Position numbers and translations under genes: made by a program. This document shows positions 1 through 64,000 of a stretch of DNA of 64,000 nt, piece after piece (positions within the stretch are counted from its first letter, which is position 1; every line of letters starts with the position of its first letter). Source of the DNA: Alphaproteobacteria bacterium. Lineage in GTDB: Bacteria > Pseudomonadota > Alphaproteobacteria > Micavibrionales > UBA2020. The notes beneath the pieces were generated by a model. The model was not told the DNA's origin. It ran no database searches and saw only the letters and a list, made by a program, of their open reading frames with translations. The stretch lies in assembly GCA_004297545.1 (NCBI GenBank), contig SCTB01000123.1:20630-84629 (forward strand), written 5' to 3'.

Positions 1-907
1 GGTCGCCCTGCTGGTGCCTGTCACCCTGCTGACCGCCGGCCTGCTGCTGGCCCCACTGCTGGTGGCCACCCCGCGGCTGCGCATCGGCAACGCGCTGGCG
101 CGGCTGCACCACGGGTTCAACATGGCGGGGTTCTGCATGCCGCACGGGGGGCGTGTACACCGGTGGAGGATTGTTAATAATGGTGCGGTTATGATCGCCG
201 CCGCGCTGCCATTGCCCGTCGTTATGGTGGTTGTCATGGCGCCAGCCGCCGTTCCAGGGACCTGGATTGCCGCGTCCGTTGATGATGGTCGTCTGATTGT
301 TGATGATGGTCGTATTGTTGCCGCGGTAATGATGGTTGCGGTGCCCGTGGTCATCCCAGAAGCCGCCCCAGCGGTGATAAGCCGGCACATATCCCGGATG
401 CCAGCCGCCGATAACCCAGCCAAAGCCGATGATGGGAACGATCGGCGGGCAAATAATGTAGGTTTCCGGCTCATAGTAGGTATATATGCGCGTCCTGGCG
501 CGGAGTTCGTTATCGGCAAGGCGCTGTTCGTTGTAGTAGGCGTTATCAACCGCGCGCTGGAACTGGCTGGCCGAATTCGGATCATCCAGGTTATAGGCGC
601 GGACGACTGTCGCGTTGCTGCCGTTCAGCTGGAATTCGAGGCCGATATTCTCGCCGTCCGAAGCCGTGCCCTGCGTAAAACCCACGCCGCTGCGGTAATA
701 GATTGTCTGCACGCCAATGTTGTACGCCAGATCGTCGATGGCCCCCTGGCTGACCGATGCGCGCATGGGCACAATCGTCTGGTTATACACCTGCCCCTGC
801 CCCGCCCAGATGGGAACGGTCTGAGCCTGGGCGCTGGTGGCGCCCATCGTCACCACACCGGCTGCCGCAAGCGTAAAGGCGGCAACAAGGGATTTGATCT
901 TTTTCAT
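1..907 (-). CDS. Secreted protein, partial (C-terminus lies beyond window start); Sec signal peptide plus His/Asn/Gly/Gln-rich repetitive C-terminal region
   Basis: Absent from the ORF track because it has no in-window stop. Manual reverse-complement translation from ATG (905-907) stays open to position 1: MKKIKSLVAAFTLAAAGVVTMGATSAQA/QTVPIW..., then ...HRWGGFWDDHGHRNHHYRGNNTTIINNQTTIINGRGN...DHNRTIINNPPP. The listed + ORF 14..955 is its antisense shadow. Confidence 0.55.
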   Translation of the reverse strand, partial: MKKIKSLVAAFTLAAAGVVTMGATSAQAQTVPIWAGQGQVYNQTIVPMRASVSQGAIDDLAYNIGVQTIYYRSGVGFTQGTASDGENIGLEFQLNGSNATVVRAYNLDDPNSASQFQRAVDNAYYNEQRLADNELRARTRIYTYYEPETYIICPPIVPIIGFGWVIGGWHPGYVPAYHRWGGFWDDHGHRNHHYRGNNTTIINNQTTIINGRGNPGPWNGGWRHDNHHNDGQWQRGGDHNRTIINNPPPVYTPPVRHAEPRHVEPVVQPRQRVADAQPRGGHQQWGQQQAGGQQGDRHQQGD

Positions 908-1034
908 ACGAAAAGCCTCGCCTGGAAATATGCTGTTTCTGAGCAAAACTTATAACGGGGGTACCCAAGCACGTCAATTGCGTTTTATGGCAAGGAAATT
1001 ACGTCCCTTTATACCCCAGATAATCAGTGGGTTA

Positions 1035-1481
1035 TCAGGTTTTTCCGGGGAACATCGCTTTATCAAGGCGGGAAACAAGCTTCGGTTCTAGGCCCGAAAT
1101 CTCGTCGAGCGGCGGTGGGTTGCCGCGCAGCTGGGTCAGCGCATCATGCGCGTCGATGATGCCCTGCTTGCCTTCGATTTCGCTGAAAGGACGCAGGAAT
1201 ACCTGGGGGCGCTCGTAACTGTCGTTTGAATCCGCAAAGTAGACCTGCTGCACATAGGTCATGACTTCGCAGCTTTTAAAATCGTAGACCGAAATCATCA
1301 CGGCGCCGACATGCTCATCGGTGCTGCCATAGGCAAAAACCGGCAGCTCCTTGCGTTCAAGCACCGTCGTGTCGTCGATTTTCTGGTAGCCGAACTGCCG
1401 GTCGGTATCGTCCGATCCGCAAATTTCGTTGAAACGCCGGACCAGCTTCAGCGGCTTCTTTGACTTTGCATCCCCGCCCAT
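1035..1481 (-). CDS. Hypothetical protein, paralog of 2965..3315
   Basis: 148-aa ORF with AGAGG about 8 nt upstream of the ATG. Shares blocks with 2965..3315: K.LKLV, GYQ(K/R)(I/L)DD, (S/Q)VYDF.S, KQ.I.DAH.AL..L.G.PPPL. Confidence 0.6.
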   Translation of the reverse strand: MGGDAKSKKPLKLVRRFNEICGSDDTDRQFGYQKIDDTTVLERKELPVFAYGSTDEHVGAVMISVYDFKSCEVMTYVQQVYFADSNDSYERPQVFLRPFSEIEGKQGIIDAHDALTQLRGNPPPLDEISGLEPKLVSRLDKAMFPGKT

Positions 1482-1550
1482 GACGAACCTCTTGTTGAAC
1501 TGCAGGAGGGCAGTCTAATTATATGACAAATAGATGTCAATAGGGATTAT

Positions 1551-2489
1551 TCAGCCGCGGACGGCCAGCCGGGGCGACGAGGAAACGACAATCAGCCCCG
1601 CCAGCATGCCGTCGAGCTTTTCGTGCAGCTGCTGCAAAAAGTTCGCCGTACAATATGCGGCAAAATCGGCGCGTGCCGCCGCCAGGCGGGTGTCGTCCAG
1701 CGCGATGCGCTCGCGTAAGTGAACGCTCAGCCTCTTGCCGGCGCCGCGGGAAATCCATTTGCGCATGCGCCGCTGGCGGGAGGCGATGTCGTTGATATCG
1801 CCCAGACGCTGCTGCAGGCTTTCGATGCGCGGCAAAACGTCTTTTTTGAAGGCGGATGGAAAGGCGCGCTGGACCATTTCCATCTTGTAGCGCAGCTGCT
1901 TCGACCTGATGCGGAAGGCGTGAAGTTCCTCAAGGCCGGCGCCCGCCGCAGGAACGGCGTCGAAGAAGGCGCGCACAGAGGGGCGCAGCTGCGCACGCGA
2001 CCATGGCCCGAAACGCGCATCCTTACCGTCTGCGGTTCCGATGCCTTTCACAAGCTTGCCGGCAAGTCCTGCGACATCATGCTCGTCCGCCCGGCGCCTG
2101 ATGCGCACAAGTTCTTTCTGCGCCTTGTCGCGGCTGCGGCGCGCCAATTTCAGGATTTGGGCGGCGCCTTGGCCCGTGCGTTCCTTTTCCAGCAGCGCGA
2201 TGAGCATATCGAGATCGCGCGCCTTGCCTGCCGCCCGGCGGATTTCCTTCAGTTCTTTTTCAAGCTTTACCTTTTGTTTTTGCGGCATGAAACCGGCGTA
2301 AAGATCGAGGGCCGCCGCCGCCCGGCGGGCGGCCACGCGCAGCTGGTGCACGTATCTGGCCTTGCCCTCTTTCTTCCCGGCGGCTTTCGGCAAATAGAAG
2401 AGAACGTCTTTCAGCCATCTACCGGTCTGGAGACTGGCCATTTCAGCCGCAGAAACATCGGGCCGGATTTTCACAAGAGAATGCGCCAT
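1551..2489 (-). CDS. CHAD domain-containing protein
   Basis: Helical repeats with conserved His/Arg motifs typical of CHAD (HQLRVAARRAAAALDLY; HAFRIRSKQLRYKMEM). Start moved to MAHSLVKIRPD (ATG 2487-2489). Confidence 0.7.
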   Translation of the reverse strand: MAHSLVKIRPDVSAAEMASLQTGRWLKDVLFYLPKAAGKKEGKARYVHQLRVAARRAAAALDLYAGFMPQKQKVKLEKELKEIRRAAGKARDLDMLIALLEKERTGQGAAQILKLARRSRDKAQKELVRIRRRADEHDVAGLAGKLVKGIGTADGKDARFGPWSRAQLRPSVRAFFDAVPAAGAGLEELHAFRIRSKQLRYKMEMVQRAFPSAFKKDVLPRIESLQQRLGDINDIASRQRRMRKWISRGAGKRLSVHLRERIALDDTRLAAARADFAAYCTANFLQQLHEKLDGMLAGLIVVSSSPRLAVRG

Positions 2490-2601
2490 GAGCCAAATGC
2501 CTTTTTGATGAATGACGGATGTTATCACATTCCGCCTTAAAACGCAGGAAACGCGATTCCGGTTCAAGCCGCAATCGCGTTTTCCTTAAAACCTTGACTG
2601 G

Positions 2602-2838
2602 CTAAAAATCGATCCCGGGGCCGATGCTGATCATGTCGATCTTGCCGGTGCTCATGTTGTAATGAGGGCCGACATGCACGCCATAGCTGAAGCCGGTTTT
2701 ATGAGCGGGCGCGGTCTGGGTGGCGGCGGGCGGCGAAGGCGCCGGCTGGTTGTTCTGAGCGGCATCCGGCGGATTGCATCCGGCAAGCGTCGCCGCGGCA
2801 GCAAGAAGGAAAATCGGAGCCAGTTTCTTCAGTTTCAT
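2602..2838 (-). CDS. Small lipoprotein
   Basis: MKLKKLAPIFLLAAAATLAGC: signal peptide with lipobox L-A-G-C, followed by a Pro/Ala/Gln-rich linker. Confidence 0.6.
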   Translation of the reverse strand: MKLKKLAPIFLLAAAATLAGCNPPDAAQNNQPAPSPPAATQTAPAHKTGFSYGVHVGPHYNMSTGKIDMISIGPGIDF

Positions 2839-2964
2839 CCATCACCTCCATTTGTACTCATTATGAGCATAATTGAAGCATACGACAGATTCGCAGGCGC
2901 GTCAAAAGGCGCACCGCCTCCTTAAAGCCAAATGACTGAATTTATTGATGGTTCAGGAGCGCCG

Positions 2965-3315
2965 TCAGGCGATGCCGAGCACCTGCTCCAGCGGCGGCGG
3001 CGATCCGCCCAGCTCCACCAGCGCCTGATGCGCATCCTTGATGGCCTGCTTGTTGCCGATATCGCGAAAAGCCAGTACCTGCATGGCGCTAGCTGTAGTC
3101 GAGGTATTGTAGCCCTTCGCGTCCAAAATAGTGGTCATCAGGTACGAGCTGAAATCATAGACCTGGATAAGGATGGAATTGAGTTCCTTGGTGATCGGAA
3201 CGTAACGGCGGTAGAACACGATCTCGTCATCCAGCCGCTGGTAGCCCTCGAGCCGCCATTTTGCCGTTTCGTCCTTGACGAGCTTGAGCTCTTTTCTCTT
3301 GCCCCCATCAGTCAT
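2965..3315 (-). CDS. Hypothetical protein, paralog of 1035..1481
   Basis: 116-aa ORF with AGGGGG 6 nt upstream of the ATG. Shares the ...QVYDFSS... and KQAIKDAHQALVELGGSPPPLEQV blocks with 1035..1481. Confidence 0.6.
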   Translation of the reverse strand: MTDGGKRKELKLVKDETAKWRLEGYQRLDDEIVFYRRYVPITKELNSILIQVYDFSSYLMTTILDAKGYNTSTTASAMQVLAFRDIGNKQAIKDAHQALVELGGSPPPLEQVLGIA

Positions 3316-3457
3316 GGTGCCCCCTGCGGTTAAATGATCCCCGTCAAAAGACTAACATACCGGGTGCTTATGTCAACGCACGGTGATTTGCTTTGGTTAT
3401 GAAGGGGTTATAGAATAAGTGCACGGAACGGTTGCCGCGTAAAATTGTGGACGGGTT

Positions 3458-4171
3458 ATGAAGCGTTTTTTCGTCATTATATTTTCCCTGATCATTGGCG
3501 GCGCTGTCGCGCTTGCGGCCTACCCGATGATTTCGCCCTATCACGCGCGCCTGCGCGCTGATTTTTCCAATCCGTCAAAGCGTGACGCGGCGGTGCAGCA
3601 GGCAATCGCTTTTGAAAAGGCGCACATCAAGGCGCTGCGCGGCGACAAGGTGGAACAATACAGGTTCGGGCTGTTCTTCTCGAGGGGAGACCTTGGTTTC
3701 TCAAATGCGACGCAGGCGTTCGACTGGTTCAAAAAATCGGCGGATCAGGGATATCCGCTGGCAGCGCTGGCCATGGCGCATGCCTACCTTGCCGGCGAAG
3801 GCGTTCAGAAGGACGAAGAACAGGGCGCAACATGGGCCGAGAAAGCGTATCAGTCTCCGGATGTGCCCCTCGCGCGCGACCTGATGGGCCTGTTGCTGAC
3901 AGGGGCGATCGGCGAGCGTCAGGATATCGCAACGGGCCTCAGCCTGTTGCAGCGCGGGCAGTCTCCCGACGTTGTCCAGGTCGGCGCTGACATCGATGCG
4001 CGGCTCAAGGCGGTTTACGCCCTGCCGCGGGAGCAGCGCGACGCCGAACTGAAGGCCATGGAAGAAGCGGTGAAGGCGGAGGTGCGCACGAAATTCCCCG
4101 CCCTCGAGAAAGACATCGCCACGGCGGGCCTCATAGACCCGCCGGCCACCAGCGTTGCCGCGACCAAGTAA
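3458..4171 (+). CDS. Sel1-like repeat (SLR) protein with N-terminal membrane anchor or signal
   Basis: Hydrophobic N-terminus MKRFFVIIFSLIIGGAVALAA. SLR signature: AFDWFKKSADQGYPLAALAMAHAYLAGEGVQKDEEQGATWAEKA. Confidence 0.65.
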   Translation: MKRFFVIIFSLIIGGAVALAAYPMISPYHARLRADFSNPSKRDAAVQQAIAFEKAHIKALRGDKVEQYRFGLFFSRGDLGFSNATQAFDWFKKSADQGYPLAALAMAHAYLAGEGVQKDEEQGATWAEKAYQSPDVPLARDLMGLLLTGAIGERQDIATGLSLLQRGQSPDVVQVGADIDARLKAVYALPREQRDAELKAMEEAVKAEVRTKFPALEKDIATAGLIDPPATSVAATK

Positions 4172-4269
4172 TCATACCCATTCTTATGCGAAATAAAATC
4201 CCTGTTGTTTGCAGCCGGGGCGGGACTAAGATGCGTCATCCTCGCATCATGAAAAGGGAGCGGATTTAA

Positions 4270-5034
4270 ATGGACATTAAAGGCTTGGCGGCGATCGTTA
4301 CGGGCGGCGGCTCGGGCATGGGCGCGGAAACCGCGCGTTATCTGGCGAAGGCCGGCGCGAAAGTCGCCGTGCTCGACATCAACAAGGCGAATGTCGAAAC
4401 GGTGGCGAAGGAAATCGGCGGCATCGGGCTTGAATGCGACGTGTCGAGCGATGCTTCGGCCAAAGCCGCGATGGAAGCCGCGCAAAAAGCGCACGGCCCC
4501 GTGCGCATCCTGATGAACTGCGCGGGCGTGGCGCCCGCCGCGCGCGTCGTGGGCAAGGAAGGCCCTCACGACCTCGGGCTGTTTTCGAAAGTCATCGGCG
4601 TGAACCTGATTGGCTCCTTCAACATGCTGCGCCTTGCGGCCGCGGAAATGTCGACGCTGGAGCCGCTTAATGATACGGGCGAGCGCGGCATCATCATCAA
4701 TACCGCGAGCGTCGCCGCCTATGAGGGCCAGATCGGCCAGGCGGCCTATGCCGCGTCGAAGGGCGGCATCGTCGGCATGACGCTGCCCGCCGCGCGCGAA
4801 CTGTCGCGCTTTGGCATCCGCGTCGTCACCATCGCGCCCGGACTTATCGGCACGCCGATGCTGCTCTCCATGCCCAAGGAAGTGCAGGACAGCCTCGTCG
4901 CCACGACCCTCTTCCCCAAGCGCCTCGGCAAGCCCGAGGAATTCGCGAAACTCGCCCTGCATATAATCGAGAATGCGATGATCAACGGCGAGACCATCCG
5001 CCTGGATGGCGCGGTGCGCCTTGCGGCAAAATAA
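4270..5034 (+). CDS. SDR-family oxidoreductase, 3-hydroxyacyl-CoA dehydrogenase type II-like
   Basis: TGGGSGMG Rossmann motif, NCAG, and catalytic YAASKGG (YxxxK). 254 aa. Confidence 0.8.
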   Translation: MDIKGLAAIVTGGGSGMGAETARYLAKAGAKVAVLDINKANVETVAKEIGGIGLECDVSSDASAKAAMEAAQKAHGPVRILMNCAGVAPAARVVGKEGPHDLGLFSKVIGVNLIGSFNMLRLAAAEMSTLEPLNDTGERGIIINTASVAAYEGQIGQAAYAASKGGIVGMTLPAARELSRFGIRVVTIAPGLIGTPMLLSMPKEVQDSLVATTLFPKRLGKPEEFAKLALHIIENAMINGETIRLDGAVRLAAK

Positions 5035-5982
5035 ATGAAGCGCCTTGCGCTGATCCTCCTTCTGCTGGCGCTCAGTCCCTGCGCGCTGGCCGACGATATC
5101 GCCGCGCGGCGGCAGGCCGCGGAACAGACCGCGCGGCATAACGCGAAATGCGCCGCCATCGGCGATTTCTACTGGGAGATCGGCGACAAGACGGGAAGGC
5201 TGGCCGGCGGCAGTATCGGCAGCGCCTACGGCGCGAACACCAGCCTCCGCATTTATTCCGCCTCCAAGCTCGTTTTCGGCGCCTATGCGCTGGAGAAGAT
5301 GGCGGGCAAGGCGCCGGACGAGCACCAGGTTCACCTGCTGAATATGACGGGCGGCTACGCGCATACGGAGCGCGACTTTCTGGCCTGCAGCTGGTTCGCC
5401 CGCAACATCGCGGCCTGCGCCGAGGAGGGAAAGGCGAATGAGCCGGATCCGGCTGACGTGGGCATTTTCTCCTATGGCAGCCAGGGCGACGAAAGGCTCG
5501 CGGTTGAGCTTGGCCTCGGCGATAAGACGAAGAAGACGATGGCCGCGGAATATAAAAAGTACCTTGGCGACGACCTCGACTTCACCTTCCATTCGCTTCA
5601 GCTGGCGAGCGGCCTGAAATCGACGCCCGGCAATTACGCGCGTTTCCTGCGGAAAATATTGTCTGGACAGCTGCGCATGAAGGAATATCTGGGGACCCAT
5701 GCCGTCTGCGCCTCAAAGAAAGCCTGCCCCGCCAAGGTCGCGCTTACGCCAACCCCTTACGACTGGCATTACAGCCTGAACCACTGGGTTGAGGACGACA
5801 AGGATGGCGATGGCGCTTTCAGCAGCGCCGGACTTCAGGGATTCTATCCGTGGATTTCTGCCGACAAGACCGCCTACGGCCTTGTCGCCCGGCAGGTTTT
5901 CGGCACGCGGTCCTGGGCGGAGAGCGCGTGGTGCGGCATGGCGATCCGCAAAGCATGGACGACGGGGAAAGCCGTCAATTAG
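5035..5982 (+). CDS. Secreted serine hydrolase, beta-lactamase/transpeptidase-like fold (tentative)
   Basis: Signal peptide MKRLALILLLLALSPCALA. SxxK motif (YSASKLV). C-terminal SSAGLQGFYPWISADKTAYGLVARQ resembles the KTG/HxG box region. ATG directly follows the SDR stop. Confidence 0.4.
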   Translation: MKRLALILLLLALSPCALADDIAARRQAAEQTARHNAKCAAIGDFYWEIGDKTGRLAGGSIGSAYGANTSLRIYSASKLVFGAYALEKMAGKAPDEHQVHLLNMTGGYAHTERDFLACSWFARNIAACAEEGKANEPDPADVGIFSYGSQGDERLAVELGLGDKTKKTMAAEYKKYLGDDLDFTFHSLQLASGLKSTPGNYARFLRKILSGQLRMKEYLGTHAVCASKKACPAKVALTPTPYDWHYSLNHWVEDDKDGDGAFSSAGLQGFYPWISADKTAYGLVARQVFGTRSWAESAWCGMAIRKAWTTGKAVN

Positions 5983-6848
5983 GGTTTCGGCGAGGCCTTG
6001 CGCTTCGCAAGGCTTTCTTCCCAGCTCTCAATCACCTGCGTCGAGGTCTTTGAGCCGCCGTGGCCGTCGGCGATGGCGAGGAAGAGGTTTTCCTTCATGT
6101 CGCGCGGAATTTTAAGCACCAGCGCCGTGATGTTGTCGCCGCTGCCGTTTTCATGCGCATAGGCGGCAAAAATCTCGGCAAGGCTGCCGTCTTTCTTCTG
6201 CGCGATGGCGTCCTGCAGCGGCGCGATGTAATCGTCCGGGTCCAGAGTTTCATAAAGACCGTCAGACGACAGGCAGAGGTAAACGTCCCTGCCCGCGTCG
6301 ATTTCCTTTTTCAGGTCGGCGGCCGAAAATTCCGGCTTGCGCGAGACGCCCAGGTATCCGCCGTCGCCGAAAGCGCGGGACAGCATCAGGCTGCCCTCGA
6401 CGCGCCCGTTGGCCGCGACAGTGCCGCCCGCGCGCTCGATGCGCGCCTTTTCGGCAGGTATGGCAGCGTGATGATCTTTGGTCAGCTTGCGCGCGGTAAT
6501 ATCGCCCGTCGCCGGGTCATGCACGAAAACGACCACGGGGCTGTCGCCGAGATAGGCCGCGCTCAGCTGCAAATCCGCCGTCAGCACCAGCGCCGTGCCG
6601 GTCGAGCCCGCGCGGTTTGAATCCGTCTTCTTCGCGGCGGCGCTGAAGATATCGGCGAGGAAAAGTTTCGCCTCGCGGGCGGTGATGTCCAGCGTATCGA
6701 CGAGGTAGCGATCCTCTTGGTATGGCCGTCCGCCGCGGTATGTCGCCATCTGCACGGCGCCGCTGCCGAAAGAAATATCGCGCGATTCATCGCCCGCATG
6801 GGCAGGCACGGGATCTTGCCCGTTCAGGAGTTTTTTCTTGCTTGTCAT
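5979..6848 (-). CDS. PP2C-family Ser/Thr protein phosphatase
   Basis: YRGGRPYQEDRY, LSRAFGD and GSGDNITALVL motifs. Start set to MTSKKKLL (ATG 6846-6848). Confidence 0.8.
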   Translation of the reverse strand: MTSKKKLLNGQDPVPAHAGDESRDISFGSGAVQMATYRGGRPYQEDRYLVDTLDITAREAKLFLADIFSAAAKKTDSNRAGSTGTALVLTADLQLSAAYLGDSPVVVFVHDPATGDITARKLTKDHHAAIPAEKARIERAGGTVAANGRVEGSLMLSRAFGDGGYLGVSRKPEFSAADLKKEIDAGRDVYLCLSSDGLYETLDPDDYIAPLQDAIAQKKDGSLAEIFAAYAHENGSGDNITALVLKIPRDMKENLFLAIADGHGGSKTSTQVIESWEESLAKRKASPKP

Positions 6849-6960
6849 GAGCAGGACTATGCCGAATGCCCGCCATCGGCACAAGGTTGGAATATGTATA
6901 AGTATATGAAAAATAATAAAACTTATCCGCTCTTCCCCACAGGTTTCCCTGTATTTCCTC

Positions 6961-6989
6961 TTGCATTATGTAAATAAATCATTTATATT
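6961..6989 (+). promoter_or_regulatory. Sigma70-like promoter candidate for the small ORFs 7016..7366
   Basis: TTGCAT (6961-6966), 17-nt spacer, TATATT (6984-6989), within an AT-rich tract about 27 nt upstream of the ATG at 7016. Confidence 0.35.
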
Positions 6990-7015
6990 CTTCGGAATCC
7001 CATGGGAGGAAACCG

Positions 7016-7183
7016 ATGAAACAGAATGCATTGAAAACGAACCTGACCACCGAATTGCCCGTCGCGGCAAATGGCAACAGCTGGCAAGCCAGCAGCGGGT
7101 CCGTCACCCTGAAACGCGTCCTGCGCGAATGGAGCGAAACCTCTGACGCCTGCGAAGCGCCCGCAAACGACGCCGCGGAGTAA
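7016..7183 (+). CDS. Small hypothetical protein (55 aa), below ORF-track threshold
   Basis: GGGAGGAAACCG-ATG gives a strong RBS. MKQNALKTNLTTELPVAANGNSWQASSGSVTLKRVLREWSETSDACEAPANDAAE. G/C-rich third codon positions like neighbouring genes. Confidence 0.4.
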   Translation: MKQNALKTNLTTELPVAANGNSWQASSGSVTLKRVLREWSETSDACEAPANDAAE

Positions 7184-7195
7184 GGCCGCTCACAA

Positions 7196-7366
7196 ATGAC
7201 GAAGAAGCCGCCCACCAGCCGTTTCTATACGCAGGTCGTGCCGGGAACAGCGGCCAACGATCAGCCGGCTTCTGCCCCGAAAAAGAAATCCTTCAAAACA
7301 GACGACGACGGCTCCACCCCCATCGACATCAACAACCTGCCGCAGATATGGTCGCGCGAGGAATAA
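7196..7366 (+). CDS. Small hypothetical protein (56 aa), below ORF-track threshold
   Basis: Begins 12 nt after the previous stop. MTKKPPTSRFYTQVVPGTAANDQPASAPKKKSFKTDDDGSTPIDINNLPQIWSREE. G/C-rich third codon positions. Followed by the palindromic element and a T-tract. Confidence 0.4.
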   Translation: MTKKPPTSRFYTQVVPGTAANDQPASAPKKKSFKTDDDGSTPIDINNLPQIWSREE

Positions 7367-7394
7367 CGACGATCCCGCGCTCACGCGTATGCAC

Positions 7395-7490
7395 CACCCC
7401 GATGAAAATCGGGGTCCAGTTTATATAACTTCTACCGCTGAATATTGAGGTAGAAAATTCATATACTGGACCCCGATTTTCATCGGGGTG
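7395..7490. repeat. Nested-palindrome intergenic element (arms are themselves hairpins); possible bidirectional terminator
   Basis: Left arm caccccgatgaaaatcggggtccagtttatata. The right arm is its reverse complement with one indel. Each arm contains ccccgat-gaaa-atcgggg. Followed by gcgttttta. Confidence 0.8.
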
Positions 7491-7516
7491 GCGTTTTTAT
7501 TTGAACGACGCTCGCT

Positions 7517-9805
7517 CTAAGTCCCGCTCTTGTCCTTCGCCTCGGGCGGAGGATTGTTCTGCGCCTGCGCCTTCTGGCGCGGCTTGCGGTCGGTGTGGGG
7601 GTTGTAGCGCTTGGATTTTTTCGCTTCGGCGAGGCGCGGGTTGTGTTCCGCCGTGCCGCGGCCCGAATAGCTCGGGTACTTCATGAAGAAGTCCTGCGCC
7701 GACATCAGCTTGCCGCTCGCCTTGATGCGCTTGTAGGCGCCGTCTTCCTGCAGTTCCCAGCTCTGGCTGTCGTCGAGCAGGTTCGCCATCATGATCTGGT
7801 CGAGCACCTGTTCGTGCACGGTCGGGTTCTTGATTTCGACCATGACCTCGACGCGCGTGTCGAGGTTGCGGCCCATCCAGTCGGCGGAGGCGATATAGAC
7901 TTTCGCCCCGCTGTGCGGCAGGTCTCCGCCGTTCGCGAAGCAGAAGATGCGCGAATGTTCGAGGAAGCGGCCCACAATGCTTTTCACGCGGATATTTTCC
8001 GACAATCCCTTCACGCCGGGGCGCAGGCAGCAGATGCCGCGTACGACGAGTTCTATCTTCACGCCCTTTTGCGATGCGTTATAAAGAGCATCCGTAATCT
8101 CGGGATCGACGAGCGAATTCATTTTCGCCCAGATGCCCGCGGGCTTTCCGGCCTCGGCGTTTTTCACTTCCGCGTCGATCAGATCGAGCAACCGGTGGCG
8201 CATGTCGATGGGCGCCATGATGATATTGGTGAATTTGTCGGGCTTGGCATAGCCGGTCAGGTAATTGAACAGCTTGGCCGCGTCCTGCGCGAGTTCGGGG
8301 TCGCAGGTGAGCAGCGAGAGGTCGGTATAGACGCGCGAGGTCACGGGGTTATAGTTACCGGTGCCGAAATGCGCGTAGGAGCGCAGGCCTTCCGGTTCCT
8401 TGCGCGTCACCAGCGTCACCTTGGCGTGCGTCTTCAGGTTGATGATGCCGTAGATCACCTGCACGCCCGAACGCTCGAGGTCGCGGGCCAGCTTGATATT
8501 GGCTTCCTCGTCGAAGCGCGCGCGCAGCTCGACCACGGCGGTCACGGATTTGCCGTTCTCCGCCGCCTCGATCAGCGCCTTGACGACCGGCGAGTTGGAG
8601 CTGGTGCGATAAAGCGTCTGCTTGATCGAAATGACGTTTTCGTCCGACGCCGCCTGGCGGATAAAGGACATCACCACGTCGAAGGATTCATAGGGGTGGT
8701 GGACGACCAGGTCTTTCGCGCGGATAGCCGCGAAAACATCGCCACCGTAATCGTTGACGCGCTCTGGGTAGCGCGGCACCCAGGGCTTGAACTTCAGGTC
8801 CGGGCGCTCGATGGCGGCCAGCTCGTTCAGGTCGGTCAGGCCGATCATGCCGTCCAGCTGGAACACATTGCGGTGCAAAATGCGCAGGGACGACGTCAGG
8901 AACTTGCGCAGCGTGGCCGGCATATGCTTGTTCAGGATAAGCCCGATGACCGAGCCGCGCTTGCGGGATTTGAGCGCCTTTTCGTAGTGGCTCATCAGGT
9001 CTTCGGCTTCGTCGGAAATCGCGATGTCGGAATCGCGCAGCACCTGGAAGAAGCCGGATTCAACCGCGTGATAGCCGGGGAAGAACGAGGGCAGGAAGAT
9101 GTCTAGCACTTCCTCCAGCGCGATCATGCGCGACGCCTGGCCCGAGAGGCGGATGAAACGCGGCAGCTTCGCCGGCAGCAGGATCAGGGCGGTCATGCGC
9201 GCGGCGCCAATTTCGTCTTCCAGCGTATAGATCGCTGTCAGGCTCTTGTTGGGCAGGAAGGGGAACGGATGCGCAGGATCAATCGCAATCGGCGTCAGCG
9301 TCGGGAAGACGTTGGCCAGGAAAAACGTCTCGACCCATTTTTTCTCGATGGGCGTCAGCTCGGACGCGGCCACAAGGTTGATTTTCTCATGGGCGAGCCC
9401 GTGCATGAGGTCGGTCAGGCATTCCTGCTGGTCGTCCATCATCTTGCGGGCGAGCTTCAAAATCTGCGGCAGCTGCTGGGCGGCGGTCTGACCGTCGTCG
9501 CTGACGGCTTCGGCGCCGCGCGTGATCTGGTCGTTGATGCCCGCCACGCGGACCATGAAGAATTCCTCGAGGTTCGAGGCGGAGATGGACAGGAACCGCA
9601 CGCGCTCCAGCAGCGGGTTCGCGGGATTCCTTGCCTCGGCCAGCACGCGCATATTGAAGCGCAGCCAGGAAATTTCGCGGTTGAGATATTTTGTGTGCAG
9701 CTGGTTCGGCTGCTGCTGCGTCAAATCCTGCCCCTGGGCATCCGGCCCGGTGACGACGATATTCGGCAGGTTCCGCGCCGATATGTCTGAAGGAGTTTGT
9801 GACAT
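7517..9805 (-). CDS. ppk: Polyphosphate kinase 1
   Basis: YLNREISWLRFNMRVLAEA, ERVRFLSISASNLEEFFMVRVAG, and two PLD-like HKD-type regions. 762 aa, with extra N- and C-terminal low-complexity extensions. Confidence 0.95.
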   Translation of the reverse strand: MSQTPSDISARNLPNIVVTGPDAQGQDLTQQQPNQLHTKYLNREISWLRFNMRVLAEARNPANPLLERVRFLSISASNLEEFFMVRVAGINDQITRGAEAVSDDGQTAAQQLPQILKLARKMMDDQQECLTDLMHGLAHEKINLVAASELTPIEKKWVETFFLANVFPTLTPIAIDPAHPFPFLPNKSLTAIYTLEDEIGAARMTALILLPAKLPRFIRLSGQASRMIALEEVLDIFLPSFFPGYHAVESGFFQVLRDSDIAISDEAEDLMSHYEKALKSRKRGSVIGLILNKHMPATLRKFLTSSLRILHRNVFQLDGMIGLTDLNELAAIERPDLKFKPWVPRYPERVNDYGGDVFAAIRAKDLVVHHPYESFDVVMSFIRQAASDENVISIKQTLYRTSSNSPVVKALIEAAENGKSVTAVVELRARFDEEANIKLARDLERSGVQVIYGIINLKTHAKVTLVTRKEPEGLRSYAHFGTGNYNPVTSRVYTDLSLLTCDPELAQDAAKLFNYLTGYAKPDKFTNIIMAPIDMRHRLLDLIDAEVKNAEAGKPAGIWAKMNSLVDPEITDALYNASQKGVKIELVVRGICCLRPGVKGLSENIRVKSIVGRFLEHSRIFCFANGGDLPHSGAKVYIASADWMGRNLDTRVEVMVEIKNPTVHEQVLDQIMMANLLDDSQSWELQEDGAYKRIKASGKLMSAQDFFMKYPSYSGRGTAEHNPRLAEAKKSKRYNPHTDRKPRQKAQAQNNPPPEAKDKSGT

Positions 9806-10090
9806 GACTGCCTAAAAAATAACCCTGTTAACCGTAATACGAGTGAATAGTAGCATACCTTTGTCGGAGTCCCGCGAAAAGTAGAACAAACGTACAATTT
9901 GTTGCTTTTTTCAGCGTATAAATTTCAGGGTTACGTGAATAATATATTATTATAATTCAGTAACTTGCTGAAATTACTTAATTGCCATTTTCCGACAAAT
10001 AAAATCTTGCCGCAGCGGCTGGACAGGGTCATGAAAGCACCGTACCTTGGCCAATTATCCACAAACACGTACCCGCCCCGTTCCGCCTCA

Positions 10091-10384
10091 TCAGGCGCGG
10101 AAAAACTTGTCCATTTTGGCGGCCAGCCTGAAATCTTTCTCCGTTACGCCGCCCGCGTCATGCGTGGAGAGCGTGACATCGACGCGGTTGTAGACGTTGA
10201 ACCACTCGGGATGGTGGTTCATCTGCTCCGCCACCATCGCCACGCGCGTCATGAAACCGAAAGCCGCGTTGAAATTTTTGAATTCGAAAGTTTTCTGGAT
10301 CGCCGAACGCCCCTTCACGCGGCTCCAGTCCTTATTTTTTTTCAAAAACGATTCGATGTCTTGACTCTCATTCACTTTAGCCAT
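10091..10384 (-). CDS. Pterin-4-alpha-carbinolamine dehydratase (4a-hydroxytetrahydrobiopterin dehydratase)
   Basis: 97 aa. [44 protein letters not shown] is the PCD/DCoH signature. Confidence 0.85.
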
Positions 10385-10467
10385 GGACAGATTCCTTCCG
10401 ATTCGGTATTGTGAGTTTCAGAGTTTAGCTTATCCGTCTCGCTGACGTCCATATCGGGGTCATTCAC

Positions 10468-10902
10468 TTGGAAACCAAGGCGATATTTGTGGGATTCACA
10501 GTCCCTCCCTCGCTCGAAGACATCGAGGAGATCGCTTCCGCCATCATCGATGAGCTGCCCGAAGGGCTGCAGAAGCACACCGGCAAGCTGAAGGTCACGG
10601 TCGAGGATTTTCCCGACGCCTTTATCGAGCAGGAGCTGGAGCTGGAAACGCCGTTTGATCTGCTCGGCTGCTACCAGAGCTCCGGCCCCGTCGCCAAGAA
10701 CACGAAGAAGCAGGACACGATTTACCTGTACCGCCGGCCGATCCTGGATACCTGGGCCGAGACGAACGAAGACATCAACCGGCTCGTGAACCGCATCATC
10801 ATCCATGAGATCGGCACGCACTTCGGCTTTACGCAGGACGATATTGAAATGTACGAGGAGGACATGTTCGGGGCGACGGCCCTGGATAAGAGCGCCGGTT
10901 AG
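10468..10902 (+). CDS. Zincin-like metallopeptidase family protein (DUF1025-like) with atypical metal-binding motif
   Basis: C-terminal IIIHEIGTHFGFTQDDIE matches the family box HE(I/V)GHHFG, but the second His is replaced by Thr. Start uncertain (TTG 10468 or GTG 10489). Confidence 0.55.
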   Translation: METKAIFVGFTVPPSLEDIEEIASAIIDELPEGLQKHTGKLKVTVEDFPDAFIEQELELETPFDLLGCYQSSGPVAKNTKKQDTIYLYRRPILDTWAETNEDINRLVNRIIIHEIGTHFGFTQDDIEMYEEDMFGATALDKSAG

Positions 10903-10936
10903 GGGTTTCTTGGCGTTTGTTGCTCCGTTTATAAGA

Positions 10937-10969
10937 GCCCGGCCTTCAGCACAGGAGGCCGGGCTTTTT
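10937..10969 (+). terminator. Rho-independent terminator
   Basis: gcccggcc-ttcagcacagga-ggccgggc followed by ttttt. Confidence 0.7.
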
Positions 10970-11047
10970 AATTGTGACATTGTTGCCAAAGCAAAATTGA
11001 AAGCATAGTGTAAAGAGGCCCATCTCAAAACTTTCTGGGACGTTATT

Positions 11048-11722
11048 TTGACTGTAAAATTGAGATATTCGATAGCAGCGTTATTGGCTCTACTTCTGCT
11101 GTCTTCAGAAGCATCTGTAGCAGATGAAACGATTTCAGCGAATGAATGCAGCGCTCCTTCATTTAATATGTTTGCCCTTACGCCTATTGATACAATAGTC
11201 GTGATACCGCGTTATGGACCAAATGCTGAACTCTTGCCACATTATCCACTGCAAAAAGCGTCCGCTACAACACATAGGCCAGAGCCCTTCTTTGTTGCCG
11301 TAAAGGAACTTTTTTCAAAGCACCCTGAAATTACCATCCTACCCTTCACTGGAGGCGCCGGGGTGCCGGCTCCCGACGTGACACAGCCTAATGTTCTCAG
11401 CTTGATTTTCGTGTTGTCAGCACGCAAGGAAACAATCGGTAATGAACCCGTTATTGTTGGCTCAGTTTCTGTGCAATTACAAAAGAAGACAGTCGAACCT
11501 GTGCCTTCTCATGGCAGCCCATTCGCCCAGCCCGGCTTACCGTTGTCAGTTGGTACGACGGAAGTATTGACGACTAATGTCGCTCCTATAGCACCCATAA
11601 CATATCCGTTTATTGTCCCCGACAACGTAGAGGAGCTTCAAATAAGAAAATCCGAAGCTGTTAATTCCTTAATCTCTTATCTTCCGGAATATTTTTCGAA
11701 AGTCAGACCGTATAAAAAATAA
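11048..11722 (+). CDS. Secreted hypothetical protein in an AT-richer segment
   Basis: Signal peptide ...SIAALLALLLLSSEASVA/DE. No recognised domain. Composition visibly AT-richer than flanks. TTG start. Confidence 0.5.
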   Translation: MTVKLRYSIAALLALLLLSSEASVADETISANECSAPSFNMFALTPIDTIVVIPRYGPNAELLPHYPLQKASATTHRPEPFFVAVKELFSKHPEITILPFTGGAGVPAPDVTQPNVLSLIFVLSARKETIGNEPVIVGSVSVQLQKKTVEPVPSHGSPFAQPGLPLSVGTTEVLTTNVAPIAPITYPFIVPDNVEELQIRKSEAVNSLISYLPEYFSKVRPYKK

Positions 11723-11859
11723 CGCCTCCATTTTCGTAATAAAATTTATTTCTCCCGCAAATGAAAAGTTCCGTAAATCACCCCTCAGACCATTTGACAC
11801 CGCCCGCCTCCACGCCTAATGATTTGAATCAGGAATTCATTTTTTAGGGGAGTTTCGTC

Positions 11860-12210
11860 ATGAGCATCGGCCAGGTACTGAAAGACACCTTCAACTGGAT
11901 GGCGGAAAAACCCTCGAGCCAGTACACGCTGGGCGGTGAGAAATACTCCGTCAAGTTCAACCGCGCCGCGCGCTTCGTGGAGCGCATCACGACGATCCCC
12001 GCGGTCGTCGCCGGCGTCGGCATCGCCCTGTTTGGCGTTCCGGCGGCCATGGTTGGCGCCGTGCCCTTCGCGGCCAGCGCCTTCGGCGTCGGATTTGCAG
12101 TTGCCGCCTTCGGCAAAGCTTCGGGCATGATCAAGGGCGGCATCACGCACCTGGTCTCGAAAGGCCTTTCCAGCCTCTCGAACCGCCTGTCGCAACCGAA
12201 GCACGCGTAA
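11860..12210 (+). CDS. Hypothetical membrane protein (Gly/Ala-rich TM hairpin)
   Basis: AGGGGAG RBS 7 nt upstream. Two hydrophobic Gly/Ala-rich segments (IPAVVAGVGIALFGVPAAMVGAVPFAASAFGVGFAVAAF). The longer antisense ORF 11785..12540 has shadow-like composition. Confidence 0.5.
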   Translation: MSIGQVLKDTFNWMAEKPSSQYTLGGEKYSVKFNRAARFVERITTIPAVVAGVGIALFGVPAAMVGAVPFAASAFGVGFAVAAFGKASGMIKGGITHLVSKGLSSLSNRLSQPKHA

Positions 12211-12213
12211 CAT

Positions 12214-12507
12214 TTGATTCCGCTGACCGACGACACGAAGTACCGCGTGCGCCGCCTGTTCAGCCACGCCGACCAGCCGCGCGCGGAAAAAATGTTGCTG
12301 GAGACCTGCGGCGATACCCTGCCGCTGGTCAAATCCGATAACTGGGCCATGGCGGAGCGTATCCGCTTTGCCGTGCTGAAACTTTCCAACGGAAATATCG
12401 AGGAACTGGAAAAGCATATCAGGGAAGCGCATATCGACTGGCGCGACGTCCTCGTCGCCGCCGAATTCGCCGAACGCGTCGACGCGCATAAGGAGTGGGA
12501 ACCTTAA
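12214..12507 (+). CDS. Hypothetical cytosolic protein
   Basis: 97-aa ORF with balanced composition (…ERIRFAVLKLSNGNIEELEKHIREAHIDWRDVLVAAEF…). TTG start 4 nt after the upstream stop. Confidence 0.45.
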   Translation: MIPLTDDTKYRVRRLFSHADQPRAEKMLLETCGDTLPLVKSDNWAMAERIRFAVLKLSNGNIEELEKHIREAHIDWRDVLVAAEFAERVDAHKEWEP

Positions 12508-12516
12508 CAAAACGTC

Positions 12517-12620
12517 GTCATGCCCGCCTTGCGCGGGCATCCGGAGCGTGTCTACGCGTCATATGACTCATATGCGCGGCGGACGCCACGCGCCGGATGC
12601 CCGCGCAAGGCGGGGGTGAC
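12517..12620. repeat. Nested-palindrome intergenic element (GTCATGCCCGC...GCGGGCATCCGG type)
   Basis: gtcatgcccgccttgcgcgggcatccgg ... ccggatgcccgcgcaaggcgggggtgac. Inverted arms, each a hairpin. Confidence 0.8.
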
Positions 12621-12633
12621 GGTAAGGTCTGAT

Positions 12634-14994
12634 TTACCGCAGCAACTTCTTCTGCGTCGTGAGCGCAGCCGCGGCATAGAGCGCGAAAGCGAGCAGGTAA
12701 AGAAACGCGAACCCGAACTGCATGGAATTATATTCCAGCAACCCGCCCAGCATCGCGCCCATCAGGTTATAGGCCAAGGCCGACGGCAAATCGTCCGCGT
12801 TCTTGAGCAGCGCGGAGAACACGATGCCGGAGAACAGCATAGGACTGGTCAGCAGCGCCACCATGCCGAGTTTCGAGAAAAACCCGGCATCCCCGATGCC
12901 GCCCAGAAGGGCCACGATATACCCGATCACGACCGCGCAAAGCAGCAGGGCATAAGGGCCCATCACCTTGCGGAACGAATATTTCGACACCAGCACATTG
13001 GCGCAGAAAGCCATGATGAGCACCCCGACGATGGTGATGCCGATGACGTGCCAGGTATTGCCGAACAACAGGCCCAGCTCCGTGATCGCCTTGGTTTCCA
13101 CCAGCATGAAACCGCCGCCAAGAAAGAAGAACGGCAGCAGCGAGCGGTTCCACTTCTGGTCCGGCAGCAGCATGCGCACAAGCAGCACCGCCAGGGCCAT
13201 CACGAGGATGAGCGCCACCACGTAAGACCCCGGATACATCCGCGTCTCCATATAGAAAAACGGCCAGTCGTCGGTCGGGATGTCGATCTGCCCCGCATCC
13301 GCAGCGGCATAAACCTTTGTCGTCTCCGTCAGGTTATGCCCGGTCATGAAATCTTTCGGCAGCTTCACCTCGGCTTTTCTCGCCACCATAAAGGTGGTGA
13401 TATTGCGCAGCATGTCGCTTGCGAAAACCGCGACGGGTCGGCCCGCCCCGGGCAGAGCCTTCAGCATGTGATAGATTTTGACGCCGGTGCGTTCGTTGGG
13501 CAGCGCGAAGGAAAGGCTGAGCAGCCCGCCGGGTTTCAGGCGCTGGTAGGCCTCCTGCAGCCCTTCCTGCGTATACACGAATGAATCCAGCCTGACGTTC
13601 GAGCCATGCGACAAAAGAATATGCGAGTCGAGCACGCCGTAAACCACGGCGTCGTAGCTGTCCGTGGACTTGCGGAAGAAAGTGCGCGCGTCGTCGTTCA
13701 CCGGATGCGCGCGGCTGTTGTCGTAGGGATGCTCCGGATGATTGCCGCGGCCGAGCGCAAGAATGGCGGGGTCGATTTCCACCGCGTCCACCCATTTTGC
13801 GCCCAGGCGCAGCGCCGCCGCCACGTCATTGCCGCTGCCCGCGCCCACGATCACGACGCGGCCGAGCTTCGGCGCGGTCTGGAACGGCAGCTCGTAATAG
13901 CCCACGTATTCTTTTGACGCACCTTTGTCACGGTTCAGGTTGGCGTTCGACAGGTCATAGACGCGCTGGTAATAGCTGCCCGCCGACAATATCTCCATCA
14001 GCCCGTCGGCCTTGGTGGTCTTTTGAATCAGCTGATAAGGCGAATAGATGTTCTGCACCAGCGGATCGACGGGCCAGGCCGTCAGCACCACGCAGGCCAC
14101 GGCCATTAAAATACCCGCGCGCCCGGCTTTACCCGCCGGCAGCAGGAACCAGACCAGCGGCAGGATGCCGAGGCTGAACCAGACGACGGGGCCCATCCAC
14201 AAGGCGCTTAAAATAAACAGCAGCGCGACCCCGGCGATGGATCCGAGCAGGTTGCAGCCGTAAGCGGCCAGCGTCTTCGCGCGCGTCATCACATGGCCGC
14301 AGAACTGCGCCAGCGGGATCATGACCAGCACGTTCAAAACAAATGTCGCGATCAGCAGCAGATAGACCGGCATATGATCGAATATCCACGATACGCTGTT
14401 CGGCGCAGCCGGCGTAAAATTAAAGACCGAGGTTTCTTCCCGCACGGGAACGAAAAACAGCACGTCCCGCGCGCCCGGCGCGGCCGTATAGCGCATGGAG
14501 AGCAGCATCAGGATGGTCGAGGCCAGCAGCGGCAGCGCCGCAGGCAGAAACTGCGGCTTTTTATGTGACAGCGCATAGCCGATACCAAGGCCGCAGAAAC
14601 AGGCGAGCAGCGTGAAATTCTTGTAGAGCGCAAAAACCGGGAACAGGCTGCCCTGCCAGCGGATTAGAACAAGCTCGAGAAACAGCGTGGCGCCGGAAAG
14701 AATAATGATCGCGGCATAAATCTGGCTGGGCTTGGCATCCTTGCCCCAGTTCTGCAGCGGCAGCGCGGCGGCATCGATGATGTCATCCAGCCAGCGCCGG
14801 ATGCGCGGGTAGAGGGAGCTGCCGAGGACATAAACGCCGCCCGCCACGATCAGGCAGAAGAGTATGGCCGAAGCCGTGGGGCTCAGGGCGTTCAGCCAGG
14901 CCGCGCCGCCGAAAATGCCGGGAAGAACGAAGAAAAAAGCCGTCACGATGCAGCAGACGCACATCGCGGCGGCCATTCTTGCGTATGTCATATT
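12634..14994 (-). CDS. Polytopic membrane protein fused to a spermidine-synthase-like (class I SAM-fold) domain
   Basis: Many TM segments at both ends. Central VVIVGAGSGNDVAAALRLGAKWVDAVEIDPAIL...NDDARTFF...YDAVVYGVLDSH matches the spermidine synthase fold. Start set to MTYARMAAA. Confidence 0.75.
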   Translation of the reverse strand, partial: NMTYARMAAAMCVCCIVTAFFFVLPGIFGGAAWLNALSPTASAILFCLIVAGGVYVLGSSLYPRIRRWLDDIIDAAALPLQNWGKDAKPSQIYAAIIILSGATLFLELVLIRWQGSLFPVFALYKNFTLLACFCGLGIGYALSHKKPQFLPAALPLLASTILMLLSMRYTAAPGARDVLFFVPVREETSVFNFTPAAPNSVSWIFDHMPVYLLLIATFVLNVLVMIPLAQFCGHVMTRAKTLAAYGCNLLGSIAGVALLFILSALWMGPVVWFSLGILPLVWFLLPAGKAGRAGILMAVACVVLTAWPVDPLVQNIYSPYQLIQKTTKADGLMEILSAGSYYQRVYDLSNANLNRDKGASKEYVGYYELPFQTAPKLGRVVIVGAGSGNDVAAALRLGAKWVDAVEIDPAILALGRGNHPEHPYDNSRAHPVNDDARTFFRKSTDSYDAVVYGVLDSHILLSHGSNVRLDSFVYTQEGLQEAYQRLKPGGLLSLSFALPNERTGVKIYHMLKALPGAGRPVAVFASDMLRNITTFMVARKAEVKLPKDFMTGHNLTETTKVYAAADAGQIDIPTDDWPFFYMETRMYPGSYVVALILVMALAVLLVRMLLPDQKWNRSLLPFFFLGGGFMLVETKAITELGLLFGNTWHVIGITIVGVLIMAFCANVLVSKYSFRKVMGPYALLLCAVVIGYIVALLGGIGDAGFFSKLGMVALLTSPMLFSGIVFSALLKNADDLPSALAYNLMGAMLGGLLEYNSMQFGFAFLYLLAFALYAAAALTTQKKLLR

Positions 14995-15160
14995 CCCTCC
15001 CCGAAATGGGACGAACCCGGCAGGAATAGTATATACGCGCACTTTAAGCGAACTCAATTCCAAAGGGGCGGTAATTCGTAAAACCCGGGGGCTGAACGGA
15101 GGTCTCCACGCGCATCAGAGGCGGGAGCCCTAACCGGCATGGATATTTAAGAGTACCCTC

Positions 15161-15748
15161 TTACTTCTTCCCGCCCACCGCCAGCGCGATCAGGTCGTCG
15201 ATCATTCTTTCCGGCGTCCCCGCGCCGACCTGGTCGAGCTTGCCGGCGAGCGAAAGCGTGCAGATGCCGTGCACGCTGGCCCATAGGACTTTCGCCAGCC
15301 GCTCGGCTTTTTTCGCGTCGCCGCCGGCATGCGGCAGCATGGCGTCGCCGATAAGCTCGAACATGCGCATCATCCTGGGCATATACCAGTCCGGTATCTT
15401 CTCGCCGGCGGGCAGGCGGTGTTCGAACAGGGCGTTCCAGCGGTTGTAATTTTCCCGCGCGTACTTCAGGTACGACTGCGCGAAATAGCGCGCGCGCTGC
15501 TCGGGGCGCTTCGGTATTCCCGCGGCTTCCTGCTCGTACCATTCATCCAGCGTGCGCGCATTGACGTGTAAAATGAATGTGTCGAGATCGCCGAAGAGGT
15601 GATAGAGGGTGCCCACCGTATAGCCCATCTTCGCCGCGACGGCGCGGGCGCTGAAGGCCTGGAATCCCCTCTCCTGCATGATGTCGTATCCGGCCTGAAT
15701 CGCGATGTTTTTCAGCTCTTCCGGCGTATGTTCCCAGCGGCGGGCCAT
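15161..15748 (-). CDS. TetR-family transcriptional regulator
   Basis: N-terminal HTH: FQAFSARAVAAKMGYTVGTLYHLFGDLD. Confidence 0.85.
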   Translation of the reverse strand: MARRWEHTPEELKNIAIQAGYDIMQERGFQAFSARAVAAKMGYTVGTLYHLFGDLDTFILHVNARTLDEWYEQEAAGIPKRPEQRARYFAQSYLKYARENYNRWNALFEHRLPAGEKIPDWYMPRMMRMFELIGDAMLPHAGGDAKKAERLAKVLWASVHGICTLSLAGKLDQVGAGTPERMIDDLIALAVGGKK

Positions 15749-15774
15749 GGCTTTTTTCTCCGATAATTCAACAT

Positions 15775-15795
15775 TGTATAATTATCAATTGTACA
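15775..15795. promoter_or_regulatory. Imperfect palindrome, candidate TetR operator in the divergent intergenic region
   Basis: tgtataattatcaattgtaca: 16 of 21 positions self-complementary (TGTA-AATT....AATT-TACA). Lies between the tetR start and the membrane operon. Confidence 0.3.
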
Positions 15796-15849
15796 CTGTT
15801 TAATTATATGGTAAGATGAAACTAGGAATCAAGATAAAAAGGGACAATC

Positions 15850-16014
15850 ATGGACAAACCCCGCGACATTCCCTCTGAAGCCCCCTCCAACCCGCCGCCT
15901 GCGCAAGACCCCCTGCCGCAGGCGGCGGGAACCCTGAAAACCAAGGGAGAGGCGCTTCTGAAACTCCTCGAGGAAAAAAGGAGCCTGTCATGGATACAGT
16001 TCGCAACCGACTAG
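15850..16014 (+). CDS. Possible 54-aa leader ORF overlapping the start of the next gene
   Basis: AGGGA 6 nt upstream. MDKPRDIPSEAPSNPPPAQDPLPQAAGTLKTKGEALLKLLEEKRSLSWIQFATD. Overlaps ATG 15990 out of frame. Confidence 0.25.
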   Translation: MDKPRDIPSEAPSNPPPAQDPLPQAAGTLKTKGEALLKLLEEKRSLSWIQFATD

Positions 16015-17027
16015 TACCGCTGGAAGAGATACCGGCCAACCGGCATCTCGTCGAGCAGCTTTATGCATATCGTGAAATATCCCCGAAGGCGCGCAGCTTC
16101 GCCCTGAACATGCTTTATCCCGCGCGCAACTGGGGATTATGGATTGCAAGGCTTCTGACGGCGCTGGGCGTGGCGCTTGTCCTCTCGGGCGTCGTTTACT
16201 TCTATGCCTTCAACTGGGCCGCCATCCCCGATCTGGTCAAGCTCGGCTCGGTCGAATTCGCCCTGGCCGGCTGCATTGCCGCCGCGCTGTTCTTCGGGCT
16301 GAACCGCAATACCGGGAAAATCCTGGCCCTTTCGGCGGCGACGCTGACGGGCGTGTTCCTTGCCGTCTTCGGACAGGTCTACCAGACCGGCGCGGATGCC
16401 TGGACGCTGTTCGGCACCTGGGCCGTGCTGATTACGCCCTGGGCCGTGGCCGCCACCTTCGCCCCGCTCTGGGCGCTGTGGCTTGGAGTCGCGAACATCG
16501 GCATTTGCCTGTTCTGGGATCAGGCCGTGCTGCCCTCGCGCGAAATGGAAGCGCTGATCCTGCCGATCGTGGCCGGTTTCAACGGCGCGGCGCTCGCCGT
16601 CCGCGAAATTCTGGAATCGCGCTATGACTGGCTGCAAAAGCGCTGGACGCGCGTGGCGCCGGCGCTGGCCGTGATCGGCGCCGCGGCGTTTCCCTGCGTT
16701 GCCATGATCGTCGAATGGCGCCATGTGGACCCAGGACTTTTCATCGCCGCGATGGCGGGCGCCGGCATTCTCCTGGCGATGTTCGCCGTCTTCCGCTATA
16801 TCAAGCCCGACATGCCCACGGTCGCCGCCACCGTGCTTGCCGCCTGCGTCATCCTGGAGTTCGGCGTTTTCCGGCTGATGGATCATCATGTCTACGGCCA
16901 AGACTCTTATGTCCTCACTGAATCGCTGCGCCTGCTGCTGCAAAGCGCCTTTACGATTGCGTTGTTCACCGGGGCCGTCATCTGGCTGCGCCTGGAGACG
17001 AAGAAAATGGAGGTCCGCCATGGCTGA
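15990..17027 (+). CDS. DUF2157-like integral membrane protein (first gene of the GDYXXLXY operon)
   Basis: AAGGAG 6 nt upstream. Soluble N-terminus followed by about 9 TM segments. Gene order matches the conserved DUF2157/DUF4401/GDYXXLXY trio. Confidence 0.6.
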   Translation: MDTVRNRLVPLEEIPANRHLVEQLYAYREISPKARSFALNMLYPARNWGLWIARLLTALGVALVLSGVVYFYAFNWAAIPDLVKLGSVEFALAGCIAAALFFGLNRNTGKILALSAATLTGVFLAVFGQVYQTGADAWTLFGTWAVLITPWAVAATFAPLWALWLGVANIGICLFWDQAVLPSREMEALILPIVAGFNGAALAVREILESRYDWLQKRWTRVAPALAVIGAAAFPCVAMIVEWRHVDPGLFIAAMAGAGILLAMFAVFRYIKPDMPTVAATVLAACVILEFGVFRLMDHHVYGQDSYVLTESLRLLLQSAFTIALFTGAVIWLRLETKKMEVRHG

Positions 17028-18144
17028 ATACCAGACCAACATGAACGCAAAGAACCTTCTCGCGGCGTGGGAGGACGCCGGACACATCACCCAACAGGAC
17101 CGCAGGAAGCTGGGCGCCTCGATCTTCTCCCGGCACCAGGAGGAGGAATTGCCCATCTACCTGCGGATCCTGGTCGGCATCGGCGCCTTTATCGCCTCCG
17201 CCTGCATCATGGGCTTCCTGGCGATCACTAAAATTATCGACTTCAATTCGACAGCCGAACTCGTCGGCTGGGGAGGCATTTTCATCGTCAACGCCGTGTT
17301 GCTGGCGCGCCGAGCCGCCGCCTCCGGCGTCATGCTGCACAGCTTCCTGATGAATGTTTCCTTCTGCTCCATCGGCATCGGAAAAATACTGGCCGTCGCG
17401 GGGGCGCTGGCGCTGTTCAAGGGCAGCCATAACAACGAAGGCTGGGCCATCGCCTATGCGCTGGCCGCCGTCACGGCCATCACCTGGCCCTTCTATCGCA
17501 TGTCCATCGACCGCTTCCTGTCGTCCGTGGTCGTGCTGCTGACGCTGCTCATCAATATCGTGTTCGACCGGGACCTTGCGCATGTGCAGCAATACTATCT
17601 TGACGGATTTTTCCTGATCAACCTCTGCGCCGCGATCGCCCTGTTCACCGACGGGCGCGTGCCGAAGGATTATGCGCCCCTGGGCTACGCCTTTATCGTG
17701 TCCCTTTGCGCGACGGTCGCCTATTTCGCGATAACGCATCACCACAACTGGTTCTTCCACCACGCCGAGCTGGACCCGGCTTTCGTCACCTTCAGCCTGG
17801 CCGCGGCGCTTATCGGCCTGATTGGCTGGGCTGCAGGCGACTGGCGCAAGCTGAAAAAGGAGCCGCTGTTGTTCGCCGCCGTCGGCGTGGCGGCGCTGGG
17901 CGCCGTTTCCGCCCCCGGCATCATCCTGGCGATCACGCTCATGGTGCTGGGTTATGCGCGGCATGAACGCCTGCTGATCCTGGCGGGCGGGTTGCTGATG
18001 CCCCTCTTCCTGTGGCTCTTTTATTACAGCCTCGATCTCACGCTGATGGCGAAGTCGGGGATTCTGGTCTGCAGCGGGTTCGTGCTGCTCGCCGGCAGGG
18101 TTTATATGCATGCGCAGAAATTCGACAGGGAGGCCCTTGCATGA
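17020..18144 (+). CDS. DUF4401-like integral membrane protein
   Basis: Start MAEYQTNMNAKNLLAAWEDAGHITQQD (ATG 17020) overlaps the upstream stop (ATGGCTGA). Polytopic. Confidence 0.6.
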   Translation: MAEYQTNMNAKNLLAAWEDAGHITQQDRRKLGASIFSRHQEEELPIYLRILVGIGAFIASACIMGFLAITKIIDFNSTAELVGWGGIFIVNAVLLARRAAASGVMLHSFLMNVSFCSIGIGKILAVAGALALFKGSHNNEGWAIAYALAAVTAITWPFYRMSIDRFLSSVVVLLTLLINIVFDRDLAHVQQYYLDGFFLINLCAAIALFTDGRVPKDYAPLGYAFIVSLCATVAYFAITHHHNWFFHHAELDPAFVTFSLAAALIGLIGWAAGDWRKLKKEPLLFAAVGVAALGAVSAPGIILAITLMVLGYARHERLLILAGGLLMPLFLWLFYYSLDLTLMAKSGILVCSGFVLLAGRVYMHAQKFDREALA

Positions 18145-18653
18145 GAAACATCACATTCATCGCCGCGTCGCTGGTCATTCTCTGCGCCTTCAACTGGGCC
18201 ATCTTCGACAAGGAAATCCTGCGGCGGACGGGCGACACGGTGCTGCTGGAACTGGCGCCCGTCGACCCGCGCTCGCTTATGCAGGGCGATTACATGCGGC
18301 TCAATTACAAGATCACCGCCGATATGGGATGGGTTGCCCACACCACCGGCGCCCTGGAGCGCGGCTATTTGGTGATCGTCCCGGATCAGGACGGCGTCGG
18401 AAAGTTTGTTCGTATCGACAACGGCAAACCGCTTGGCGAGAATGAACGGTTGCTGCGCTATCACATAGATGGCGGACGCTTCCGCCTTGTGCCGGATTCC
18501 TTTATGTTCCAGGAAGGTTTGCGCAACACCTACCAGCCCGCGAAATACGGCGTGTTCAAGTTCGACAAAAGCGGCAACCGCGTGCTTGTGGGGCTTGCCG
18601 GCACAGACCGCAAGCTCATCGAACCGCCGCCCGAAAGCATTCCCTCTCCTTAA
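18141..18653 (+). CDS. GDYXXLXY domain protein
   Basis: N-terminal TM segment, then ...DPRSLMQGDYMRLNYKI (a literal GDYxxLxY). ATGA overlap with the upstream gene. Confidence 0.8.
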   Translation: MRNITFIAASLVILCAFNWAIFDKEILRRTGDTVLLELAPVDPRSLMQGDYMRLNYKITADMGWVAHTTGALERGYLVIVPDQDGVGKFVRIDNGKPLGENERLLRYHIDGGRFRLVPDSFMFQEGLRNTYQPAKYGVFKFDKSGNRVLVGLAGTDRKLIEPPPESIPSP

Positions 18654-18682
18654 ACCCTGAACCCTTCAGAACGCGAACTGCC

Positions 18683-18717
18683 GCCGCCCGTTTCCTCCAA
18701 GACGGGCGGCGTCTTTA
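18683..18717 (+). terminator. Rho-independent terminator candidate
   Basis: gccgcccgt-ttcctccaag-acgggcggc followed by gtcttta (weak T-tract). Confidence 0.45.
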
Positions 18718-18815
18718 TACGAGGAATCCCCTTCCGAATCAGGACATTACGTAAGGAAAATGGACATAAACGGGTGTTTTTGCTACAGTCCCTTCATACC
18801 CCTAGAAGGAGACGC

Positions 18816-19004
18816 ATGGTTTCCGTGCCTGAAGAAGTCCTCGCCCCCGCCGCGCCGGCGCCGTTACGCGTTGACTGTTTCGAAGCTCCTGACGGGATGC
18901 CGCAGTTCCCCCCTTTCGATGACGATATTTTGGCCGGGAATCCGGAACTGGCGAAACCGCCAGTTCCGCAATCTTTGCAAAAAACGTCTTCAAAGGAGGA
19001 TTAG
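18816..19004 (+). CDS. 62-aa ORF consisting only of the C-terminal module of the downstream lipoprotein family (stand-alone module or gene remnant)
   Basis: AAGGAG 5 nt upstream. ...PPFDDDILAGNPELAKPPVPQSLQK parallels ...ASFDKDTQAKNPELAKPPVPLPVQK of 19010..19648. About 25 of 30 nt identical across the NPELAKPPVP region. Confidence 0.35.
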   Translation: MVSVPEEVLAPAAPAPLRVDCFEAPDGMPQFPPFDDDILAGNPELAKPPVPQSLQKTSSKED

Positions 19005-19009
19005 TTTAG

Positions 19010-19648
19010 ATGAAGTCCGTGCTGAAGAAACTTTTCGCGCCGGTCGCCCTTGCGCTCGCCCTGACCGGCTGCGCAGAAAATCCGCAGGATATCGCCGCCA
19101 GGCCCGCGATCGTCGATGCGATGGTCCAGAACTCGCTGGACATCTGCCAGACCGGCCTCGTCAATGCGGACAAGGCGGCCTATGAAACGCGCCTGCGCAC
19201 GGTGCTGAACGATGTGGGTCGCACGTCGAGCCTCAAGGAAATGCAAAATCACAACCTGACCGTCTGCCTCGACCAGCGCCTTGTGCACCAGAATCTCGGT
19301 TTCTGGGACCAGCATGTCAAGGCCGTCATGTACAGGGACGGCGACAAGGGCGGCATCGTCTCCCTCTATGACGACGGCCGCGCGCCGGGTGAAGTCGGCT
19401 TCTGGAGCGCGAAACCAAGCGCCTATAGCTGGGGCGCGCGCGATATCTCGCGCCTGGCGGCAAAATTCCAGGACGGTAAGATTTCAGAAAAGGACAATCT
19501 GATGTATGCCGCAAGGGAAAGCTGCGGCAAGCACTGCTCCGACATCTACTGGCGCACGCCGGCCAGCTTCGACAAGGACACGCAGGCCAAAAATCCGGAG
19601 CTGGCCAAACCGCCCGTGCCGCTGCCCGTGCAGAAACCCGCGTCCTGA
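19010..19648 (+). CDS. Lipoprotein, lineage-specific family (paralog A)
   Basis: MKSVLKKLFAPVALALALTGC lipobox. Shared blocks with 19787..20434: VCLDQRL..QNLG(F/W), GGKGG/GDKGG, FDKDT. AAGGAGG RBS. Confidence 0.7.
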   Translation: MKSVLKKLFAPVALALALTGCAENPQDIAARPAIVDAMVQNSLDICQTGLVNADKAAYETRLRTVLNDVGRTSSLKEMQNHNLTVCLDQRLVHQNLGFWDQHVKAVMYRDGDKGGIVSLYDDGRAPGEVGFWSAKPSAYSWGARDISRLAAKFQDGKISEKDNLMYAARESCGKHCSDIYWRTPASFDKDTQAKNPELAKPPVPLPVQKPAS

Positions 19649-19786
19649 CGCCGGAATAAGGCTGTTTCCGTGATTCGGCCGAAAAGCGAATATCCTATTA
19701 ATACAGTAGGATATTCGTTAACTTTTGCCGGAATTCCCGCCCCCTGCTATCCTGTACCTGTCACGGTAACCACGCGTGGAGCTTGA

Positions 19787-20434
19787 ATGAAGGGCAGCCT
19801 GAAGAAGATATTCGCCATCGCCGCCATGGGTCTTGCGCTTGCGGGATGCGAAAGCAGGATCGACAAGGACCGCAAGGCGGACGTCGCCAGCGACATCATC
19901 CAGACTTCCGTCACCTACTGCCAGCCCGGGCCCGTCAACGGGTCCCCCGCCGATTACAGCCAGCGCCTGCGCAACATCCTGCTCGACAGCTACACCGCCG
20001 ACATGGACGTGCTGAAGCAGAATAATATTGTGGTCTGTCTCGACCAGCGCCTCACCGACCAGAATCTCGGCTGGCTCGATACGCGCATGGAAGGCGTCTA
20101 TTACAACAACGGCGGCAAGGGCGGCGTTCTGACGCTGTGGGACAACGGCAAGCCGCCCAGCTTCTGGTCCAGGGACGCCTCCGACTGGGGCAGTTCCCTC
20201 ATCCATGACTTCGCGAACCAGGTCAGGAAAGGCAAGATCAAGGCGAGCGACGCGCACTGGTACGCCTATGAAGGCTCCTACACGACCAGCTGCGGCCAAA
20301 ACTGCACGACGACCAACTACTATGTAGACTGGGTCAAGGAACAGAAATTCGACAAGGACACGATCCGGAAGAACCAGGCCATCGTGCAGGCCCCGCCGCT
20401 GAAAGCGACAGCGCCCGCCCGGCCGGGAAGCTAG
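19787..20434 (+). CDS. Lipoprotein, lineage-specific family (paralog B)
   Basis: MKGSLKKIFAIAAMGLALAGC lipobox. Same conserved blocks as 19010..19648. Confidence 0.7.
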   Translation: MKGSLKKIFAIAAMGLALAGCESRIDKDRKADVASDIIQTSVTYCQPGPVNGSPADYSQRLRNILLDSYTADMDVLKQNNIVVCLDQRLTDQNLGWLDTRMEGVYYNNGGKGGVLTLWDNGKPPSFWSRDASDWGSSLIHDFANQVRKGKIKASDAHWYAYEGSYTTSCGQNCTTTNYYVDWVKEQKFDKDTIRKNQAIVQAPPLKATAPARPGS

Positions 20435-20650
20435 GGCCCTCAGGTCATCGCGAAGGACATCTTGAACTTGAGAGGCGACATCAGCGTGACGATGTTTCGC
20501 GCCTTGACAGAGAATTCTTCCTGCGGCTGCCCGGCCCTGTCGCCCGCGCCGAACAGGTTTTTCGCTTTTGACATGACCCGTCGTCGCGGTGCCCCTGCCC
20601 TATGTGCCGCCAACCTGGGAAATAGGGGGTCGCGATGCGCACCCTGCGCC

Positions 20651-22519
20651 TCAAGACGAAAGCAGGCCTTTCTCGATAGCGTGATTGAGGCGCTTCACGA
20701 AGCCGGCGGGGTCTTTCAGCGGCTCCCCTTCCACGATGCGCGCCTGGTCGAGCAGCAGGAGCGCCGTCTCGCGCAGGGTTTCGGCATTCGCGGCATTCTC
20801 TGAGAGGGTTTTCAGCCGCTGGATGACCGGGTGCTTTTCGTTGACCTCGAGGATGTGCTGGTGCTTGCCGTCGTAATGCTGGTTTTTCTTCAGAACGCGC
20901 TGCATATGGATATCCATGTCGGATTCCGGCGCGACAAGGCAGACGGGGCTGCCCACCAGGCGCTCGGACAGCGTCACGTCCTTCACTTCGTCCTTTAAAA
21001 TCTCCTTCATCTGCGACAGGAAGCCGGCCATGCCCGCCTTGGCTTTTTCGTCCCTGGGCTCTTCCTTCTTGTCCGACTTGATTTTCGACAGGTCGGCGGA
21101 GCCGCGCGTGATGGACTTGAACTTCTTCTGCTTGTAGTCGTTCTGCATCGGAATCCAGAACTCGTCGATGGTGTCGGTCATGAACAGCACCTCGATGTCC
21201 TTCGCGTTGAAGGCTTCGAGCTGCGGCGAGTGGCGCGCCGCCTCGACGGAACCGGCGGAGAGATAATAGATCTGCTCCTGCCCTTCCTTCATGCGCGAGA
21301 CGTATTCCTCCAGCGACGTCAGCCCTTCCGCTTTCGACGAATAGAACCGCGCGACGCGGGTCAGCTGGTCGCGGTACTGGTGCGCATCGTAGAGGCCTTC
21401 CTTGACCACGGGGCCGAACAGCGCCCAGAAATTCTCGAAATCCTTGATGTCGCTCTTCGCCTTTTCTTCCAGCTCGCCCAGTATCTTGCGCGTGATGGCG
21501 GTGCTCATCTTCGCGACAAGCGGGTTCGATTGCAGCATCTCGCGGCTGATGTTGAGCGGCAGGTCTTCGGAGTCCACCACGCCCTTCACGAAGCGCAGGA
21601 ACGGGGGGAGTAGCCCGTCGACGCCCTCGGTGATAAAGACGCGCTTGACGTACAATTTCGCGCTGTTCGGCCGGCGCGGATCGTAGAGGTCGAAAGGCTT
21701 CATCGCGGGGATGAACAACAGGTTGTGGTATTCGAAATTGCCCTCGGCGTGCCAGTGCAGCGTCATCCACGGCTCGTCCATCTGGATGGTGCCGGAAACG
21801 CCGCGGTAGAATTCCTTGTACTGCTCGGGCGTGATGTCTCCCTTGGGGCGCATCCATATGGCCGACGCGGTATTGACCGCGGGCGCGTCCTTCGCCTCGC
21901 CGATGACGATGGGAAAATTGATGTGGTCGGAATATTTCTTGATGACGTTCTTGAGGCGCTCCTCGATCAGGAATTCATAGGCCTCGTCCTTGAGGTGCAT
22001 CGTGATGACGGTGCCGCGCTCGTCCTTGAGGGACTCGTCGATGGTATAGGAGCCGTGGCCGTCGGAAATCCAGATCCAGCCCTTGTCGTCGCCGGCTTTC
22101 CTGCTGAGCACTTCGACTTTTGACGCGACCATGAAGACGGAATAGAAACCAACGCCGAACTGACCGATGAGGTTTGAATTCTTCTGCTTGTCGCCGTTCA
22201 GCTGCTTGACGAGCTCGCGCGTGCCCGAATGCGCGATGGTGCCCAGATTTTTGATGAGCTCCTCGCGGTTCATGCCGATGCCGTTGTCGGAAATGGTCAG
22301 CGTGCGCGCATCGGTGTCGAACCAGACGCGAATCTTGAATTCCGTGTCGCCCTTGATGAGCTCGGGCTTCGCAATCGCGTCGTAGCGCAGGCGGTCGCAG
22401 GCGTCGGACGCGTTCGAAATCAGCTCGCGCAGGAAAATCTCTTTTTCCGTGTAAAGCGCGTTCGCGACGATATCGAGCAGCCGGCTGACTTCGGCCTGGA
22501 ATTCGCGTTGTTCGGACAT
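20651..22519 (-). CDS. htpG: Molecular chaperone HtpG (Hsp90)
   Basis: MSEQREFQAEVSRLLDIVANALYTEKEIFLRELISNASDA..., IGQFGVGFYS. Start moved to ATG 22517-22519, because the upstream extension only translates a repeat element. Confidence 0.95.
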   Translation of the reverse strand: MSEQREFQAEVSRLLDIVANALYTEKEIFLRELISNASDACDRLRYDAIAKPELIKGDTEFKIRVWFDTDARTLTISDNGIGMNREELIKNLGTIAHSGTRELVKQLNGDKQKNSNLIGQFGVGFYSVFMVASKVEVLSRKAGDDKGWIWISDGHGSYTIDESLKDERGTVITMHLKDEAYEFLIEERLKNVIKKYSDHINFPIVIGEAKDAPAVNTASAIWMRPKGDITPEQYKEFYRGVSGTIQMDEPWMTLHWHAEGNFEYHNLLFIPAMKPFDLYDPRRPNSAKLYVKRVFITEGVDGLLPPFLRFVKGVVDSEDLPLNISREMLQSNPLVAKMSTAITRKILGELEEKAKSDIKDFENFWALFGPVVKEGLYDAHQYRDQLTRVARFYSSKAEGLTSLEEYVSRMKEGQEQIYYLSAGSVEAARHSPQLEAFNAKDIEVLFMTDTIDEFWIPMQNDYKQKKFKSITRGSADLSKIKSDKKEEPRDEKAKAGMAGFLSQMKEILKDEVKDVTLSERLVGSPVCLVAPESDMDIHMQRVLKKNQHYDGKHQHILEVNEKHPVIQRLKTLSENAANAETLRETALLLLDQARIVEGEPLKDPAGFVKRLNHAIEKGLLSS

Positions 22520-22549
22520 ACGATTAACACTCCTTTTCTCTCTTCTCTC

Positions 22550-22646
22550 GTCACCCCCGCGCAGGCGGGGGTCTGGCCGCGCACCTGCGCGCATTTATAA
22601 ATTGCGGCGTCGCCGCTTGCCGGATGCCCGCCTTCGCGGGCATGAC
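22550..22646. repeat. Full-length bipartite nested-palindrome element (GTCACCCCCGC hairpin - TTTATAAA core - GCCGGATGCCCGC hairpin)
   Basis: gtcacccccgcgcaggcgggggtctggcc...catttataaattgc...gccggatgcccgccttcgcgggcatgac. Same architecture at 44920..45016 and, inverted, at 48668..48765. Confidence 0.85.
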
Positions 22647-22648
22647 GG

Positions 22649-22945
22649 CTATTTGCAAATTTCCTCGTACAGGCCTTTCCAGTCTGGATTCATTCCTTCA
22701 ATCACCCTCATTTTCCATGGCCTGTTCCATTTTTTCAGTCTCTTCTCCCGCGCAATTGCTGTTTTGGGATCGGAATAAATTTCATAGTAAACGAGCTTGT
22801 TTATTCCGTACTTTTTTGTAAACCCATCTGCAACAGCGTTTTTGTGCTCCCAGGTTCGTTTTACGAGGTTAGATGTAATGCCCACGTAGAAAGTGCTGTT
22901 TCTGTCTTTTGCCAGTATATAAACATAGAATTGATCTTTTGCCAT
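22649..22945 (-). CDS. Small stand-alone GIY-YIG (URI-domain) nuclease family protein
   Basis: FYVYILAKDRNSTFYVGITSNLVKRTWEHK...AIAREKRLKKW gives the GIY..YIG, R and E motifs. 98 aa. AT-richer than flanks. Confidence 0.85.
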   Translation of the reverse strand: MAKDQFYVYILAKDRNSTFYVGITSNLVKRTWEHKNAVADGFTKKYGINKLVYYEIYSDPKTAIAREKRLKKWNRPWKMRVIEGMNPDWKGLYEEICK

Positions 22946-22975
22946 GCGTAGTCCTTTATACGCGCTATCGCGCTG

Positions 22976-23003
22976 GCCGGATGCCCGCCTTCGCGGGCAT
23001 GAC
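22976..23003. repeat. Half copy of the bipartite element; 29-bp perfect direct repeat of 22619..22647
   Basis: gccggatgcccgccttcgcgggcatgacg is identical at 22619 and 22976, in the same orientation, bracketing the GIY-YIG gene. A tttata core remnant precedes it. Confidence 0.85.
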
Positions 23004-23008
23004 GCCGA

Positions 23009-23599
23009 TCAGGGATTCAACCTTGTCATTTCCCACCCGTCTTTAAATCGGGAAAACAGGAAGCGGTCGTGCAACCGGCCTTCGCCCTCGAGCCAGAATT
23101 CTATTTTATCCGGCGCAAGGACGAAGCCGCCCCAGTGCGGCGGGCGGGGTATTTCCTGCCCCTTGAATTTCTGGGAAAAAAGCCGCACGCGTTCTTCCAG
23201 TTCGTCCCGGGTTTCCAGGGGCTCAGACTGGCGGCTGGCCCAGGCGCCGAGGCGGCTTAAGATATGCCGCGTCTTGAAATAGGCGTCCACCGCCCAGGCG
23301 GGAACTTGAGTCACCTGGCCCTCCACCCGCACCTGCCGGTGCAGGGTCTTCCAGTGGAAGCACATGGCGGCGCTTTGGTTATGTGAAAGTTCTTTCGCCT
23401 TGCGACTTTCCAGATTCGTGTAGAAGCGGAAACCTTCCTTATCCACGCCCTTGAGCAGCACCATGCGCACCGATGGCCTCCCTTCCGGCGAAACCGTAGC
23501 GAGCGCAACGGCTTCAGGGTCATTGGGTTCGGAAACGGAGGCCTCGGTCAGCCATTCCTTAAATAATTCAATCGGGTCCTGGGAGCGCAGGATTTCCAT
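23009..23599 (-). CDS. pdxH: Pyridoxamine 5'-phosphate oxidase
   Basis: RMVLLKGVDKEGFRFYTNLESRKAKEL, IEFWLEGEGRLHDRFLFSR, C-terminal RLNP. Confidence 0.9.
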   Translation of the reverse strand: MEILRSQDPIELFKEWLTEASVSEPNDPEAVALATVSPEGRPSVRMVLLKGVDKEGFRFYTNLESRKAKELSHNQSAAMCFHWKTLHRQVRVEGQVTQVPAWAVDAYFKTRHILSRLGAWASRQSEPLETRDELEERVRLFSQKFKGQEIPRPPHWGGFVLAPDKIEFWLEGEGRLHDRFLFSRFKDGWEMTRLNP

Positions 23600-23739
23600 G
23601 TCTGGTCCGTGTCATTTCTTGCCAAAGGGCAATTTTTCTTTGTCTTGCGGTGAACTTATCTTGTGCTAGAAAGTTATATAAAGTGGTTTTGCCTCTGTGG
23701 CAATTCCCTTCAAGTTTTCCTAAGAAAGGCGGAAAGACA

Positions 23740-24234
23740 ATGAAAACCAAAATCATGATCGTGGCTCTCGCGGCCAGCCTGTCCCTCGCGGGCTGCGCGC
23801 CTCCGGGCGAGCAGAACACCTGGGGCATGGGTAACAAGCAGACGGCAGGCGCCGTCACCGGCGGCGTCCTGGGCGGGCTTGTCGGCCACCAGATCGGCGG
23901 CGGACGCGGCAAGAGCTGGACGACCGGCATCGGCGCCGTTCTGGGCGCTCTCGCAGGCAGCCAGATCGGCAAGCAGATGGACGAGCAGGATCTCGCCTAT
24001 CACCGTCAGACCTGGGATCGCGCCTATTCCGCGCCCATCAACGACACGATCACATGGAACAACCCGGATAACGGGCACCACGGCTCCATAACCCCCATCC
24101 GCGAAGGCCGCAACGCCTCCACGGGCGGAACCTGCCGCGAGTACAAGCAGAGCATCTTCATCGGCGGTCAGGCTCAGACGGCTGTCGGCACTGCCTGCCA
24201 GAACTCGGACGGCACCTGGACGATGGTGAACTAG
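23740..24234 (+). CDS. 17-kDa surface-antigen-like outer-membrane lipoprotein (glycine zipper + surface antigen domain)
   Basis: MKTKIMIVALAASLSLAGC lipobox. GAVTGGVLGGLVGHQIGGGRG...GAVLGALAGSQIG glycine zipper. C-terminal Cys-containing domain (TCREYKQ...GTACQNSDGTW). Confidence 0.75.
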   Translation: MKTKIMIVALAASLSLAGCAPPGEQNTWGMGNKQTAGAVTGGVLGGLVGHQIGGGRGKSWTTGIGAVLGALAGSQIGKQMDEQDLAYHRQTWDRAYSAPINDTITWNNPDNGHHGSITPIREGRNASTGGTCREYKQSIFIGGQAQTAVGTACQNSDGTWTMVN

Positions 24235-24254
24235 GCTTCACTTCGCTGCACAAG

Positions 24255-24287
24255 AAAAAGGCCGGCTCTCAACAAGCCGGCCTTTTT
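24255..24287. terminator. Bidirectional rho-independent terminator
   Basis: aaaaaggccggct-ctcaaca-agccggccttttt lies between convergent genes. Confidence 0.7.
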
Positions 24288-24301
24288 AATTTCATTCGTG
24301 A

Positions 24302-24847
24302 TTAAAGCCCGCAAGCCTTGGTAATCGCGCTATAGGCCTCGGCGCTGCCCGTGAGGTTATAGGTGTCGGTGATGACGGTGCCGCGTTTGGAGGTACCCTT
24401 GACGGTCAGATCGTCGGCCGCGCGCATCGCAGCGACAAGGTTCGTTTCCGCCGCATCGTCATCCATCCAGGCCATGTCGGCCTCGGCCCCGGTGCCGGGC
24501 CCGCCGGTGGACATCGCGTAATCCTTCCCGCCGACGGAAACGATGGCCTTCGACCCCGGCTTGTAGGAATAGCCCGTTGAAATCGTGACGGCGTCCTTCT
24601 GGTTGTCGGCCGGCCAGTGGGTGATGAACATCAGCACGTTGGGGTCGCGGCCCTTGACAGGCTTGGTGCTGACCGTCGATGTCGGCGCGACGGCCATATA
24701 GCAGACCTTGTTGCCGCGGTCGGTGAAATAGGCGGCTTCCCAGTTGCCGAACTTGCCCAGCGGCTTGGCCCCCGGATGTCCGGCGGCTATAACCGCGCCG
24801 GAGGACAGGGAAACAAGGATGCTTAAGACCGCAAAAAACCTTCTCAT
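24302..24847 (-). CDS. Periplasmic protein, invasion-associated locus B (IalB)-like
   Basis: Signal peptide MRRFFAVLSILVSLSSGAVIA. FGNWEAAYF...KVCYMA... and C-terminal ...YNLTGSAEAYSAITKAC resemble the IalB family layout. Confidence 0.45.
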   Translation of the reverse strand: MRRFFAVLSILVSLSSGAVIAAGHPGAKPLGKFGNWEAAYFTDRGNKVCYMAVAPTSTVSTKPVKGRDPNVLMFITHWPADNQKDAVTISTGYSYKPGSKAIVSVGGKDYAMSTGGPGTGAEADMAWMDDDAAETNLVAAMRAADDLTVKGTSKRGTVITDTYNLTGSAEAYSAITKACGL

Positions 24848-25046
24848 GGACTCACTTTCTTTAAAAATCCAAGTCTTATGAACAGGTTAGACAAGTGCAC
24901 ATCCAAAGCCAAGCGAAAACCGTATAAGGAGGTATCAATGGGCTGAAAGGCAGCAGGGTTCCATCCTCATGTATCGTCAGGCAAATATCTACCCCCGGCC
25001 TCCCAAAATCCTTGCCATCAACGCCCCCCACCGCATAAAAAGGCCT

Positions 25047-25634
25047 ATGGTCCTGTCCAAAGCCCCCCAACCGGAAGAACAGCCGCCGCGCCACGAAGAC
25101 CTTCTGGTGCGTGTGGGCAAGCACCAGGACCGCGACGCCTTTATCGCGTTGTTTACCTATTTCGCGCCGCGCATAAAGTCATACATGCTCAAGCACGGCG
25201 CTGCAGAAGCCGCGGCCGAGGAAGTCATCCAGAACACCTTCGTGACCGTCTGGGAAAAGGCCGGCAGCTACGACCCGAAGAAGGCCGCCGCCAGCACCTG
25301 GATTTTCACCATCGCCCGCAACAAGCGCATCGACGCGCTGCGCCGCGAAAAATTCGTCGAGGTCAATTCGGACAGCCTTGAGCTTGAGAAGGCGACCTAT
25401 GAAGCCGAAGAAGTTTACGCCGACAAGGAAGACGTCGACCGGCTGAACAGCGCGCTGGCCGGCCTGCCGCCCGACCAGGCGGAGCTGCTGCGCATGAGTT
25501 TCTTCGAGGATAAATCGCACCAGAAAATCGCCGAGGAAAAACACCTGCCGCTCGGCACCGTCAAGTCGCGCCTGCGCGCGGCGCTGGAAAAACTGCGCGG
25601 CGTGATGACGCCGGCCGGGGAGAAAAAGCCATGA
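25047..25634 (+). CDS. ECF (sigma-70 family) RNA polymerase sigma factor, RpoE/ChrR-type pair
   Basis: Region 2 (FVTVWEKAGSYDPKKAAASTWIFTIARNKRIDALR) and region 4 (SHQKIAEEKHLPLGTVKSRLRAAL). 4-nt overlap with the anti-sigma gene. Confidence 0.85.
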   Translation: MVLSKAPQPEEQPPRHEDLLVRVGKHQDRDAFIALFTYFAPRIKSYMLKHGAAEAAAEEVIQNTFVTVWEKAGSYDPKKAAASTWIFTIARNKRIDALRREKFVEVNSDSLELEKATYEAEEVYADKEDVDRLNSALAGLPPDQAELLRMSFFEDKSHQKIAEEKHLPLGTVKSRLRAALEKLRGVMTPAGEKKP

Positions 25635-26290
25635 CGCTTTCCCCGCTCGACCTGCTGCTGATGAATTACGCGACCGGAAGCCTCTCGCAGCAGGAATCGC
25701 TGCTCGTGGCCGCGCACCTGACGCTGAACCCCGAAGCCCGCCGCCGCGTTGCGCGCTATGAGGCCGAGGGCGGCAGGATGATGTGCGAAACCACGCCCTC
25801 CCCCGTGCGCGACGAATGCCTGAACGCGACGCTATCGCGCATCGGGAAAGCGCCTGTCAAACCGGCCCCCGCCGCCACCCCCTGCGCGCCCGACCTGCAT
25901 ATTCCGGCCGCGATCTACGCGCTGATCTCGGGCTTCTGCGTCTCCGACCCGCGCCAGTGGTCGCGCGTGACGCCCGGCTTCGCCAAGATGGAACTGCGCC
26001 TCTGCCCCGCGCCGACGCGCAAGCGCCTGCGCCTGATGAAGCTGGAGCCCCGCTCCGCCACGCCGCCGCATTCGCACCCGGGCCGCGAGACGACCGTGGT
26101 GCTGGAAGGCAGCTTCCGCGACCACACCGGGCAGTACAAAAAAGGCGACATCATCATCGTCGACGACCCCCGCTTCGTCCACCAGCCCCTGGCCGGCGAC
26201 AATGGCTGCGTCTGCCTGACCCTCACTGAAGCACCCTTACGCTTTCAGGACCCGTTCCAGCGGTTTATGAACGCGTTTTGGCGGGTTTGA
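25631..26290 (+). CDS. chrR: ChrR-type anti-sigma factor (N-terminal ZAS-like domain + C-terminal cupin)
   Basis: MTLSPLDLLLMNYATGSLSQQESLLVAAHLTLNPEARRRV... N-terminal anti-sigma domain. C-terminal cupin (PPHSHPGRETTVVLEGSF...GDIIIVDD). Confidence 0.75.
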   Translation: MTLSPLDLLLMNYATGSLSQQESLLVAAHLTLNPEARRRVARYEAEGGRMMCETTPSPVRDECLNATLSRIGKAPVKPAPAATPCAPDLHIPAAIYALISGFCVSDPRQWSRVTPGFAKMELRLCPAPTRKRLRLMKLEPRSATPPHSHPGRETTVVLEGSFRDHTGQYKKGDIIIVDDPRFVHQPLAGDNGCVCLTLTEAPLRFQDPFQRFMNAFWRV

Positions 26291-26296
26291 GTTTCT

Positions 26297-26680
26297 TCAC
26301 TTATTATATATTTTATACTCAGCACCCGCTGGCAGATTTCTTAAATACAGCTCCAAGTCATCCTCGACGAATTTTCGCGGCTGCTCTCCAGGCACATATT
26401 CTTCGATTAGGAGAATCTCGCCGTCAAGAATGTCTTCAATGAAAGATACAATCGCATCTGCCTCGTCGACCTCGGAGCCGTTCAGCAGATCGCCGTGCGT
26501 GTGCCAGCCAGCCTGAACCATCTCAAGAATGGTATCACTATTGTCGTTCTTTAATGCACCGATGGAAAGGCAGTCAAAGTTATTTGGCAAAGGAACGAGT
26601 AGCTTGCCACTCGAATCTACAAAATAGCCAATCCCTAAATTATCAAGTTTTAGCGCTATTTGTTTTACTATGGCGTCCAT
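26297..26680 (-). CDS. Hypothetical acidic protein (127 aa) in an AT-richer patch
   Basis: GGAGGG 8 nt upstream of ATG 26678-26680. MDAIVKQIALKLDNLGIGYF...AGWHTHGDLL...EILLIEEY. No recognised domain. Confidence 0.5.
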   Translation of the reverse strand: MDAIVKQIALKLDNLGIGYFVDSSGKLLVPLPNNFDCLSIGALKNDNSDTILEMVQAGWHTHGDLLNGSEVDEADAIVSFIEDILDGEILLIEEYVPGEQPRKFVEDDLELYLRNLPAGAEYKIYNK

Positions 26681-26723
26681 TTCATCGCCCTCCGCCCTTC
26701 CCCCCAAGAGAGGAAAAGAGCGC

Positions 26724-26978
26724 TTACCGCTCATGTATCCTCATCGGATTATGCGGGCAGCCTTTGCCGGTGGCGACGGCGCCGCACCAGATGCATTTGT
26801 CGGCGCCGGAGCCGTGGCGGTGGATGCTGCCGGGGCCGTCGGGGCAGCCGCGGCCATAGCCGGCCTCGCCGCAGAATTCGCATTTCTTGTCGTCGTCGCG
26901 GTGGATATGGATGCCGCCGGGCGCGTGTCTGCACCCTTTCCCGTAGGCTTCGGATTTGCAATAGCGGCACTGGCTCAT
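26724..26978 (-). CDS. Cys/His-rich miniprotein with three tandem C-x2-C...G-[KR]-G-C...IH-x-H repeats
   Basis: CRYCKSEAYGKGCRHAPGGIHIH / CEFCGEAGYGRGCPDGPGSIHRH / CIWCGAVATGKGCPHNPMRIHER. AGGGGG RBS. Confidence 0.6.
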   Translation of the reverse strand: MSQCRYCKSEAYGKGCRHAPGGIHIHRDDDKKCEFCGEAGYGRGCPDGPGSIHRHGSGADKCIWCGAVATGKGCPHNPMRIHER

Positions 26979-27082
26979 GGTGGTTACCCCCTGCTATCTT
27001 TGAATATTAGAGCATTTTTTCTTCAGGTGAAATGCGCGCCTTTCCCCTCTCCCTTAAGGGCATCTCTGAGAAAGGCAGGTGT

Positions 27083-27230
27083 CTCCTCTCCCCCGTTCGC
27101 GAAGCGAATGGAGGGAGAGGATTAAGGTGAGGGGGTGTTTCAGCAAAAACAGCCAGTTGTATTGTTGCACCGCCCCCTCACCCTGACCCTCTCCCTCCCG
27201 CTTCGCGGGGGGAGAGGGGATAAATGGCTT
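27083..27230. repeat. 'Empty' pair of G/C-rich hairpinned inverted-repeat arms (same superfamily as the cargo-carrying elements)
   Basis: The left arm ...ctctcccccgttcgcgaagcgaatggagggagaggattaaggtgagggggtg and the right arm caccgccccctcaccctgaccctctccctcccgcttcgcggggggagagg... are reverse complements separated by only 40 bp. Confidence 0.75.
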
Positions 27231-27328
27231 GACTTTCCAGAGCAGGCGAGTATTTTCACCTGTCTGAAAAGGCAACCCGCGCCCCAAGCCCCAGGCTGGC
27301 GTTATGACAATTAAAAGGCAGAATTACC

Positions 27329-27499
27329 ATGGCAAAAAAAGGCCCCCGCGCAAAAATCAAGCTGGTCAGCCCCGACGGCGACGACGTGTATTACAGCGAA
27401 AAGAACTCGCGCAACACGACCGAAAAGCTGAAGCTGAAGAAATACAACAAGAAGAAGAAAAAGCACGAGATTTACACCGAAGGCAAGATGTCCAAGTAA
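27329..27499 (+). CDS. rpmG: 50S ribosomal protein L33
   Basis: 56-aa ORF missed by the track: MAKKGPRAKIKLVSPDGDDVYYSEKNSRNTTEKLKLKKYNKKKKKHEIYTEGKMSK. Matches the L33 pattern (K(I/V)KL.S....(F/Y)Y...KN.R...EKL.L.KY.P....H..(F/Y).E.K). Confidence 0.85.
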   Translation: MAKKGPRAKIKLVSPDGDDVYYSEKNSRNTTEKLKLKKYNKKKKKHEIYTEGKMSK

Positions 27500-27523
27500 G
27501 CATCTGAACCTTTGCTGGAAATG

Positions 27524-27555
27524 AAAAAAAGCGGGCGTCCAGGCCCGCTTTTTTT
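27524..27555. terminator. Bidirectional rho-independent terminator
   Basis: aaaaaaa-gcgggc-gtccag-gcccgc-ttttttt lies between convergent rpmG and pleD. Confidence 0.75.
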
Positions 27556-27567
27556 GTTATTCGGGAG

Positions 27568-29040
27568 TTACACGATCTTCTTGATGGTTTCGGCGTCAGA
27601 CACGGGCGTCGCGCCCGCTACGGGAGCAGCGCCGGCTGCCGCTCCCTCTCCCGGCGTGACGAGGCCGTGGCCCGCGAAGTAGACGCGGTTGCGGCCGCCT
27701 TCCTTGGCGCGGTAAAGCTCGTCGTCGGAGCGGCGCAGGGCTTCTTCCACCTTCACGTCCTCGCCGTCGATAAGCGTCGCGCCGATGGAAACAGTGACGG
27801 GCATGGTGCCCATCGGCCCGCTCACCTTGAAAGGCTCCTTCGCGATGCCGACGCGCAGGCGTTCCGCCACCTGCATCGCCATGTCGAGGCTGATATCCGG
27901 AAGAATAACGACGAATTCCTCGCCGCCGAGGCGCGCGACAAGGTCGAAACTGCGCAGGCGCTGGCTGATGCGCTCGGCGAACGTCTTCAGCACTTCGTCG
28001 CCCACGGCATGGCCCGCGGAGTCGTTGATCTTCTTGAAATGGTCGATGTCGAGCATCAGCACGCAGAGCGCTTTCTTGCTCTCGGTGTTTTTCTTGATGA
28101 GCTTCTCGAGGTGCACCATCAGGTAGCGGCGGTTGAAAAGCCCGGTCAGGCTGTCGGTCAGCGCCAGCGACAAACTGGTTTCGTAGTTGGAGCGCAGTCG
28201 GTCCTGATATCTCTTGCGGCGGATCTGCGTGCGCACGCGCGCGAGCAGTTCGTTGCGGTCGACGGGGCGCAGGATATAGTCATGCGCGCCGATTTCGAGG
28301 CCCTGCGCGATGCGCTTCATGTCGGCTTCCTCACCGACCATCAAAAGCGGCACGGAGCGCGTGCGCTCATTCGAGCGCAGGTGCGAGCATAGCCGCAGAC
28401 CGTCTTCCGCGCCGAGGTTGAGGCTGACCGTGATCATGTCGAAATCATTCTGCTGCGCCAGCGCGATTGCCTGGTCGCCGGTGCGCACGGGCATCACGAC
28501 ATCCTCGTCGCGGCGCAGGGTTTCGACGAATTTTTCGGATTCAAAAGCCTTGTCCTCGATAACGAGGACTTTCGCCTTTTCCGACGGCTCTGTCAGGAAT
28601 GTGCCCTTGTTGCCGACGAAACCGAACTGGTTGGCGGTATTCTCGCGGATGCGCCATTCGTCGACCGTCATTTTGAGGCGCACAAGAGAGCGCACGCGCG
28701 CCATCAGCGCGACATCGTTGACGGGCTTGGACAGGAAATCGTCGGCGCCGGACTCGAGTCCGCGCACGCGATCTGTCGCGTCGGTGAGCGCCGTCACCAT
28801 CACAACCGGGATATGCGCGGTCGCGGGGTTGTTCTTGAGGCGCGTGCAGGTCTCGAAGCCGTCCATGCCGGGCATCATGACGTCGAGCAGGATGATGTCG
28901 GGGCTTAAAGTTTCAGCTTTTTGAATGCCTTCCGCGCCGGACGTGGCGGTGAGCACGTCAAAATACTCGCCGCTCAGCTTGGCTTCGAGAAGCTTCACGT
29001 TCGGGAGAATATCGTCGACGACAAGGACGCGTGCAGTCAT
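27568..29040 (-). CDS. pleD: PleD-type response regulator diguanylate cyclase (REC-REC-GGDEF)
   Basis: Two receiver domains (VLVVDD...DVMMPGMDG; VLVIEDK...). GGDEF domain with RLGGEEF active site and an RxxD I-site region. Downstream of divK. Confidence 0.85.
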   Translation of the reverse strand: MTARVLVVDDILPNVKLLEAKLSGEYFDVLTATSGAEGIQKAETLSPDIILLDVMMPGMDGFETCTRLKNNPATAHIPVVMVTALTDATDRVRGLESGADDFLSKPVNDVALMARVRSLVRLKMTVDEWRIRENTANQFGFVGNKGTFLTEPSEKAKVLVIEDKAFESEKFVETLRRDEDVVMPVRTGDQAIALAQQNDFDMITVSLNLGAEDGLRLCSHLRSNERTRSVPLLMVGEEADMKRIAQGLEIGAHDYILRPVDRNELLARVRTQIRRKRYQDRLRSNYETSLSLALTDSLTGLFNRRYLMVHLEKLIKKNTESKKALCVLMLDIDHFKKINDSAGHAVGDEVLKTFAERISQRLRSFDLVARLGGEEFVVILPDISLDMAMQVAERLRVGIAKEPFKVSGPMGTMPVTVSIGATLIDGEDVKVEEALRRSDDELYRAKEGGRNRVYFAGHGLVTPGEGAAAGAAPVAGATPVSDAETIKKIV

Positions 29041-29159
29041 GGCTTTTTACTTACAGACCCTCATTCGGAGGAAGGGACCCCTCCTTATAACCCTAAGGCC
29101 AAATGTTAAAGGAAGATTTAACCGCGTTAAAGCTTATTTTATAAGGCGTTAGCGGAAAG

Positions 29160-29528
29160 TTATTTTTCGAGGTGTTTCTGGATCACTTTCATGAAATCAA
29201 TGATCGAGATCGGCTTGGAAACATAATCCTCGCAGCCGCCCTGCCTGATCTTTTCCTCGTCGCCTTTCATCGCGAAAGCCGTCACCGCCACCACGGGAAT
29301 GTGCTTAAGATCGTTGTCCTTTTTAAGCCACTGCGTGACTTCGAGGCCCGAGACTTCGGGCAGCTGGATATCCATGACGATCAGGTCGGGCTTTTCCGAA
29401 CGCGCGAGGTCGAGGACTTTCATCCCGTCCCGCGTCTTGATCGTGTCATAGCCATGGGCACCGAGAAGATCGTCGAACAATTTCATATTCAGTTCGTTGT
29501 CTTCGACGATCAGAACTTTCTTTTTCAT
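29160..29528 (-). CDS. divK: Single-domain response regulator DivK
   Basis: [22 protein letters not shown]...[17 protein letters not shown]...[14 protein letters not shown]...YVSKPI. Classic divK-pleD order. Confidence 0.8.
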
Positions 29529-29596
29529 ATAAAAAATTTCCCCGGGGAGTGTTATGGGCCTGACACTAGCAAATAAATCAGGACGGGTCTAATCCT

Positions 29597-30493
29597 TCAC
29601 GAGCATTTCTTCTGCGGCAGCTTTTCGATCGCAAGCAGCTTCTGCTCGACGCGGAAGCTGCGGTAATCCACGAGGGACCAGCTCACGACGCCGTTGTCGT
29701 GCAGGATCATGTCCATTTCGTACGACGCCGACATGTCGTCGCGCTCTTTTAAGGGGAACACGGCCATGCGCACATGCCAGGCTTCGGGGGCGAGCAGGCT
29801 CGCGTCGATTTTCGGGTTGCCGGCCGCAATCGCCTTGATTTCTTCAGGGGTGACTTTCTTGCCGATATAAGTGTTCACCTCGACCGGCCCCTCCGAGTCC
29901 GTGCCGTCGAACATGACGACGTTGAAAAAGCTTTCGCCGCGGCGGGCGCGGCGGATGACTTCGTTGGTCTGCTGCGTGGGCAGCATGTAACCCTTGGGCA
30001 GTGCATAGGAAAGATTGCCGGGGCGCGCGTAATCGGCCTTGGCCGTGCCGTCGGCCGCTTTCGCGATGGAGCCGCGCAGCTGCTCGGTCGTGGCGCCATC
30101 TTCCTCCCGCTCGGAGGAGAAAAAGAACTGGCTTAAGTCCTTCGACTCGAAGGCGACGTAATGGCTGGTATTCTGCACCGGGCGGCGCTCGGAATACTGG
30201 TACTTGACCCGGAAGCGGTGCTCGGTCGTCCAGGCGTCGCAGTCGTCGTCCTGCTCGTAATACATGCGGCCGGAAATATCCGTGATGCCCGCCCCCGACT
30301 GGACCGAAACCATCTTGAAATCGTACAGCGCCCGGTGCAGCGCCACCGTCACATCGTCGGGCGTCGCCGCGACAGCAGGTTTGGACGATGTCAGGCGCTT
30401 GGCCGCCGCCGCCGGCGGCAGGGCAAGCAGGCTTGCCGCCACCATAAAAAGAGCTGCGAACCGGATAAACCGTGGCTGTCTGACGATGCTCAA
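29597..30493 (-). CDS. DUF1849 family periplasmic protein (EipB-like)
   Basis: Signal peptide, then ...ALYDFKMVSVQSGAGITDISGRMYYE...CDAWTTEHRF... and C-terminal ...WSLVDYRSFRVEQKLL....C, as in cell-envelope-integrity EipB proteins. Confidence 0.55.
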   Translation of the reverse strand: MSIVRQPRFIRFAALFMVAASLLALPPAAAAKRLTSSKPAVAATPDDVTVALHRALYDFKMVSVQSGAGITDISGRMYYEQDDDCDAWTTEHRFRVKYQYSERRPVQNTSHYVAFESKDLSQFFFSSEREEDGATTEQLRGSIAKAADGTAKADYARPGNLSYALPKGYMLPTQQTNEVIRRARRGESFFNVVMFDGTDSEGPVEVNTYIGKKVTPEEIKAIAAGNPKIDASLLAPEAWHVRMAVFPLKERDDMSASYEMDMILHDNGVVSWSLVDYRSFRVEQKLLAIEKLPQKKCS

Positions 30494-30629
30494 AGCAGGC
30501 CTTCCCCTTAAAGACTAATCACTCTAGCTCATATTGAAGCAAAAACAATGACTTATTACGTAAACAAGACTTTTTTGGATGTTTTCTCCGCGCTGTGATA
30601 TACGTTATGGATATATTTATAGAGTGCCC

Positions 30630-31328
30630 ATGACGAAAAACCAGCCGCACCACCCGCATGAGACCGCAAGCAAGGAGCGCGCCGCCTCTCCCGCCGGCGC
30701 GCCTTCCGCGCCCGATGATAACCTTTTGACCGCCTGGCGCACCCAGAGCACGACCGTTGCGCTGCTGAAAGACGCCTATGACCAGATCGAGGCGGCCGAG
30801 CGACGCATCGCCGAATACGAAAGCCGCATCCGGCAGCTCGAAGACCTCGCCTCCACCGACCCGATGACGGGCCTGATGAACCGCCGCGGCTTCGAGAAAT
30901 TCGTCGAGCATGAAATGGCGCGCATCCGCCGCCTGCATTCGCCGGGGGCCTTGTTCGTCCTTATCGACCTCGACAAGTTCAAGCCCCTCAACGACCTTTA
31001 CGGACATCAGGCGGGCGACGCCTGCCTGCGCCTGGTGGCCGACCAGCTGATAAAATCCATCCGCGTCGTCGATGGCGCGGCGCGTTTCGGCGGGGACGAA
31101 TTCGCCCTGCTTCTCACGCAGACCGACCCGGAAAAGGCCCAAGTGCGCGTGAACCAGGTGCGGGATACGCTGAACAATCTGACGCTGATCTGGGAAGGCG
31201 ACGAACTGCATTTCGGCGCCAGCATCGGCTGCGAGGCCGTGGGCGCCGACAGCACCTATGCGAAAACCTATCAGGCCGCCGACCGCGCGCTCTATGCCGA
31301 CAAGAAAGCCCGCCGCGCCAAGCGGTGA
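30630..31328 (+). CDS. GGDEF-domain diguanylate cyclase with N-terminal coiled coil
   Basis: DPMTGLMNRRGFE...LIDLDKFKPLNDLYGHQAGDACL...ARFGGDEFALLL. Start set to MTKNQPHH (ATG 30630). Confidence 0.8.
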   Translation: MTKNQPHHPHETASKERAASPAGAPSAPDDNLLTAWRTQSTTVALLKDAYDQIEAAERRIAEYESRIRQLEDLASTDPMTGLMNRRGFEKFVEHEMARIRRLHSPGALFVLIDLDKFKPLNDLYGHQAGDACLRLVADQLIKSIRVVDGAARFGGDEFALLLTQTDPEKAQVRVNQVRDTLNNLTLIWEGDELHFGASIGCEAVGADSTYAKTYQAADRALYADKKARRAKR

Positions 31329-31353
31329 CGGATGACAATTATAAAAGCGTCCA

Positions 31354-32442
31354 TTACTTCGGCTGCGGCGGTTTCGCGGCGGCCGCCGGCTTGATGCGGT
31401 GCGCGAGATTGTATTCGGCGACTGCTTCCTTCACACGCTTCAGCGTATCCGCGAAATCGCCCTTATGCAGGATGCCGATGCCTCCGGCCTTCACCCAAGC
31501 GTCGATATTCGCCTGACGATCGTCGATCAGCACCTTGTCGGGGCGCGCCAGCAGCATCTTGTCCTTCGAACGGCAGACGATGATATCCAGCAGCGCGAAC
31601 TTGTTGCGGCCGAAGTTCTTGGTCCATTCCGCCGGGCCCTCGAAGCCGTCGGGATGCGGCACGGGGCCGGTCAGGAACCGCACCGCGCCTTCCTGCTTCA
31701 CCGCATCATAGAATTCCTTTGCGCCTTTATAGGCCGGGATGCCCTTCCACCATTTGACGTCAAGCTCGTCCCATTTCTCCTTACCCTGCGCGTCCAGTTT
31801 TCCTTCCGCCTCGAGATGGCCCTGGAAGTCCGCCAGCACGCCGTTGGTGCCGATGAATATCTCCACTGCGCCGGTCGGCTTCGCGACGAACGGCTTGGGC
31901 GGGTTGCGGCGGTATTCGTCCTGCGCCTCGCGGATGCGCTTCAGCGTATCGGCGTAATCGCCCGAGTGAAGAATGCCGATGCCGCCGGCCGCGACCCACT
32001 GGTCGATGTTCTTCTGGCGATCATCGACGAGAATGTGGTTGGGACGCGCCAGCAGGTTCTTGGCTTCGGCGCGCGCGAGGAGAAGATCAAGCAGCCCGAA
32101 GGTGCTGCCGCGGAAATTCTTGATCCATTCCGCCTTGCCGCGGAAACAGCCGACGTTGAGGATCGGCGCGCTCAGCTTGCGCGTGCGGCCGAGCTTGCGG
32201 AGCTTGGCGTCGAATTCCTTGGCCCCCGCGTAGGCCGGCATCGTGCTCCACCAGGCGTAGTCAAGCTCTTCCCACTTCGGCTGGCCTTTTTCGTTGAGCT
32301 TGTCATGGGCTTTCGCATGAGCGTCAAAGTCGGTCAGGACGCCGTCCATGTCGCAGTATATCTCGAACTCGGTATCGTCTTTCGGCGCTTTGCTTTTCTT
32401 TTTTGTCTTGTCCTTGAACTGCTTTTTCGGGCTTTTCGACAT
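31354..32442 (-). CDS. Tandem-duplicated 5'(3')-deoxyribonucleotidase-like HAD protein (first copy intact, second copy with degenerate motif I)
   Basis: Copy 1: EIYCDMDGVLTDFDAH. Copy 2: EIFIGTNGVLADFQGH. Both end ...DDRQ.NID.WV.AGGIGILH.GD(Y/F)ADTLKR(I/V).EA. GAGG RBS before ATG 32440-32442. C-terminus ...KPPQPK. Confidence 0.6.
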   Translation of the reverse strand: MSKSPKKQFKDKTKKKSKAPKDDTEFEIYCDMDGVLTDFDAHAKAHDKLNEKGQPKWEELDYAWWSTMPAYAGAKEFDAKLRKLGRTRKLSAPILNVGCFRGKAEWIKNFRGSTFGLLDLLLARAEAKNLLARPNHILVDDRQKNIDQWVAAGGIGILHSGDYADTLKRIREAQDEYRRNPPKPFVAKPTGAVEIFIGTNGVLADFQGHLEAEGKLDAQGKEKWDELDVKWWKGIPAYKGAKEFYDAVKQEGAVRFLTGPVPHPDGFEGPAEWTKNFGRNKFALLDIIVCRSKDKMLLARPDKVLIDDRQANIDAWVKAGGIGILHKGDFADTLKRVKEAVAEYNLAHRIKPAAAAKPPQPK

Positions 32443-32460
32443 GGGATACCTCAAATTTCC

Positions 32461-33366
32461 TTATGGCTGCGCTGCGGGCTGCGGCGACGGCTTCTTTTCC
32501 GCCAGCTTGGCCGCCGCCTGATCGAGGACAAGCTTGTCCGCCGTCTCGTTAAAGACGCTGTGCGTCAGGGAATCCAGCCCTGTCGTATAGTTATGCGCGA
32601 TGAGCGTACGCTGCTTGGTCTCAAAATTGAAAATCTCGGTAAGCCTGTAGCCAAGCGCGCGGCGGATGCTGACATGCGCGACTTCCTGCTCGGCCGTTTT
32701 GACCCATTCGGGCGAGAGCGTATCGATATGCGCCTGAATCTGGCTATAGGCCTCTCTGCGGTCATGGACGCGGGCAATGTCGAGAACCGTGCGGCCTTCC
32801 TCGTCGAAGCGGTCGGTGCGCGCGCCTTCGCTCAGGAGCTTGCCGATGGTCCGCGTGTCTCCATTGCGCGCGGCATAGAACAGGGGCGTCCAGCCCTTGT
32901 TCCCCGGCGCATCGGGCTCCGCCCCGCGCTCCAGCAGCTCCCAGGCCAGCTGGGTATTGCCTGCCGCAGCGGCAAGGATAAGGGCGGAAGTGCCGTCCGT
33001 CGTCACCGTATTGACGTCCGCTTTCGCCTCAAGCAGCGCCGTGGCGATCTTGTTATCGCCGCTGCGCACGGCAGACAGGAAAGGCGTATTGTTGCGATAG
33101 CCAAGGGCTTTGTTGGGATCGGCGCCACGCTCGAGCAGCAGCTTCACAAGATCCAGGTTTTTCGCCTCGATGGCGATGGAAAACGCGTTCTCGTCCTTCC
33201 AGTTGGCGGCGGTATTGGGATTGCCGCCCTTGTCGAGCGCCTTGGTGACCTTTTCCAGGTCGCCGGTGCGCACGGCTTCCACAAGCTTTGCGTCAAGCGC
33301 CTGCTGGTTCGTGAAAAATTTGCGGATTGCTTTTCTGACGTTTGACCAGTCCATGATTCCATCCAA
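32461..33366 (-). CDS. Ankyrin-repeat protein
   Basis: At least 5 ANK repeats (NAFSIAIEAKNLDLVKLLLERGADPN; TPFLSAVRSGDNKIATALLEAKADVN; TSALILAAAAGNTQLAWELLERGAEPD; WTPLFYAARNGDTRTIGKLLSEGA...), a non-ANK C-terminal domain, and a ...KKPSPQPAAQP tail. Confidence 0.8.
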   Translation of the reverse strand: MDGIMDWSNVRKAIRKFFTNQQALDAKLVEAVRTGDLEKVTKALDKGGNPNTAANWKDENAFSIAIEAKNLDLVKLLLERGADPNKALGYRNNTPFLSAVRSGDNKIATALLEAKADVNTVTTDGTSALILAAAAGNTQLAWELLERGAEPDAPGNKGWTPLFYAARNGDTRTIGKLLSEGARTDRFDEEGRTVLDIARVHDRREAYSQIQAHIDTLSPEWVKTAEQEVAHVSIRRALGYRLTEIFNFETKQRTLIAHNYTTGLDSLTHSVFNETADKLVLDQAAAKLAEKKPSPQPAAQP

Positions 33367-33460
33367 AAACTATGCGGGGGCCACTTGCGATAATGCGGCC
33401 CATTCTATGGATTCTTTGGGATTATGTCAATTTAAATAGGACATAAAATAACTTTTTATA

Positions 33461-34741
33461 TCAAACGCTTATGTAGTCTCGCGCCCGCCACCACAGGTAA
33501 ACGAGCTGCGCCACGTAGCGGCCCATCTTGCCACCGGCATACCCGATGCCAAAGGGTTCGAAAGCCTTATAACCGTCATCTCCCTGCGCAATCGCGGCGG
33601 CGATAAGTTCGCCGCCCACTGTTGTCGGCGCAAGGCCGTGGCCGCCGAAGCCGGTATTGTACCAGTAGCCGGGCTCAATCTGGCCGAGCTGCGGCATTTT
33701 GTGCGGCGCATAGCAAAGCAGCCCCGACCACTGGTATTCGGGCTGCACATGGCCGGCAAGCTGCGGATAAACTTTCAGCATATCCTGCATCATCATGCCG
33801 GAAATATCGGAAGGATTCGCCCAGAGCGCCACGCGACCGCCCCACAGCACGCGGTTGCCTTCGAGGCGCCGGTAATAATCGCTGCAGAAGCGCATGTCCG
33901 AAATGGCATGGCGCGTGTTGATGGATTTTTCCAGCAGCGCCCCGTCCATGGGTTTCGTGACCATGATATAGGTCTGCACCGGGAACGACGCATTGGCGAG
34001 TTTTTTGTCGAGCCCGTCAAGGTAAATGGAGCAGCACAGAACGACATGCTGCGCCTTCACGCTGCCCTTTTCCGTCTTCACCAGCCAGCCGCCGCCGTCT
34101 TTCGTGACGCTCAGGGCCGGCGAATTCTCGAACAGCCGCCCGCCCTTATCCGCGATGACGCGCGCGATGCCGTGCACATAGCGCAGGGGATGAAACTGGT
34201 AATCCTGCGGCGAATACAACCCATCGAAATATTTTTCGGTCCTGCAGTGCTCCCGCACCTTCTCGCGCGGCCAGAACTCGAAGCCGGTGTTGAAGTTGTC
34301 GTTCGTCTCCGCGATGTAATCCTTCAGCTCCTGCGGATTGTCCTTCCACGACACGGTCAGCACGCCTTCGATAAGGGGGCCGCAATTGATGTTGAAGCCG
34401 TTGATGCGCTGGCGGATAAGCTTGCGGGCGTTCTGCGTCAGCGTGACAAGCCTTCTAGCCTTCTCCAGCCCGAGCTTTTTCAACAGCGCGGCTTCGTCCG
34501 CCGCATAGCCCTTGGCGACGAAACCCGCGTTGCGGCCCGAACCGCCCCAGCCGATGCGTTTGGCCTCGACCAGCGCGACCGACTTGCCGCGCTCGATCAG
34601 GCCGAGCGCCGTGTTCAGCCCCGCAAGCCCGCCGCCCACGACGCAGACGTCGGTGTAGATCGTTTCCCCAAGCTCGGGATAGATTTTATCCTTCTCGAGC
34701 GTGTCCGCGTAATAGTTGTCGATATAGCCAAGCGCCGTCAT
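33461..34741 (-). CDS. FAD-dependent oxidoreductase (DAO family, PuuB/OrdL-like)
   Basis: DVCVVGGGLAGLNTALGLIERGKSVALVEAKRIGWGGSGRNAGF dinucleotide-binding motif. Paralog of 62221..63540. Confidence 0.8.
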   Translation of the reverse strand: MTALGYIDNYYADTLEKDKIYPELGETIYTDVCVVGGGLAGLNTALGLIERGKSVALVEAKRIGWGGSGRNAGFVAKGYAADEAALLKKLGLEKARRLVTLTQNARKLIRQRINGFNINCGPLIEGVLTVSWKDNPQELKDYIAETNDNFNTGFEFWPREKVREHCRTEKYFDGLYSPQDYQFHPLRYVHGIARVIADKGGRLFENSPALSVTKDGGGWLVKTEKGSVKAQHVVLCCSIYLDGLDKKLANASFPVQTYIMVTKPMDGALLEKSINTRHAISDMRFCSDYYRRLEGNRVLWGGRVALWANPSDISGMMMQDMLKVYPQLAGHVQPEYQWSGLLCYAPHKMPQLGQIEPGYWYNTGFGGHGLAPTTVGGELIAAAIAQGDDGYKAFEPFGIGYAGGKMGRYVAQLVYLWWRARDYISV

Positions 34742-35757
34742 CTGAATGTCACCAGGTAAGCGCGGGAAACCTCCCCGCGGATTTTAACTGTAAACGCCTC
34801 TTCATACTTCAATTCCGGCAGCTTTTGAAGGGCGGATTTGAGGCTGGGCGTATCTGACGTCAGCAAGACGGCGCGCCAGCCGGGTTTTTTCGCCGTGCGC
34901 AGCATTTCCCGCAAGAGGGCTTCATAGAGCGCAGGGTTGGTGGCGGTATCGCCGAACTGCTTGCCGAAGGGCAGATTCGCCAGCGCGAGGTTCACGATGC
35001 CGTCCGTCAGGTCCGTCTGCGCGCCGTCCTTGTGGAAGACCTTGGCCTGCCGGATATTCTTCAGGTTCGTCTTCGCGACACTGACCGCCGCCTCATCCGT
35101 GTCGAAACCGACCAGCTGCCCAATATTCCGCTGCAGCCCGTGCACTTCGGCCAGCAGCGTGCCGCTGCCGCAGCAGTAATCCACGGCCATTTCCCCCTCC
35201 TGCGGACGGACTGCGAAAACCATCGCCGCCGCGATGGTGGACGGCAGGCTCCCTTCCCGCTCGCGCTTGCGGAAATGGCGGAATGGCGCCTCGTTCTGGT
35301 TGGCGGTCTGTAGCATAAGATAGAATTTTTCGTCGATAAGAAAGAGCCACAGCATCCGCCCTTCATCGGAAAAGCGCACGCCGCGGTCTTTCAGCTCCCG
35401 CGTCATGAAGCGGTCCATGTCGCGGCGGTCGAAATGGCGGCCGTCGGCCGTCACGGCCAGTTTCAGCGGCGTCTTCATTTTGCGCAGGATATCGCCGGCG
35501 CGGTCGAGCTGCGCGGGCGATATCTTGAACTGGCCGAACAACAGGCAGTCGCCGCAATCCTCCGCCACGCGCATCTCGCGCAGGCCCGCCGCCGAGACGA
35601 CATTCTTCAGGAATACGACATCGTGGTTGCGCTGACGCAGTTCCAGCGGACGCGCGCCGCGCTCCATGAGCTTGCGGAATTTCATCTCGTGCTGCAACAC
35701 GCGCGACAGACCGGGCGCGGAACGCAGGATCAGGGGATGGTTGCTGAATTTTGCCAT
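34738..35757 (-). CDS. THUMP-like class I SAM-dependent (RNA) methyltransferase, UPF0020 family
   Basis: GSLPSTIAAAMVFAV...AVDYCCGSGTLLAEV (motif I) and ANLPFGKQ (NPPY-like motif IV). 4-nt overlap with the downstream gene; abuts the upstream gene. Confidence 0.6.
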   Translation of the reverse strand: MAKFSNHPLILRSAPGLSRVLQHEMKFRKLMERGARPLELRQRNHDVVFLKNVVSAAGLREMRVAEDCGDCLLFGQFKISPAQLDRAGDILRKMKTPLKLAVTADGRHFDRRDMDRFMTRELKDRGVRFSDEGRMLWLFLIDEKFYLMLQTANQNEAPFRHFRKREREGSLPSTIAAAMVFAVRPQEGEMAVDYCCGSGTLLAEVHGLQRNIGQLVGFDTDEAAVSVAKTNLKNIRQAKVFHKDGAQTDLTDGIVNLALANLPFGKQFGDTATNPALYEALLREMLRTAKKPGWRAVLLTSDTPSLKSALQKLPELKYEEAFTVKIRGEVSRAYLVTFR

Positions 35758-36396
35758 TTATTTCGGCTGCGGCGGCGCGGGCGGTTTCGGCTGCGGGCGG
35801 CGCGCGATTTTATCGTTCAGATCGTCGATATCGACTTCGGCAATAATGCCGCGCGCCTTGTATTTGGGTATCTTCCAGAATTCGCGCAGGACCGCGCTGC
35901 GGAAACTGCGGTCGGAAAACCATTTGTCGCGATCCGCGCCGAAAGTATTGGGCGCCGTGAACATCTTTGTGACCGACGGCCAGTGTTTTTCCAGCGTCAT
36001 CAGGAAGCGTCGCGAGCCATGTATCTGCCCGATGCCCAGCACGGAATGGATTTTGCCGAACTCCTTCGTATTTTTCAGGAGCTGCATCGTTTCGATCACA
36101 TTCTCGCCCGTGTTCGTGGCCTTATCCTCGACGCGGATGGCGCTTTCCGGCACGCCCAGCGCGACGAGCCTGTCATGCATCTGATGGCATTCGAACGTGC
36201 CCTTGCTGGTCGGCACGCCGCCCGAGACGACGATCAGCGGAAAATAGCCCTTGTGATATAAATCCGCCGCGCGCTCCGCCAGCGCATCCGCCTGCTCGCC
36301 GCCGAACAGCAGGCACAGGTCCGCCTTCGCGAGACGCGTTTCGACGAGCATGTACTCGCCAACTTTTTTCAGGAATTCTTCCGTTAACTTTTTCAT
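35758..36396 (-). CDS. YdcF/ElyC (DUF218) family protein
   Basis: LIVVSGGVP...GVPESAIRVEDKATNTGENV signature. C-terminal tail ...RRPQPKPPAPPQPK. Confidence 0.7.
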   Translation of the reverse strand: MKKLTEEFLKKVGEYMLVETRLAKADLCLLFGGEQADALAERAADLYHKGYFPLIVVSGGVPTSKGTFECHQMHDRLVALGVPESAIRVEDKATNTGENVIETMQLLKNTKEFGKIHSVLGIGQIHGSRRFLMTLEKHWPSVTKMFTAPNTFGADRDKWFSDRSFRSAVLREFWKIPKYKARGIIAEVDIDDLNDKIARRPQPKPPAPPQPK

Positions 36397-36767
36397 TTAA
36401 TTTCCTTTGCCGAAGGCAAAGTCGTCAGTCCCCTCTCCCTCTGGGAGAGGGCTAGGGTGAGGGTACTTACAACACCCTCCAGATTGTCCTCCACTTCATT
36501 ATTCCAGAAGCGGATAACTTCATACCCAAGCTTATTAAGATATTTTGTGCGCGCCGCATCCTTCTTGCTCTCGCAATGTTGCCCGCCATCAACTTCAACG
36601 ATCAGTTTAAGTTCGAGGCATACGAAATCGGCGATGTAAGGACCAATAGGAAGCTGGCGGCGGAAGATGTACTTCAAATGATCATTGCGAAGGCAATTCC
36701 ACAACAGACACTCCGCATCTGTCTGCTCCCGTCGTAGCTTCCGCGCTCTTTGAACAGACTTTGCCAT
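36393..36767 (-). CDS. DUF559 (Vsr-like fold) endonuclease-domain protein
   Basis: RARKLRREQTDAECLLWNCLR...FRRQLPIGPYIADFVCLELKLIVEVDGGQH...KTKYLNKLGYEVIRFWNNEV. Start ATG 36765-36767. The C-terminal about 20 aa is read-through of the left arm, and the stop overlaps the ATG of 35758..36396. Confidence 0.8.
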   Translation of the reverse strand: MAKSVQRARKLRREQTDAECLLWNCLRNDHLKYIFRRQLPIGPYIADFVCLELKLIVEVDGGQHCESKKDAARTKYLNKLGYEVIRFWNNEVEDNLEGVVSTLTLALSQRERGLTTLPSAKEIK

Positions 36768-36850
36768 TTTACGTTCTTCCGTAGGTAGTACCCTCACCCT
36801 AGCCCTCCCCCAGAGGGGGAGGGGACTAACGACTTTCGCTACGCGAAAGG
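36404..36850. mobile_element. Inverted-repeat-bounded cassette carrying a DUF559 endonuclease gene (no transposase)
   Basis: The 64-bp arms at 36404-36467 and 36787-36850 are reverse complements: cctttgccgaaggcaaagtcgtcagtcccctctccctctgggagagggctagggtgagggtact versus cctttcgcgtagcgaaagtcgttagtcccctccccctctgggggagggctagggtgagggtact. Differences are compensatory within the local hairpins. The interior is AT-richer. Confidence 0.75.
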
Positions 36851-36879
36851 AAATATAATCCTTAACTTGCAGCCCTGAC

Positions 36880-38688
36880 TTACTTGCCCTGCGTCTTGGG
36901 CAGGTCGAGCTTGATATGCACGTCACGCAGCTGGTGCGCCTCGGCGGTCGAGGGCGCGCCCATCATCAGGTCTTCGGCCTGCTGGTTCATCGGGAAGGCT
37001 ATGACCTCGCGGATGTTCGGCTCCTTCGCCAGCATCATGATAATGCGGTCGATGCCGAAGGCGCAGCCGCCATGCGGCGGGGCGCCCAGCTTGAAGGCGT
37101 TGAACATGCCGCCGAATTTTTCCTGCACCGCGCCCTTCGGATAACCCGCGATCTCGAAGGCCTTTTCCATCGCATCGGGATTGTGGTTGCGGATGCCGCC
37201 GGAGCACAGTTCCAGCCCGTTCGCGACGCAGTCGTACTGGGTCGCCTTGATTTTCAGGGGCTCCTGCGTCTGCAGCGCCTTCAAGCCTCCCTGCGGCATG
37301 GAGAAGGGGTTGTGGGAGAAATCGACCTTGCCCGTCTTGTCGTTGATCTCGAACATCGGGTAATCGACAACCCAGCAGAACTTGAAGCAGTTCTTCTCGA
37401 TGATATCCATTTCCTCGGCGATCTTCGTGCGCGCCTTGCCGGCGAGCGATGCAGCCTTGTCGGCCATATCGCAGGCGAAGAAGACGGCGTCGCCGCCTTC
37501 GGCGCCGGTCGCCTTGCGCAGTTCTTCCTGCGCGGCAGCGGGCAGGAACTTCGCGATCGGGCCCTTGCCTTCGTTGCCTTCAAAAAGGACATAGCCGAGG
37601 CCGGGAGCGCCTTCGCTCTGCGCCCAGCTGTTCAGCTTGTCGAAGAAACTACGCGGACGGTCGGAGACTTTCGGGGCGCGGATGGCGCGGACGACGCCGC
37701 CCTTGTCGATGATGCCCTTGAAGGCCCTGAATTCGACATCGGGACGCGCAAAGACTTTTGTTACATCGACGATGATGAGAGGGTTACGCAGGTCCGGCTT
37801 GTCGTTGCCGTATTTCAGCATGGATTCATCGTAAGGGATGCGCACCCAGGGCGCGGGCGTGACGCTGTATTTCGTGCCGGTGAATTCGGAGAATTCCTCG
37901 AACACGCCGCCGATGACTTTTTCCATCACCGTGAAGACGTCTTCCTGCGTCACGAAGGACATTTCCATGTCGAGCTGGTAGAACTCGCCCGCGGTGCGGT
38001 CCGCGCGTGCGTCTTCGTCGCGGAAGCAGGGCGCGATCTGGAAGTATCTGTCGAAGCCCGACATCATCAACAATTGTTTGAACTGCTGCGGAGCCTGCGG
38101 CAGCGCGTAGAACTTGCCGGGATGCAGGCGCGACGGCACGAGAAAGTCGCGCGCGCCTTCCGGCGACGACGCGGTCAGGATCGGCGTCGTGAATTCGCGG
38201 AAGCCCTGTTCGACCATGCGGCGGCGCATGGAATAAACCACATCGCTGCGCAGCACGATATTGCGGTGGATGACGTTGCGGCGCAGGTCGAGGAAGCGGT
38301 ATTTGAGGCGTACTTCCTCGCCGTAAGGTTCGTCCGAGTTCACCTGCAGCGGCAGCATCTCGGTCACTTCGGAGGAGAGAAGCTCCATCGACTTCGCGTC
38401 CAGCTCGATCTCGCCCGTGGGCAGCTGCTTGTTCACGGTTTCGGGCGTGCGCATGAGCACCTCGCCCGTAATGCAGATGACGTTCTCGAGCTTCAGCTTC
38501 TCGATCTCTTTCGCGATGGGATTGTTCTGCTTCACCACGACCTGTGTCAGTCCGTAATGGTCGCGCAGGTCGACGAACAAAACGCCGCCATGGTCGCGCA
38601 CGCGGTGAATCCACCCCGAGATGCGAACGGTCTTGCCTTTGTCCCCCGCCCGGAGCTGGCCGCAGGTATGGGTGCGATAGGCATGCAT
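36880..38688 (-). CDS. aspS: Aspartate--tRNA ligase (probably non-discriminating)
   Basis: [13 protein letters not shown] start typical of bacterial AspRS. Class II motifs ([30 protein letters not shown]). Start set to ATG 38686-38688. Confidence 0.95.
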
Positions 38689-39006
38689 AAGAGAATCCCT
38701 TTGAATTTCCTTGGTCTGGGTGGCGTGAGCGTGCATAAGAGAATCCCTCTGATTTCCGTCCAAAAATGGCCTATATTTTTAGCATAAAACAGTGCCGGGA
38801 ATAAACTTCGCGATTTAAGCGGCTGTTATTATACATAATTAACCAGCGGCGCCCGGGGAATGCGGGGACGGTTCCTGTTCAAAATTCCTTAAGGAAATCA
38901 GGTTATGTTTCTTTTATTGCACCTTTGACCGTCCTCCGCAAAGATAACGGGTAGGATGAGACTTTCGGAGGCGCCCATCGCCTCCCTTAAACAGGGGTTT
39001 GAAAAG

Positions 39007-40005
39007 ATGCGCAGTTTCGTGTTTGTCGTGCTTGGCTTGTTGATCTTCGCGCCTTCCGCCTTTGCCCAGCCGACGCCGGAACAGGGCCTGGATATCCGCA
39101 GCCTGCTGCATAAAGTCGGCCTCGGCGAGGCGGAGGCCGCCTATACGCTCGGTTACTACTACCAGACCGGCACCGGCGGCGTGCGGCAGAACTACCAGAC
39201 TGCCATCTATTACTACGAAATCGCCGGCAAGAAGGACTATGTGCCGGCCGAGGTGAACCTTGGCGCGATTTACCTGCAGGGCCTCGGCGTCGAGCCCGAT
39301 CCCGCCAAAGCCGCAAGCTGGTTCTTCTCCGCGGCGAACCACGGGCACCCGACGGCGGAAAACCAGCTGGCGCTCCTTTATTACAAAGGCACGGGCATTC
39401 CCAAAGACTTAAAGAAAGCTTTCGAGCTCTGGACCCGCGCGCAGAAGCACGGCAGCGTGGAAGCCTCCCGGCGCCTCGGCGATATGTACCTGAACGGGGA
39501 GCACGTTCAGCAAAGCGACGAAGAAGCCATCAAGTGGTATTCGCTGGCCGCCAAGAAAGGCAATGCCGCCGCCCAGAGCAAGCTGGCGGAGCTTTCAAAA
39601 TCGGGCCGCGGCGCCTCCATGGGGGAGAACGGCCTCCTGAACCTTTACCGCAGCGCCGCGATGAAGGGCGACGCGCTGGCCCAGTACAACCTGGGAAAGC
39701 TGTATGAAAAGGGCGAAGGCGTGGCAGCCGACTGGGGCACGGCGATCAAATGGTACCGCAAGGCCGCGACGCAGGGCCAACCGGACGCGCAGCATGCGCT
39801 CGGCAAGGCCTATGCGGATGGAACCGGCGTGGCGCAGAGCAACACCAGCGCCTGGTACTGGTACGCGCTGGCGGCGTCAAATTCGAAAAACGAGACTTAT
39901 GGCAGCGACCGCGACCTGATGGCCCTCAAGCTGACCCCCGAGCAGATCACGGCGGGTCAGAAAGACGTGGCCGAGTTCAAGCCCAAGCTCGAAGGCGCGC
40001 AATAA
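39007..40005 (+). CDS. Secreted Sel1-like repeat protein (about 8 SLR units)
   Basis: Signal peptide MRSFVFVVLGLLIFAPSAFA. Repeated A..WF/WY..AA..G...A...LG.(M/L)Y..G.GV..(D/N) units. Confidence 0.8.
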   Translation: MRSFVFVVLGLLIFAPSAFAQPTPEQGLDIRSLLHKVGLGEAEAAYTLGYYYQTGTGGVRQNYQTAIYYYEIAGKKDYVPAEVNLGAIYLQGLGVEPDPAKAASWFFSAANHGHPTAENQLALLYYKGTGIPKDLKKAFELWTRAQKHGSVEASRRLGDMYLNGEHVQQSDEEAIKWYSLAAKKGNAAAQSKLAELSKSGRGASMGENGLLNLYRSAAMKGDALAQYNLGKLYEKGEGVAADWGTAIKWYRKAATQGQPDAQHALGKAYADGTGVAQSNTSAWYWYALAASNSKNETYGSDRDLMALKLTPEQITAGQKDVAEFKPKLEGAQ

Positions 40006-40070
40006 ATCGGCCCCCGGTATAAAATTAACCGTGGCGGAACGCGGGCGACTGCTCTAGTTTACTTGGCACA

Positions 40071-41246
40071 ATGACACTGATCACCACCTCCAAAGACCTG
40101 AAATCCCTGTGCACCCGCCTGAAGAAGGCGGATTTCGTCACGGTCGACACGGAATTCATCCGCGAAAAGACCTATTGGCCGCACCTCTGCCTGATCCAGG
40201 TGGCGGGGCAGGACGACGAGGCCTATGCCATCGACCCGCTGGCCGAGGACATGGACCTGGAACCCTTTTACGAGCTGATGCAGAACAAGGAAGTGCTGAA
40301 GGTCTTCCACGCCTGCCGCCAGGACCTCGAGATTTTCTTCAACGAGGGCGGCAAGCTGCCCACCCCGATTTTCGACACGCAGGTGGCCGCCATGGTCTGC
40401 GGCTACGGCGAGCAGGTGAGCTATGAGGTCCTCGTCAATTCGATTTTGAAGAAACACCTCGACAAATCCAGCCGCTTCACCGACTGGGCGCAGCGCCCCC
40501 TGACCTCCAAGCAGCTGAAATACGCGCTGGCCGACGTCACGCACCTGCGCAAGATATTCCTGAAGCTGGCCGAGCGCATCGAGAACCTCGAGCGCACCTC
40601 GTGGATACGCGACGAGATGAAAAAGCTTTCCAACAAGGAAAACTACATCAACCGCCCCGAAGACGCCTGGGAGCGCATCAAGCTGCCCAACCACAAGCAG
40701 CGCACGCTCTGCATCGTCAAGGAGCTCGCCGCCTGGCGCGAAACGATGGCGCAGGCCGTCGACGTGCCGCGCGGGCGCATCCTGAAAGACGAGGCGATCT
40801 CCGAAATCGCGGCGCATCCGCCGACGACCAAGGAGGCGCTGGGCAAAATGCGCAACGTGAACCACGGCTTCGCCGAAAGCGCGCGCGGGGACGAAGTGCT
40901 GGAAGCCGTGAAGCGCGGCATGGAAATGGAAGAGAGCGACGGCCCGCAGCGCGAGCCGCGCACCCAGCTGCCCCCCGGCCTTGCGCCCACCATCGACCTC
41001 CTGCGCGTGCTGCTGAAGCTCAAATGCGAAGAAAACGAAGTGGCGCCGAAACTGCTCTGCTCCGCAGCCGACCTCGAGCTCATCGCCGGTTTCGGCAAGG
41101 AAGCCAAAGTCGCCGCCATGTCCGGCTGGCGTTTCAAGGTTTTCGGCAAGGAAGCCCTCGAACTGCGCGACGGCAAGCTCGCCATGGCCGTCGAGAACGG
41201 CAAGCTGAAGCTGGTGAAGACCGCGGAAGTCGCGGCGGCGGAGTAA
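40071..41246 (+). CDS. rnd: Ribonuclease D
   Basis: DEDD exonuclease motifs (VTVDTEFIREKTYWPHLCLIQVA; VFHACRQDLEIF; YALADVTHL) plus an HRDC region. Confidence 0.9.
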   Translation: MTLITTSKDLKSLCTRLKKADFVTVDTEFIREKTYWPHLCLIQVAGQDDEAYAIDPLAEDMDLEPFYELMQNKEVLKVFHACRQDLEIFFNEGGKLPTPIFDTQVAAMVCGYGEQVSYEVLVNSILKKHLDKSSRFTDWAQRPLTSKQLKYALADVTHLRKIFLKLAERIENLERTSWIRDEMKKLSNKENYINRPEDAWERIKLPNHKQRTLCIVKELAAWRETMAQAVDVPRGRILKDEAISEIAAHPPTTKEALGKMRNVNHGFAESARGDEVLEAVKRGMEMEESDGPQREPRTQLPPGLAPTIDLLRVLLKLKCEENEVAPKLLCSAADLELIAGFGKEAKVAAMSGWRFKVFGKEALELRDGKLAMAVENGKLKLVKTAEVAAAE

Positions 41247-41256
41247 TCCTTATCAT

Positions 41257-41334
41257 GTCATTCTGAGCGCAGCGAAGAATCTCTCTTCGCATGCCAAGGG
41301 AGATTCTTCGGTCGCTTTGCTCCCTCAGAATGAC
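41257..41334. repeat. Nested-palindrome intergenic element (GTCATTCTGAG type)
   Basis: gtcattctgagcgcagcgaagaatctct ... agagattcttcggtcgctttgctccctcagaatgac. Confidence 0.8.
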
Positions 41335-41342
41335 AAATAAAA

Positions 41343-42821
41343 TTAACTCGCTATCCCCGCCTCTTTCCCCATCGCCTGCGCGAGGCGGTCGAGGGAGCGG
41401 CCGATGACTTCGGCGTTCAGCATGTGGGAGCCGGGGTCGAGCTTTAGGGTCAGCTTCTGCGGCGTGACGACGAGGCTGCTGTCTTTGAGCAAACTTAAAG
41501 CGCCCCCCGTCAGCAGATATCCCATGCGCTGCGCGAGGCCGGCCACGACCGCAGTCATCGTCATTTTCTCGTCGATGAGCTTGGCCGTGATGTTATGCAC
41601 CGTTTCCGCATCGTCGCCCATGTAGCGCGCGTATTGCATCAACGCCAGGAACGCGCGGCCCGGGTGGTCGATGCCGTAGAAGGGCATGACGAGGATGCGC
41701 TCGAAAGCATGGCGCGCCTGATAGTCTTCATGCTCGAACCAGCTGATATCGGAGAGCAGGCAACCCGCCTGCAACAGGCGCTGCGTCTTCGCGTCTTCCT
41801 TCGCGAAGAGGGGCGACATCCAGCGCGAGAGCGCCGTAAAACCCTCGACATCGCCGAAGCGGCTGACCTGCCGCGCCACCTTGCGGCAGGAGGCGATCAG
41901 CGCGTCTTCCTTCTGCGTATCGGGCGACAGCACGTCATAGAGCATCCCTTCGCGCAGGCCGGTGCCGGAAAATATCAGGCGCGACGGTTTCAGCACCTCG
42001 AACACGCGATGCATGGCCAGCGCCGCCACGCCCATGTCGTGCAGGCGCTTTTCCATCATGCCCACGGTTTTCTGCAGGGACGCCACGCTCTGGTTTGAAA
42101 TCAGCTCCGCGAATTCGGCGGCCTTTTTTCCCTCGACCGTATAATGGTCGAGCACATGCAGCGGGTGCTTGACCATATGCATATGCGCGCGCGCCATCGA
42201 TCTCCACGCGCCGCCCATGGCATAGAAATCCTTGCCGGTCAGGTTCTGCAGGAACGGCAGGGCCGCGAGATGATCGTCGATGGCCTTCACGCGCGCGTCC
42301 CGCGTCTTGATGGCATGCAGCCGGTGCGCGCCCAGGGGCAGGCTCGCCTTGTGTCTTACAATATCGTTCTCGATGACGATCAGTTCCAGCGAACCGCCGC
42401 CGTAATCGCCGATAACACCCTGCGCGCCGAGGCCGTTCATCATGACGCCGTGGGCGGCAAGCCGCGCTTCCTCCTCCCCCTCGATAATCCGGATCTCGAG
42501 CCCGAAGTCGTCTTTCACTTTTTTGATGAAAGCCGCGCCGTCCGCCGCGTCGCGCATGGCGGCCGTGGCGACCGCCCGCACCTGCTTGATTTTCATGGCG
42601 CGGATGAGGCCCGCATAGCGCCCGATGGAATCGAGCGCCGCCGTGATGCCCTCGGGGTTCAGCTTGCCGGTGGTGGCGAGATGCTTGCCGAGATGGCACT
42701 GCGTGCGCTCATTATGGATTTTAAACGGGGCGCGGTTCAGCCCGTCATAGACCACAAGCCGCACGGCGTTGGAGCCGATATCGATGACGGCGACATAATC
42801 TTTTGTGGTTCCTTCAGGCAT
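41343..42821 (-). CDS. ppx: Exopolyphosphatase (Ppx/GppA family)
   Basis: VAVIDIGSNAVRLVVYDG..., IGDYGGGSLEL (ASKHA fold phosphate motifs). 492 aa. Confidence 0.85.
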   Translation of the reverse strand: MPEGTTKDYVAVIDIGSNAVRLVVYDGLNRAPFKIHNERTQCHLGKHLATTGKLNPEGITAALDSIGRYAGLIRAMKIKQVRAVATAAMRDAADGAAFIKKVKDDFGLEIRIIEGEEEARLAAHGVMMNGLGAQGVIGDYGGGSLELIVIENDIVRHKASLPLGAHRLHAIKTRDARVKAIDDHLAALPFLQNLTGKDFYAMGGAWRSMARAHMHMVKHPLHVLDHYTVEGKKAAEFAELISNQSVASLQKTVGMMEKRLHDMGVAALAMHRVFEVLKPSRLIFSGTGLREGMLYDVLSPDTQKEDALIASCRKVARQVSRFGDVEGFTALSRWMSPLFAKEDAKTQRLLQAGCLLSDISWFEHEDYQARHAFERILVMPFYGIDHPGRAFLALMQYARYMGDDAETVHNITAKLIDEKMTMTAVVAGLAQRMGYLLTGGALSLLKDSSLVVTPQKLTLKLDPGSHMLNAEVIGRSLDRLAQAMGKEAGIAS

Positions 42822-42882
42822 GACAACCCGTTGCTGCTTCGATATAGTTTATACAGCATTTTATACGACAGGCTATAAGGAA

Positions 42883-43386
42883 ATGAAAACGCTCTGCCTG
42901 CTCAGGCACGCCCATTCCGACCACGCCACGACGCCCGACATGGACGACCATGACCGCATCCTGTCGGCGCGCGGGCAAAGGGAGGCCGAGAATGTCGGCG
43001 CCTTCATGAAAGAGCAGCGCATATTGCCCGACGCCATGTTCTGCTCCTCTTCCGTGCGCACCGTCGAAACCGCGCGCATCGCCTTCGCGGAACTTTTCAG
43101 GGGCGGCATGGATTCGCTGGCGAGCCGCTTCGACCGCGACTTCTACCTCGCCCCGCCCGAGGTCATCATGGACGAGGTGCGCGAGGCGGATGACCGCTAC
43201 AGCCACATCATCGTCGTCGGCCACAACCCCGGGCTCGAAGACCTCGCCGAAAAACTCGCCCGCGGCAGCGACCAGGTCATCGGCAAATTCCCGCCCTCGG
43301 CGCTTGCCGTCTTCACCTGCGACGTCGATAAATGGCAGGACTTTTCGCCCAAGAAGGCGCAGCTGAAAACGGTGTTTATGCCGTAG
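42883..43386 (+). CDS. Histidine phosphatase family protein (SixA-like)
   Basis: LCLLRHAHSD (RHG-type motif), ...CSSSVRTVETA..., ...IVVGHNPGLEDL. Start ATG 42883. Confidence 0.7.
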   Translation: MKTLCLLRHAHSDHATTPDMDDHDRILSARGQREAENVGAFMKEQRILPDAMFCSSSVRTVETARIAFAELFRGGMDSLASRFDRDFYLAPPEVIMDEVREADDRYSHIIVVGHNPGLEDLAEKLARGSDQVIGKFPPSALAVFTCDVDKWQDFSPKKAQLKTVFMP

Positions 43387-43477
43387 CGTACTTTTCCTCA
43401 CCCTCTGGGTGAGGAAGGGGCCCGCGCCGAAGGCGTGGGAAGGTGGGGGTACTTTGTGCAGGGATTGGAATGATTGA

Positions 43478-43918
43478 ATGACGACGATAAGTAAAGAGCT
43501 GAAGGAGCTATTTGCGAAGATCAATTCGACAGCGGATTTTTGTTACGTTGAATTCTCAGATGTCAATACGACGAATGCCTTGGGTGAGAACGCCCTTCAT
43601 ATTGCTGTTAGATGGGGCGAGATTGACGCCGTAAAACTGCTGATTTCGTCGGGAGCCGACATTAACAAACACGGTGAATACGGATACACCCCTCTTCATT
43701 ATGCAGCCGAATGCGGCTACCAAGAGATAGTAAAACTGCTACTTGATTCAGGGGCAAACCCGTTCGCCCGCACCGAAGGAGATATACCATCTACATTGGC
43801 ACGATTTAAAGACAATAAGACCATTTGTGATTTGTTAGATGAGTACATGCGTAAGTCGCCGTACCGGCCCAAAGGGTGGATATTCAGCGGAGAAGACCTT
43901 ATAAACCGGAAAGACTAA
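43478..43918 (+). CDS. Small ankyrin-repeat protein
   Basis: GENALHIAVRWGEIDAVKLLISSGADINKHGEYGYTPLHYAAECGYQEIVKLLLDSGANP. Confidence 0.8.
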   Translation: MTTISKELKELFAKINSTADFCYVEFSDVNTTNALGENALHIAVRWGEIDAVKLLISSGADINKHGEYGYTPLHYAAECGYQEIVKLLLDSGANPFARTEGDIPSTLARFKDNKTICDLLDEYMRKSPYRPKGWIFSGEDLINRKD

Positions 43919-43946
43919 ATCGTGTAAAAATGGCGGAGCTTGAAAC

Positions 43947-44300
43947 ATGGATGTAAAAGTTATCACACTCCCCACCGATCAGATTACAGACTGGAATAGC
44001 TTTCATTCCGTGTGTAAGGACGTTTTTGGTTTTCCAGACTTCTACGGCAGGAATATGAATGCTTGGATTGACTGCATGACCTCCGTCGATTGCGCGGAGG
44101 ACGGCATGACGACTGTAAATGTTGCTGATGGAGGGCTATTAGTTATCAGAGTCGACAATGCAGCAGAATTCAAAAAGCGTTGTCCGGAAGAGCATGAAGC
44201 ATTGATAGAGTGTGCAGCTTTCGTAAACTATCGGCGCATAGACGTTAAGGGGCAGCCTGTTTTGGCGCTCATGTTAATAGGCGATTATCCGAACCCATAG
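43947..44300 (+). CDS. Barstar-like ribonuclease-inhibitor family protein
   Basis: I..W..FH....DVFGFPDFYGRNMNAWIDCM matches the barstar N-terminal signature (FP.YYG.N.DA..D). 117 aa. Confidence 0.55.
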   Translation: MDVKVITLPTDQITDWNSFHSVCKDVFGFPDFYGRNMNAWIDCMTSVDCAEDGMTTVNVADGGLLVIRVDNAAEFKKRCPEEHEALIECAAFVNYRRIDVKGQPVLALMLIGDYPNP

Positions 44301-44379
44301 AATTCATTGCACGGAGTACCCCCACCTTCCCGCGCTTCGCGCGGGCCCCTTCCTCCCTCAAAGGAGAGGAGAAAAAATT

Positions 44380-44603
44380 GTCGTCCCGGACAAGTGAGGC
44401 CGCAGGCCGAACGCTGAGCCGGGATCCAGCAGTTACTCGCGCCGCGAGGCGCTCATCAAAGACGAACCGCTGCGCGGTTCGAATTCACTCCTGGGTCCCG
44501 GGTCGGGCGCTTCCGCCTACGCCAAGGCTTCGGCGGACGAGAAACTCTCGCCCTCCATAGCTTTAGCGAAGGAGGGTCGCGTTGCTCGCTGGCCCGGGAT
44601 GAC
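44380..44603. repeat. Composite multi-hairpin palindromic element (GTCGTCCCGG ... CCCGGGATGAC termini)
   Basis: Termini gtcgtcccggacaagtgagg / ctcgctggcccgggatgac are inverted. Internal hairpins: cgaaccgc-tgc-gcggttcg, tccgcc...ggcgga, ccctcc...ggaggg. Confidence 0.7.
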
Positions 44604-44618
44604 AATGATTTTTGATTA

Positions 44619-44810
44619 TTAGAGAGTCTTCAGAAACATCCGCACGCGCGTGACCGGGGTGCCGTTGCTGTTTCTGGCGAAGAGGACCACGCAGGCGATA
44701 AACACGCCGACCGCGCCGGCCACGACCGAGGCCGCGAAGGCTTTGGAGACGACGCAGCCAGCCATAATGGCAAGCGACATGAGCAGATTGAAGTTGATGC
44801 TGGCGAACAT
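44619..44810 (-). CDS. Possible small two-TM membrane protein (63 aa)
   Basis: GGAG 8 nt upstream. MFASINFNLLMSLAIMAGCVVSKAFAASVVAGAVGVFIACVVLFARN.... Confidence 0.4.
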   Translation of the reverse strand: MFASINFNLLMSLAIMAGCVVSKAFAASVVAGAVGVFIACVVLFARNSNGTPVTRVRMFLKTL

Positions 44811-44919
44811 GGTATATCTCCCCGTATTTGGTATCGGAGTACAATGCCGTGAGTCGCGGATTCTGTCAAATGTGAAATTTTAAGAGGTTGGTTTTGTTTG
44901 ATTATTTTCAAAAATTTAC

Positions 44920-45016
44920 GTCACCCCCGCGCAGGCGGGGGACTGGCCGCCGCCGCAAGGCGGCCTTTATAAAGGCGCTTCGCGCGGGCCGGATGCCCGC
45001 CTGAAGCGGGCATGAC
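44920..45016. repeat. Full-length bipartite nested-palindrome element
   Basis: gtcacccccgcgcaggcgggggactggcc...cctttataaagg...gccggatgcccgcctgaagcgggcatgac. Ends 6 nt before the priA stop. Confidence 0.85.
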
Positions 45017-45021
45017 GAAGG

Positions 45022-47235
45022 TTAAAAGAAACTCTGCGGGTCGATATCGACCTTCAGTTGCAATGACGACGGCACTTTGACCGCAGCCAGCCATTCGGCC
45101 AGGTATTTCTGCAGCGGAATCGCCTTGTTCGCCTTGATAAGGAACCGGCGGCGGTGACGGCCGCGCAGGTAGGCCATGGGCGCCGGCGCGGGGCCCAGCA
45201 CGCGGATGTCGTCATACCTCGGCGCTTTCTGCGCAATCGTGCGGCAGAAGAGGTCGAGCTTCATTTCGTCCGCACCCGCGAGAATAAGCGCAGCTAACCT
45301 CCCAAACGGCGGCATCCCGGCCTTTTCGCGTTCGCGCGCTTCCACAGCCAGAAAATCATCGCGGTCGTTTTTCGCCAGCGCGCGTATCACGCTTTGCTCG
45401 GGCATATAGGTCTGCAGATAGACGCGTCCCGGCAGTTCGCCGCGGCCCGCGCGGCCCGAGACCTGGTGCAGCAGCTGAAACGTGCGCTCGCCCGCCCTTA
45501 AATCGCCGCCGGATAATCCCAAATCCGCATCGATCACGCCCACGCAGGTCAGCGCCGGGAAGTGGTGGCCTTTCGCGATGATCTGCGTGCCGATAATCAC
45601 GTCATGCTTGCGATCTTCGATATCGCGTACCGCGCCGCGGATCATATTGGGGCTGGTGATGACATCGCTGGCGAGAATAAACGTGCGCGCGGTCGGCATC
45701 AGCGCCGCGACTTCTTCCTGAATCCTTTCCACGCCGGGGCCGCAGGCGGCGAAACTGTCTGCTTCGTTGCAAGAGGGGCAGGTTTTCGGCACCGGCTGTA
45801 AAAACCCGCAGTGGTGGCATTGCAGGCGCGAAAATCTTTTGTGCTCCACCAGCCAGGCGCTGCACGACGGGCACTGGAAACGAAAGCCGCAGGTGCGGCA
45901 CAGCGTTAAGGGCGCATAGCCGCGGCGGTTCAGGAACAGCAATGACTGTTCGCCCGCCGCGAAAGTTTCCTGCAGCGCTTTTTCCAGCACCGGCGCGATA
46001 AATTTCCCGCGCGCGGGCAGCGCGGATTTCAGGTTGATGACATGGATAGCGGGCATTTTCGCGCCGGCATGCCGCGCGGGGAGTTTCAGGTAATGGTATT
46101 TTCCCTGTTGCGCGTTCACCATGGTTTCCAGCGACGGCGTCGCGGAGACGAGGACGACCGGAAAGCTCCCCAGTCGCGCGCGCACGATCGCCATATCGCG
46201 CGCATTGTACAGCACGCCTTCTTCCTGCTTGTAGGACGCGTCATGTTCTTCATCGACCACAATCGCGCCGAGATTGGCGAAGGGCAAAAACAATGCCGAG
46301 CGCGCGCCGACCACGACTTTGGTTTTTCCTTCCGCCACGCCGGCCCAGGTCACGCGACGCTGCGCCGTGGGTACTTCGGAATGCCAGAGCGCGGGCGCGG
46401 CGCCGAAGCGGCGTTCGAACCGCTCGAGGAACTGGGCGGAGAGGGAAATTTCAGGCAGCAGGATCAGCGCCTGCCGTCCCTGCCGTATCGCCTCCGCCAC
46501 GGCTTCAAAATAAACTTCAGTCTTGCCGGAACCCGTCACGCCATCCAGCAGCACGGTGGAAAATTTGTTTTCGCCCGCCAGCTTGCGCAAGGCATCGGCG
46601 GCGGATTGCTGGTCTTTCGAAAACGACAGCGCGCTGTCGCCCGTGTCAACCTCGCGGCAGGGCGCTGGCGCGGAAACCGGGCGTATCATCAATTGCCCCG
46701 CCGCCGCCATGGAGCGGATGAGGGCCGCGCTGCAGCCCGCTTCCCGCGCGATATCGACGGCGCGGCGCGGCAGCCCGTCCTTCAGCAGGTTGACGATTTT
46801 CTGGCGCGCGGCGGGAAGTTTTTCGGGGATGTTTTCGTTCAGCGTATAGGCATTGGCCGATTTGGGCGGCTGCAGCGCTTCGGGTGCGCTTAAGGACATC
46901 TTGAGCACCGAGCCGAGGTCGGACATGGTGTAACGCGCGACCCATTCGAGGAACTGCCGGTGCGTCTGCGGCATCGCCTCGAAGGCATATTTCTGCTGCA
47001 CATGCTTGAGTTTCGCGGGGTCCACATTATCTTTGCCATCCAGCGTCCAGACGACGCCGGGCGTGTCCCGCCTGCCAAGGGGAACCCTTACATAATCTCC
47101 GGGCTGCGCTTCCATGCCGTCGGGCAGGAGGTAATCGTAAGCCCTTGATAAAGGATAGGGGACCAGCACCTGCGCCCGTCTGCCGGATTTGGGCGTTTCG
47201 CCCGCTATTAAAAGGCTAGATTGGGACATGGCCAT
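45022..47235 (-). CDS. priA: Primosomal protein N' (replication restart helicase PriA)
   Basis: Walker A LLDGVTGSGKTEVY, DEEH box (VVDEEHD), Cys-rich zinc region (CRTCGFRFQCPSCSAWLVEHK...CHHCG). 737 aa. Confidence 0.95.
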   Translation of the reverse strand: MAMSQSSLLIAGETPKSGRRAQVLVPYPLSRAYDYLLPDGMEAQPGDYVRVPLGRRDTPGVVWTLDGKDNVDPAKLKHVQQKYAFEAMPQTHRQFLEWVARYTMSDLGSVLKMSLSAPEALQPPKSANAYTLNENIPEKLPAARQKIVNLLKDGLPRRAVDIAREAGCSAALIRSMAAAGQLMIRPVSAPAPCREVDTGDSALSFSKDQQSAADALRKLAGENKFSTVLLDGVTGSGKTEVYFEAVAEAIRQGRQALILLPEISLSAQFLERFERRFGAAPALWHSEVPTAQRRVTWAGVAEGKTKVVVGARSALFLPFANLGAIVVDEEHDASYKQEEGVLYNARDMAIVRARLGSFPVVLVSATPSLETMVNAQQGKYHYLKLPARHAGAKMPAIHVINLKSALPARGKFIAPVLEKALQETFAAGEQSLLFLNRRGYAPLTLCRTCGFRFQCPSCSAWLVEHKRFSRLQCHHCGFLQPVPKTCPSCNEADSFAACGPGVERIQEEVAALMPTARTFILASDVITSPNMIRGAVRDIEDRKHDVIIGTQIIAKGHHFPALTCVGVIDADLGLSGGDLRAGERTFQLLHQVSGRAGRGELPGRVYLQTYMPEQSVIRALAKNDRDDFLAVEAREREKAGMPPFGRLAALILAGADEMKLDLFCRTIAQKAPRYDDIRVLGPAPAPMAYLRGRHRRRFLIKANKAIPLQKYLAEWLAAVKVPSSLQLKVDIDPQSFF

Positions 47236-47287
47236 TGGGTACTATAATCCAGCTTTAAAAGATAGGCCTTGAAGAGGGAAAACAGCC

Positions 47288-47953
47288 ATGAAATTTTTTG
47301 TCGACACCGCAGATATTGCCGAAATCAAGGACTTAGCCGCCACCGGATTGCTGGACGGCGTGACGACCAACCCGTCGCTGGTGGCCGCTTCGGGAAAGAA
47401 TTTCCTGAAACTCATCGAGGAAGTCTGCCATGTGGTCAAAGGGCCGGTCTCAGCCGAAGTCGCCGCCACCGATTACGCGACCATGCTGAAGGAAGGCCAG
47501 AAGCTGGCCAAGATTGCAAAAAACGTCGCCGTGAAAGTGCCGCTGACGCCCGACGGATTGAAAGTCTGCAAGGCGCTCTCCGACAACGGCACGATGGTGA
47601 ACGTGACGCTGTGCTTCTCCGCCGCGCAGGCGATACTCGCCGCCAAGGCGGGCGCCGCGTTTATTTCGCCCTTCGTGGGACGCCTTGATGACGTGGGCCA
47701 GGACGGCATGGTGCTGATCCGCGATATCGTGCAGATATACAAAGCTTACCCCGCGTTCAAGACTGAAGTTCTCGTCGCCTCCGTGCGCCATCCGATCCAC
47801 CTCGTCGAGGCGGCGAAAATGGGCGCGCATGTGGCGACTATCCCGCCCAAGGTTATCCGCCAGCTGTACTCGCACCCGCTGACCGACAAGGGCCTCGCCG
47901 CCTTCGTCGCCGACTGGCAGAAGACCGGCCAGACCATCCTGGATGCCGCATGA
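47288..47953 (+). CDS. tal: Transaldolase / fructose-6-phosphate aldolase (short, family 3B)
   Basis: [31 protein letters not shown], ...VKVPLT..G, ...[11 protein letters not shown]. Confidence 0.9.
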
Positions 47954-48642
47954 CCGCAGCGAAGAAAGACCTTTCCGAAGAAGACGTCATCGCCTTCCTG
48001 AAGAAGAAGAAGAACTTTTTCCGCGACCACCCGGAAGTGCTGGAGCATCTCGACGCGCCGGGGCAGAAACATGGCAAGGGCGTGGTCGATTTCCAGCAGG
48101 CGCTTGTCGAGCGTCTGAAGGCCGACAAGAGCGCCGCGCACAAGGTGCAGAAAGAGCTCATCGAAACTTTCCGCGCCAATATGAACAACCAGAACCGCAT
48201 CCAGACCGCGGTGCTGGTCATTCTTGAGGCCGAGACCTTCGAGGAATTTATCGAGACCATGACGCAGGACCTGCCCGTGCTGCTCGATGTGGATACCGTA
48301 AACCTTGTCATCGAGGCGACGTCGAAGGAAGTGCCCTTCATCAACCAGTCGGGCATCCGTTTCGCGCGGCAGGGCTTCGTCAAGCAGTGGCTCGGCACCG
48401 GCGATGCGCTGTTGCAATCCAACATCAACGGGCATGAAGACGTTTTCGGCCCCGGCGCGGGGCTGGTGAAAAGCCATGCGCTGCTGCGCCTTGAAATCAG
48501 CCCGAATACGCCCGCCGGCATTATCGCCTTCGGCTCCCGCGACCCGGAAGCCTTCGGCCCCGAACAGGCCATCGACCAGATCGGCTTCCTCGCCCAGGTC
48601 GTGGAGCGCTGCTTCCGCATATGGCTGGACGTGACGGTTTAA
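47950..48642 (+). CDS. DUF484 family protein
   Basis: [27 protein letters not shown]-terminus and a GAF-like C-terminus. Conserved position upstream of xerC. Confidence 0.8.
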
Positions 48643-48667
48643 GTCCAGTTATAATCACTTTATAGGC

Positions 48668-48765
48668 GTCATGCCCGCGAAGGCGGGCATCCGGCACACG
48701 GCAACGCCGCATTGATAAAAGCGCACTTTCGTGCGCTGCCAGACCCCCGCCTTCGCGGGGGTGAC
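48668..48765. repeat. Full-length bipartite nested-palindrome element (inverted orientation)
   Basis: gtcatgcccgcgaaggcgggcatccggc...attgataaaagc...ccagacccccgccttcgcgggggtgac. Confidence 0.85.
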
Positions 48766-48780
48766 GTCGAGGGGAAAGAC

Positions 48781-49728
48781 GTGAACGAAACGACACCCAT
48801 CTCCGCCGCTGCCGACCTCTCGGAAAAATTCGACGCGTGGGTAAACTACCTCACCCACGAAAAGCGTTTCTCGAAACACACCCTGCGCGCATACATCGCG
48901 GACCTGCATTATTTCTTCGAATTCATGACAAGACATCTGGGCAGGCCGCCGTCGATGAACGACCTGGGCGATATCCGGTTGCAGGATTTCCGCAGCTGGC
49001 TGACCAAGAAGATGGTCGAGGGCTCCGGCGCCGCGACGCGCTCGCGGTCGCTGTCCAGCGTGCGGAATTTCATGACATGGCTGGACAAGAACGGCTATCT
49101 GCATAACCCGGCCATCGGCAATATCCGCACCCCCAAGCTGCCCAAAAAACTGCCGCGGCCCTTGTCGCCGGATCACGCCAAAAACGTCATCGCGCATGCG
49201 GATGAAATTCCGAAGGAAGAAAACCACTGGACCGGCCTGCGCGACCGGGCGCTGTTCATGCTGCTCTACGGCTGCGGATTGCGCATCGACGAGGCCTTGA
49301 AACTGAATTACGGTACGCGCCCGCAGCAGGGCGAAGTGCGCGTGATGGGCAAGGGCTCGAAGGAGCGCATGGTGCCCGTCATTCCCGTCGTCGACCGGAT
49401 GATGGGCGAATATATCGCCGCCTGCCCCTTCCCCTTCGAACGCGACACGCCGCTGTTCATGGGCGCGCGCGGCAAGCGGTTGAACCAGGGCGTCGCCCAG
49501 CGCGACATGCGCAATCTGCGCAAGTCTATCGGCCTGCCCGAAAGCGTGACGCCCCATGCGCTGCGCCATAGTTTTGCCACCCATATTTTGATCAACGGAG
49601 GCGACCTGCGCACGATTCAGGAACTTCTCGGCCATGCTTCAGTTTCAACCACCCAGCGCTATACGGATTTCGACAACGCACAGTTGATGCAGATCTACAT
49701 GAAGGCTCACCCCCGCGCGAAAAGCTAA
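48781..49728 (+). CDS. xerC: Tyrosine recombinase XerC
   Basis: LRAYIADLHYFF core-binding domain. Catalytic R...HALRHSFATHIL..G.DLRTIQELLGHASVSTTQRYT. Start set to GTG 48781 to exclude the translated repeat. Confidence 0.85.
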   Translation: MNETTPISAAADLSEKFDAWVNYLTHEKRFSKHTLRAYIADLHYFFEFMTRHLGRPPSMNDLGDIRLQDFRSWLTKKMVEGSGAATRSRSLSSVRNFMTWLDKNGYLHNPAIGNIRTPKLPKKLPRPLSPDHAKNVIAHADEIPKEENHWTGLRDRALFMLLYGCGLRIDEALKLNYGTRPQQGEVRVMGKGSKERMVPVIPVVDRMMGEYIAACPFPFERDTPLFMGARGKRLNQGVAQRDMRNLRKSIGLPESVTPHALRHSFATHILINGGDLRTIQELLGHASVSTTQRYTDFDNAQLMQIYMKAHPRAKS

Positions 49729-49755
49729 AGATTTTAATAGCTTGGGCATTATTTA

Positions 49756-49784
49756 TTGACATAATATTCTGATAAAGGTATAAC
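49756..49784 (+). promoter_or_regulatory. Sigma70-like promoter candidate for the thermonuclease gene
   Basis: TTGACA (49756-61), 17 nt, TATAAC (49779-84), 28 nt upstream of ATG 49812. Confidence 0.4.
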
Positions 49785-49811
49785 TTCCTGACACTGGAAG
49801 GCCTTCAAATC

Positions 49812-50624
49812 ATGGAACTATCCGCCAAAAAACTGTCCGTTATTTTCACGATCGCCGCCAGTCTGGGCGGCGTCATTGGCGGCACAGCCGTGTATGAACT
49901 CACCGCCCCCACACCCGTCACGCAGACGCAGCGCAGGGATACCGGTTCGACGCGCGTGAAGGTCGCGAACGACAGTGGCCCGGCGGTCGAAGCGGAAGTT
50001 TTGAAGGCGGAGGGCAACGATATCACCGTGCGCGCCCATACCTGGGTCGGGCAGTTCACGATCGCGAGCGTCAATCCGAAATCCGCCGCGGCGAAGACCA
50101 GCCATTACGCGGCCGACATCACCGACGCCGCGGGTAACCTCGTCACCGGCGTACAAAAAGGCCAGGTTGTCTATCTGCACGGCCTCGAGGAAACATCCGG
50201 CGCGGGCTTCGCAGTGACCACCGAAATTCCAAACTTGCGCCCGCGCAGCGACGTCGTGGCCGGCCCTATCCGCGCCCATGTGGTAAAAGTCGTCGACGGC
50301 GACACCTTCCAGGTCATAGCCGAAATCTGGAAGGGCACTTTCGTGCTGACCGACATTCGCGTGAACGGCATCGACACGCCCGAGAAAAAAGGCCGCGCGA
50401 AATGCGCGCATGAAGCCCAGCTGGCTGAACAGGCGAGCGCCGCAACCAGGGCCCTTATCGACGGCAAGGACGTGCTGCTCTATAACGTCCAGTACGAAAA
50501 ATACGGCGGCCGCGTGCTGGGCGACGCAAAAACCACGGACGGCACCAGCGTGGCCGACAATCTCGTCAACAAAAGCCTCGCCAAACCCTATGATGGCGGC
50601 ACCAAATCGTCGTGGTGCAAATAA
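49812..50624 (+). CDS. Membrane-anchored thermonuclease (staphylococcal nuclease, SNase-like) family protein
   Basis: N-terminal TM segment. C-terminal VVDGDTFQV...IRVNGIDTPEKKG.AKC..E...A..A...L...K.V....V.YEKYGGRVLGD...DG.SV...LV...LAKPYDGG. Confidence 0.75.
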   Translation: MELSAKKLSVIFTIAASLGGVIGGTAVYELTAPTPVTQTQRRDTGSTRVKVANDSGPAVEAEVLKAEGNDITVRAHTWVGQFTIASVNPKSAAAKTSHYAADITDAAGNLVTGVQKGQVVYLHGLEETSGAGFAVTTEIPNLRPRSDVVAGPIRAHVVKVVDGDTFQVIAEIWKGTFVLTDIRVNGIDTPEKKGRAKCAHEAQLAEQASAATRALIDGKDVLLYNVQYEKYGGRVLGDAKTTDGTSVADNLVNKSLAKPYDGGTKSSWCK

Positions 50625-50628
50625 TTTC

Positions 50629-51597
50629 CTAGAATTTTATTTTGACCTTGCCGGCGCGCTCTTTGAGCGTGCGCTGGTTGAGTCCCGCGACGACGCCGGC
50701 GAAGTCTTCTTCGGTCATGCCGCTCATCTTGCGGACGGCGGGCGGGATTTTGTCCCAGGCCTGCTGCACATCGGCGATCGTGCCGGGCCAGAGGTCGGGG
50801 TCGAACAGTTTGGTGAGCGCGCCGTATTCGGCGGCGAGCACGCCGAGCGGGCGCTGCTGGCGGTCCTTCAGCTCGCTTAAGTCCGATGTCGTCAGGTGGT
50901 CTCCGGTTTCCTTCATGCGCGCCACGACCTGCGACACGCAATTCATTTTAACCGCGCGGATAAATGCGGACTCGCCCGTGTCGCTGTAATTCGCGCGCAG
51001 GAAATTCCGCGTCGCGTTATTCTGCAGCTCGAACAAAAAAGCCTCGCGCTGGCGGTTCATTTCGACGGCGAGGTATTCGACGACCGGCGCGTATTTCTCG
51101 CTGGCCGCCAGCTCGGCCGCGCTGCCGCGCATCGCGAAAAGGTCCGCCTTGTTCTGCGCCAGCGCCTGCACGATTTCAAGATGCCCGTTATAGGCCGCCT
51201 GCCGCAAAGCCTGGTCGTCCGCGATATGCGGATCGGCCTTGTGCGCGAGCAGCGATTTCGCGACCGCCGCAAAGCCTTTCGTCGCGGACTGGATAAGGGG
51301 ATCGCCGTCCTGCGCGTCGGGATTGGCGCCGAGTTCCAGCAATTTTTCTGCCACCACCGCCCGGCCGTTCTTGGCCGCCGCGCGCAGGGCCTCGTCGTTC
51401 AGCGCATGCACATTCGCCCCGGCGTCATTCACCAGAAATTCGATCATGCCGATATGCGCGGCCTTGGCGGCGCTGCGCAGGGCCATGTCGAAATTGTGGT
51501 GGACGTCCGCGCCCGCCGCAATCGCGGTTTTCGCGGCTTCGATATCGCCTTTCATCGCGGCATCGTTCAGCGACAGGTTTGTTTTCTCGTCGGCCAT
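50629..51597 (-). CDS. Ankyrin-repeat protein with non-ANK C-terminal domain
   Basis: ANK repeats (DMALRSAAKAAHIGMIEFLVNDAGANVH; DEALRAAAKNGRAVVAEKLLELGANPD; DQALRQAAYNGHLEIVQALAQNKADL). Its ATG directly abuts the xthA stop (TAAATG). Confidence 0.8.
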   Translation of the reverse strand: MADEKTNLSLNDAAMKGDIEAAKTAIAAGADVHHNFDMALRSAAKAAHIGMIEFLVNDAGANVHALNDEALRAAAKNGRAVVAEKLLELGANPDAQDGDPLIQSATKGFAAVAKSLLAHKADPHIADDQALRQAAYNGHLEIVQALAQNKADLFAMRGSAAELAASEKYAPVVEYLAVEMNRQREAFLFELQNNATRNFLRANYSDTGESAFIRAVKMNCVSQVVARMKETGDHLTTSDLSELKDRQQRPLGVLAAEYGALTKLFDPDLWPGTIADVQQAWDKIPPAVRKMSGMTEEDFAGVVAGLNQRTLKERAGKVKIKF

Positions 51598-52401
51598 TTA
51601 TGCCTCCTTCAGATCAAGCACGACCGGCACATGGTCGGAGGGTTGCGTCCAGCCGCGCACGTCGCGCAGAATCTGCTGTTTCTGCAATGCGGGTTTTAGT
51701 TTCTGCGTGACCCAGATGTGGTCGAGACGCCGGCCCCGGTCCGATGTATCCCAGTCGGCCGCGCGATAGCTCCACCACGAATAGAGTTTTTTATCTTCCG
51801 GCACGAAATGCCGTACGCCGTCGACCCAATCGACCCCTTCATAAAACCGCTTGAATTTCTCGACCTCGATGGGCGTATGGGAAACAACCTTCAGCATCTT
51901 CTTGTGGTCCCAGACGTCGTTTTCGAGCGGCGCGATGTTGAAATCGCCGACCGCCACCATCGGCGCCTTTGCCGAACGCTCTTTCGGGAACCATTTCGCG
52001 AGCTCATCGACGAAATCAAGCTTGTGCCTGAATTTTTCATTCGCCACCGGGTCCGGCTCGTCGCCGCCCGCTGGAACGTAAATGTTATGCAGCTCGAACG
52101 CGCCGGTCTTCGCCTTCACTTTGGCCGAGATATGCCGCATGTCGTTCTTGCCGCAGCGTTGATGCGTCTGCCTGTCATCCAGCGGAATTTTTGAAAAAAT
52201 CGCGACGCCGTTATAGCCCTTCATGCCCGCGAAATGATGATGCGAAAAACCCGCCGAGGTCAGCGGCTCGACCGGAAAAAATTCGTCAGGCGTCTTGGTT
52301 TCCTGCAGGCACAAAATATCCGGCTTCAGCCGGTCGGCCACTTTCAGCACAAGGTCTATCCGCAGGCGGACGGAATTGATGTTCCAGGTGACAAGGCGCA
52401 T
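51598..52401 (-). CDS. xthA: Exodeoxyribonuclease III
   Basis: MRLVTWNINSVRLRIDLV...PDILCLQETK, ...GDFNIAP..., ...SDHVPVVLDL. Confidence 0.9.
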   Translation of the reverse strand: MRLVTWNINSVRLRIDLVLKVADRLKPDILCLQETKTPDEFFPVEPLTSAGFSHHHFAGMKGYNGVAIFSKIPLDDRQTHQRCGKNDMRHISAKVKAKTGAFELHNIYVPAGGDEPDPVANEKFRHKLDFVDELAKWFPKERSAKAPMVAVGDFNIAPLENDVWDHKKMLKVVSHTPIEVEKFKRFYEGVDWVDGVRHFVPEDKKLYSWWSYRAADWDTSDRGRRLDHIWVTQKLKPALQKQQILRDVRGWTQPSDHVPVVLDLKEA

Positions 52402-52716
52402 GTTTATTCCAGCGTTGAATCGGTTTTTGATAATACGGAAAAAGCGGGCAGCAAGGGAAGCGAAAAATAACCCCGTTAATTCTCAGCTATTTCATTGAGA
52501 TAGACGAAAATGCCCCGTCAACAAGCAATCCAGAGGCCCGATTTTCGGGTGAAACGGGCTGAAACGGCAGAGTGCCCGGTTTCAAAAACTTTTCCCCCGG
52601 GCCACCGGTGTTTTTCCGCATAAAAGCAACCTCTTCGCCCTGCGCGTTACAGGGCGTTACACAGAATTACATTGACCGCAGCGGCAGCCCTCGGTCAGAC
52701 TTGTTTTTAAGGCTGA

Positions 52717-53343
52717 GTGAACGACATAACTAGAAAGGCGGCCTTGAAAATGACGCAGTTCGCATTGAAAATTTTCAGGTTTTTCGTTTTCATCGGCCTT
52801 CTTGCGCTTATGGCGCCGCGCGCCCAGGCCGCCGACATCCCCGCCTATGCCGGCCCCGGGTCGGAAGACCTCACGAAAACCATCACGTCCGGCCCCAGCC
52901 CGTCTGCGTCGGAGGAAGTGCCGCTCGACAAGCCGAACATCGAGATCACCGCGCTGCTGCCCTGGGTCGCCGATACGGTGACCGGCTCCCTGAACCTGCA
53001 GCCGAAGGATTACAAGGAAACCCTGCATAATGCGGCGCGCAGCTTCACGCGCGATGGCTGGGTGGATTTCACGCGGATGCTGCAGAAGTACCGCGTCATC
53101 ACGAACCTGCAGCAGAACGACCAGACGGTCTCGGTCGTGCCCGGCTCGCCGTCGCTTTCGCGCGAGGATATCGAAGACGGCATCTACCGCTGGAGCATCA
53201 CGATGCCCGTCACCATCAACTATTTCAGCGAGAAGGATTCCCACACCGACTACATCATCCTCAACCTCATGGTCGTTCGCGTCCCGCGCAAGGACAACAT
53301 CCTGGGCATCAGCATTTCGAAGTGGCTGGAGGCGGAGAGGTAG
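52717..53343 (+). CDS. IcmL/DotI-like protein (type IVB secretion-associated family), orphan
   Basis: N-terminal TM/signal segment, then W..........DY......A...FT.DGW.DF...L...........Q.VS.VPG.P......I.DG.Y.W.I.MPV.I.Y.........I.L.L.V.RVP......LGISI..W. This follows the IcmL/DotI core pattern as I recall it. Start is GTG 52717 or ATG 52750. Confidence 0.5.
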   Translation: MNDITRKAALKMTQFALKIFRFFVFIGLLALMAPRAQAADIPAYAGPGSEDLTKTITSGPSPSASEEVPLDKPNIEITALLPWVADTVTGSLNLQPKDYKETLHNAARSFTRDGWVDFTRMLQKYRVITNLQQNDQTVSVVPGSPSLSREDIEDGIYRWSITMPVTINYFSEKDSHTDYIILNLMVVRVPRKDNILGISISKWLEAER

Positions 53344-53355
53344 CATCACTCTTCT

Positions 53356-53456
53356 GTCATGCCAGCGAAAGCTGGTATCTCTGAAATTTAAAATCATCCC
53401 CGCTCCGCGGGAATGTCCCTATTAAATAGAGCGATGCCAGCTTTCGCTGGCATGAC
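53356..53456. repeat. Nested-palindrome intergenic element (GTCATGCCAGC type)
   Basis: gtcatgccagcgaaagctggtatctct ... agagcgatgccagctttcgctggcatgac, with a central hairpin tccccgc-tcc-gcgggaa. Confidence 0.8.
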
Positions 53457-53485
53457 AATATATCCGGGGTGAAGTTCGGGATAGC

Positions 53486-53518
53486 AAAAAAACCGCCCCG
53501 GTTGTGACACCGGGGCGG
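53486..53518 (-). terminator. Rho-independent terminator for 53545..54198
   Basis: On the minus strand: ccgccccgg-tgtcacaa-ccggggcgg followed by ttttttt. Confidence 0.65.
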
Positions 53519-53544
53519 CTTTGTATTCAGTCGGGGGACTTCAC

Positions 53545-54198
53545 TTACATCCCGTGTCCGCCGTGGCCGCCGCCGAAACGGGGGGGCTTCGGCTTATTCA
53601 CGTTTTTTGGCTGAGCCGCCGCCGCTTTGTCCAGCGCTTCGAGGGCTGCATGTGACTTTTTCGCGGCGTCTTCGAAGACGGTGTCGAGGGCCGGATCCTG
53701 GCCTTTCACGGTCGCGAACTGGCGCTCGAGGTCGTTGAGGATATTCCAGCGCGTCTGGTGGTGGGCGTCGATCCTTTTGCGGTTGACCATCTGGTCGTTC
53801 ATGGTCGAGATGCCTTCGCAGATGAAGATGCGGTTCATGTCGCGGGTCATGTTCGCGTCGGGCGTGACGGAGGGATCCACCATCGCCTGCAGCAGGTCGA
53901 CCGTGCGGTCGCCGAAGATATGGCGCGCGGCGGCTTCGGTTTCTGCGTTGGCGAGCAGCGTGCCCTTGGCGGGGCCCAGCAGCAGCAGGTTGATGCTCTC
54001 TTCCGAATAATCCGGGCAGTTGTCGATCACGCGTTTCGCGGCCGCGATGGGCTGGTTGTGCATGAAGTTCTTGATGCGCTCCGGGCCGAACATCGACATG
54101 TTTTCGTTCAGCCATTCGTAGCAGATGCCGACGGCGACCTTGAAGCGGTTGTTGTCGGGCAGACCGGAAGTCGAAAAGTCAAAGGTATCTTCAGCCAT
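53545..54198 (-). CDS. Hypothetical protein with P/K-rich, Gly/His C-terminal tail
   Basis: 217-aa ORF with no recognised domain. Tail ...AAAAQPKNVNKPKPPRFGGGHGGHGM. Occupies the position where recR is usually found downstream of ybaB. Confidence 0.5.
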   Translation of the reverse strand: MAEDTFDFSTSGLPDNNRFKVAVGICYEWLNENMSMFGPERIKNFMHNQPIAAAKRVIDNCPDYSEESINLLLLGPAKGTLLANAETEAAARHIFGDRTVDLLQAMVDPSVTPDANMTRDMNRIFICEGISTMNDQMVNRKRIDAHHQTRWNILNDLERQFATVKGQDPALDTVFEDAAKKSHAALEALDKAAAAQPKNVNKPKPPRFGGGHGGHGM

Positions 54199-54223
54199 TA
54201 TCTTCTCCTTAGGGGGTTAATGA

Positions 54224-54547
54224 TTAAAACGGTAAATCCATGTTGGGCGGCAACCCCATTTCCTGCATGAGCCTGCCGGTTTCGTCGGCCATCGCCTTTT
54301 CCGCACGCGCGCGGGCGTCGTTGACGGCCGCGATGATCAGGTCTTCCATCACCTCGGCGTCATCCGCCTTGATGAGGGAGCGGTCCACTTTCAGGGCTTT
54401 CAGCTCGTGCTTGCCCGTCATGCGGCAGGTCACCATCCCCTGCCCCGCTTCGCCCTGCACTTCCATCTGGTGCGCCCGGTCCTGGAGGTCCTGCATCTTC
54501 TGCTTGAACTTCTGGGCCTTCTGCATCATCTGGGCAAAATTGGTCAT
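54224..54547 (-). CDS. ybaB: Nucleoid-associated protein YbaB/EbfC
   Basis: MTNFAQMMQKAQKFKQKMQDLQDRAHQMEVQGEAGQGMVTCRMTG.HELK.LK.D..L...D.E.(M/L)EDLI.AA.NDA. Start ATG 54545-54547. Confidence 0.85.
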   Translation of the reverse strand: MTNFAQMMQKAQKFKQKMQDLQDRAHQMEVQGEAGQGMVTCRMTGKHELKALKVDRSLIKADDAEVMEDLIIAAVNDARARAEKAMADETGRLMQEMGLPPNMDLPF

Positions 54548-54783
54548 GGCTTTAGGGTCAGCGATCTGGTCACGTGTTAAGGTTTTGGAACTGGGACGAA
54601 CCGTATAGACGGAGGGCGGCGGAGTCAACCCGCCTTGGCCGGTATAACGGTTTGTTTTTGCTCAGCATTTGAATGACACTGATTTTCAGTTGAGCGGCTG
54701 TTCGGTTTATGTTAAATTTGAGCCGGAATACCCCGGCAAATCAAGGCGCTGCGGGAACAAAGAAACAGTCACCAAGAGGGTGC

Positions 54784-55557
54784 ATGCCAGCACAGGATTT
54801 CAAGGACGCCGCTGCCCGGGACCAGTTCAAGCTGGAAGTGGCGCGGTTCTTCTCCTCCGTCTCCGCCAACGAGGTGGACGGCGTGCTGAAATTCGTCATG
54901 AACCACCCGAAGGAAGCAGCCACGCTGAAAAGCAGCGATGGCATCACCGCGCTGATGTTCGCCGCGCGCGAAGGGTATAAAGAGACCGCCTGGCTGCTGA
55001 TCCATGCCGCGCCCCAGGACCTGGAGGTCGGCAACGCCAATGAATCAACCGCGCTGATGTTCGCGGCCCATGCCGGCAAGGCGACCATCGTGGCCCTGCT
55101 GCTGGAAGCGGGCGCCGACGTCAACCACGTCAACAAGAACGGCCATACGCCGCTGATGTCGGCCTCCGCCAACGGCTTTAAAAACACAGTCGAGCAGCTT
55201 TTGAAATTCAATGCCGACATCACGCCCAAGGACGCCGAGGGAAATACCGCGCTGGATTACGCGCGGGAGAACGGCTTTACCGACATCGAAAAAATGATCG
55301 CGACCGCCGCCGTGACGCAGCAGGCGGTGCGCGAGAAGGCTGCCGCAGAGGCCAAAGCCCGCGCGGTGGAGGAAAACCGCCCCATCATCTCCGACGACAA
55401 CGGCGAGTCCCTCAAAGACCTCGAGCGCCGCATGATGAAGGCGAATCTCGCCTATCCCGTCAAGCCGCAGGACGACCCCGACAAGGCGAAAGACGACGCC
55501 AGCGCCGCCGAAGCCCGCCGGGTACTGAAAGATCTTTCCAAGGATATGGGGCGGTAG
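54784..55557 (+). CDS. Ankyrin-repeat protein
   Basis: ITALMFAAREGYKETAWLLIH...; STALMFAAHAGKATIVALLLEAGADVNHVNKNGHTPLMSASANGFKNTVEQLLKFNADI...GNTALDYARENGFTDI. Confidence 0.8.
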   Translation: MPAQDFKDAAARDQFKLEVARFFSSVSANEVDGVLKFVMNHPKEAATLKSSDGITALMFAAREGYKETAWLLIHAAPQDLEVGNANESTALMFAAHAGKATIVALLLEAGADVNHVNKNGHTPLMSASANGFKNTVEQLLKFNADITPKDAEGNTALDYARENGFTDIEKMIATAAVTQQAVREKAAAEAKARAVEENRPIISDDNGESLKDLERRMMKANLAYPVKPQDDPDKAKDDASAAEARRVLKDLSKDMGR

Positions 55558-55560
55558 CCG

Positions 55561-56243
55561 CTCTCCTCCCCTTTGGGGGAGGAAGGGGCCCGCACGAAGT
55601 GCGGGAAGGTGGGGGGTACTCCGTGCAACAGAGTGGCTGGTTAGAAGTTTAAATCACGACTGAACACGAATGCTCATGAGTCTTCTGAGTGTCAATGCTT
55701 CTTCCGAAAAATCGAGCTCATTTTGCGCTTTTTGGCCCGTGCAATATTAGCAACCACGCTTCGTACAGCTTCGCCAATGTGCAGGGCAATAAACTACGTG
55801 CCCATTGTCTTTTGTGTTTTTTAGTATCGTTGAAGTTTAACTCCTCGACAAACGAAACATCGATTGCATTTTTTAAATCATCATTACCGTTTTCGTAGGC
55901 CCACTCTGCCAACTTATACGCTTTTGTCACTTGCTCCCGGTCACCAGAATCTATCAGCTGTTGCACTAATCTGCGAAAGACCGCCATTTCAAAATGAAGT
56001 AAACCTTGTTCCTTGTTGATTTCCAGCTCAACTGCGGGAAATGTTGCCTTTAGCTGTTTGAGAAATTCACTCCTATGGACTTTTGTCATTTTTTCCGGCG
56101 CCCCCGCCCGTTTTCCACAATCTACTTTATCATTCATTCATTTTTATTCGTAGTTCAAACTATTCACTATCTATGTAACTTCACAGAGTACCCCCACCTT
56201 CCCGCACTTCGTGCGGGCCCCTTCCTCCCCCAAAGGGGAGGAG
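55561..56243. mobile_element. Inverted-repeat-bounded cassette carrying one AT-rich orphan gene (no transposase)
   Basis: Left arm: ctctcctcccctttgggggaggaaggggcccgcacgaagtgcgggaaggtggggggtactccgtg. Reverse complement of right arm: atctcctcccctttgggggaggaaggggcccgcacgaagtgcgggaaggtgggggtactctgtg. Only 2 differences. Fills the gap between two convergent stops. Confidence 0.8.
55718..56089 (-). CDS. Hypothetical helical protein (123 aa), cassette cargo; immunity-protein-like by context only
   Basis: MTKVHRSEFLKQLKATFPAVELEINKEQGLLHFEMAVFRRLVQQLIDSGD...NAIDVSFVEELNF. Markedly AT-rich. An alternative upstream ATG at 56137 exists. Confidence 0.5.
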   Translation of the reverse strand: MTKVHRSEFLKQLKATFPAVELEINKEQGLLHFEMAVFRRLVQQLIDSGDREQVTKAYKLAEWAYENGNDDLKNAIDVSFVEELNFNDTKKHKRQWARSLLPCTLAKLYEAWLLILHGPKSAK

Positions 56244-56247
56244 ATTC

Positions 56248-57297
56248 TCACGCCGCCTGATCGCGGTAGCGCAGCATCGAGAACCCCATCAGCAGGAACA
56301 AGACGCCCACGCCGCCAAGACCGCCCGGCAGCAGCCAGTTCATCCAGCCGCGGTCGATGACGGCGGAGGGCTGGGGCATATCCGGAAGGTAGAGAACCGT
56401 CACATCGTCGCCGGTGCGGTAGGACGGATGGCTGGACCCGAAGCCGTCGCGGAACCGCACGTTGCGGCCCTTGTCATCCCGGAATTCGACGACGGGATAA
56501 TAAGAAGTATCGCCGTCGCTGTTGCGGGAGGTCTCCAGCGCTACGACCTTGCCCTCCGCGCGGGTGCCGTGCTCGGTCAGGCTGATCATTTTCTGGCCGA
56601 AGTGATACCCGCCGTATATCATCGCGCAGCCGATAACAAGAAGGATGGGCATGGCGATGCGGGCCTGCTGGCGTTCCTGCACAACCGCCCGGATGCCCTC
56701 GGGCGTGTCCCGGAATTCCTCCATCGTGGTGAGCGAGCTGCTTTCCCATTCCTTCGCGCGCTCGGCCTTGCGCTTTTCCTTCCACTCCGCCACCGTGCCG
56801 CGCTGTTCTTTCGGGATGATGTGCCGGCGGATTTTCAGCGCAGCCATCAGCACAAGGACGCCGATCATGCCATAGGAATAGACCGTCAGCGGATAGGAGA
56901 ACAAGGCGATTTTCAGGAACAGGATTCCGGGGCCGAGAAAGAACAGGCCCACAATCAGGTAGAGAATGGAAGCGGCGGGCCGCGCCTCCTCCGGCTTGTC
57001 GGGAAAAATCATCAGCCGCACCGCCTTGCCCGTTTCCATGCCGCGCATGCTGTTGGTGCCGGTGGAGGAGATCGTCTCGCGCTGCTCGCCCGAGCCGAGG
57101 ATGTAACGGTAGACGGGATAATAATAGATGCCCTTTTTCCGCACGCCGATGATGGTGGCGTCGACGCGCTCTGCCTTCAGCCGCCAGTACAGCCCGTTGC
57201 CGATGATGCCGGCGCCGATCAGAAAGCAAAGCCCGCCGCCCAGAATCATGGCGGCCTGCTGGAATGCCATCATGCCGTTAAAGAAAAGGTCTAACAT
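56248..57297 (-). CDS. Membrane protein with two DUF3592-like domains
   Basis: TM segment followed by a beta-rich module, twice (…RVDATIIGVRKKGIYYYPVYRY...GKAVRLMIFP; …GTRAEGKVVALETSRNSDGDTSYYPVVEFRDDKGRNVRF...GDDVTVLYLP). Starts 7 nt after the dnaX stop. Confidence 0.65.
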   Translation of the reverse strand: MLDLFFNGMMAFQQAAMILGGGLCFLIGAGIIGNGLYWRLKAERVDATIIGVRKKGIYYYPVYRYILGSGEQRETISSTGTNSMRGMETGKAVRLMIFPDKPEEARPAASILYLIVGLFFLGPGILFLKIALFSYPLTVYSYGMIGVLVLMAALKIRRHIIPKEQRGTVAEWKEKRKAERAKEWESSSLTTMEEFRDTPEGIRAVVQERQQARIAMPILLVIGCAMIYGGYHFGQKMISLTEHGTRAEGKVVALETSRNSDGDTSYYPVVEFRDDKGRNVRFRDGFGSSHPSYRTGDDVTVLYLPDMPQPSAVIDRGWMNWLLPGGLGGVGVLFLLMGFSMLRYRDQAA

Positions 57298-57304
57298 CGA
57301 AGAC

Positions 57305-58951
57305 TTAGGACTTTGTCCGGATATCGATGATCTTCGCGCCGGGGAAGATTTTGAGAGCTTCGGCGACGACGGGGGAGGATTTGACGTCGTCCATCACCGA
57401 CTGCGCCTCGGTCTGGATACGTTCGCCCAAGGTCGGCTCGCCCTGCTCGCGGGAGAGGCTGACGATCCAGCGCTCACCCGTCCATTCCTTTAGGCGCTCC
57501 GACATCTGGCCGATGAGGTTCTGCGGCGCGCCTTCCTTGACGCGAACGGCCAAGTGCCCACGCTCGAACTTCACCAGATGCACGAAGTTTGAAATCTGCT
57601 GCTGCAATAAAACCTGCCGCTTGACGCCGAACAGCGCGACCGCTTCAGCGAAGGAATTGATGGCGACCGCCTGCCCTTCCTGCGGTTCGGCGATGGCCTG
57701 CGCGGTGGCGGACACGGCCGATACGCTGCGCATCACGGTCGCCCCGCGCGGGGCCCCGCCGCCTGCGGGCGCGCCGCCGCCCATGCTGACGGTCGAGCCG
57801 TCTTTCAGCTGCTTGAGCACGTCGCCCGGCGTCGGCTGGTCCGACACATACAGCAGGCGTATCAAAATCATTTCCAGCGCGTTCTGCGTGTTCTGGGCAT
57901 AGGAAACTTCCGATACGCCCTTCAGCAGCATCTGCCAGGCGCGCGTGAGCACGGGAATGGACAGGTTTTTCGCCAGTTCCGCGCCGCGCACGCGCTCGGC
58001 TTCCGGCAGGGCCTTGTCCTTCGCGGTTTCGGGCGCGACCTTGACGCGCGTGAGGTAATGGTTGAGGTCGAGCAGGTCCTGCAGCACCATGAGCGGTTCC
58101 GCGCCCGCCTTGTAAAGGCTGTCAAGAAGCCCCAGCGTGCCCGCGGTGTCGCCCTTCATGAGGGCCTCGAACAAATCCAGCGTGACGGCGCGGTCGGCGA
58201 GGCCCAGCATGTCGCGCACGCCGGCTTCGGTGATCTTGCCCTGCTCGCGCGAAATCGCCTGATCGAGCAGACTTAAACCGTCACGCGCCGAACCGTCGGC
58301 CGCGCGGGAGACAAGGGCGATGGCGCCCGGTTCCGCCGTGACTTTCTCTTTCGCCAGCAATTCGCCGAAATAGGCTTCCAGCACGCCCGCATCGATGCGG
58401 CGCAAATCAAAGCGCTGGCAGCGCGACAGGACGGTCACCGGAACCTTGCGGATTTCGGTGGTCGCGAAAACGAACTTCACATGCACCGGCGGCTCTTCCA
58501 GCGTTTTCAGCAGCGCGTTGAAAGCGCCCTTGGACAGCATATGGACTTCGTCGATGATGAAGATCTTGTAGCGGCCCGAAACCGGCGCGTATTGAACGGT
58601 GTCAATCAGGTCGCGGATATTCTCGACGCCGGTGTGGGACGCCGCGTCCATTTCCAGCACGTCGACATGGCGGTCCTCGGAAATCGCCTTGCACTGCTCG
58701 CAGGCGCCGCAGGGGGTGGGCGTGGGGCCTTTTTCGCAGTTCAGCGCGCGGGCGATGATGCGGGCGGTCGTCGTCTTGCCGACGCCCCGGACGCCGGTCA
58801 GCATAAAGGCATGGGCGATGCGGCCGGTTTCGATGGCGTTGGTCAGCGTGCGCACCAGCGCATCCTGGCCCTTGAGCTCGGCGAAGTTTTTGGGGCGGTA
58901 TTTGCGCGCCAGAACGCGGTATTCGGTCGACTCGGCACCCTGTTTGGCCAC
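57305..58951 (-). CDS. dnaX: DNA polymerase III subunit gamma/tau
   Basis: YRVLARKYRPKNFAELKGQD..., Walker A GVRGVGKTT, zinc module CEKGPTPTPCGACEQC, DEVHML, SRCQRF. Confidence 0.95.
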   Translation of the reverse strand: MAKQGAESTEYRVLARKYRPKNFAELKGQDALVRTLTNAIETGRIAHAFMLTGVRGVGKTTTARIIARALNCEKGPTPTPCGACEQCKAISEDRHVDVLEMDAASHTGVENIRDLIDTVQYAPVSGRYKIFIIDEVHMLSKGAFNALLKTLEEPPVHVKFVFATTEIRKVPVTVLSRCQRFDLRRIDAGVLEAYFGELLAKEKVTAEPGAIALVSRAADGSARDGLSLLDQAISREQGKITEAGVRDMLGLADRAVTLDLFEALMKGDTAGTLGLLDSLYKAGAEPLMVLQDLLDLNHYLTRVKVAPETAKDKALPEAERVRGAELAKNLSIPVLTRAWQMLLKGVSEVSYAQNTQNALEMILIRLLYVSDQPTPGDVLKQLKDGSTVSMGGGAPAGGGAPRGATVMRSVSAVSATAQAIAEPQEGQAVAINSFAEAVALFGVKRQVLLQQQISNFVHLVKFERGHLAVRVKEGAPQNLIGQMSERLKEWTGERWIVSLSREQGEPTLGERIQTEAQSVMDDVKSSPVVAEALKIFPGAKIIDIRTKS

Positions 58952-59118
58952 GGCATTTCCCCCCTGTTTGACGGTCTGTGAAGAATATAGGATTCACCTG
59001 CCCTTTTCAAATAATCTTGCCTGTATTACAGAAAACAAACCCCATGCCGACCTTGCCTTGCCAGAGGCGGACATATTATTATTTATCAGGGTCTAAGGTC
59101 AGAAAGGTCTGGGGCGCT

Positions 59119-59499
59119 GTGGCGATTACAATCGAAGAGCTGGACGGAAAATACGAAGTTTTCTCGCAGAAGATCGGGGGCGGGACGAACGTGCCGGACG
59201 GCGACGGCACCACCGAGATTCGCAACGGCCTGACCTACCGCAAGGACAAGAACGGCTTCATCTGGGAGAGCGCCTTCACCATCGCGGGCGCCGACCAGGT
59301 GCAGATGGAATCGACCATCGACCCCAGCCACGCCGGCGCCGACAAGTTCATCAAGGATGAAAAGGGCAACCTGACCAAGGGCATGCTCACCTACCGCGCG
59401 ATACTGAATGCGACGCGCGACAACGGCAAGCTGGTTTTAAAGGGCGATATCAACCACGGCGGCGAGATCACGCGCCTGACGCTGAAGAAAATTTCTTAA
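59119..59499 (+). CDS. Hypothetical ~126-aa protein, tandem paralog A
   Basis: Start placed at GTG 59119 so that VAITIEELDGKYEV... aligns with MGIKLEELDGRYEI... of the downstream paralog. Shared YRKD.NGFIWES.F.I.G.D, ST(I/L)DPS, FIKD, LVL(K/R)G(D/E)I.HG. Confidence 0.5.
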   Translation: MAITIEELDGKYEVFSQKIGGGTNVPDGDGTTEIRNGLTYRKDKNGFIWESAFTIAGADQVQMESTIDPSHAGADKFIKDEKGNLTKGMLTYRAILNATRDNGKLVLKGDINHGGEITRLTLKKIS

Positions 59500-59517
59500 A
59501 AGGGTATTTTAGGCGCT

Positions 59518-59901
59518 ATGGGCATCAAGCTCGAGGAACTGGACGGAAGATACGAAATCCGCTCGGAGACGAGCGACGGCGGCCCCTATCGCATCAACGG
59601 CGACGGCGTCACCGAAGTGAAAGACGGCCGCACCTACCGCAAGGACCAGAACGGCTTTATCTGGGAGAGCCGGTTCAGCATCTCGGGCAAGGACAAGATA
59701 ATGCTGGAATCCACGCTCGACCCCAGCCTCGCCGATGAAGACTTCTTCATCAAGGACAACAAGAACAACCTGACGCGCGAGAAAGTCACCTACAAGGGCG
59801 AGCTTATCGTGCGGGAAGAGCGCGGACGCCTGGTGCTCCGCGGCGAGATAAAACACGGGATCGTGACCACGCGCATCACGATGACCAGGATCAACGCTTA
59901 A
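59518..59901 (+). CDS. Hypothetical 127-aa protein, tandem paralog B
   Basis: MGIKLEELDGRYEIRSETSDGGPYRINGDGVTEVKDGRTYRKDQNGFIWESRFSISGKD.... By-eye similarity to paralog A over the full length is clear. Confidence 0.6.
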   Translation: MGIKLEELDGRYEIRSETSDGGPYRINGDGVTEVKDGRTYRKDQNGFIWESRFSISGKDKIMLESTLDPSLADEDFFIKDNKNNLTREKVTYKGELIVREERGRLVLRGEIKHGIVTTRITMTRINA

Positions 59902-59909
59902 TAGTGATT

Positions 59910-62105
59910 TCAGCCCCGCTTGTGCTTCGGCGCGGAGGCCTTGGCAGCCGGACTCTTCTCCGCCGCCAGCTGCGCCTTATAGGCCTCTTGGTCGATGGGC
60001 CCCAGCGCCTTGGTGAGGAAAGCGCGGACGGAAGCGATATCCGCATACCGCTGGCTCTCGGTCATGCCGGCGCTGTGGCCGCCGTCGGTCCGCACTTTCA
60101 GCAGCGTGACGGAATCTTCATCTTCCAGCGTCTGCAGCGTCGCCGCCATTTTCAGGCTGTGCCAGGGCAGCACGCGGTCGTCGTGGATATCGGTCTTGAT
60201 AAGGAGCGGCGGATGTTTGAAGCCCTTCTTCACGTTATGCAGCGGAGAATATTTCGCCGCGATGTTGAAGTCCTTCATGATATCCGGGTCGCCGTAATCG
60301 GATTTCCAGCTGAAGCCTTCGAAGGAGCCGATGTGGAAGCGGAACATATCAGCGACCGGCACTTCCGACACGACGGCGCCGAAGAGGTCCGGCCGCTGCA
60401 ATATCGTCGCCAGCGTCAGAAGGCCGCCGTTGGACCCGCCCTGGATGGCAAGGCGACTGTTTGATGTGTATTTTTTATCGATGAGATGTTCGGCTGCCGC
60501 GATAAAATCATCGAAGACATTCTGCTTGTTCTCCCGGCGGCCGCCGTCGTACCAGTCCTGCCCGTATTCCCCGCCGCCACGCAGGTGCGCCTGCACGTAA
60601 ATGCCTCCCGACCTCACCCATTGGGCGACGGAGGGGTTGAAGGCAGGCTCGAGCGGGATATTGAACCCGCCGTAGCCGTAAAGCAGCGTCGCCGCCGTGC
60701 CGTCGAGCTTGGTGTCCTTGCCGCGGATGACGGTCAGCGGCACCTTGGTGCCGTCTTTCGAGGTCGCCTCGATCACCTCGACGATGCAGTCCTTGAGATC
60801 GATCGGCGTGGCGGTCTTTTTCTCGAGCGCCAGCGTGTTGGCCACCGAGTCGTATTTGTAAATGCTGTTGTCTTCGTGGAAATTGCTGTAGGCGACAAGC
60901 GCCGTATTCTCGCCGTCGCGCGTCTGCCCCAGCGTAAAGGTTGAGAGCGGCGGGATGGGCGCATCGTGCAGGTGTTTCCCCTGAAGGTCAAATACTTTCA
61001 AAACCTGCCCGCTGTCATGGCTGTAGGTGGCGTAAATTTTATCGTTCCAGACGAAGACGTCTTTCAGCGGGTCGGTCGCGCTTTCCGGCAAAACAGTCTG
61101 CCATTTGTCGGGCGACGGATCATTGATGTCGATGCTGATCAGCCTTGAGTTGGGCGATTTGTAGTTGGTGAGCGCGAGAAGCTTTCCGCCGACCTCGCGG
61201 ATGGGCGTGACCAGCCCTTCCTGCATCGGGAAGATTTCGCGGAATTCCTCATCGCTGCCGCGCGGGCGCACCAAAATGGCGACCTTGTCCGTTTCGTTGA
61301 CGTTGATGGCCTTGTATTTCGCAATATATTCGTAAGCCCCGGGCGCGCCCTTCTCGTCCGAGATCATATAGAATTCGCCGCCGCATTCGGCGGCATGGGG
61401 CGCATAGATCGTCTTGTCAGTTTCCGGCGGCGTGCCCATTTTGTGATAGCGAACATCGCTGGACTTGGTCGCCTCATCGCTGCTGTTGTAATAGAACCCC
61501 TTGCCGTCCTTGTCCCATTTAATAGTGGCGTTGACGTTGGTCTGGAAATTCCTGTATTCGAGGTCGATGTCCTTGCCCGTCTCCACATCCATGAGCTTCA
61601 GCGTGCCCTTGTCGGCGCCCGAGACGCTCAGGGCATAGGCCACGGTTTTTCCGTCAGCGGTAAAGCTCGCGAATTTGATCGCGGTCTTGCCGCTGGGGTC
61701 GATTTTCGCAGGATCCAGCAGCGCCCGCGCGGGTGCGCCGTAATCCGGGACGTCCTTGACGTAGTAGGAAAAACGCTTCTCGTTTTCCTCCTTGCGGCGG
61801 ACGATATACTTGTCGCCGTATTTTTCCGGCATCGTCTCGCGCATGCCCTTGGGCGCGGCGTCGTTAAAAAATTTTATCGCTTCATCTTCGGCAGCCTTCA
61901 TCGGCGCCATGTAGTCGTCGAATTTCCTGTTTTCACGGGCGACCCATGCCGAGGTCTCCGGCGCATCCAGCTTTTCCAGCGGGCGGAACGGGTCTTTAAC
62001 GGTCACGCCGTGCAAAACATCCTGCGTATCGTCATGCGGGGGGAACAGAGCGCGGCGCAGGCTCTTCCTTGAGAAGTCAGAACGCGGGGATTTGCTTTTC
62101 TTCAT
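59910..62105 (-). CDS. Prolyl oligopeptidase (S9A family)
   Basis: VKDPFRPLE...SAWV..EN N-terminus, beta-propeller region, catalytic GGSNGGLL, ...D.RV...HS.K. Start ATG 62103-62105. A/K-rich tail ...AAEKSPAAKASAPKHKRG. Confidence 0.85.
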   Translation of the reverse strand: MKKSKSPRSDFSRKSLRRALFPPHDDTQDVLHGVTVKDPFRPLEKLDAPETSAWVARENRKFDDYMAPMKAAEDEAIKFFNDAAPKGMRETMPEKYGDKYIVRRKEENEKRFSYYVKDVPDYGAPARALLDPAKIDPSGKTAIKFASFTADGKTVAYALSVSGADKGTLKLMDVETGKDIDLEYRNFQTNVNATIKWDKDGKGFYYNSSDEATKSSDVRYHKMGTPPETDKTIYAPHAAECGGEFYMISDEKGAPGAYEYIAKYKAINVNETDKVAILVRPRGSDEEFREIFPMQEGLVTPIREVGGKLLALTNYKSPNSRLISIDINDPSPDKWQTVLPESATDPLKDVFVWNDKIYATYSHDSGQVLKVFDLQGKHLHDAPIPPLSTFTLGQTRDGENTALVAYSNFHEDNSIYKYDSVANTLALEKKTATPIDLKDCIVEVIEATSKDGTKVPLTVIRGKDTKLDGTAATLLYGYGGFNIPLEPAFNPSVAQWVRSGGIYVQAHLRGGGEYGQDWYDGGRRENKQNVFDDFIAAAEHLIDKKYTSNSRLAIQGGSNGGLLTLATILQRPDLFGAVVSEVPVADMFRFHIGSFEGFSWKSDYGDPDIMKDFNIAAKYSPLHNVKKGFKHPPLLIKTDIHDDRVLPWHSLKMAATLQTLEDEDSVTLLKVRTDGGHSAGMTESQRYADIASVRAFLTKALGPIDQEAYKAQLAAEKSPAAKASAPKHKRG

Positions 62106-62220
62106 GTGATGCACGCCTTGAAAACGATGAATGGCGTAATATACATCATTATTCATAATATACTCAAGGCGAGTTTTTATAACCCTCTTATGGATTAATT
62201 TATCATTTAATTACAGCAGG

Positions 62221-63540
62221 TTATATCCCCAGCTTCTCCCGCATCCCGTAGTACCAAGCGCCCAGAGCCGTCAGGGGCACGCGGAAGGCGCGCCCGCCCG
62301 GAAAGGGATAGTTGCGCATGGAGGCGAAAACGTCATAGCGCGAGAGCTGGCCCTTGATGGCTTCTGCCGTCAGGCGGCCCAGCAGGTGACAGGTGGTGAC
62401 GCCGTGGCCGGAATCACCGTGGATGAAATAGACGCTGTCAGACAACCGCCCGATATGCGGCATGCGGGTGAGCGTCAGCGCGAAGTTACAGCTCCAGGCG
62501 AAATCGATCTTCTTCCCTTTCAGCGAGGGGAAGGTGCGCTCGATATGCGGAACAAGGCGGCGCTGGATGTCCTTGGGCTCCGCCCCGCTGTAGATGACGC
62601 CGCCGCCGAACAACAGGCGCTTGTCGCCAGTGATGCGGTAATAATCGAGCAGGAAGTTGCAGTCTTCGAGGCAGTAACCCTTCGGCATCAGGCCGTCGGT
62701 GATTTCCGCGCCCAGCACTTCGGTCGTCACGATCTGGCTTGAGACAGACATGAATTTGGAGGGCAGTTCCGGAACCGCATCGCCGATATAGGCATTGCCG
62801 CAGACGACGAGGATATCGGCGGTCACCTTGCCGCCCTCCGTATAGGCGACGGGGCGTTTGCCTTTTTCGATGCGCGTCACGCGCGACTGTTCGTAAATCT
62901 TGCCGCCCAGGCTTTCGAGCGCCGCCGCCTGACCTAATGTTAAATTCAGCGGGTGAATATGCCCGCCGCGCTTGTCGAGAAGCCCGCCGATATAAAGCCC
63001 GGTCGCCGAGACTTCGCGCGCCTTCGCCTTGTCGAGCATTTCGAGGTCTTTATTACCCGCGCTTTCCCAGACTTCGCGCCTGCGCTCGAGGAATTTCATC
63101 TGGCTGTCGGTGAAGGCGGCGAAAAAAGCGCCAGCCTTGTGGTCGCACTTTATATTGTACTTCGCGATACGCTCGCGAATGATGTCGCCGCCTTCGAAGC
63201 TCATGTTCAAAAGCGCCTTCGCCGTCGCCTCGCCGTAGCGGCCCAGTATCGTGTCGTAATCGCGGCTGTAGCCGTTGATGATCTGCCCGCCGTTGCGGCC
63301 CGAGGCGCCCCAGCCGACCCTGACGGCTTCCAGCACGACGACTTTCAGTCCCTTCTCCGCCAGATGCAGCGCGGTCGAGATGCCGGAAAAACCCGCGCCC
63401 AGCACGCAGACATCCGCCGTCACATCGCCTGCCAGAGCGGGGCGCGCCGTCGCGGGGTTCGCGCTATGGGCGTAATAGGTTCTGACGTAATCGGTTTTTG
63501 AGTTGGCTTCAGGCTGCATGGCGCGGGCGGGTTGTGTCAT
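62221..63540 (-). CDS. FAD-dependent oxidoreductase (gamma-glutamylputrescine oxidase PuuB/OrdL-like)
   Basis: DVCVLGAGFSGISTALHLAEKGLKVVVLEAVRVGWGASGRNGGQ. Downstream of a glutamine-synthetase-family gene. Confidence 0.8.
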   Translation of the reverse strand: MTQPARAMQPEANSKTDYVRTYYAHSANPATARPALAGDVTADVCVLGAGFSGISTALHLAEKGLKVVVLEAVRVGWGASGRNGGQIINGYSRDYDTILGRYGEATAKALLNMSFEGGDIIRERIAKYNIKCDHKAGAFFAAFTDSQMKFLERRREVWESAGNKDLEMLDKAKAREVSATGLYIGGLLDKRGGHIHPLNLTLGQAAALESLGGKIYEQSRVTRIEKGKRPVAYTEGGKVTADILVVCGNAYIGDAVPELPSKFMSVSSQIVTTEVLGAEITDGLMPKGYCLEDCNFLLDYYRITGDKRLLFGGGVIYSGAEPKDIQRRLVPHIERTFPSLKGKKIDFAWSCNFALTLTRMPHIGRLSDSVYFIHGDSGHGVTTCHLLGRLTAEAIKGQLSRYDVFASMRNYPFPGGRAFRVPLTALGAWYYGMREKLGI

Positions 63541-63565
63541 TTTACATTCTCGTTTTTCTTTACAC

Positions 63566-63684
63566 CCGTAACCCCGGCGAAAGCCGGGGTCTAAACTCTC
63601 TCAGTCTTCCGGTGGTAGCTGTGCAGGACTATAACCACCGGAGAGCGGATAAACCTTAGACCCCTGCTTTCGCAGGGGTTACGG
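63566..63684. repeat. Nested-palindrome intergenic element (CCGTAACCCC type)
   Basis: ccgtaaccccggcgaaagccggggtctaa ... ttagacccctgctttcgcaggggttacgg, with an inner inverted repeat ccggtggt...accaccgg. Confidence 0.8.
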
Positions 63685-63690
63685 ATACAC

Positions 63691-64000
63691 TTAGATATCC
63701 CTCAAATACGCATCATATTCGAGGCTGGAGACCTGGCGTTCCAGCTGGGCCTTTTCCTGCCGCTTGGCGGCGAGAAAGACTTTCTGATAGGGTTTGCCGA
63801 AATATTTGGCGGTGAATTTCGAATTTTCGAAACGCGCCAGCGCCTCGCCCCAGTTCGTGGGCAGGTTTTTTGCGCCGGATTTATAGACGTCGCCGACGAC
63901 GGGCTTCGAAGGCTCGGTCTTTTTCGTCAGGCCTTCGTAAGCGCCGGCGAGAATGGCGGCCAGCATCAGATACGGGTTGGCGTCAGCCCCCGCGCAACGG
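63691..64000 (-). CDS. Glutamine synthetase family protein, C-terminal part (PuuA-like by context); N-terminus beyond window end
   Basis: The reading frame is open to position 64000 (...GADANPYLMLAAILAGAYEGL...LPTNWGEALARFENS...). ADANPYL and LP..(L/W).EAL are GS-family C-terminal motifs. Confidence 0.75.
   Translation of the reverse strand, partial: RCAGADANPYLMLAAILAGAYEGLTKKTEPSKPVVGDVYKSGAKNLPTNWGEALARFENSKFTAKYFGKPYQKVFLAAKRQEKAQLERQVSSLEYDAYLRDI

Follow-up and report, generated by a model that had tools for sequence, protein, structure and literature searches.

Between the convergent stop codons of an ankyrin gene and a DUF3592 gene lie two inverted, hairpin-rich arms that enclose a single foreign gene (here the 55.5-kb element, after its position in the window, i.e. 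the whole 64-kb stretch of DNA that was analysed). The best explanation, to which we give about an even chance on the sequence evidence, is that the element would be a non-autonomous, exchangeable single-gene cassette in a scaffold resembling REP dimers and MITEs, gained and lost by recombination at the arms. In this explanation, a horizontally acquired DUF7674 gene, flanked on each side by about 90 nt of non-coding DNA, would be centred in a palindromic scaffold. The scaffold would stand where relatives have a short hairpin between the convergent ankyrin and DUF3592 genes. The repeat family of the scaffold, composed of two hairpins (HP1 and HP2) and a G-box, would normally form cargo-less palindromes of 150-200 bp. 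The window contains three cargo-bearing versions, with a DUF7674 gene, an ankyrin plus a Barstar gene, and a gene for a DUF559 Vsr-like nuclease as cargo (Table 1).

Table 1. Positions and properties of the 55.5-kb element, its parts and the related elements in the window.
Feature	Positions	Strand	Properties
Left arm	55562..55627	+	DNA fold -22.4 kcal/mol, z = -3.95; nhmmer E 1.6e-21
Left arm, HP1	55564-55583		stem TCCTCCCC/GGGGAGGA, loop TTTG
Left arm, HP2	55589-55605		CCCGCAC-GAA-GTGCGGG
Left arm, G-box	55606-55616		AAGGTGGGGGG
Left arm, inner end	55617-55627		TACTCCGTGCA
Non-coding module 3' of cargo ORF	55628..55717	-	common to the cassette of relative L020, which has an unrelated ORF
Cargo gene, DUF7674 protein, 123 aa	55718..56089	-	all-helical, foreign base composition
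Non-coding module 5' of cargo ORF	56090..56179	-	common to the cassette of relative L020
Right arm, inverted copy of left arm	56180..56244	-	DNA fold -17.2 kcal/mol, z = -4.76; nhmmer E 6.6e-23
Sister cassette, same arm family	43392..44375	+	arms about 43392-43460 and 44308-44375
Sister cassette, cargo 1: ankyrin protein, 146 aa	43478-43918		Pfam Ank E 5.6e-21
Sister cassette, cargo 2: Barstar-family protein, 117 aa	43947-44300		Pfam Barstar E 3.1e-15
Third cassette, same plan, related arm family	36395..36859	-	Pfam DUF559 E 3.3e-38
Cargo-less short palindrome, GGTGAGGGG type	27083..27222	.	HP1, AAGGTGAGGGGG, about 37 nt, mirror image

Inverted arms between two convergent stop codons

A repeat search returned two arms of 54 nt (55562-55615 and 56191-56244) that are 100% complementary and lie 575 nt apart. 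By eye, the complementarity can be followed towards the interior as far as TACTCCGTGCA in the left arm (to 55627) and TTCACAGAGTA in the right arm (from 56180), and the extended arms of about 64-66 nt (55562-55627 and 56180-56244) contain one indel (G6 versus G5) and two substitutions. The sequence-only reading had described near-identical arms of 64 bp that differ at two positions; the near-identity stands, but the indel has to be added to the two substitutions. The right arm is a true inversion and not a direct duplication, because its HP1 loop reads CAAA on the plus strand. The left arm starts 4 nt beyond the ankyrin stop codon (TAG, 55555-55557), while the end of the right arm at 56244 is followed by 3 nt and then by the DUF3592 stop codon (56248-56250, minus strand), and the gap between the two stop codons is filled by the arms and the interior. 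The repeat search and the stop coordinates thus confirm that an inverted-arm element had correctly been placed between two convergent stops.

The arms can be assigned to a modular GC-rich repeat family in which HP1 is followed by HP2 and then by the G-box. The GC content is 0.66-0.69 within the arms, 0.416 between them and 0.589 for the whole window. The sub-motifs of the arms had 0.00 chance matches in 100 shuffles, and hairpin stability across arms ranges from z = -2.75 to -4.76. An nhmmer profile of the arms found exactly four matches in the window, with E values from 2e-19 to 2e-23, formally reproducing the previously noticed likeness to the arms at 43392-44375. The differences between the hairpin stems of the 43.4-kb cassette and those of the 55.5-kb element are compensatory changes; across genera, the HP2 stems covary and the single-stranded motifs GAGG-AAGGGG and GGG-AAGGTGGGGG are constant.

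The cargo-less form of this family was found in Azospirillum sp. TSO22-1 and in soil metagenomes, as palindromes of the size given above. In Azospirillum sp. TSO22-1 the arm core is present at 10 places, with a layout of arm, about 42 nt and arm, and the core is also present in four soil-metagenome contigs. The soil-metagenome locus L013 has near-identical arms, including the inner TACTCCGT end, around a centre of only about 34 nt. No transposase was seen next to the copies examined. An arm query gave nothing beyond one weak Azospirillum match among plasmid records and no match among viral contigs, and the 64-kb window holds no cargo-less copy of exactly this arm subtype. No Rfam family matched the arms between 43 and 57 kb at E values up to 1. 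A sub-threshold Rfam match to scr4677 overlaps the left arm of the 43.4-kb cassette and is the sole overlap with arms.

Another probable role of the arms would be that of hairpin insulators or terminators for the host transcripts that converge from either side. Consensus scans found no intrinsic terminator in the arms, the hairpins of which have no T-tract on either strand, and no sigma-70-type promoter inside the 55.5-kb element.

The cargo gene and its non-coding surroundings

The 55.5-kb element consists of inverted repeats around a passenger gene, with no transposase or recombinase inside. From the first ATG the cargo ORF has 139 aa (to 56137), and the alignment of homologs favours the 123-aa start at 56089. 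The protein matches the Pfam family DUF7674 (PF24722) with an E value of 2.9e-22 and 79.3 bits versus a cut-off of 27, over model positions 2-106 of 111; 17 DUF7674 homologs were found, and all 18 aligned homologs have the Pfam match. Thus, the gene is not the orphan for which it had been taken. Its description as an AT-rich gene for a helical protein of 123-139 aa held up, with a GC content of 0.422 and seven predicted helices in an AlphaFold model (pLDDT 85).

The cargo gene is foreign in base composition, functional and under purifying selection. This follows from its GC3 of 0.452, compared with 0.75-0.83 for the host genes, and from a dN/dS of about 0.05 versus a 74%-identical homolog, with dS being saturated. 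The closest homolog (74%) is devoid of arms and, as read from the sequence, overlaps the stop codon of an upstream ORF. Another homolog (L011) is a cassette in a true integron array with attC sites of about 100 bp; the attC pattern was present in 11 of the 19 gaps scanned, and the first nine sites, of about 97-115 bp, form one conserved family. The Barstar gene of the sister cassette, the homolog in the integron cassette and the overlap of the closest homolog with the upstream stop codon lend circumstantial support to a putative immunity or anti-toxin role, which is possible.

Comparison of the cargo with Pfam, NCBIfam, PADLOC and PHROGs gave no match to an immunity or defence family, and no toxin gene lies next to it. 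A Foldseek search of the model against the PDB and BFVD returned no neighbour at E < 0.1, and a PDB sequence profile matched only designed helical proteins. Exact-protein look-ups (139 and 123 aa) yielded no record, a literature search for DUF7674 zero papers, and a DUF7674 protein query against a plasmid collection no match.

Both non-coding modules that adjoin the ORF match those of the L020 cassette. The 3' module had a local alignment score of 42 versus a shuffle mean of 16.9 (sd 3.0), which was reached by 0 of 1000 shuffles, and 0 of 1000 shuffles likewise reached the local alignment of the 5' module. The core of the 5' module (56112-56132, minus strand) fits TGATAAWGTAGATTGTRGAAA and has a BLAST match of 21 nt at 90% with L020; this module may carry putative expression signals. 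Neither inner module has a stable fold. Both are absent from the other two cassettes of the window, and thus they could be locally inherited sequence outside any mobile unit.

The same site in relatives and the other cassettes of the window

Synteny around the site is kept in relatives, and the element is a single gene between two housekeeping-type genes. In L019 (flanking protein 83% identical) the stop codons are separated by 29 nt, which are HP1 alone (TCTCCTCCCCTTTGGGGGAGGAGA), and in L021 (84%) by 35 nt with a covarying hairpin. L020 (70%) has one arm plus an AT-rich segment at the orthologous site; the segment is in the opposite orientation, and its ORF encodes a 136-aa membrane protein that is unrelated to DUF7674 and lies inside the same non-coding backbone. 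The absence of cargo from relatives with 83-84% identical DUF3592 proteins is an insertion-type polymorphism and agrees with the previous view of the element as an insertion, insertion versus loss being left unpolarised by the single-protein tree. The sequence-only reading had also envisaged an empty site with stop directly followed by stop: the site is indeed cargo-free in these relatives, but one short hairpin stays between the stops. Arms and cargo were not found conserved at this site in distant relatives. In the relative P0020 the gap is 139 nt, and in P0023 the contig ends 63 nt after the stop.

It should be kept in mind that the evidence at the locus comes from metagenome assemblies, in which the orientation of a segment between perfect inverted repeats is prone to mis-assembly from short reads. 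An assembler might even have joined a foreign low-GC fragment via the repeated arms, as the source is a metagenome-assembled genome and an independent Logan contig with an identical DUF3592 gene ends inside the arm. Nevertheless, inverted repeats are expected to break contigs even when nothing has been mis-joined, the fragment would need both arms in its true genome, in which case the element itself would be real, and L020, an independent assembly of a relative, joins AT-rich cargo to the same arm type at the same site. An assembly artefact is thus very improbable.

It also seems quite improbable that the element is a static fossil without cassette behaviour, in which the gene arrived by an unrelated route and REP-like units gathered later, or DNA entered an existing REP dimer. 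Several families of palindromic repeats are abundant in the genome, and DNA between the partners of REP dimers is on record (PMC3733652). However, two independent insertions would have to produce perfect mirror copies of 54 nt that stop at an identical inner base left and right, the 64 kb contain three such arrangements, always around low-GC genes, and L020 contains a different ORF in the same backbone.

In the preferred explanation of an exchangeable cassette, gain, exchange, inversion and loss would occur by recombination at the arms, at the palindromic HP1 ends and at the inner modules, mediated by host recombination or by a nuclease in trans and not by a cassette-borne enzyme. As HP1 itself is palindromic, direct repeats of 8 nt (GGGGAGGA) are present in the two inverted arms. 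If these repeats slipped or recombined with each other, everything would be deleted and a single HP1 left, as in L019, and by the reverse process a cassette would dock at any hairpin of this kind. A point against this explanation is the arm length of 54-64 nt, which is short for RecA to recombine efficiently.

The other elements of the window follow a similar plan. The cargo of the 43.4-kb cassette has a GC3 of about 0.50. The arms of the third cassette have 73 nt, are 86% complementary and end with GGGTGAGGGTAC on the cargo side; the DUF559 gene, with a Vsr-like endonuclease fold, begins 22 nt inside one arm and extends into the other. Within the window, the motif GGGTGRGGGTAC is confined to cassette arms (5 matches versus 0.23 expected). 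The palindrome at 27083-27222 represents the 'empty' form of the scaffold within this genome.

These elements open the possibility of homing, in which the DUF559 nuclease (36.4-36.9 kb) cuts cargo-less palindromes, repair via arm homology copies the cassette, and the DUF7674 cassette is a nuclease-less hitch-hiker. DUF559 is indeed the cargo of a cassette with the same plan, and the empty palindrome at 27083-27222 is of the matching type. In addition, inverted repeats of 28-117 nt stand on both sides of the gene at five of ten other DUF559 loci examined (Sinorhizobium 114-117 nt, Deinococcus 58 nt, Novosphingobium 52 nt, Sphingomonas 30-38 nt, Azospirillum lipoferum 28 nt), and four more have a similar unit of a hairpin plus a GGGTGAGGG-type box upstream only (A. 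brasilense, Shinella, Synechocystis and possibly Methylobacterium); at the Neisseria locus, the sole repeat is a distant, AT-rich one of 21 nt and of another kind. However, the DUF559 cassette and the 55.5-kb element have arms with different module orders and different G-boxes (GGGTGAGGG and GGTGGGGG, respectively), DUF559 has no known nuclease activity or target, and the Azospirillum TSO22-1 loci with the closest short forms contain no DUF559 gene. The association may instead reflect the piling up of repeats around a neutral gene, and homing of this kind is doubtful. Literature searches for a link between DUF559 and repeats, or for genes enclosed by REP dimers, gave nothing relevant.

Known repeat systems and the meaning of the cassettes

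REP dimers, REPINs and REPtrons have been described in several studies (Bertels & Rainey 2011, PMC3116915; PMC3337134; Di Nocera et al. 2013, PMC3733652). The element resembles REPINs in that pairs of GC-rich inverted hairpins, which could form one long hairpin, are intergenic, often between convergent genes, are multi-copy and lack a target duplication. However, the spacer is 575 nt long and contains a foreign gene, compared with tens of nucleotides in REPINs; the short-spacer geometry is present in L013 and in the Azospirillum forms. A REPtron, with a single gene between inverted REPs, has the same geometry as the 55.5-kb element, but here the repeats do not enclose a RAYT transposase gene. 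In contrast to a REP, each arm comprises two hairpins plus conserved G-rich single-stranded boxes. The GTAG/CGTC tag that defines REPs (PMC3733652) is absent from the hairpin feet, and a GTAC lies about 13 nt from HP2 in each of the four arms. A different mosaic is represented by the BIME- and RIME-type intergenic elements of enterobacteria and rhizobia, which are modular mosaics of palindromic units and conserved linker motifs. The arms share this combination of palindromic units and linker motifs in intergenic regions; BIME and RIME elements are not known to enclose genes.

MIC231 of Bacillus cereus is a mobile insertion cassette (MIC). Further examples are the qnrS2 MIC of Aeromonas (PMC5444012) and the Tn3-type MICs in Xanthomonas (PMC4337579). 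The likeness to MICs and MITEs lies in the inverted repeats around one or two passenger genes without a transposase and in the coexistence of cargo-less miniatures. By their ends, known MICs can be assigned to an IS or Tn family, and they duplicate their target, whereas here no parent transposon is known, a duplication is absent, the arms are mosaics of hairpins, and at one chromosomal site the ORF is swapped inside a conserved backbone. It is unlikely that the element is a classical non-autonomous transposon (a MIC, or a MITE with a passenger) that is moved as a whole unit by a DDE or HUH/RAYT-type transposase encoded elsewhere. Such a transposon would account for a passenger gene between inverted arms with no enzyme inside and for the MITE-like, multi-copy cargo-less short forms in another genome, and hairpin-rich ends would suit single-strand HUH enzymes. 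However, target-site duplications are absent at all three insertions, i.e. the 55.5-kb element (flanks GCCGC and TTCTC, not a direct repeat), the 43.4-kb cassette (GCGTAC and TTGTCG) and L013 (GTTTCT and TTAGCG), no GTAG or CGTC tag stands beside the hairpins (compare PMC3733652), and no transposase was seen beside any copy examined. Furthermore, the empty site keeps one full HP1 and is not a clean target, and a different ORF in the same backbone at the same site fits in-place exchange better than repeated transposition.

Like integron cassettes, the elements involve small single genes that are often promoter-less, have a foreign base composition and no known function, and can be exchanged at a fixed site, and the DUF7674 homolog in a real integron cassette provides a link. 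An integron cassette was rejected for the 55.5-kb element itself, as the 90 nt 3' of the ORF contain no RYYYAAC...GTTRRRY pair and no array is present. Unlike in integrons, there is no integrase or attI, and inverted repeats enclose the gene, where integrons have direct repeats behind it. The pdif modules of Acinetobacter plasmids are short recombinase-less gene modules with inverted 28-bp XerC/XerD sites that are shuffled between replicons. They share with the 55.5-kb element the gene module without its own recombinase and the inverted boundary sites, but the arms are 64-nt GC-rich hairpin mosaics with no dif-like sequence evident by inspection.

Short palindromic repeats such as REPs, REPINs and MITEs are usually viewed as selfish or regulatory DNA that contains no genes. 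In these 64 kb, repeats of this kind surround single foreign genes in three places, and one chromosomal site is found in empty, occupied and alternatively occupied states across relatives. Such repeats may be docking sites for single foreign genes. If they are docking scaffolds, they would constitute a route of gene acquisition parallel to integrons, which would be invisible to gene-centred annotation and at which short-read assemblies tend to break.

More speculatively, and with a rather small probability, the REP-like palindromes with a CCCTCNCC hairpin and a GGGTGRGGG box might represent an undescribed cassette system, i.e. a docking scaffold with DUF559 as ancestral mobilising cargo that was later replaced in some lineages by other foreign genes, such as DUF7674, ankyrin plus Barstar or a membrane protein. 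DUF559 is a candidate mobiliser because similar units bracket its genes in different phyla, in Alphaproteobacteria as well as in Deinococcus and cyanobacteria. If true, this system would be a nuclease-driven, cargo-delivering counterpart of the REP/RAYT REPtron. The nuclease-fold family DUF559 is very widespread and has no known role, and no mobilising enzyme is known for alphaproteobacterial REPs (PMC3733652). The link between the two thus offers a concrete and testable candidate both for the role of DUF559 and for the mobiliser of alphaproteobacterial REPs.

Arm structure and gene-less relatives

A repeat search showed that the 55.5-kb element is bounded by 54-nt arms that are 100% complementary and lie 575 nt apart, and reading by eye extended the repeat by about 11 positions inward (TACTCCGTGCA versus TACTCTGTGAA). 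Over the ~64-66 nt the arms differ by two substitutions and one G indel, versus the two differences counted in the sequence-only reading. The start of the arm 4 nt past the end of the ankyrin open reading frame (55557) and the AT-rich interior (GC content 0.416, versus 0.66-0.69 in the arms and 0.589 in the window) were borne out; the other arm ends at 56244, and the stop codon of the DUF3592 gene (56248-56250, minus strand) follows 3 nt later.

Sub-motifs of the arms had zero chance matches in shuffled sequence. Each arm is a four-part mosaic of hairpins 1 and 2 (HP1, HP2), a G-rich box and an inner end, and both hairpins are predicted to form as single-stranded DNA structures (z -2.75 to -4.76 over the four arms of the family). 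An nhmmer search with an arm profile retrieved exactly four copies in the window (E 2e-19 to 2e-23), two at the 55.5-kb element and two around the 43.4-kb cassette, so that the claimed similarity between the two was reproduced by formal alignment. Among 22 arms from the window and other genomes, the HP2 stem varies by compensatory substitutions (GCAC/GTGC, GCGC/GCGC, GCGCC/GGCGT, GCCGC/GCGGC and CATGGC/GCCATG; covariation counts from RNAalifold), and the single-stranded motifs beside it, GAGG-AAGGGG and GGG-AAGGTGGGGG, are invariant. Fixed boxes around covarying stems would be expected of a structure that is recognized by a protein, or of a folded nucleic acid in use. Rfam contained no match for the arm structure. 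In the fold that RNAalifold favoured for an alignment of 14 arms (A3), HP2 is enclosed by pairing between the GGTGGGGG box and the 5' half of HP1, which is C-rich; this predicted alternative to HP1 could serve as a structural switch, and the G-runs of the arm could also form a quadruplex.

In a scan of one genome per species, Azospirillum sp. TSO22-1 alone contained the arm core, with 10 copies spread over 8 contigs; each copy is a palindrome of 150-170 bp composed of an arm, ~42 nt and a mirror arm that often lacks HP2. A metagenome scan added four further short palindromes: the arms of one (L013) are almost identical to those of the 55.5-kb element, including the inner end TACTCCGT, around an AT-rich centre of only ~34 nt, and the centres of the others reach up to ~165 nt. 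Judged from these short palindromes, the 55.5-kb element is a member of a normally gene-less REP-dimer/MITE-like family, with a centre that has grown to 575 nt and includes a gene. The predominant alphaproteobacterial REPs have no known transposase, and DNA can be inserted between the partners of a REP dimer (Di Nocera et al., PMC3733652). Short palindromic dimers of another family in the window resemble the CGTC-tagged REPs of that paper, and one further palindromic intergenic element had a sub-threshold Rfam match to the Wolbachia sRNA WsnRNA46 (44 bits versus a gathering score of 65).

Coordinates and composition of the features (percentages for relatives are identities of the DUF3592 protein)
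Feature	Position	Composition
Arms, 55.5-kb element	55562-55615 / 56191-56244	
HP1	within each arm	8-bp stem TCCTCCCC/GGGGAGGA, loop TTTG
HP2	within each arm	CCCGCAC-GAA-GTGCGGG
G-rich box	within each arm	AAGGTGGGGG
Inner end	within each arm	TACTCCGTGCA
43.4-kb cassette	43392-44375	diverged arms of 55.5-kb family; 146-aa ankyrin and Barstar-family protein, GC3 ~0.50
Third cassette	36395-36859	73-nt arms, 86% complementary; low-GC DUF559 gene, Pfam E 3.3e-38, GC3 0.53
Cargo-less palindrome	27083-27222	~140 bp, GGTGAGGGG type
Dimers of another family	7394-7491, 12516-12621, 44918-44977, 48667-48767, 63566-63684	e.g. CGTCATGCCCGC-GAAG-GCGGGCATCC
Palindromic intergenic element	53340-53475	TGTCATGCCAGCGAAAGCTGGTATC ... 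mirror
Split dnaX-ybaB pair	window 52717-58951; L019, L020, L021	usual pair interrupted by DUF3592 and oppositely oriented ankyrin gene
Relative L019 (83%)	29 nt between stops	AATCTCCTCCCCTTTGGGGGAGGAGAGTT; HP1 alone, identical to window HP1
Relative L021 (84%)	35-nt gap	different but equivalent hairpin TTCCTCTCT-TAA-AGGAGAGGAA
Relative P0020 contig (86%)	139-nt gap	too short for a gene
Relative P0023 contig (78%)	contig stops 63 nt past stop codon	about one arm length
Relative L020 (70%)	1.33 kb between genes	GC-rich 174-aa ORF; AT-rich segment with 136-aa membrane-protein ORF; one arm
174-aa ORF	L020 2407-2931	zinc-ribbon-like N-terminus, transmembrane segments; sits between DUF3592 and AT-rich cassette, where second arm expected
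Integron cassette array	L011 671-9600	chromosomal; conserved ~100-bp attC sites; DUF7674 homolog, HicAB, SMI1_KNR4 gene
DUF7674 homolog start	L017 1-90	overlaps stop codon of upstream ORF (...YTDYDNAQLLQIYMNAHPRAKS*), read by eye
Sinorhizobium meliloti DUF559		114-117-nt repeats, 96%; unit of same type, CCCTCTCCCC hairpin + CTAGGGTGAGGGG, faces gene
Deinococcus proteolyticus DUF559		58-nt repeats exactly flank ORF
Novosphingobium DUF559		52-nt bracketing repeats
Sphingomonas DUF559		30-38-nt bracketing repeats
Azospirillum lipoferum DUF559		28-nt bracketing repeats
DUF559 unit loci	L025 1355-2044; L026 498-970; L030 536-994; L024 1360-1947; L023 1328-1852; L022 1336-1454; L028, L031 upstream regions	CCCTCNCC hairpin + GGGTGRGGG-type box (Sinorhizobium, Deinococcus, Novosphingobium, Sphingomonas, Azospirillum, Shinella, Synechocystis)

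The orthologous site in relatives

Syntenic contigs, reached through orthologs of the DUF3592 protein, have the gene order dnaX - DUF3592 -> <- ankyrin - ybaB - DotI/IcmL. The empty site that the sequence-only reading had proposed to look for was encountered in two relatives without cargo (L019 and L021), albeit not as directly adjoining stop codons, since a hairpin lies between them. Arms and cargo conserved together, which would have refuted that reading, were not found among the relatives' contigs examined. The single arm of L020 belongs to the family of the 55.5-kb element and adjoins the ankyrin gene. The neighbour-joining tree of the flanking protein, ((((window,P0020),L021),L019),P0023),L020, does not polarize gain versus loss. 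A few kb away, the relatives' contigs also have a gene for type IVB secretion (DotI/IcmL) as well as more ankyrin and Sel1 genes, which suggests a host-associated lifestyle.

When the 55.5-kb element was aligned with the segment of L020, two modules proved homologous: the ~90 nt that separate the arm from the 3' end of the ORF, and ~45 nt 5' of the ORF. Their local scores were 42 and 39 versus shuffle means of ~17 (0 of 1000 shuffles reached either), and BLAST gave a 21-nt match. The ORFs themselves are unrelated (161 of 300 shuffles scored as well). The internal order of arm, 3' module, ORF, 5' module and arm is common to both, and with respect to the flanking genes the L020 segment is inverted; short-read assemblers may mis-call the orientation of a segment between perfect inverted repeats, but it is unambiguous in L020 because only one arm is present there. 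Either an old scaffold has stayed on site, its ORF having been replaced and the segment flipped by recombination between the inverted arms, or the same hairpin served twice, independently, as the docking site for members of one cassette family. Both modules lack a stable fold and are absent from the 43.4-kb and 36.4-36.9-kb cassettes.

Cargo genes and sister cassettes

The cargo of the 55.5-kb element is not the orphan it had been taken for: it matches Pfam DUF7674 (79 bits versus a cut-off of 27), and a protein collection contained 17 homologs with 42-74% identity in addition to the cargo itself, the entry of which is labelled as metagenome-assembled alphaproteobacterium. The homologs begin at MHRSEF in the alignment, and therefore the 123-aa start at 56089 is likely. 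The composition is foreign (GC3 0.45 versus 0.75-0.83 in six host genes), and the gene is constrained (dN/dS ~0.05 versus the 74% homolog, with dS saturated). AlphaFold confidently predicted seven helices (pLDDT 85); no similar structure was found in PDB or BFVD, and NCBIfam, PADLOC and PHROGs gave no useful match. P0004, a homolog with 55% identity, is one of the cassettes of a true integron array, where the attC core pattern was seen in 11 of the 19 gaps scanned and the first nine form a single conserved family of attC sites, ~97-115 bp long. The closest homolog (74%, L017) has no arms and is low-GC within high-GC surroundings; its start/stop overlap hints at a two-gene operon, with the partner cut by the contig end. 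That the cargo is an immunity-type protein is a guess; that it is a mobile, cassette-type small gene is supported.

Two hairpins, one with a GAAG loop and the other CCCTCTCC/GGGAGAGGG, together with the box CTAGGGTGAGGGTAC make up the arms of the third cassette, which is absent from the sequence-only reading. Its DUF559 gene, which encodes a Vsr-like nuclease fold, begins 22 nt inside one arm and runs into the other, the last ~25 codons being arm-encoded. The cargo-less palindrome of the same type is the empty counterpart of this scaffold in the same genome. Within the window, the cargo-side motif GGGTGRGGGTAC (at most one mismatch) is confined to five cassette arms (0.23 matches expected).

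With the DUF559 cargo as query, tblastn retrieved 39 plasmid and chromid records, and inverted repeats flank the gene on both sides in five of the 10 loci inspected. A similar unit is present only upstream of the gene in Azospirillum brasilense (with an HP2-type module), Shinella, Synechocystis and possibly Methylobacterium, and the only repeat at the Neisseria locus is remote, 21 nt long, AT-rich and of another kind. No publication connecting DUF559 with repeats turned up in a literature search. The DUF559 nuclease might act in trans on such elements, in a homing-like manner or by stimulating recombination; its association with this repeat type is a lead, not a demonstration, and we regard this role as rather unlikely.

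Proposed exchange at the arms and comparison with known elements

Occupied and empty alleles were compared by direct reading in the DUF3592-to-ankyrin direction. The window allele reads GAATCTCCTCCCCTTTGGGGGAGGA[AGGGG ... cargo ... CCCCTTCCTCCCCCAAAGGGGAGGA]GAGCGG and that of L019 AAATCTCCTCCCCTTTGGGGGAGGAGAGTTT; they differ by the bracketed segment, with the octamer GGGGAGGA at both edges. Direct octamers at both edges are possible because HP1 is palindromic, so that inverted copies contain direct repeats. A lone HP1 would be left if the element were lost by slippage or recombination between the octamers; run in reverse, this event would let a cassette dock at any similar hairpin. A DDE-type cut-and-paste mechanism is argued against: no flanking direct repeat was read by eye at the 55.5-kb element, the 43.4-kb cassette or L013, and the second HP1 has the loop CAAA versus TTTG in the first, and is therefore an inverted copy and not a staggered-cut target duplication. 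The best explanation, to which we give an even chance, would be a non-autonomous, exchangeable single-gene cassette on a REP-dimer/MITE-like scaffold that recombines at its arms, all evidence on the element being from metagenome assemblies.

The element resembles REPtrons and mobile insertion cassettes in having inverted repeats around a gene as well as miniature gene-less relatives, and integron cassettes in that a small foreign gene would be exchanged at a fixed site. However, it has neither the GTAG or CGTC tag of REP-RAYT systems (a non-exhaustive screen of the window found no RAYT), nor the target duplication and known parent transposon of mobile insertion cassettes, nor the attC, integrase or array of integrons. 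Since these defining features are absent, it was not placed in a named family and is filed as a kind of non-autonomous inverted-repeat element outside all named families compared. The finding is real and not a one-off: with this element, three palindromic scaffolds that bear genes lie within 64 kb, and the orthologous site is empty, occupied or differently occupied among relatives.
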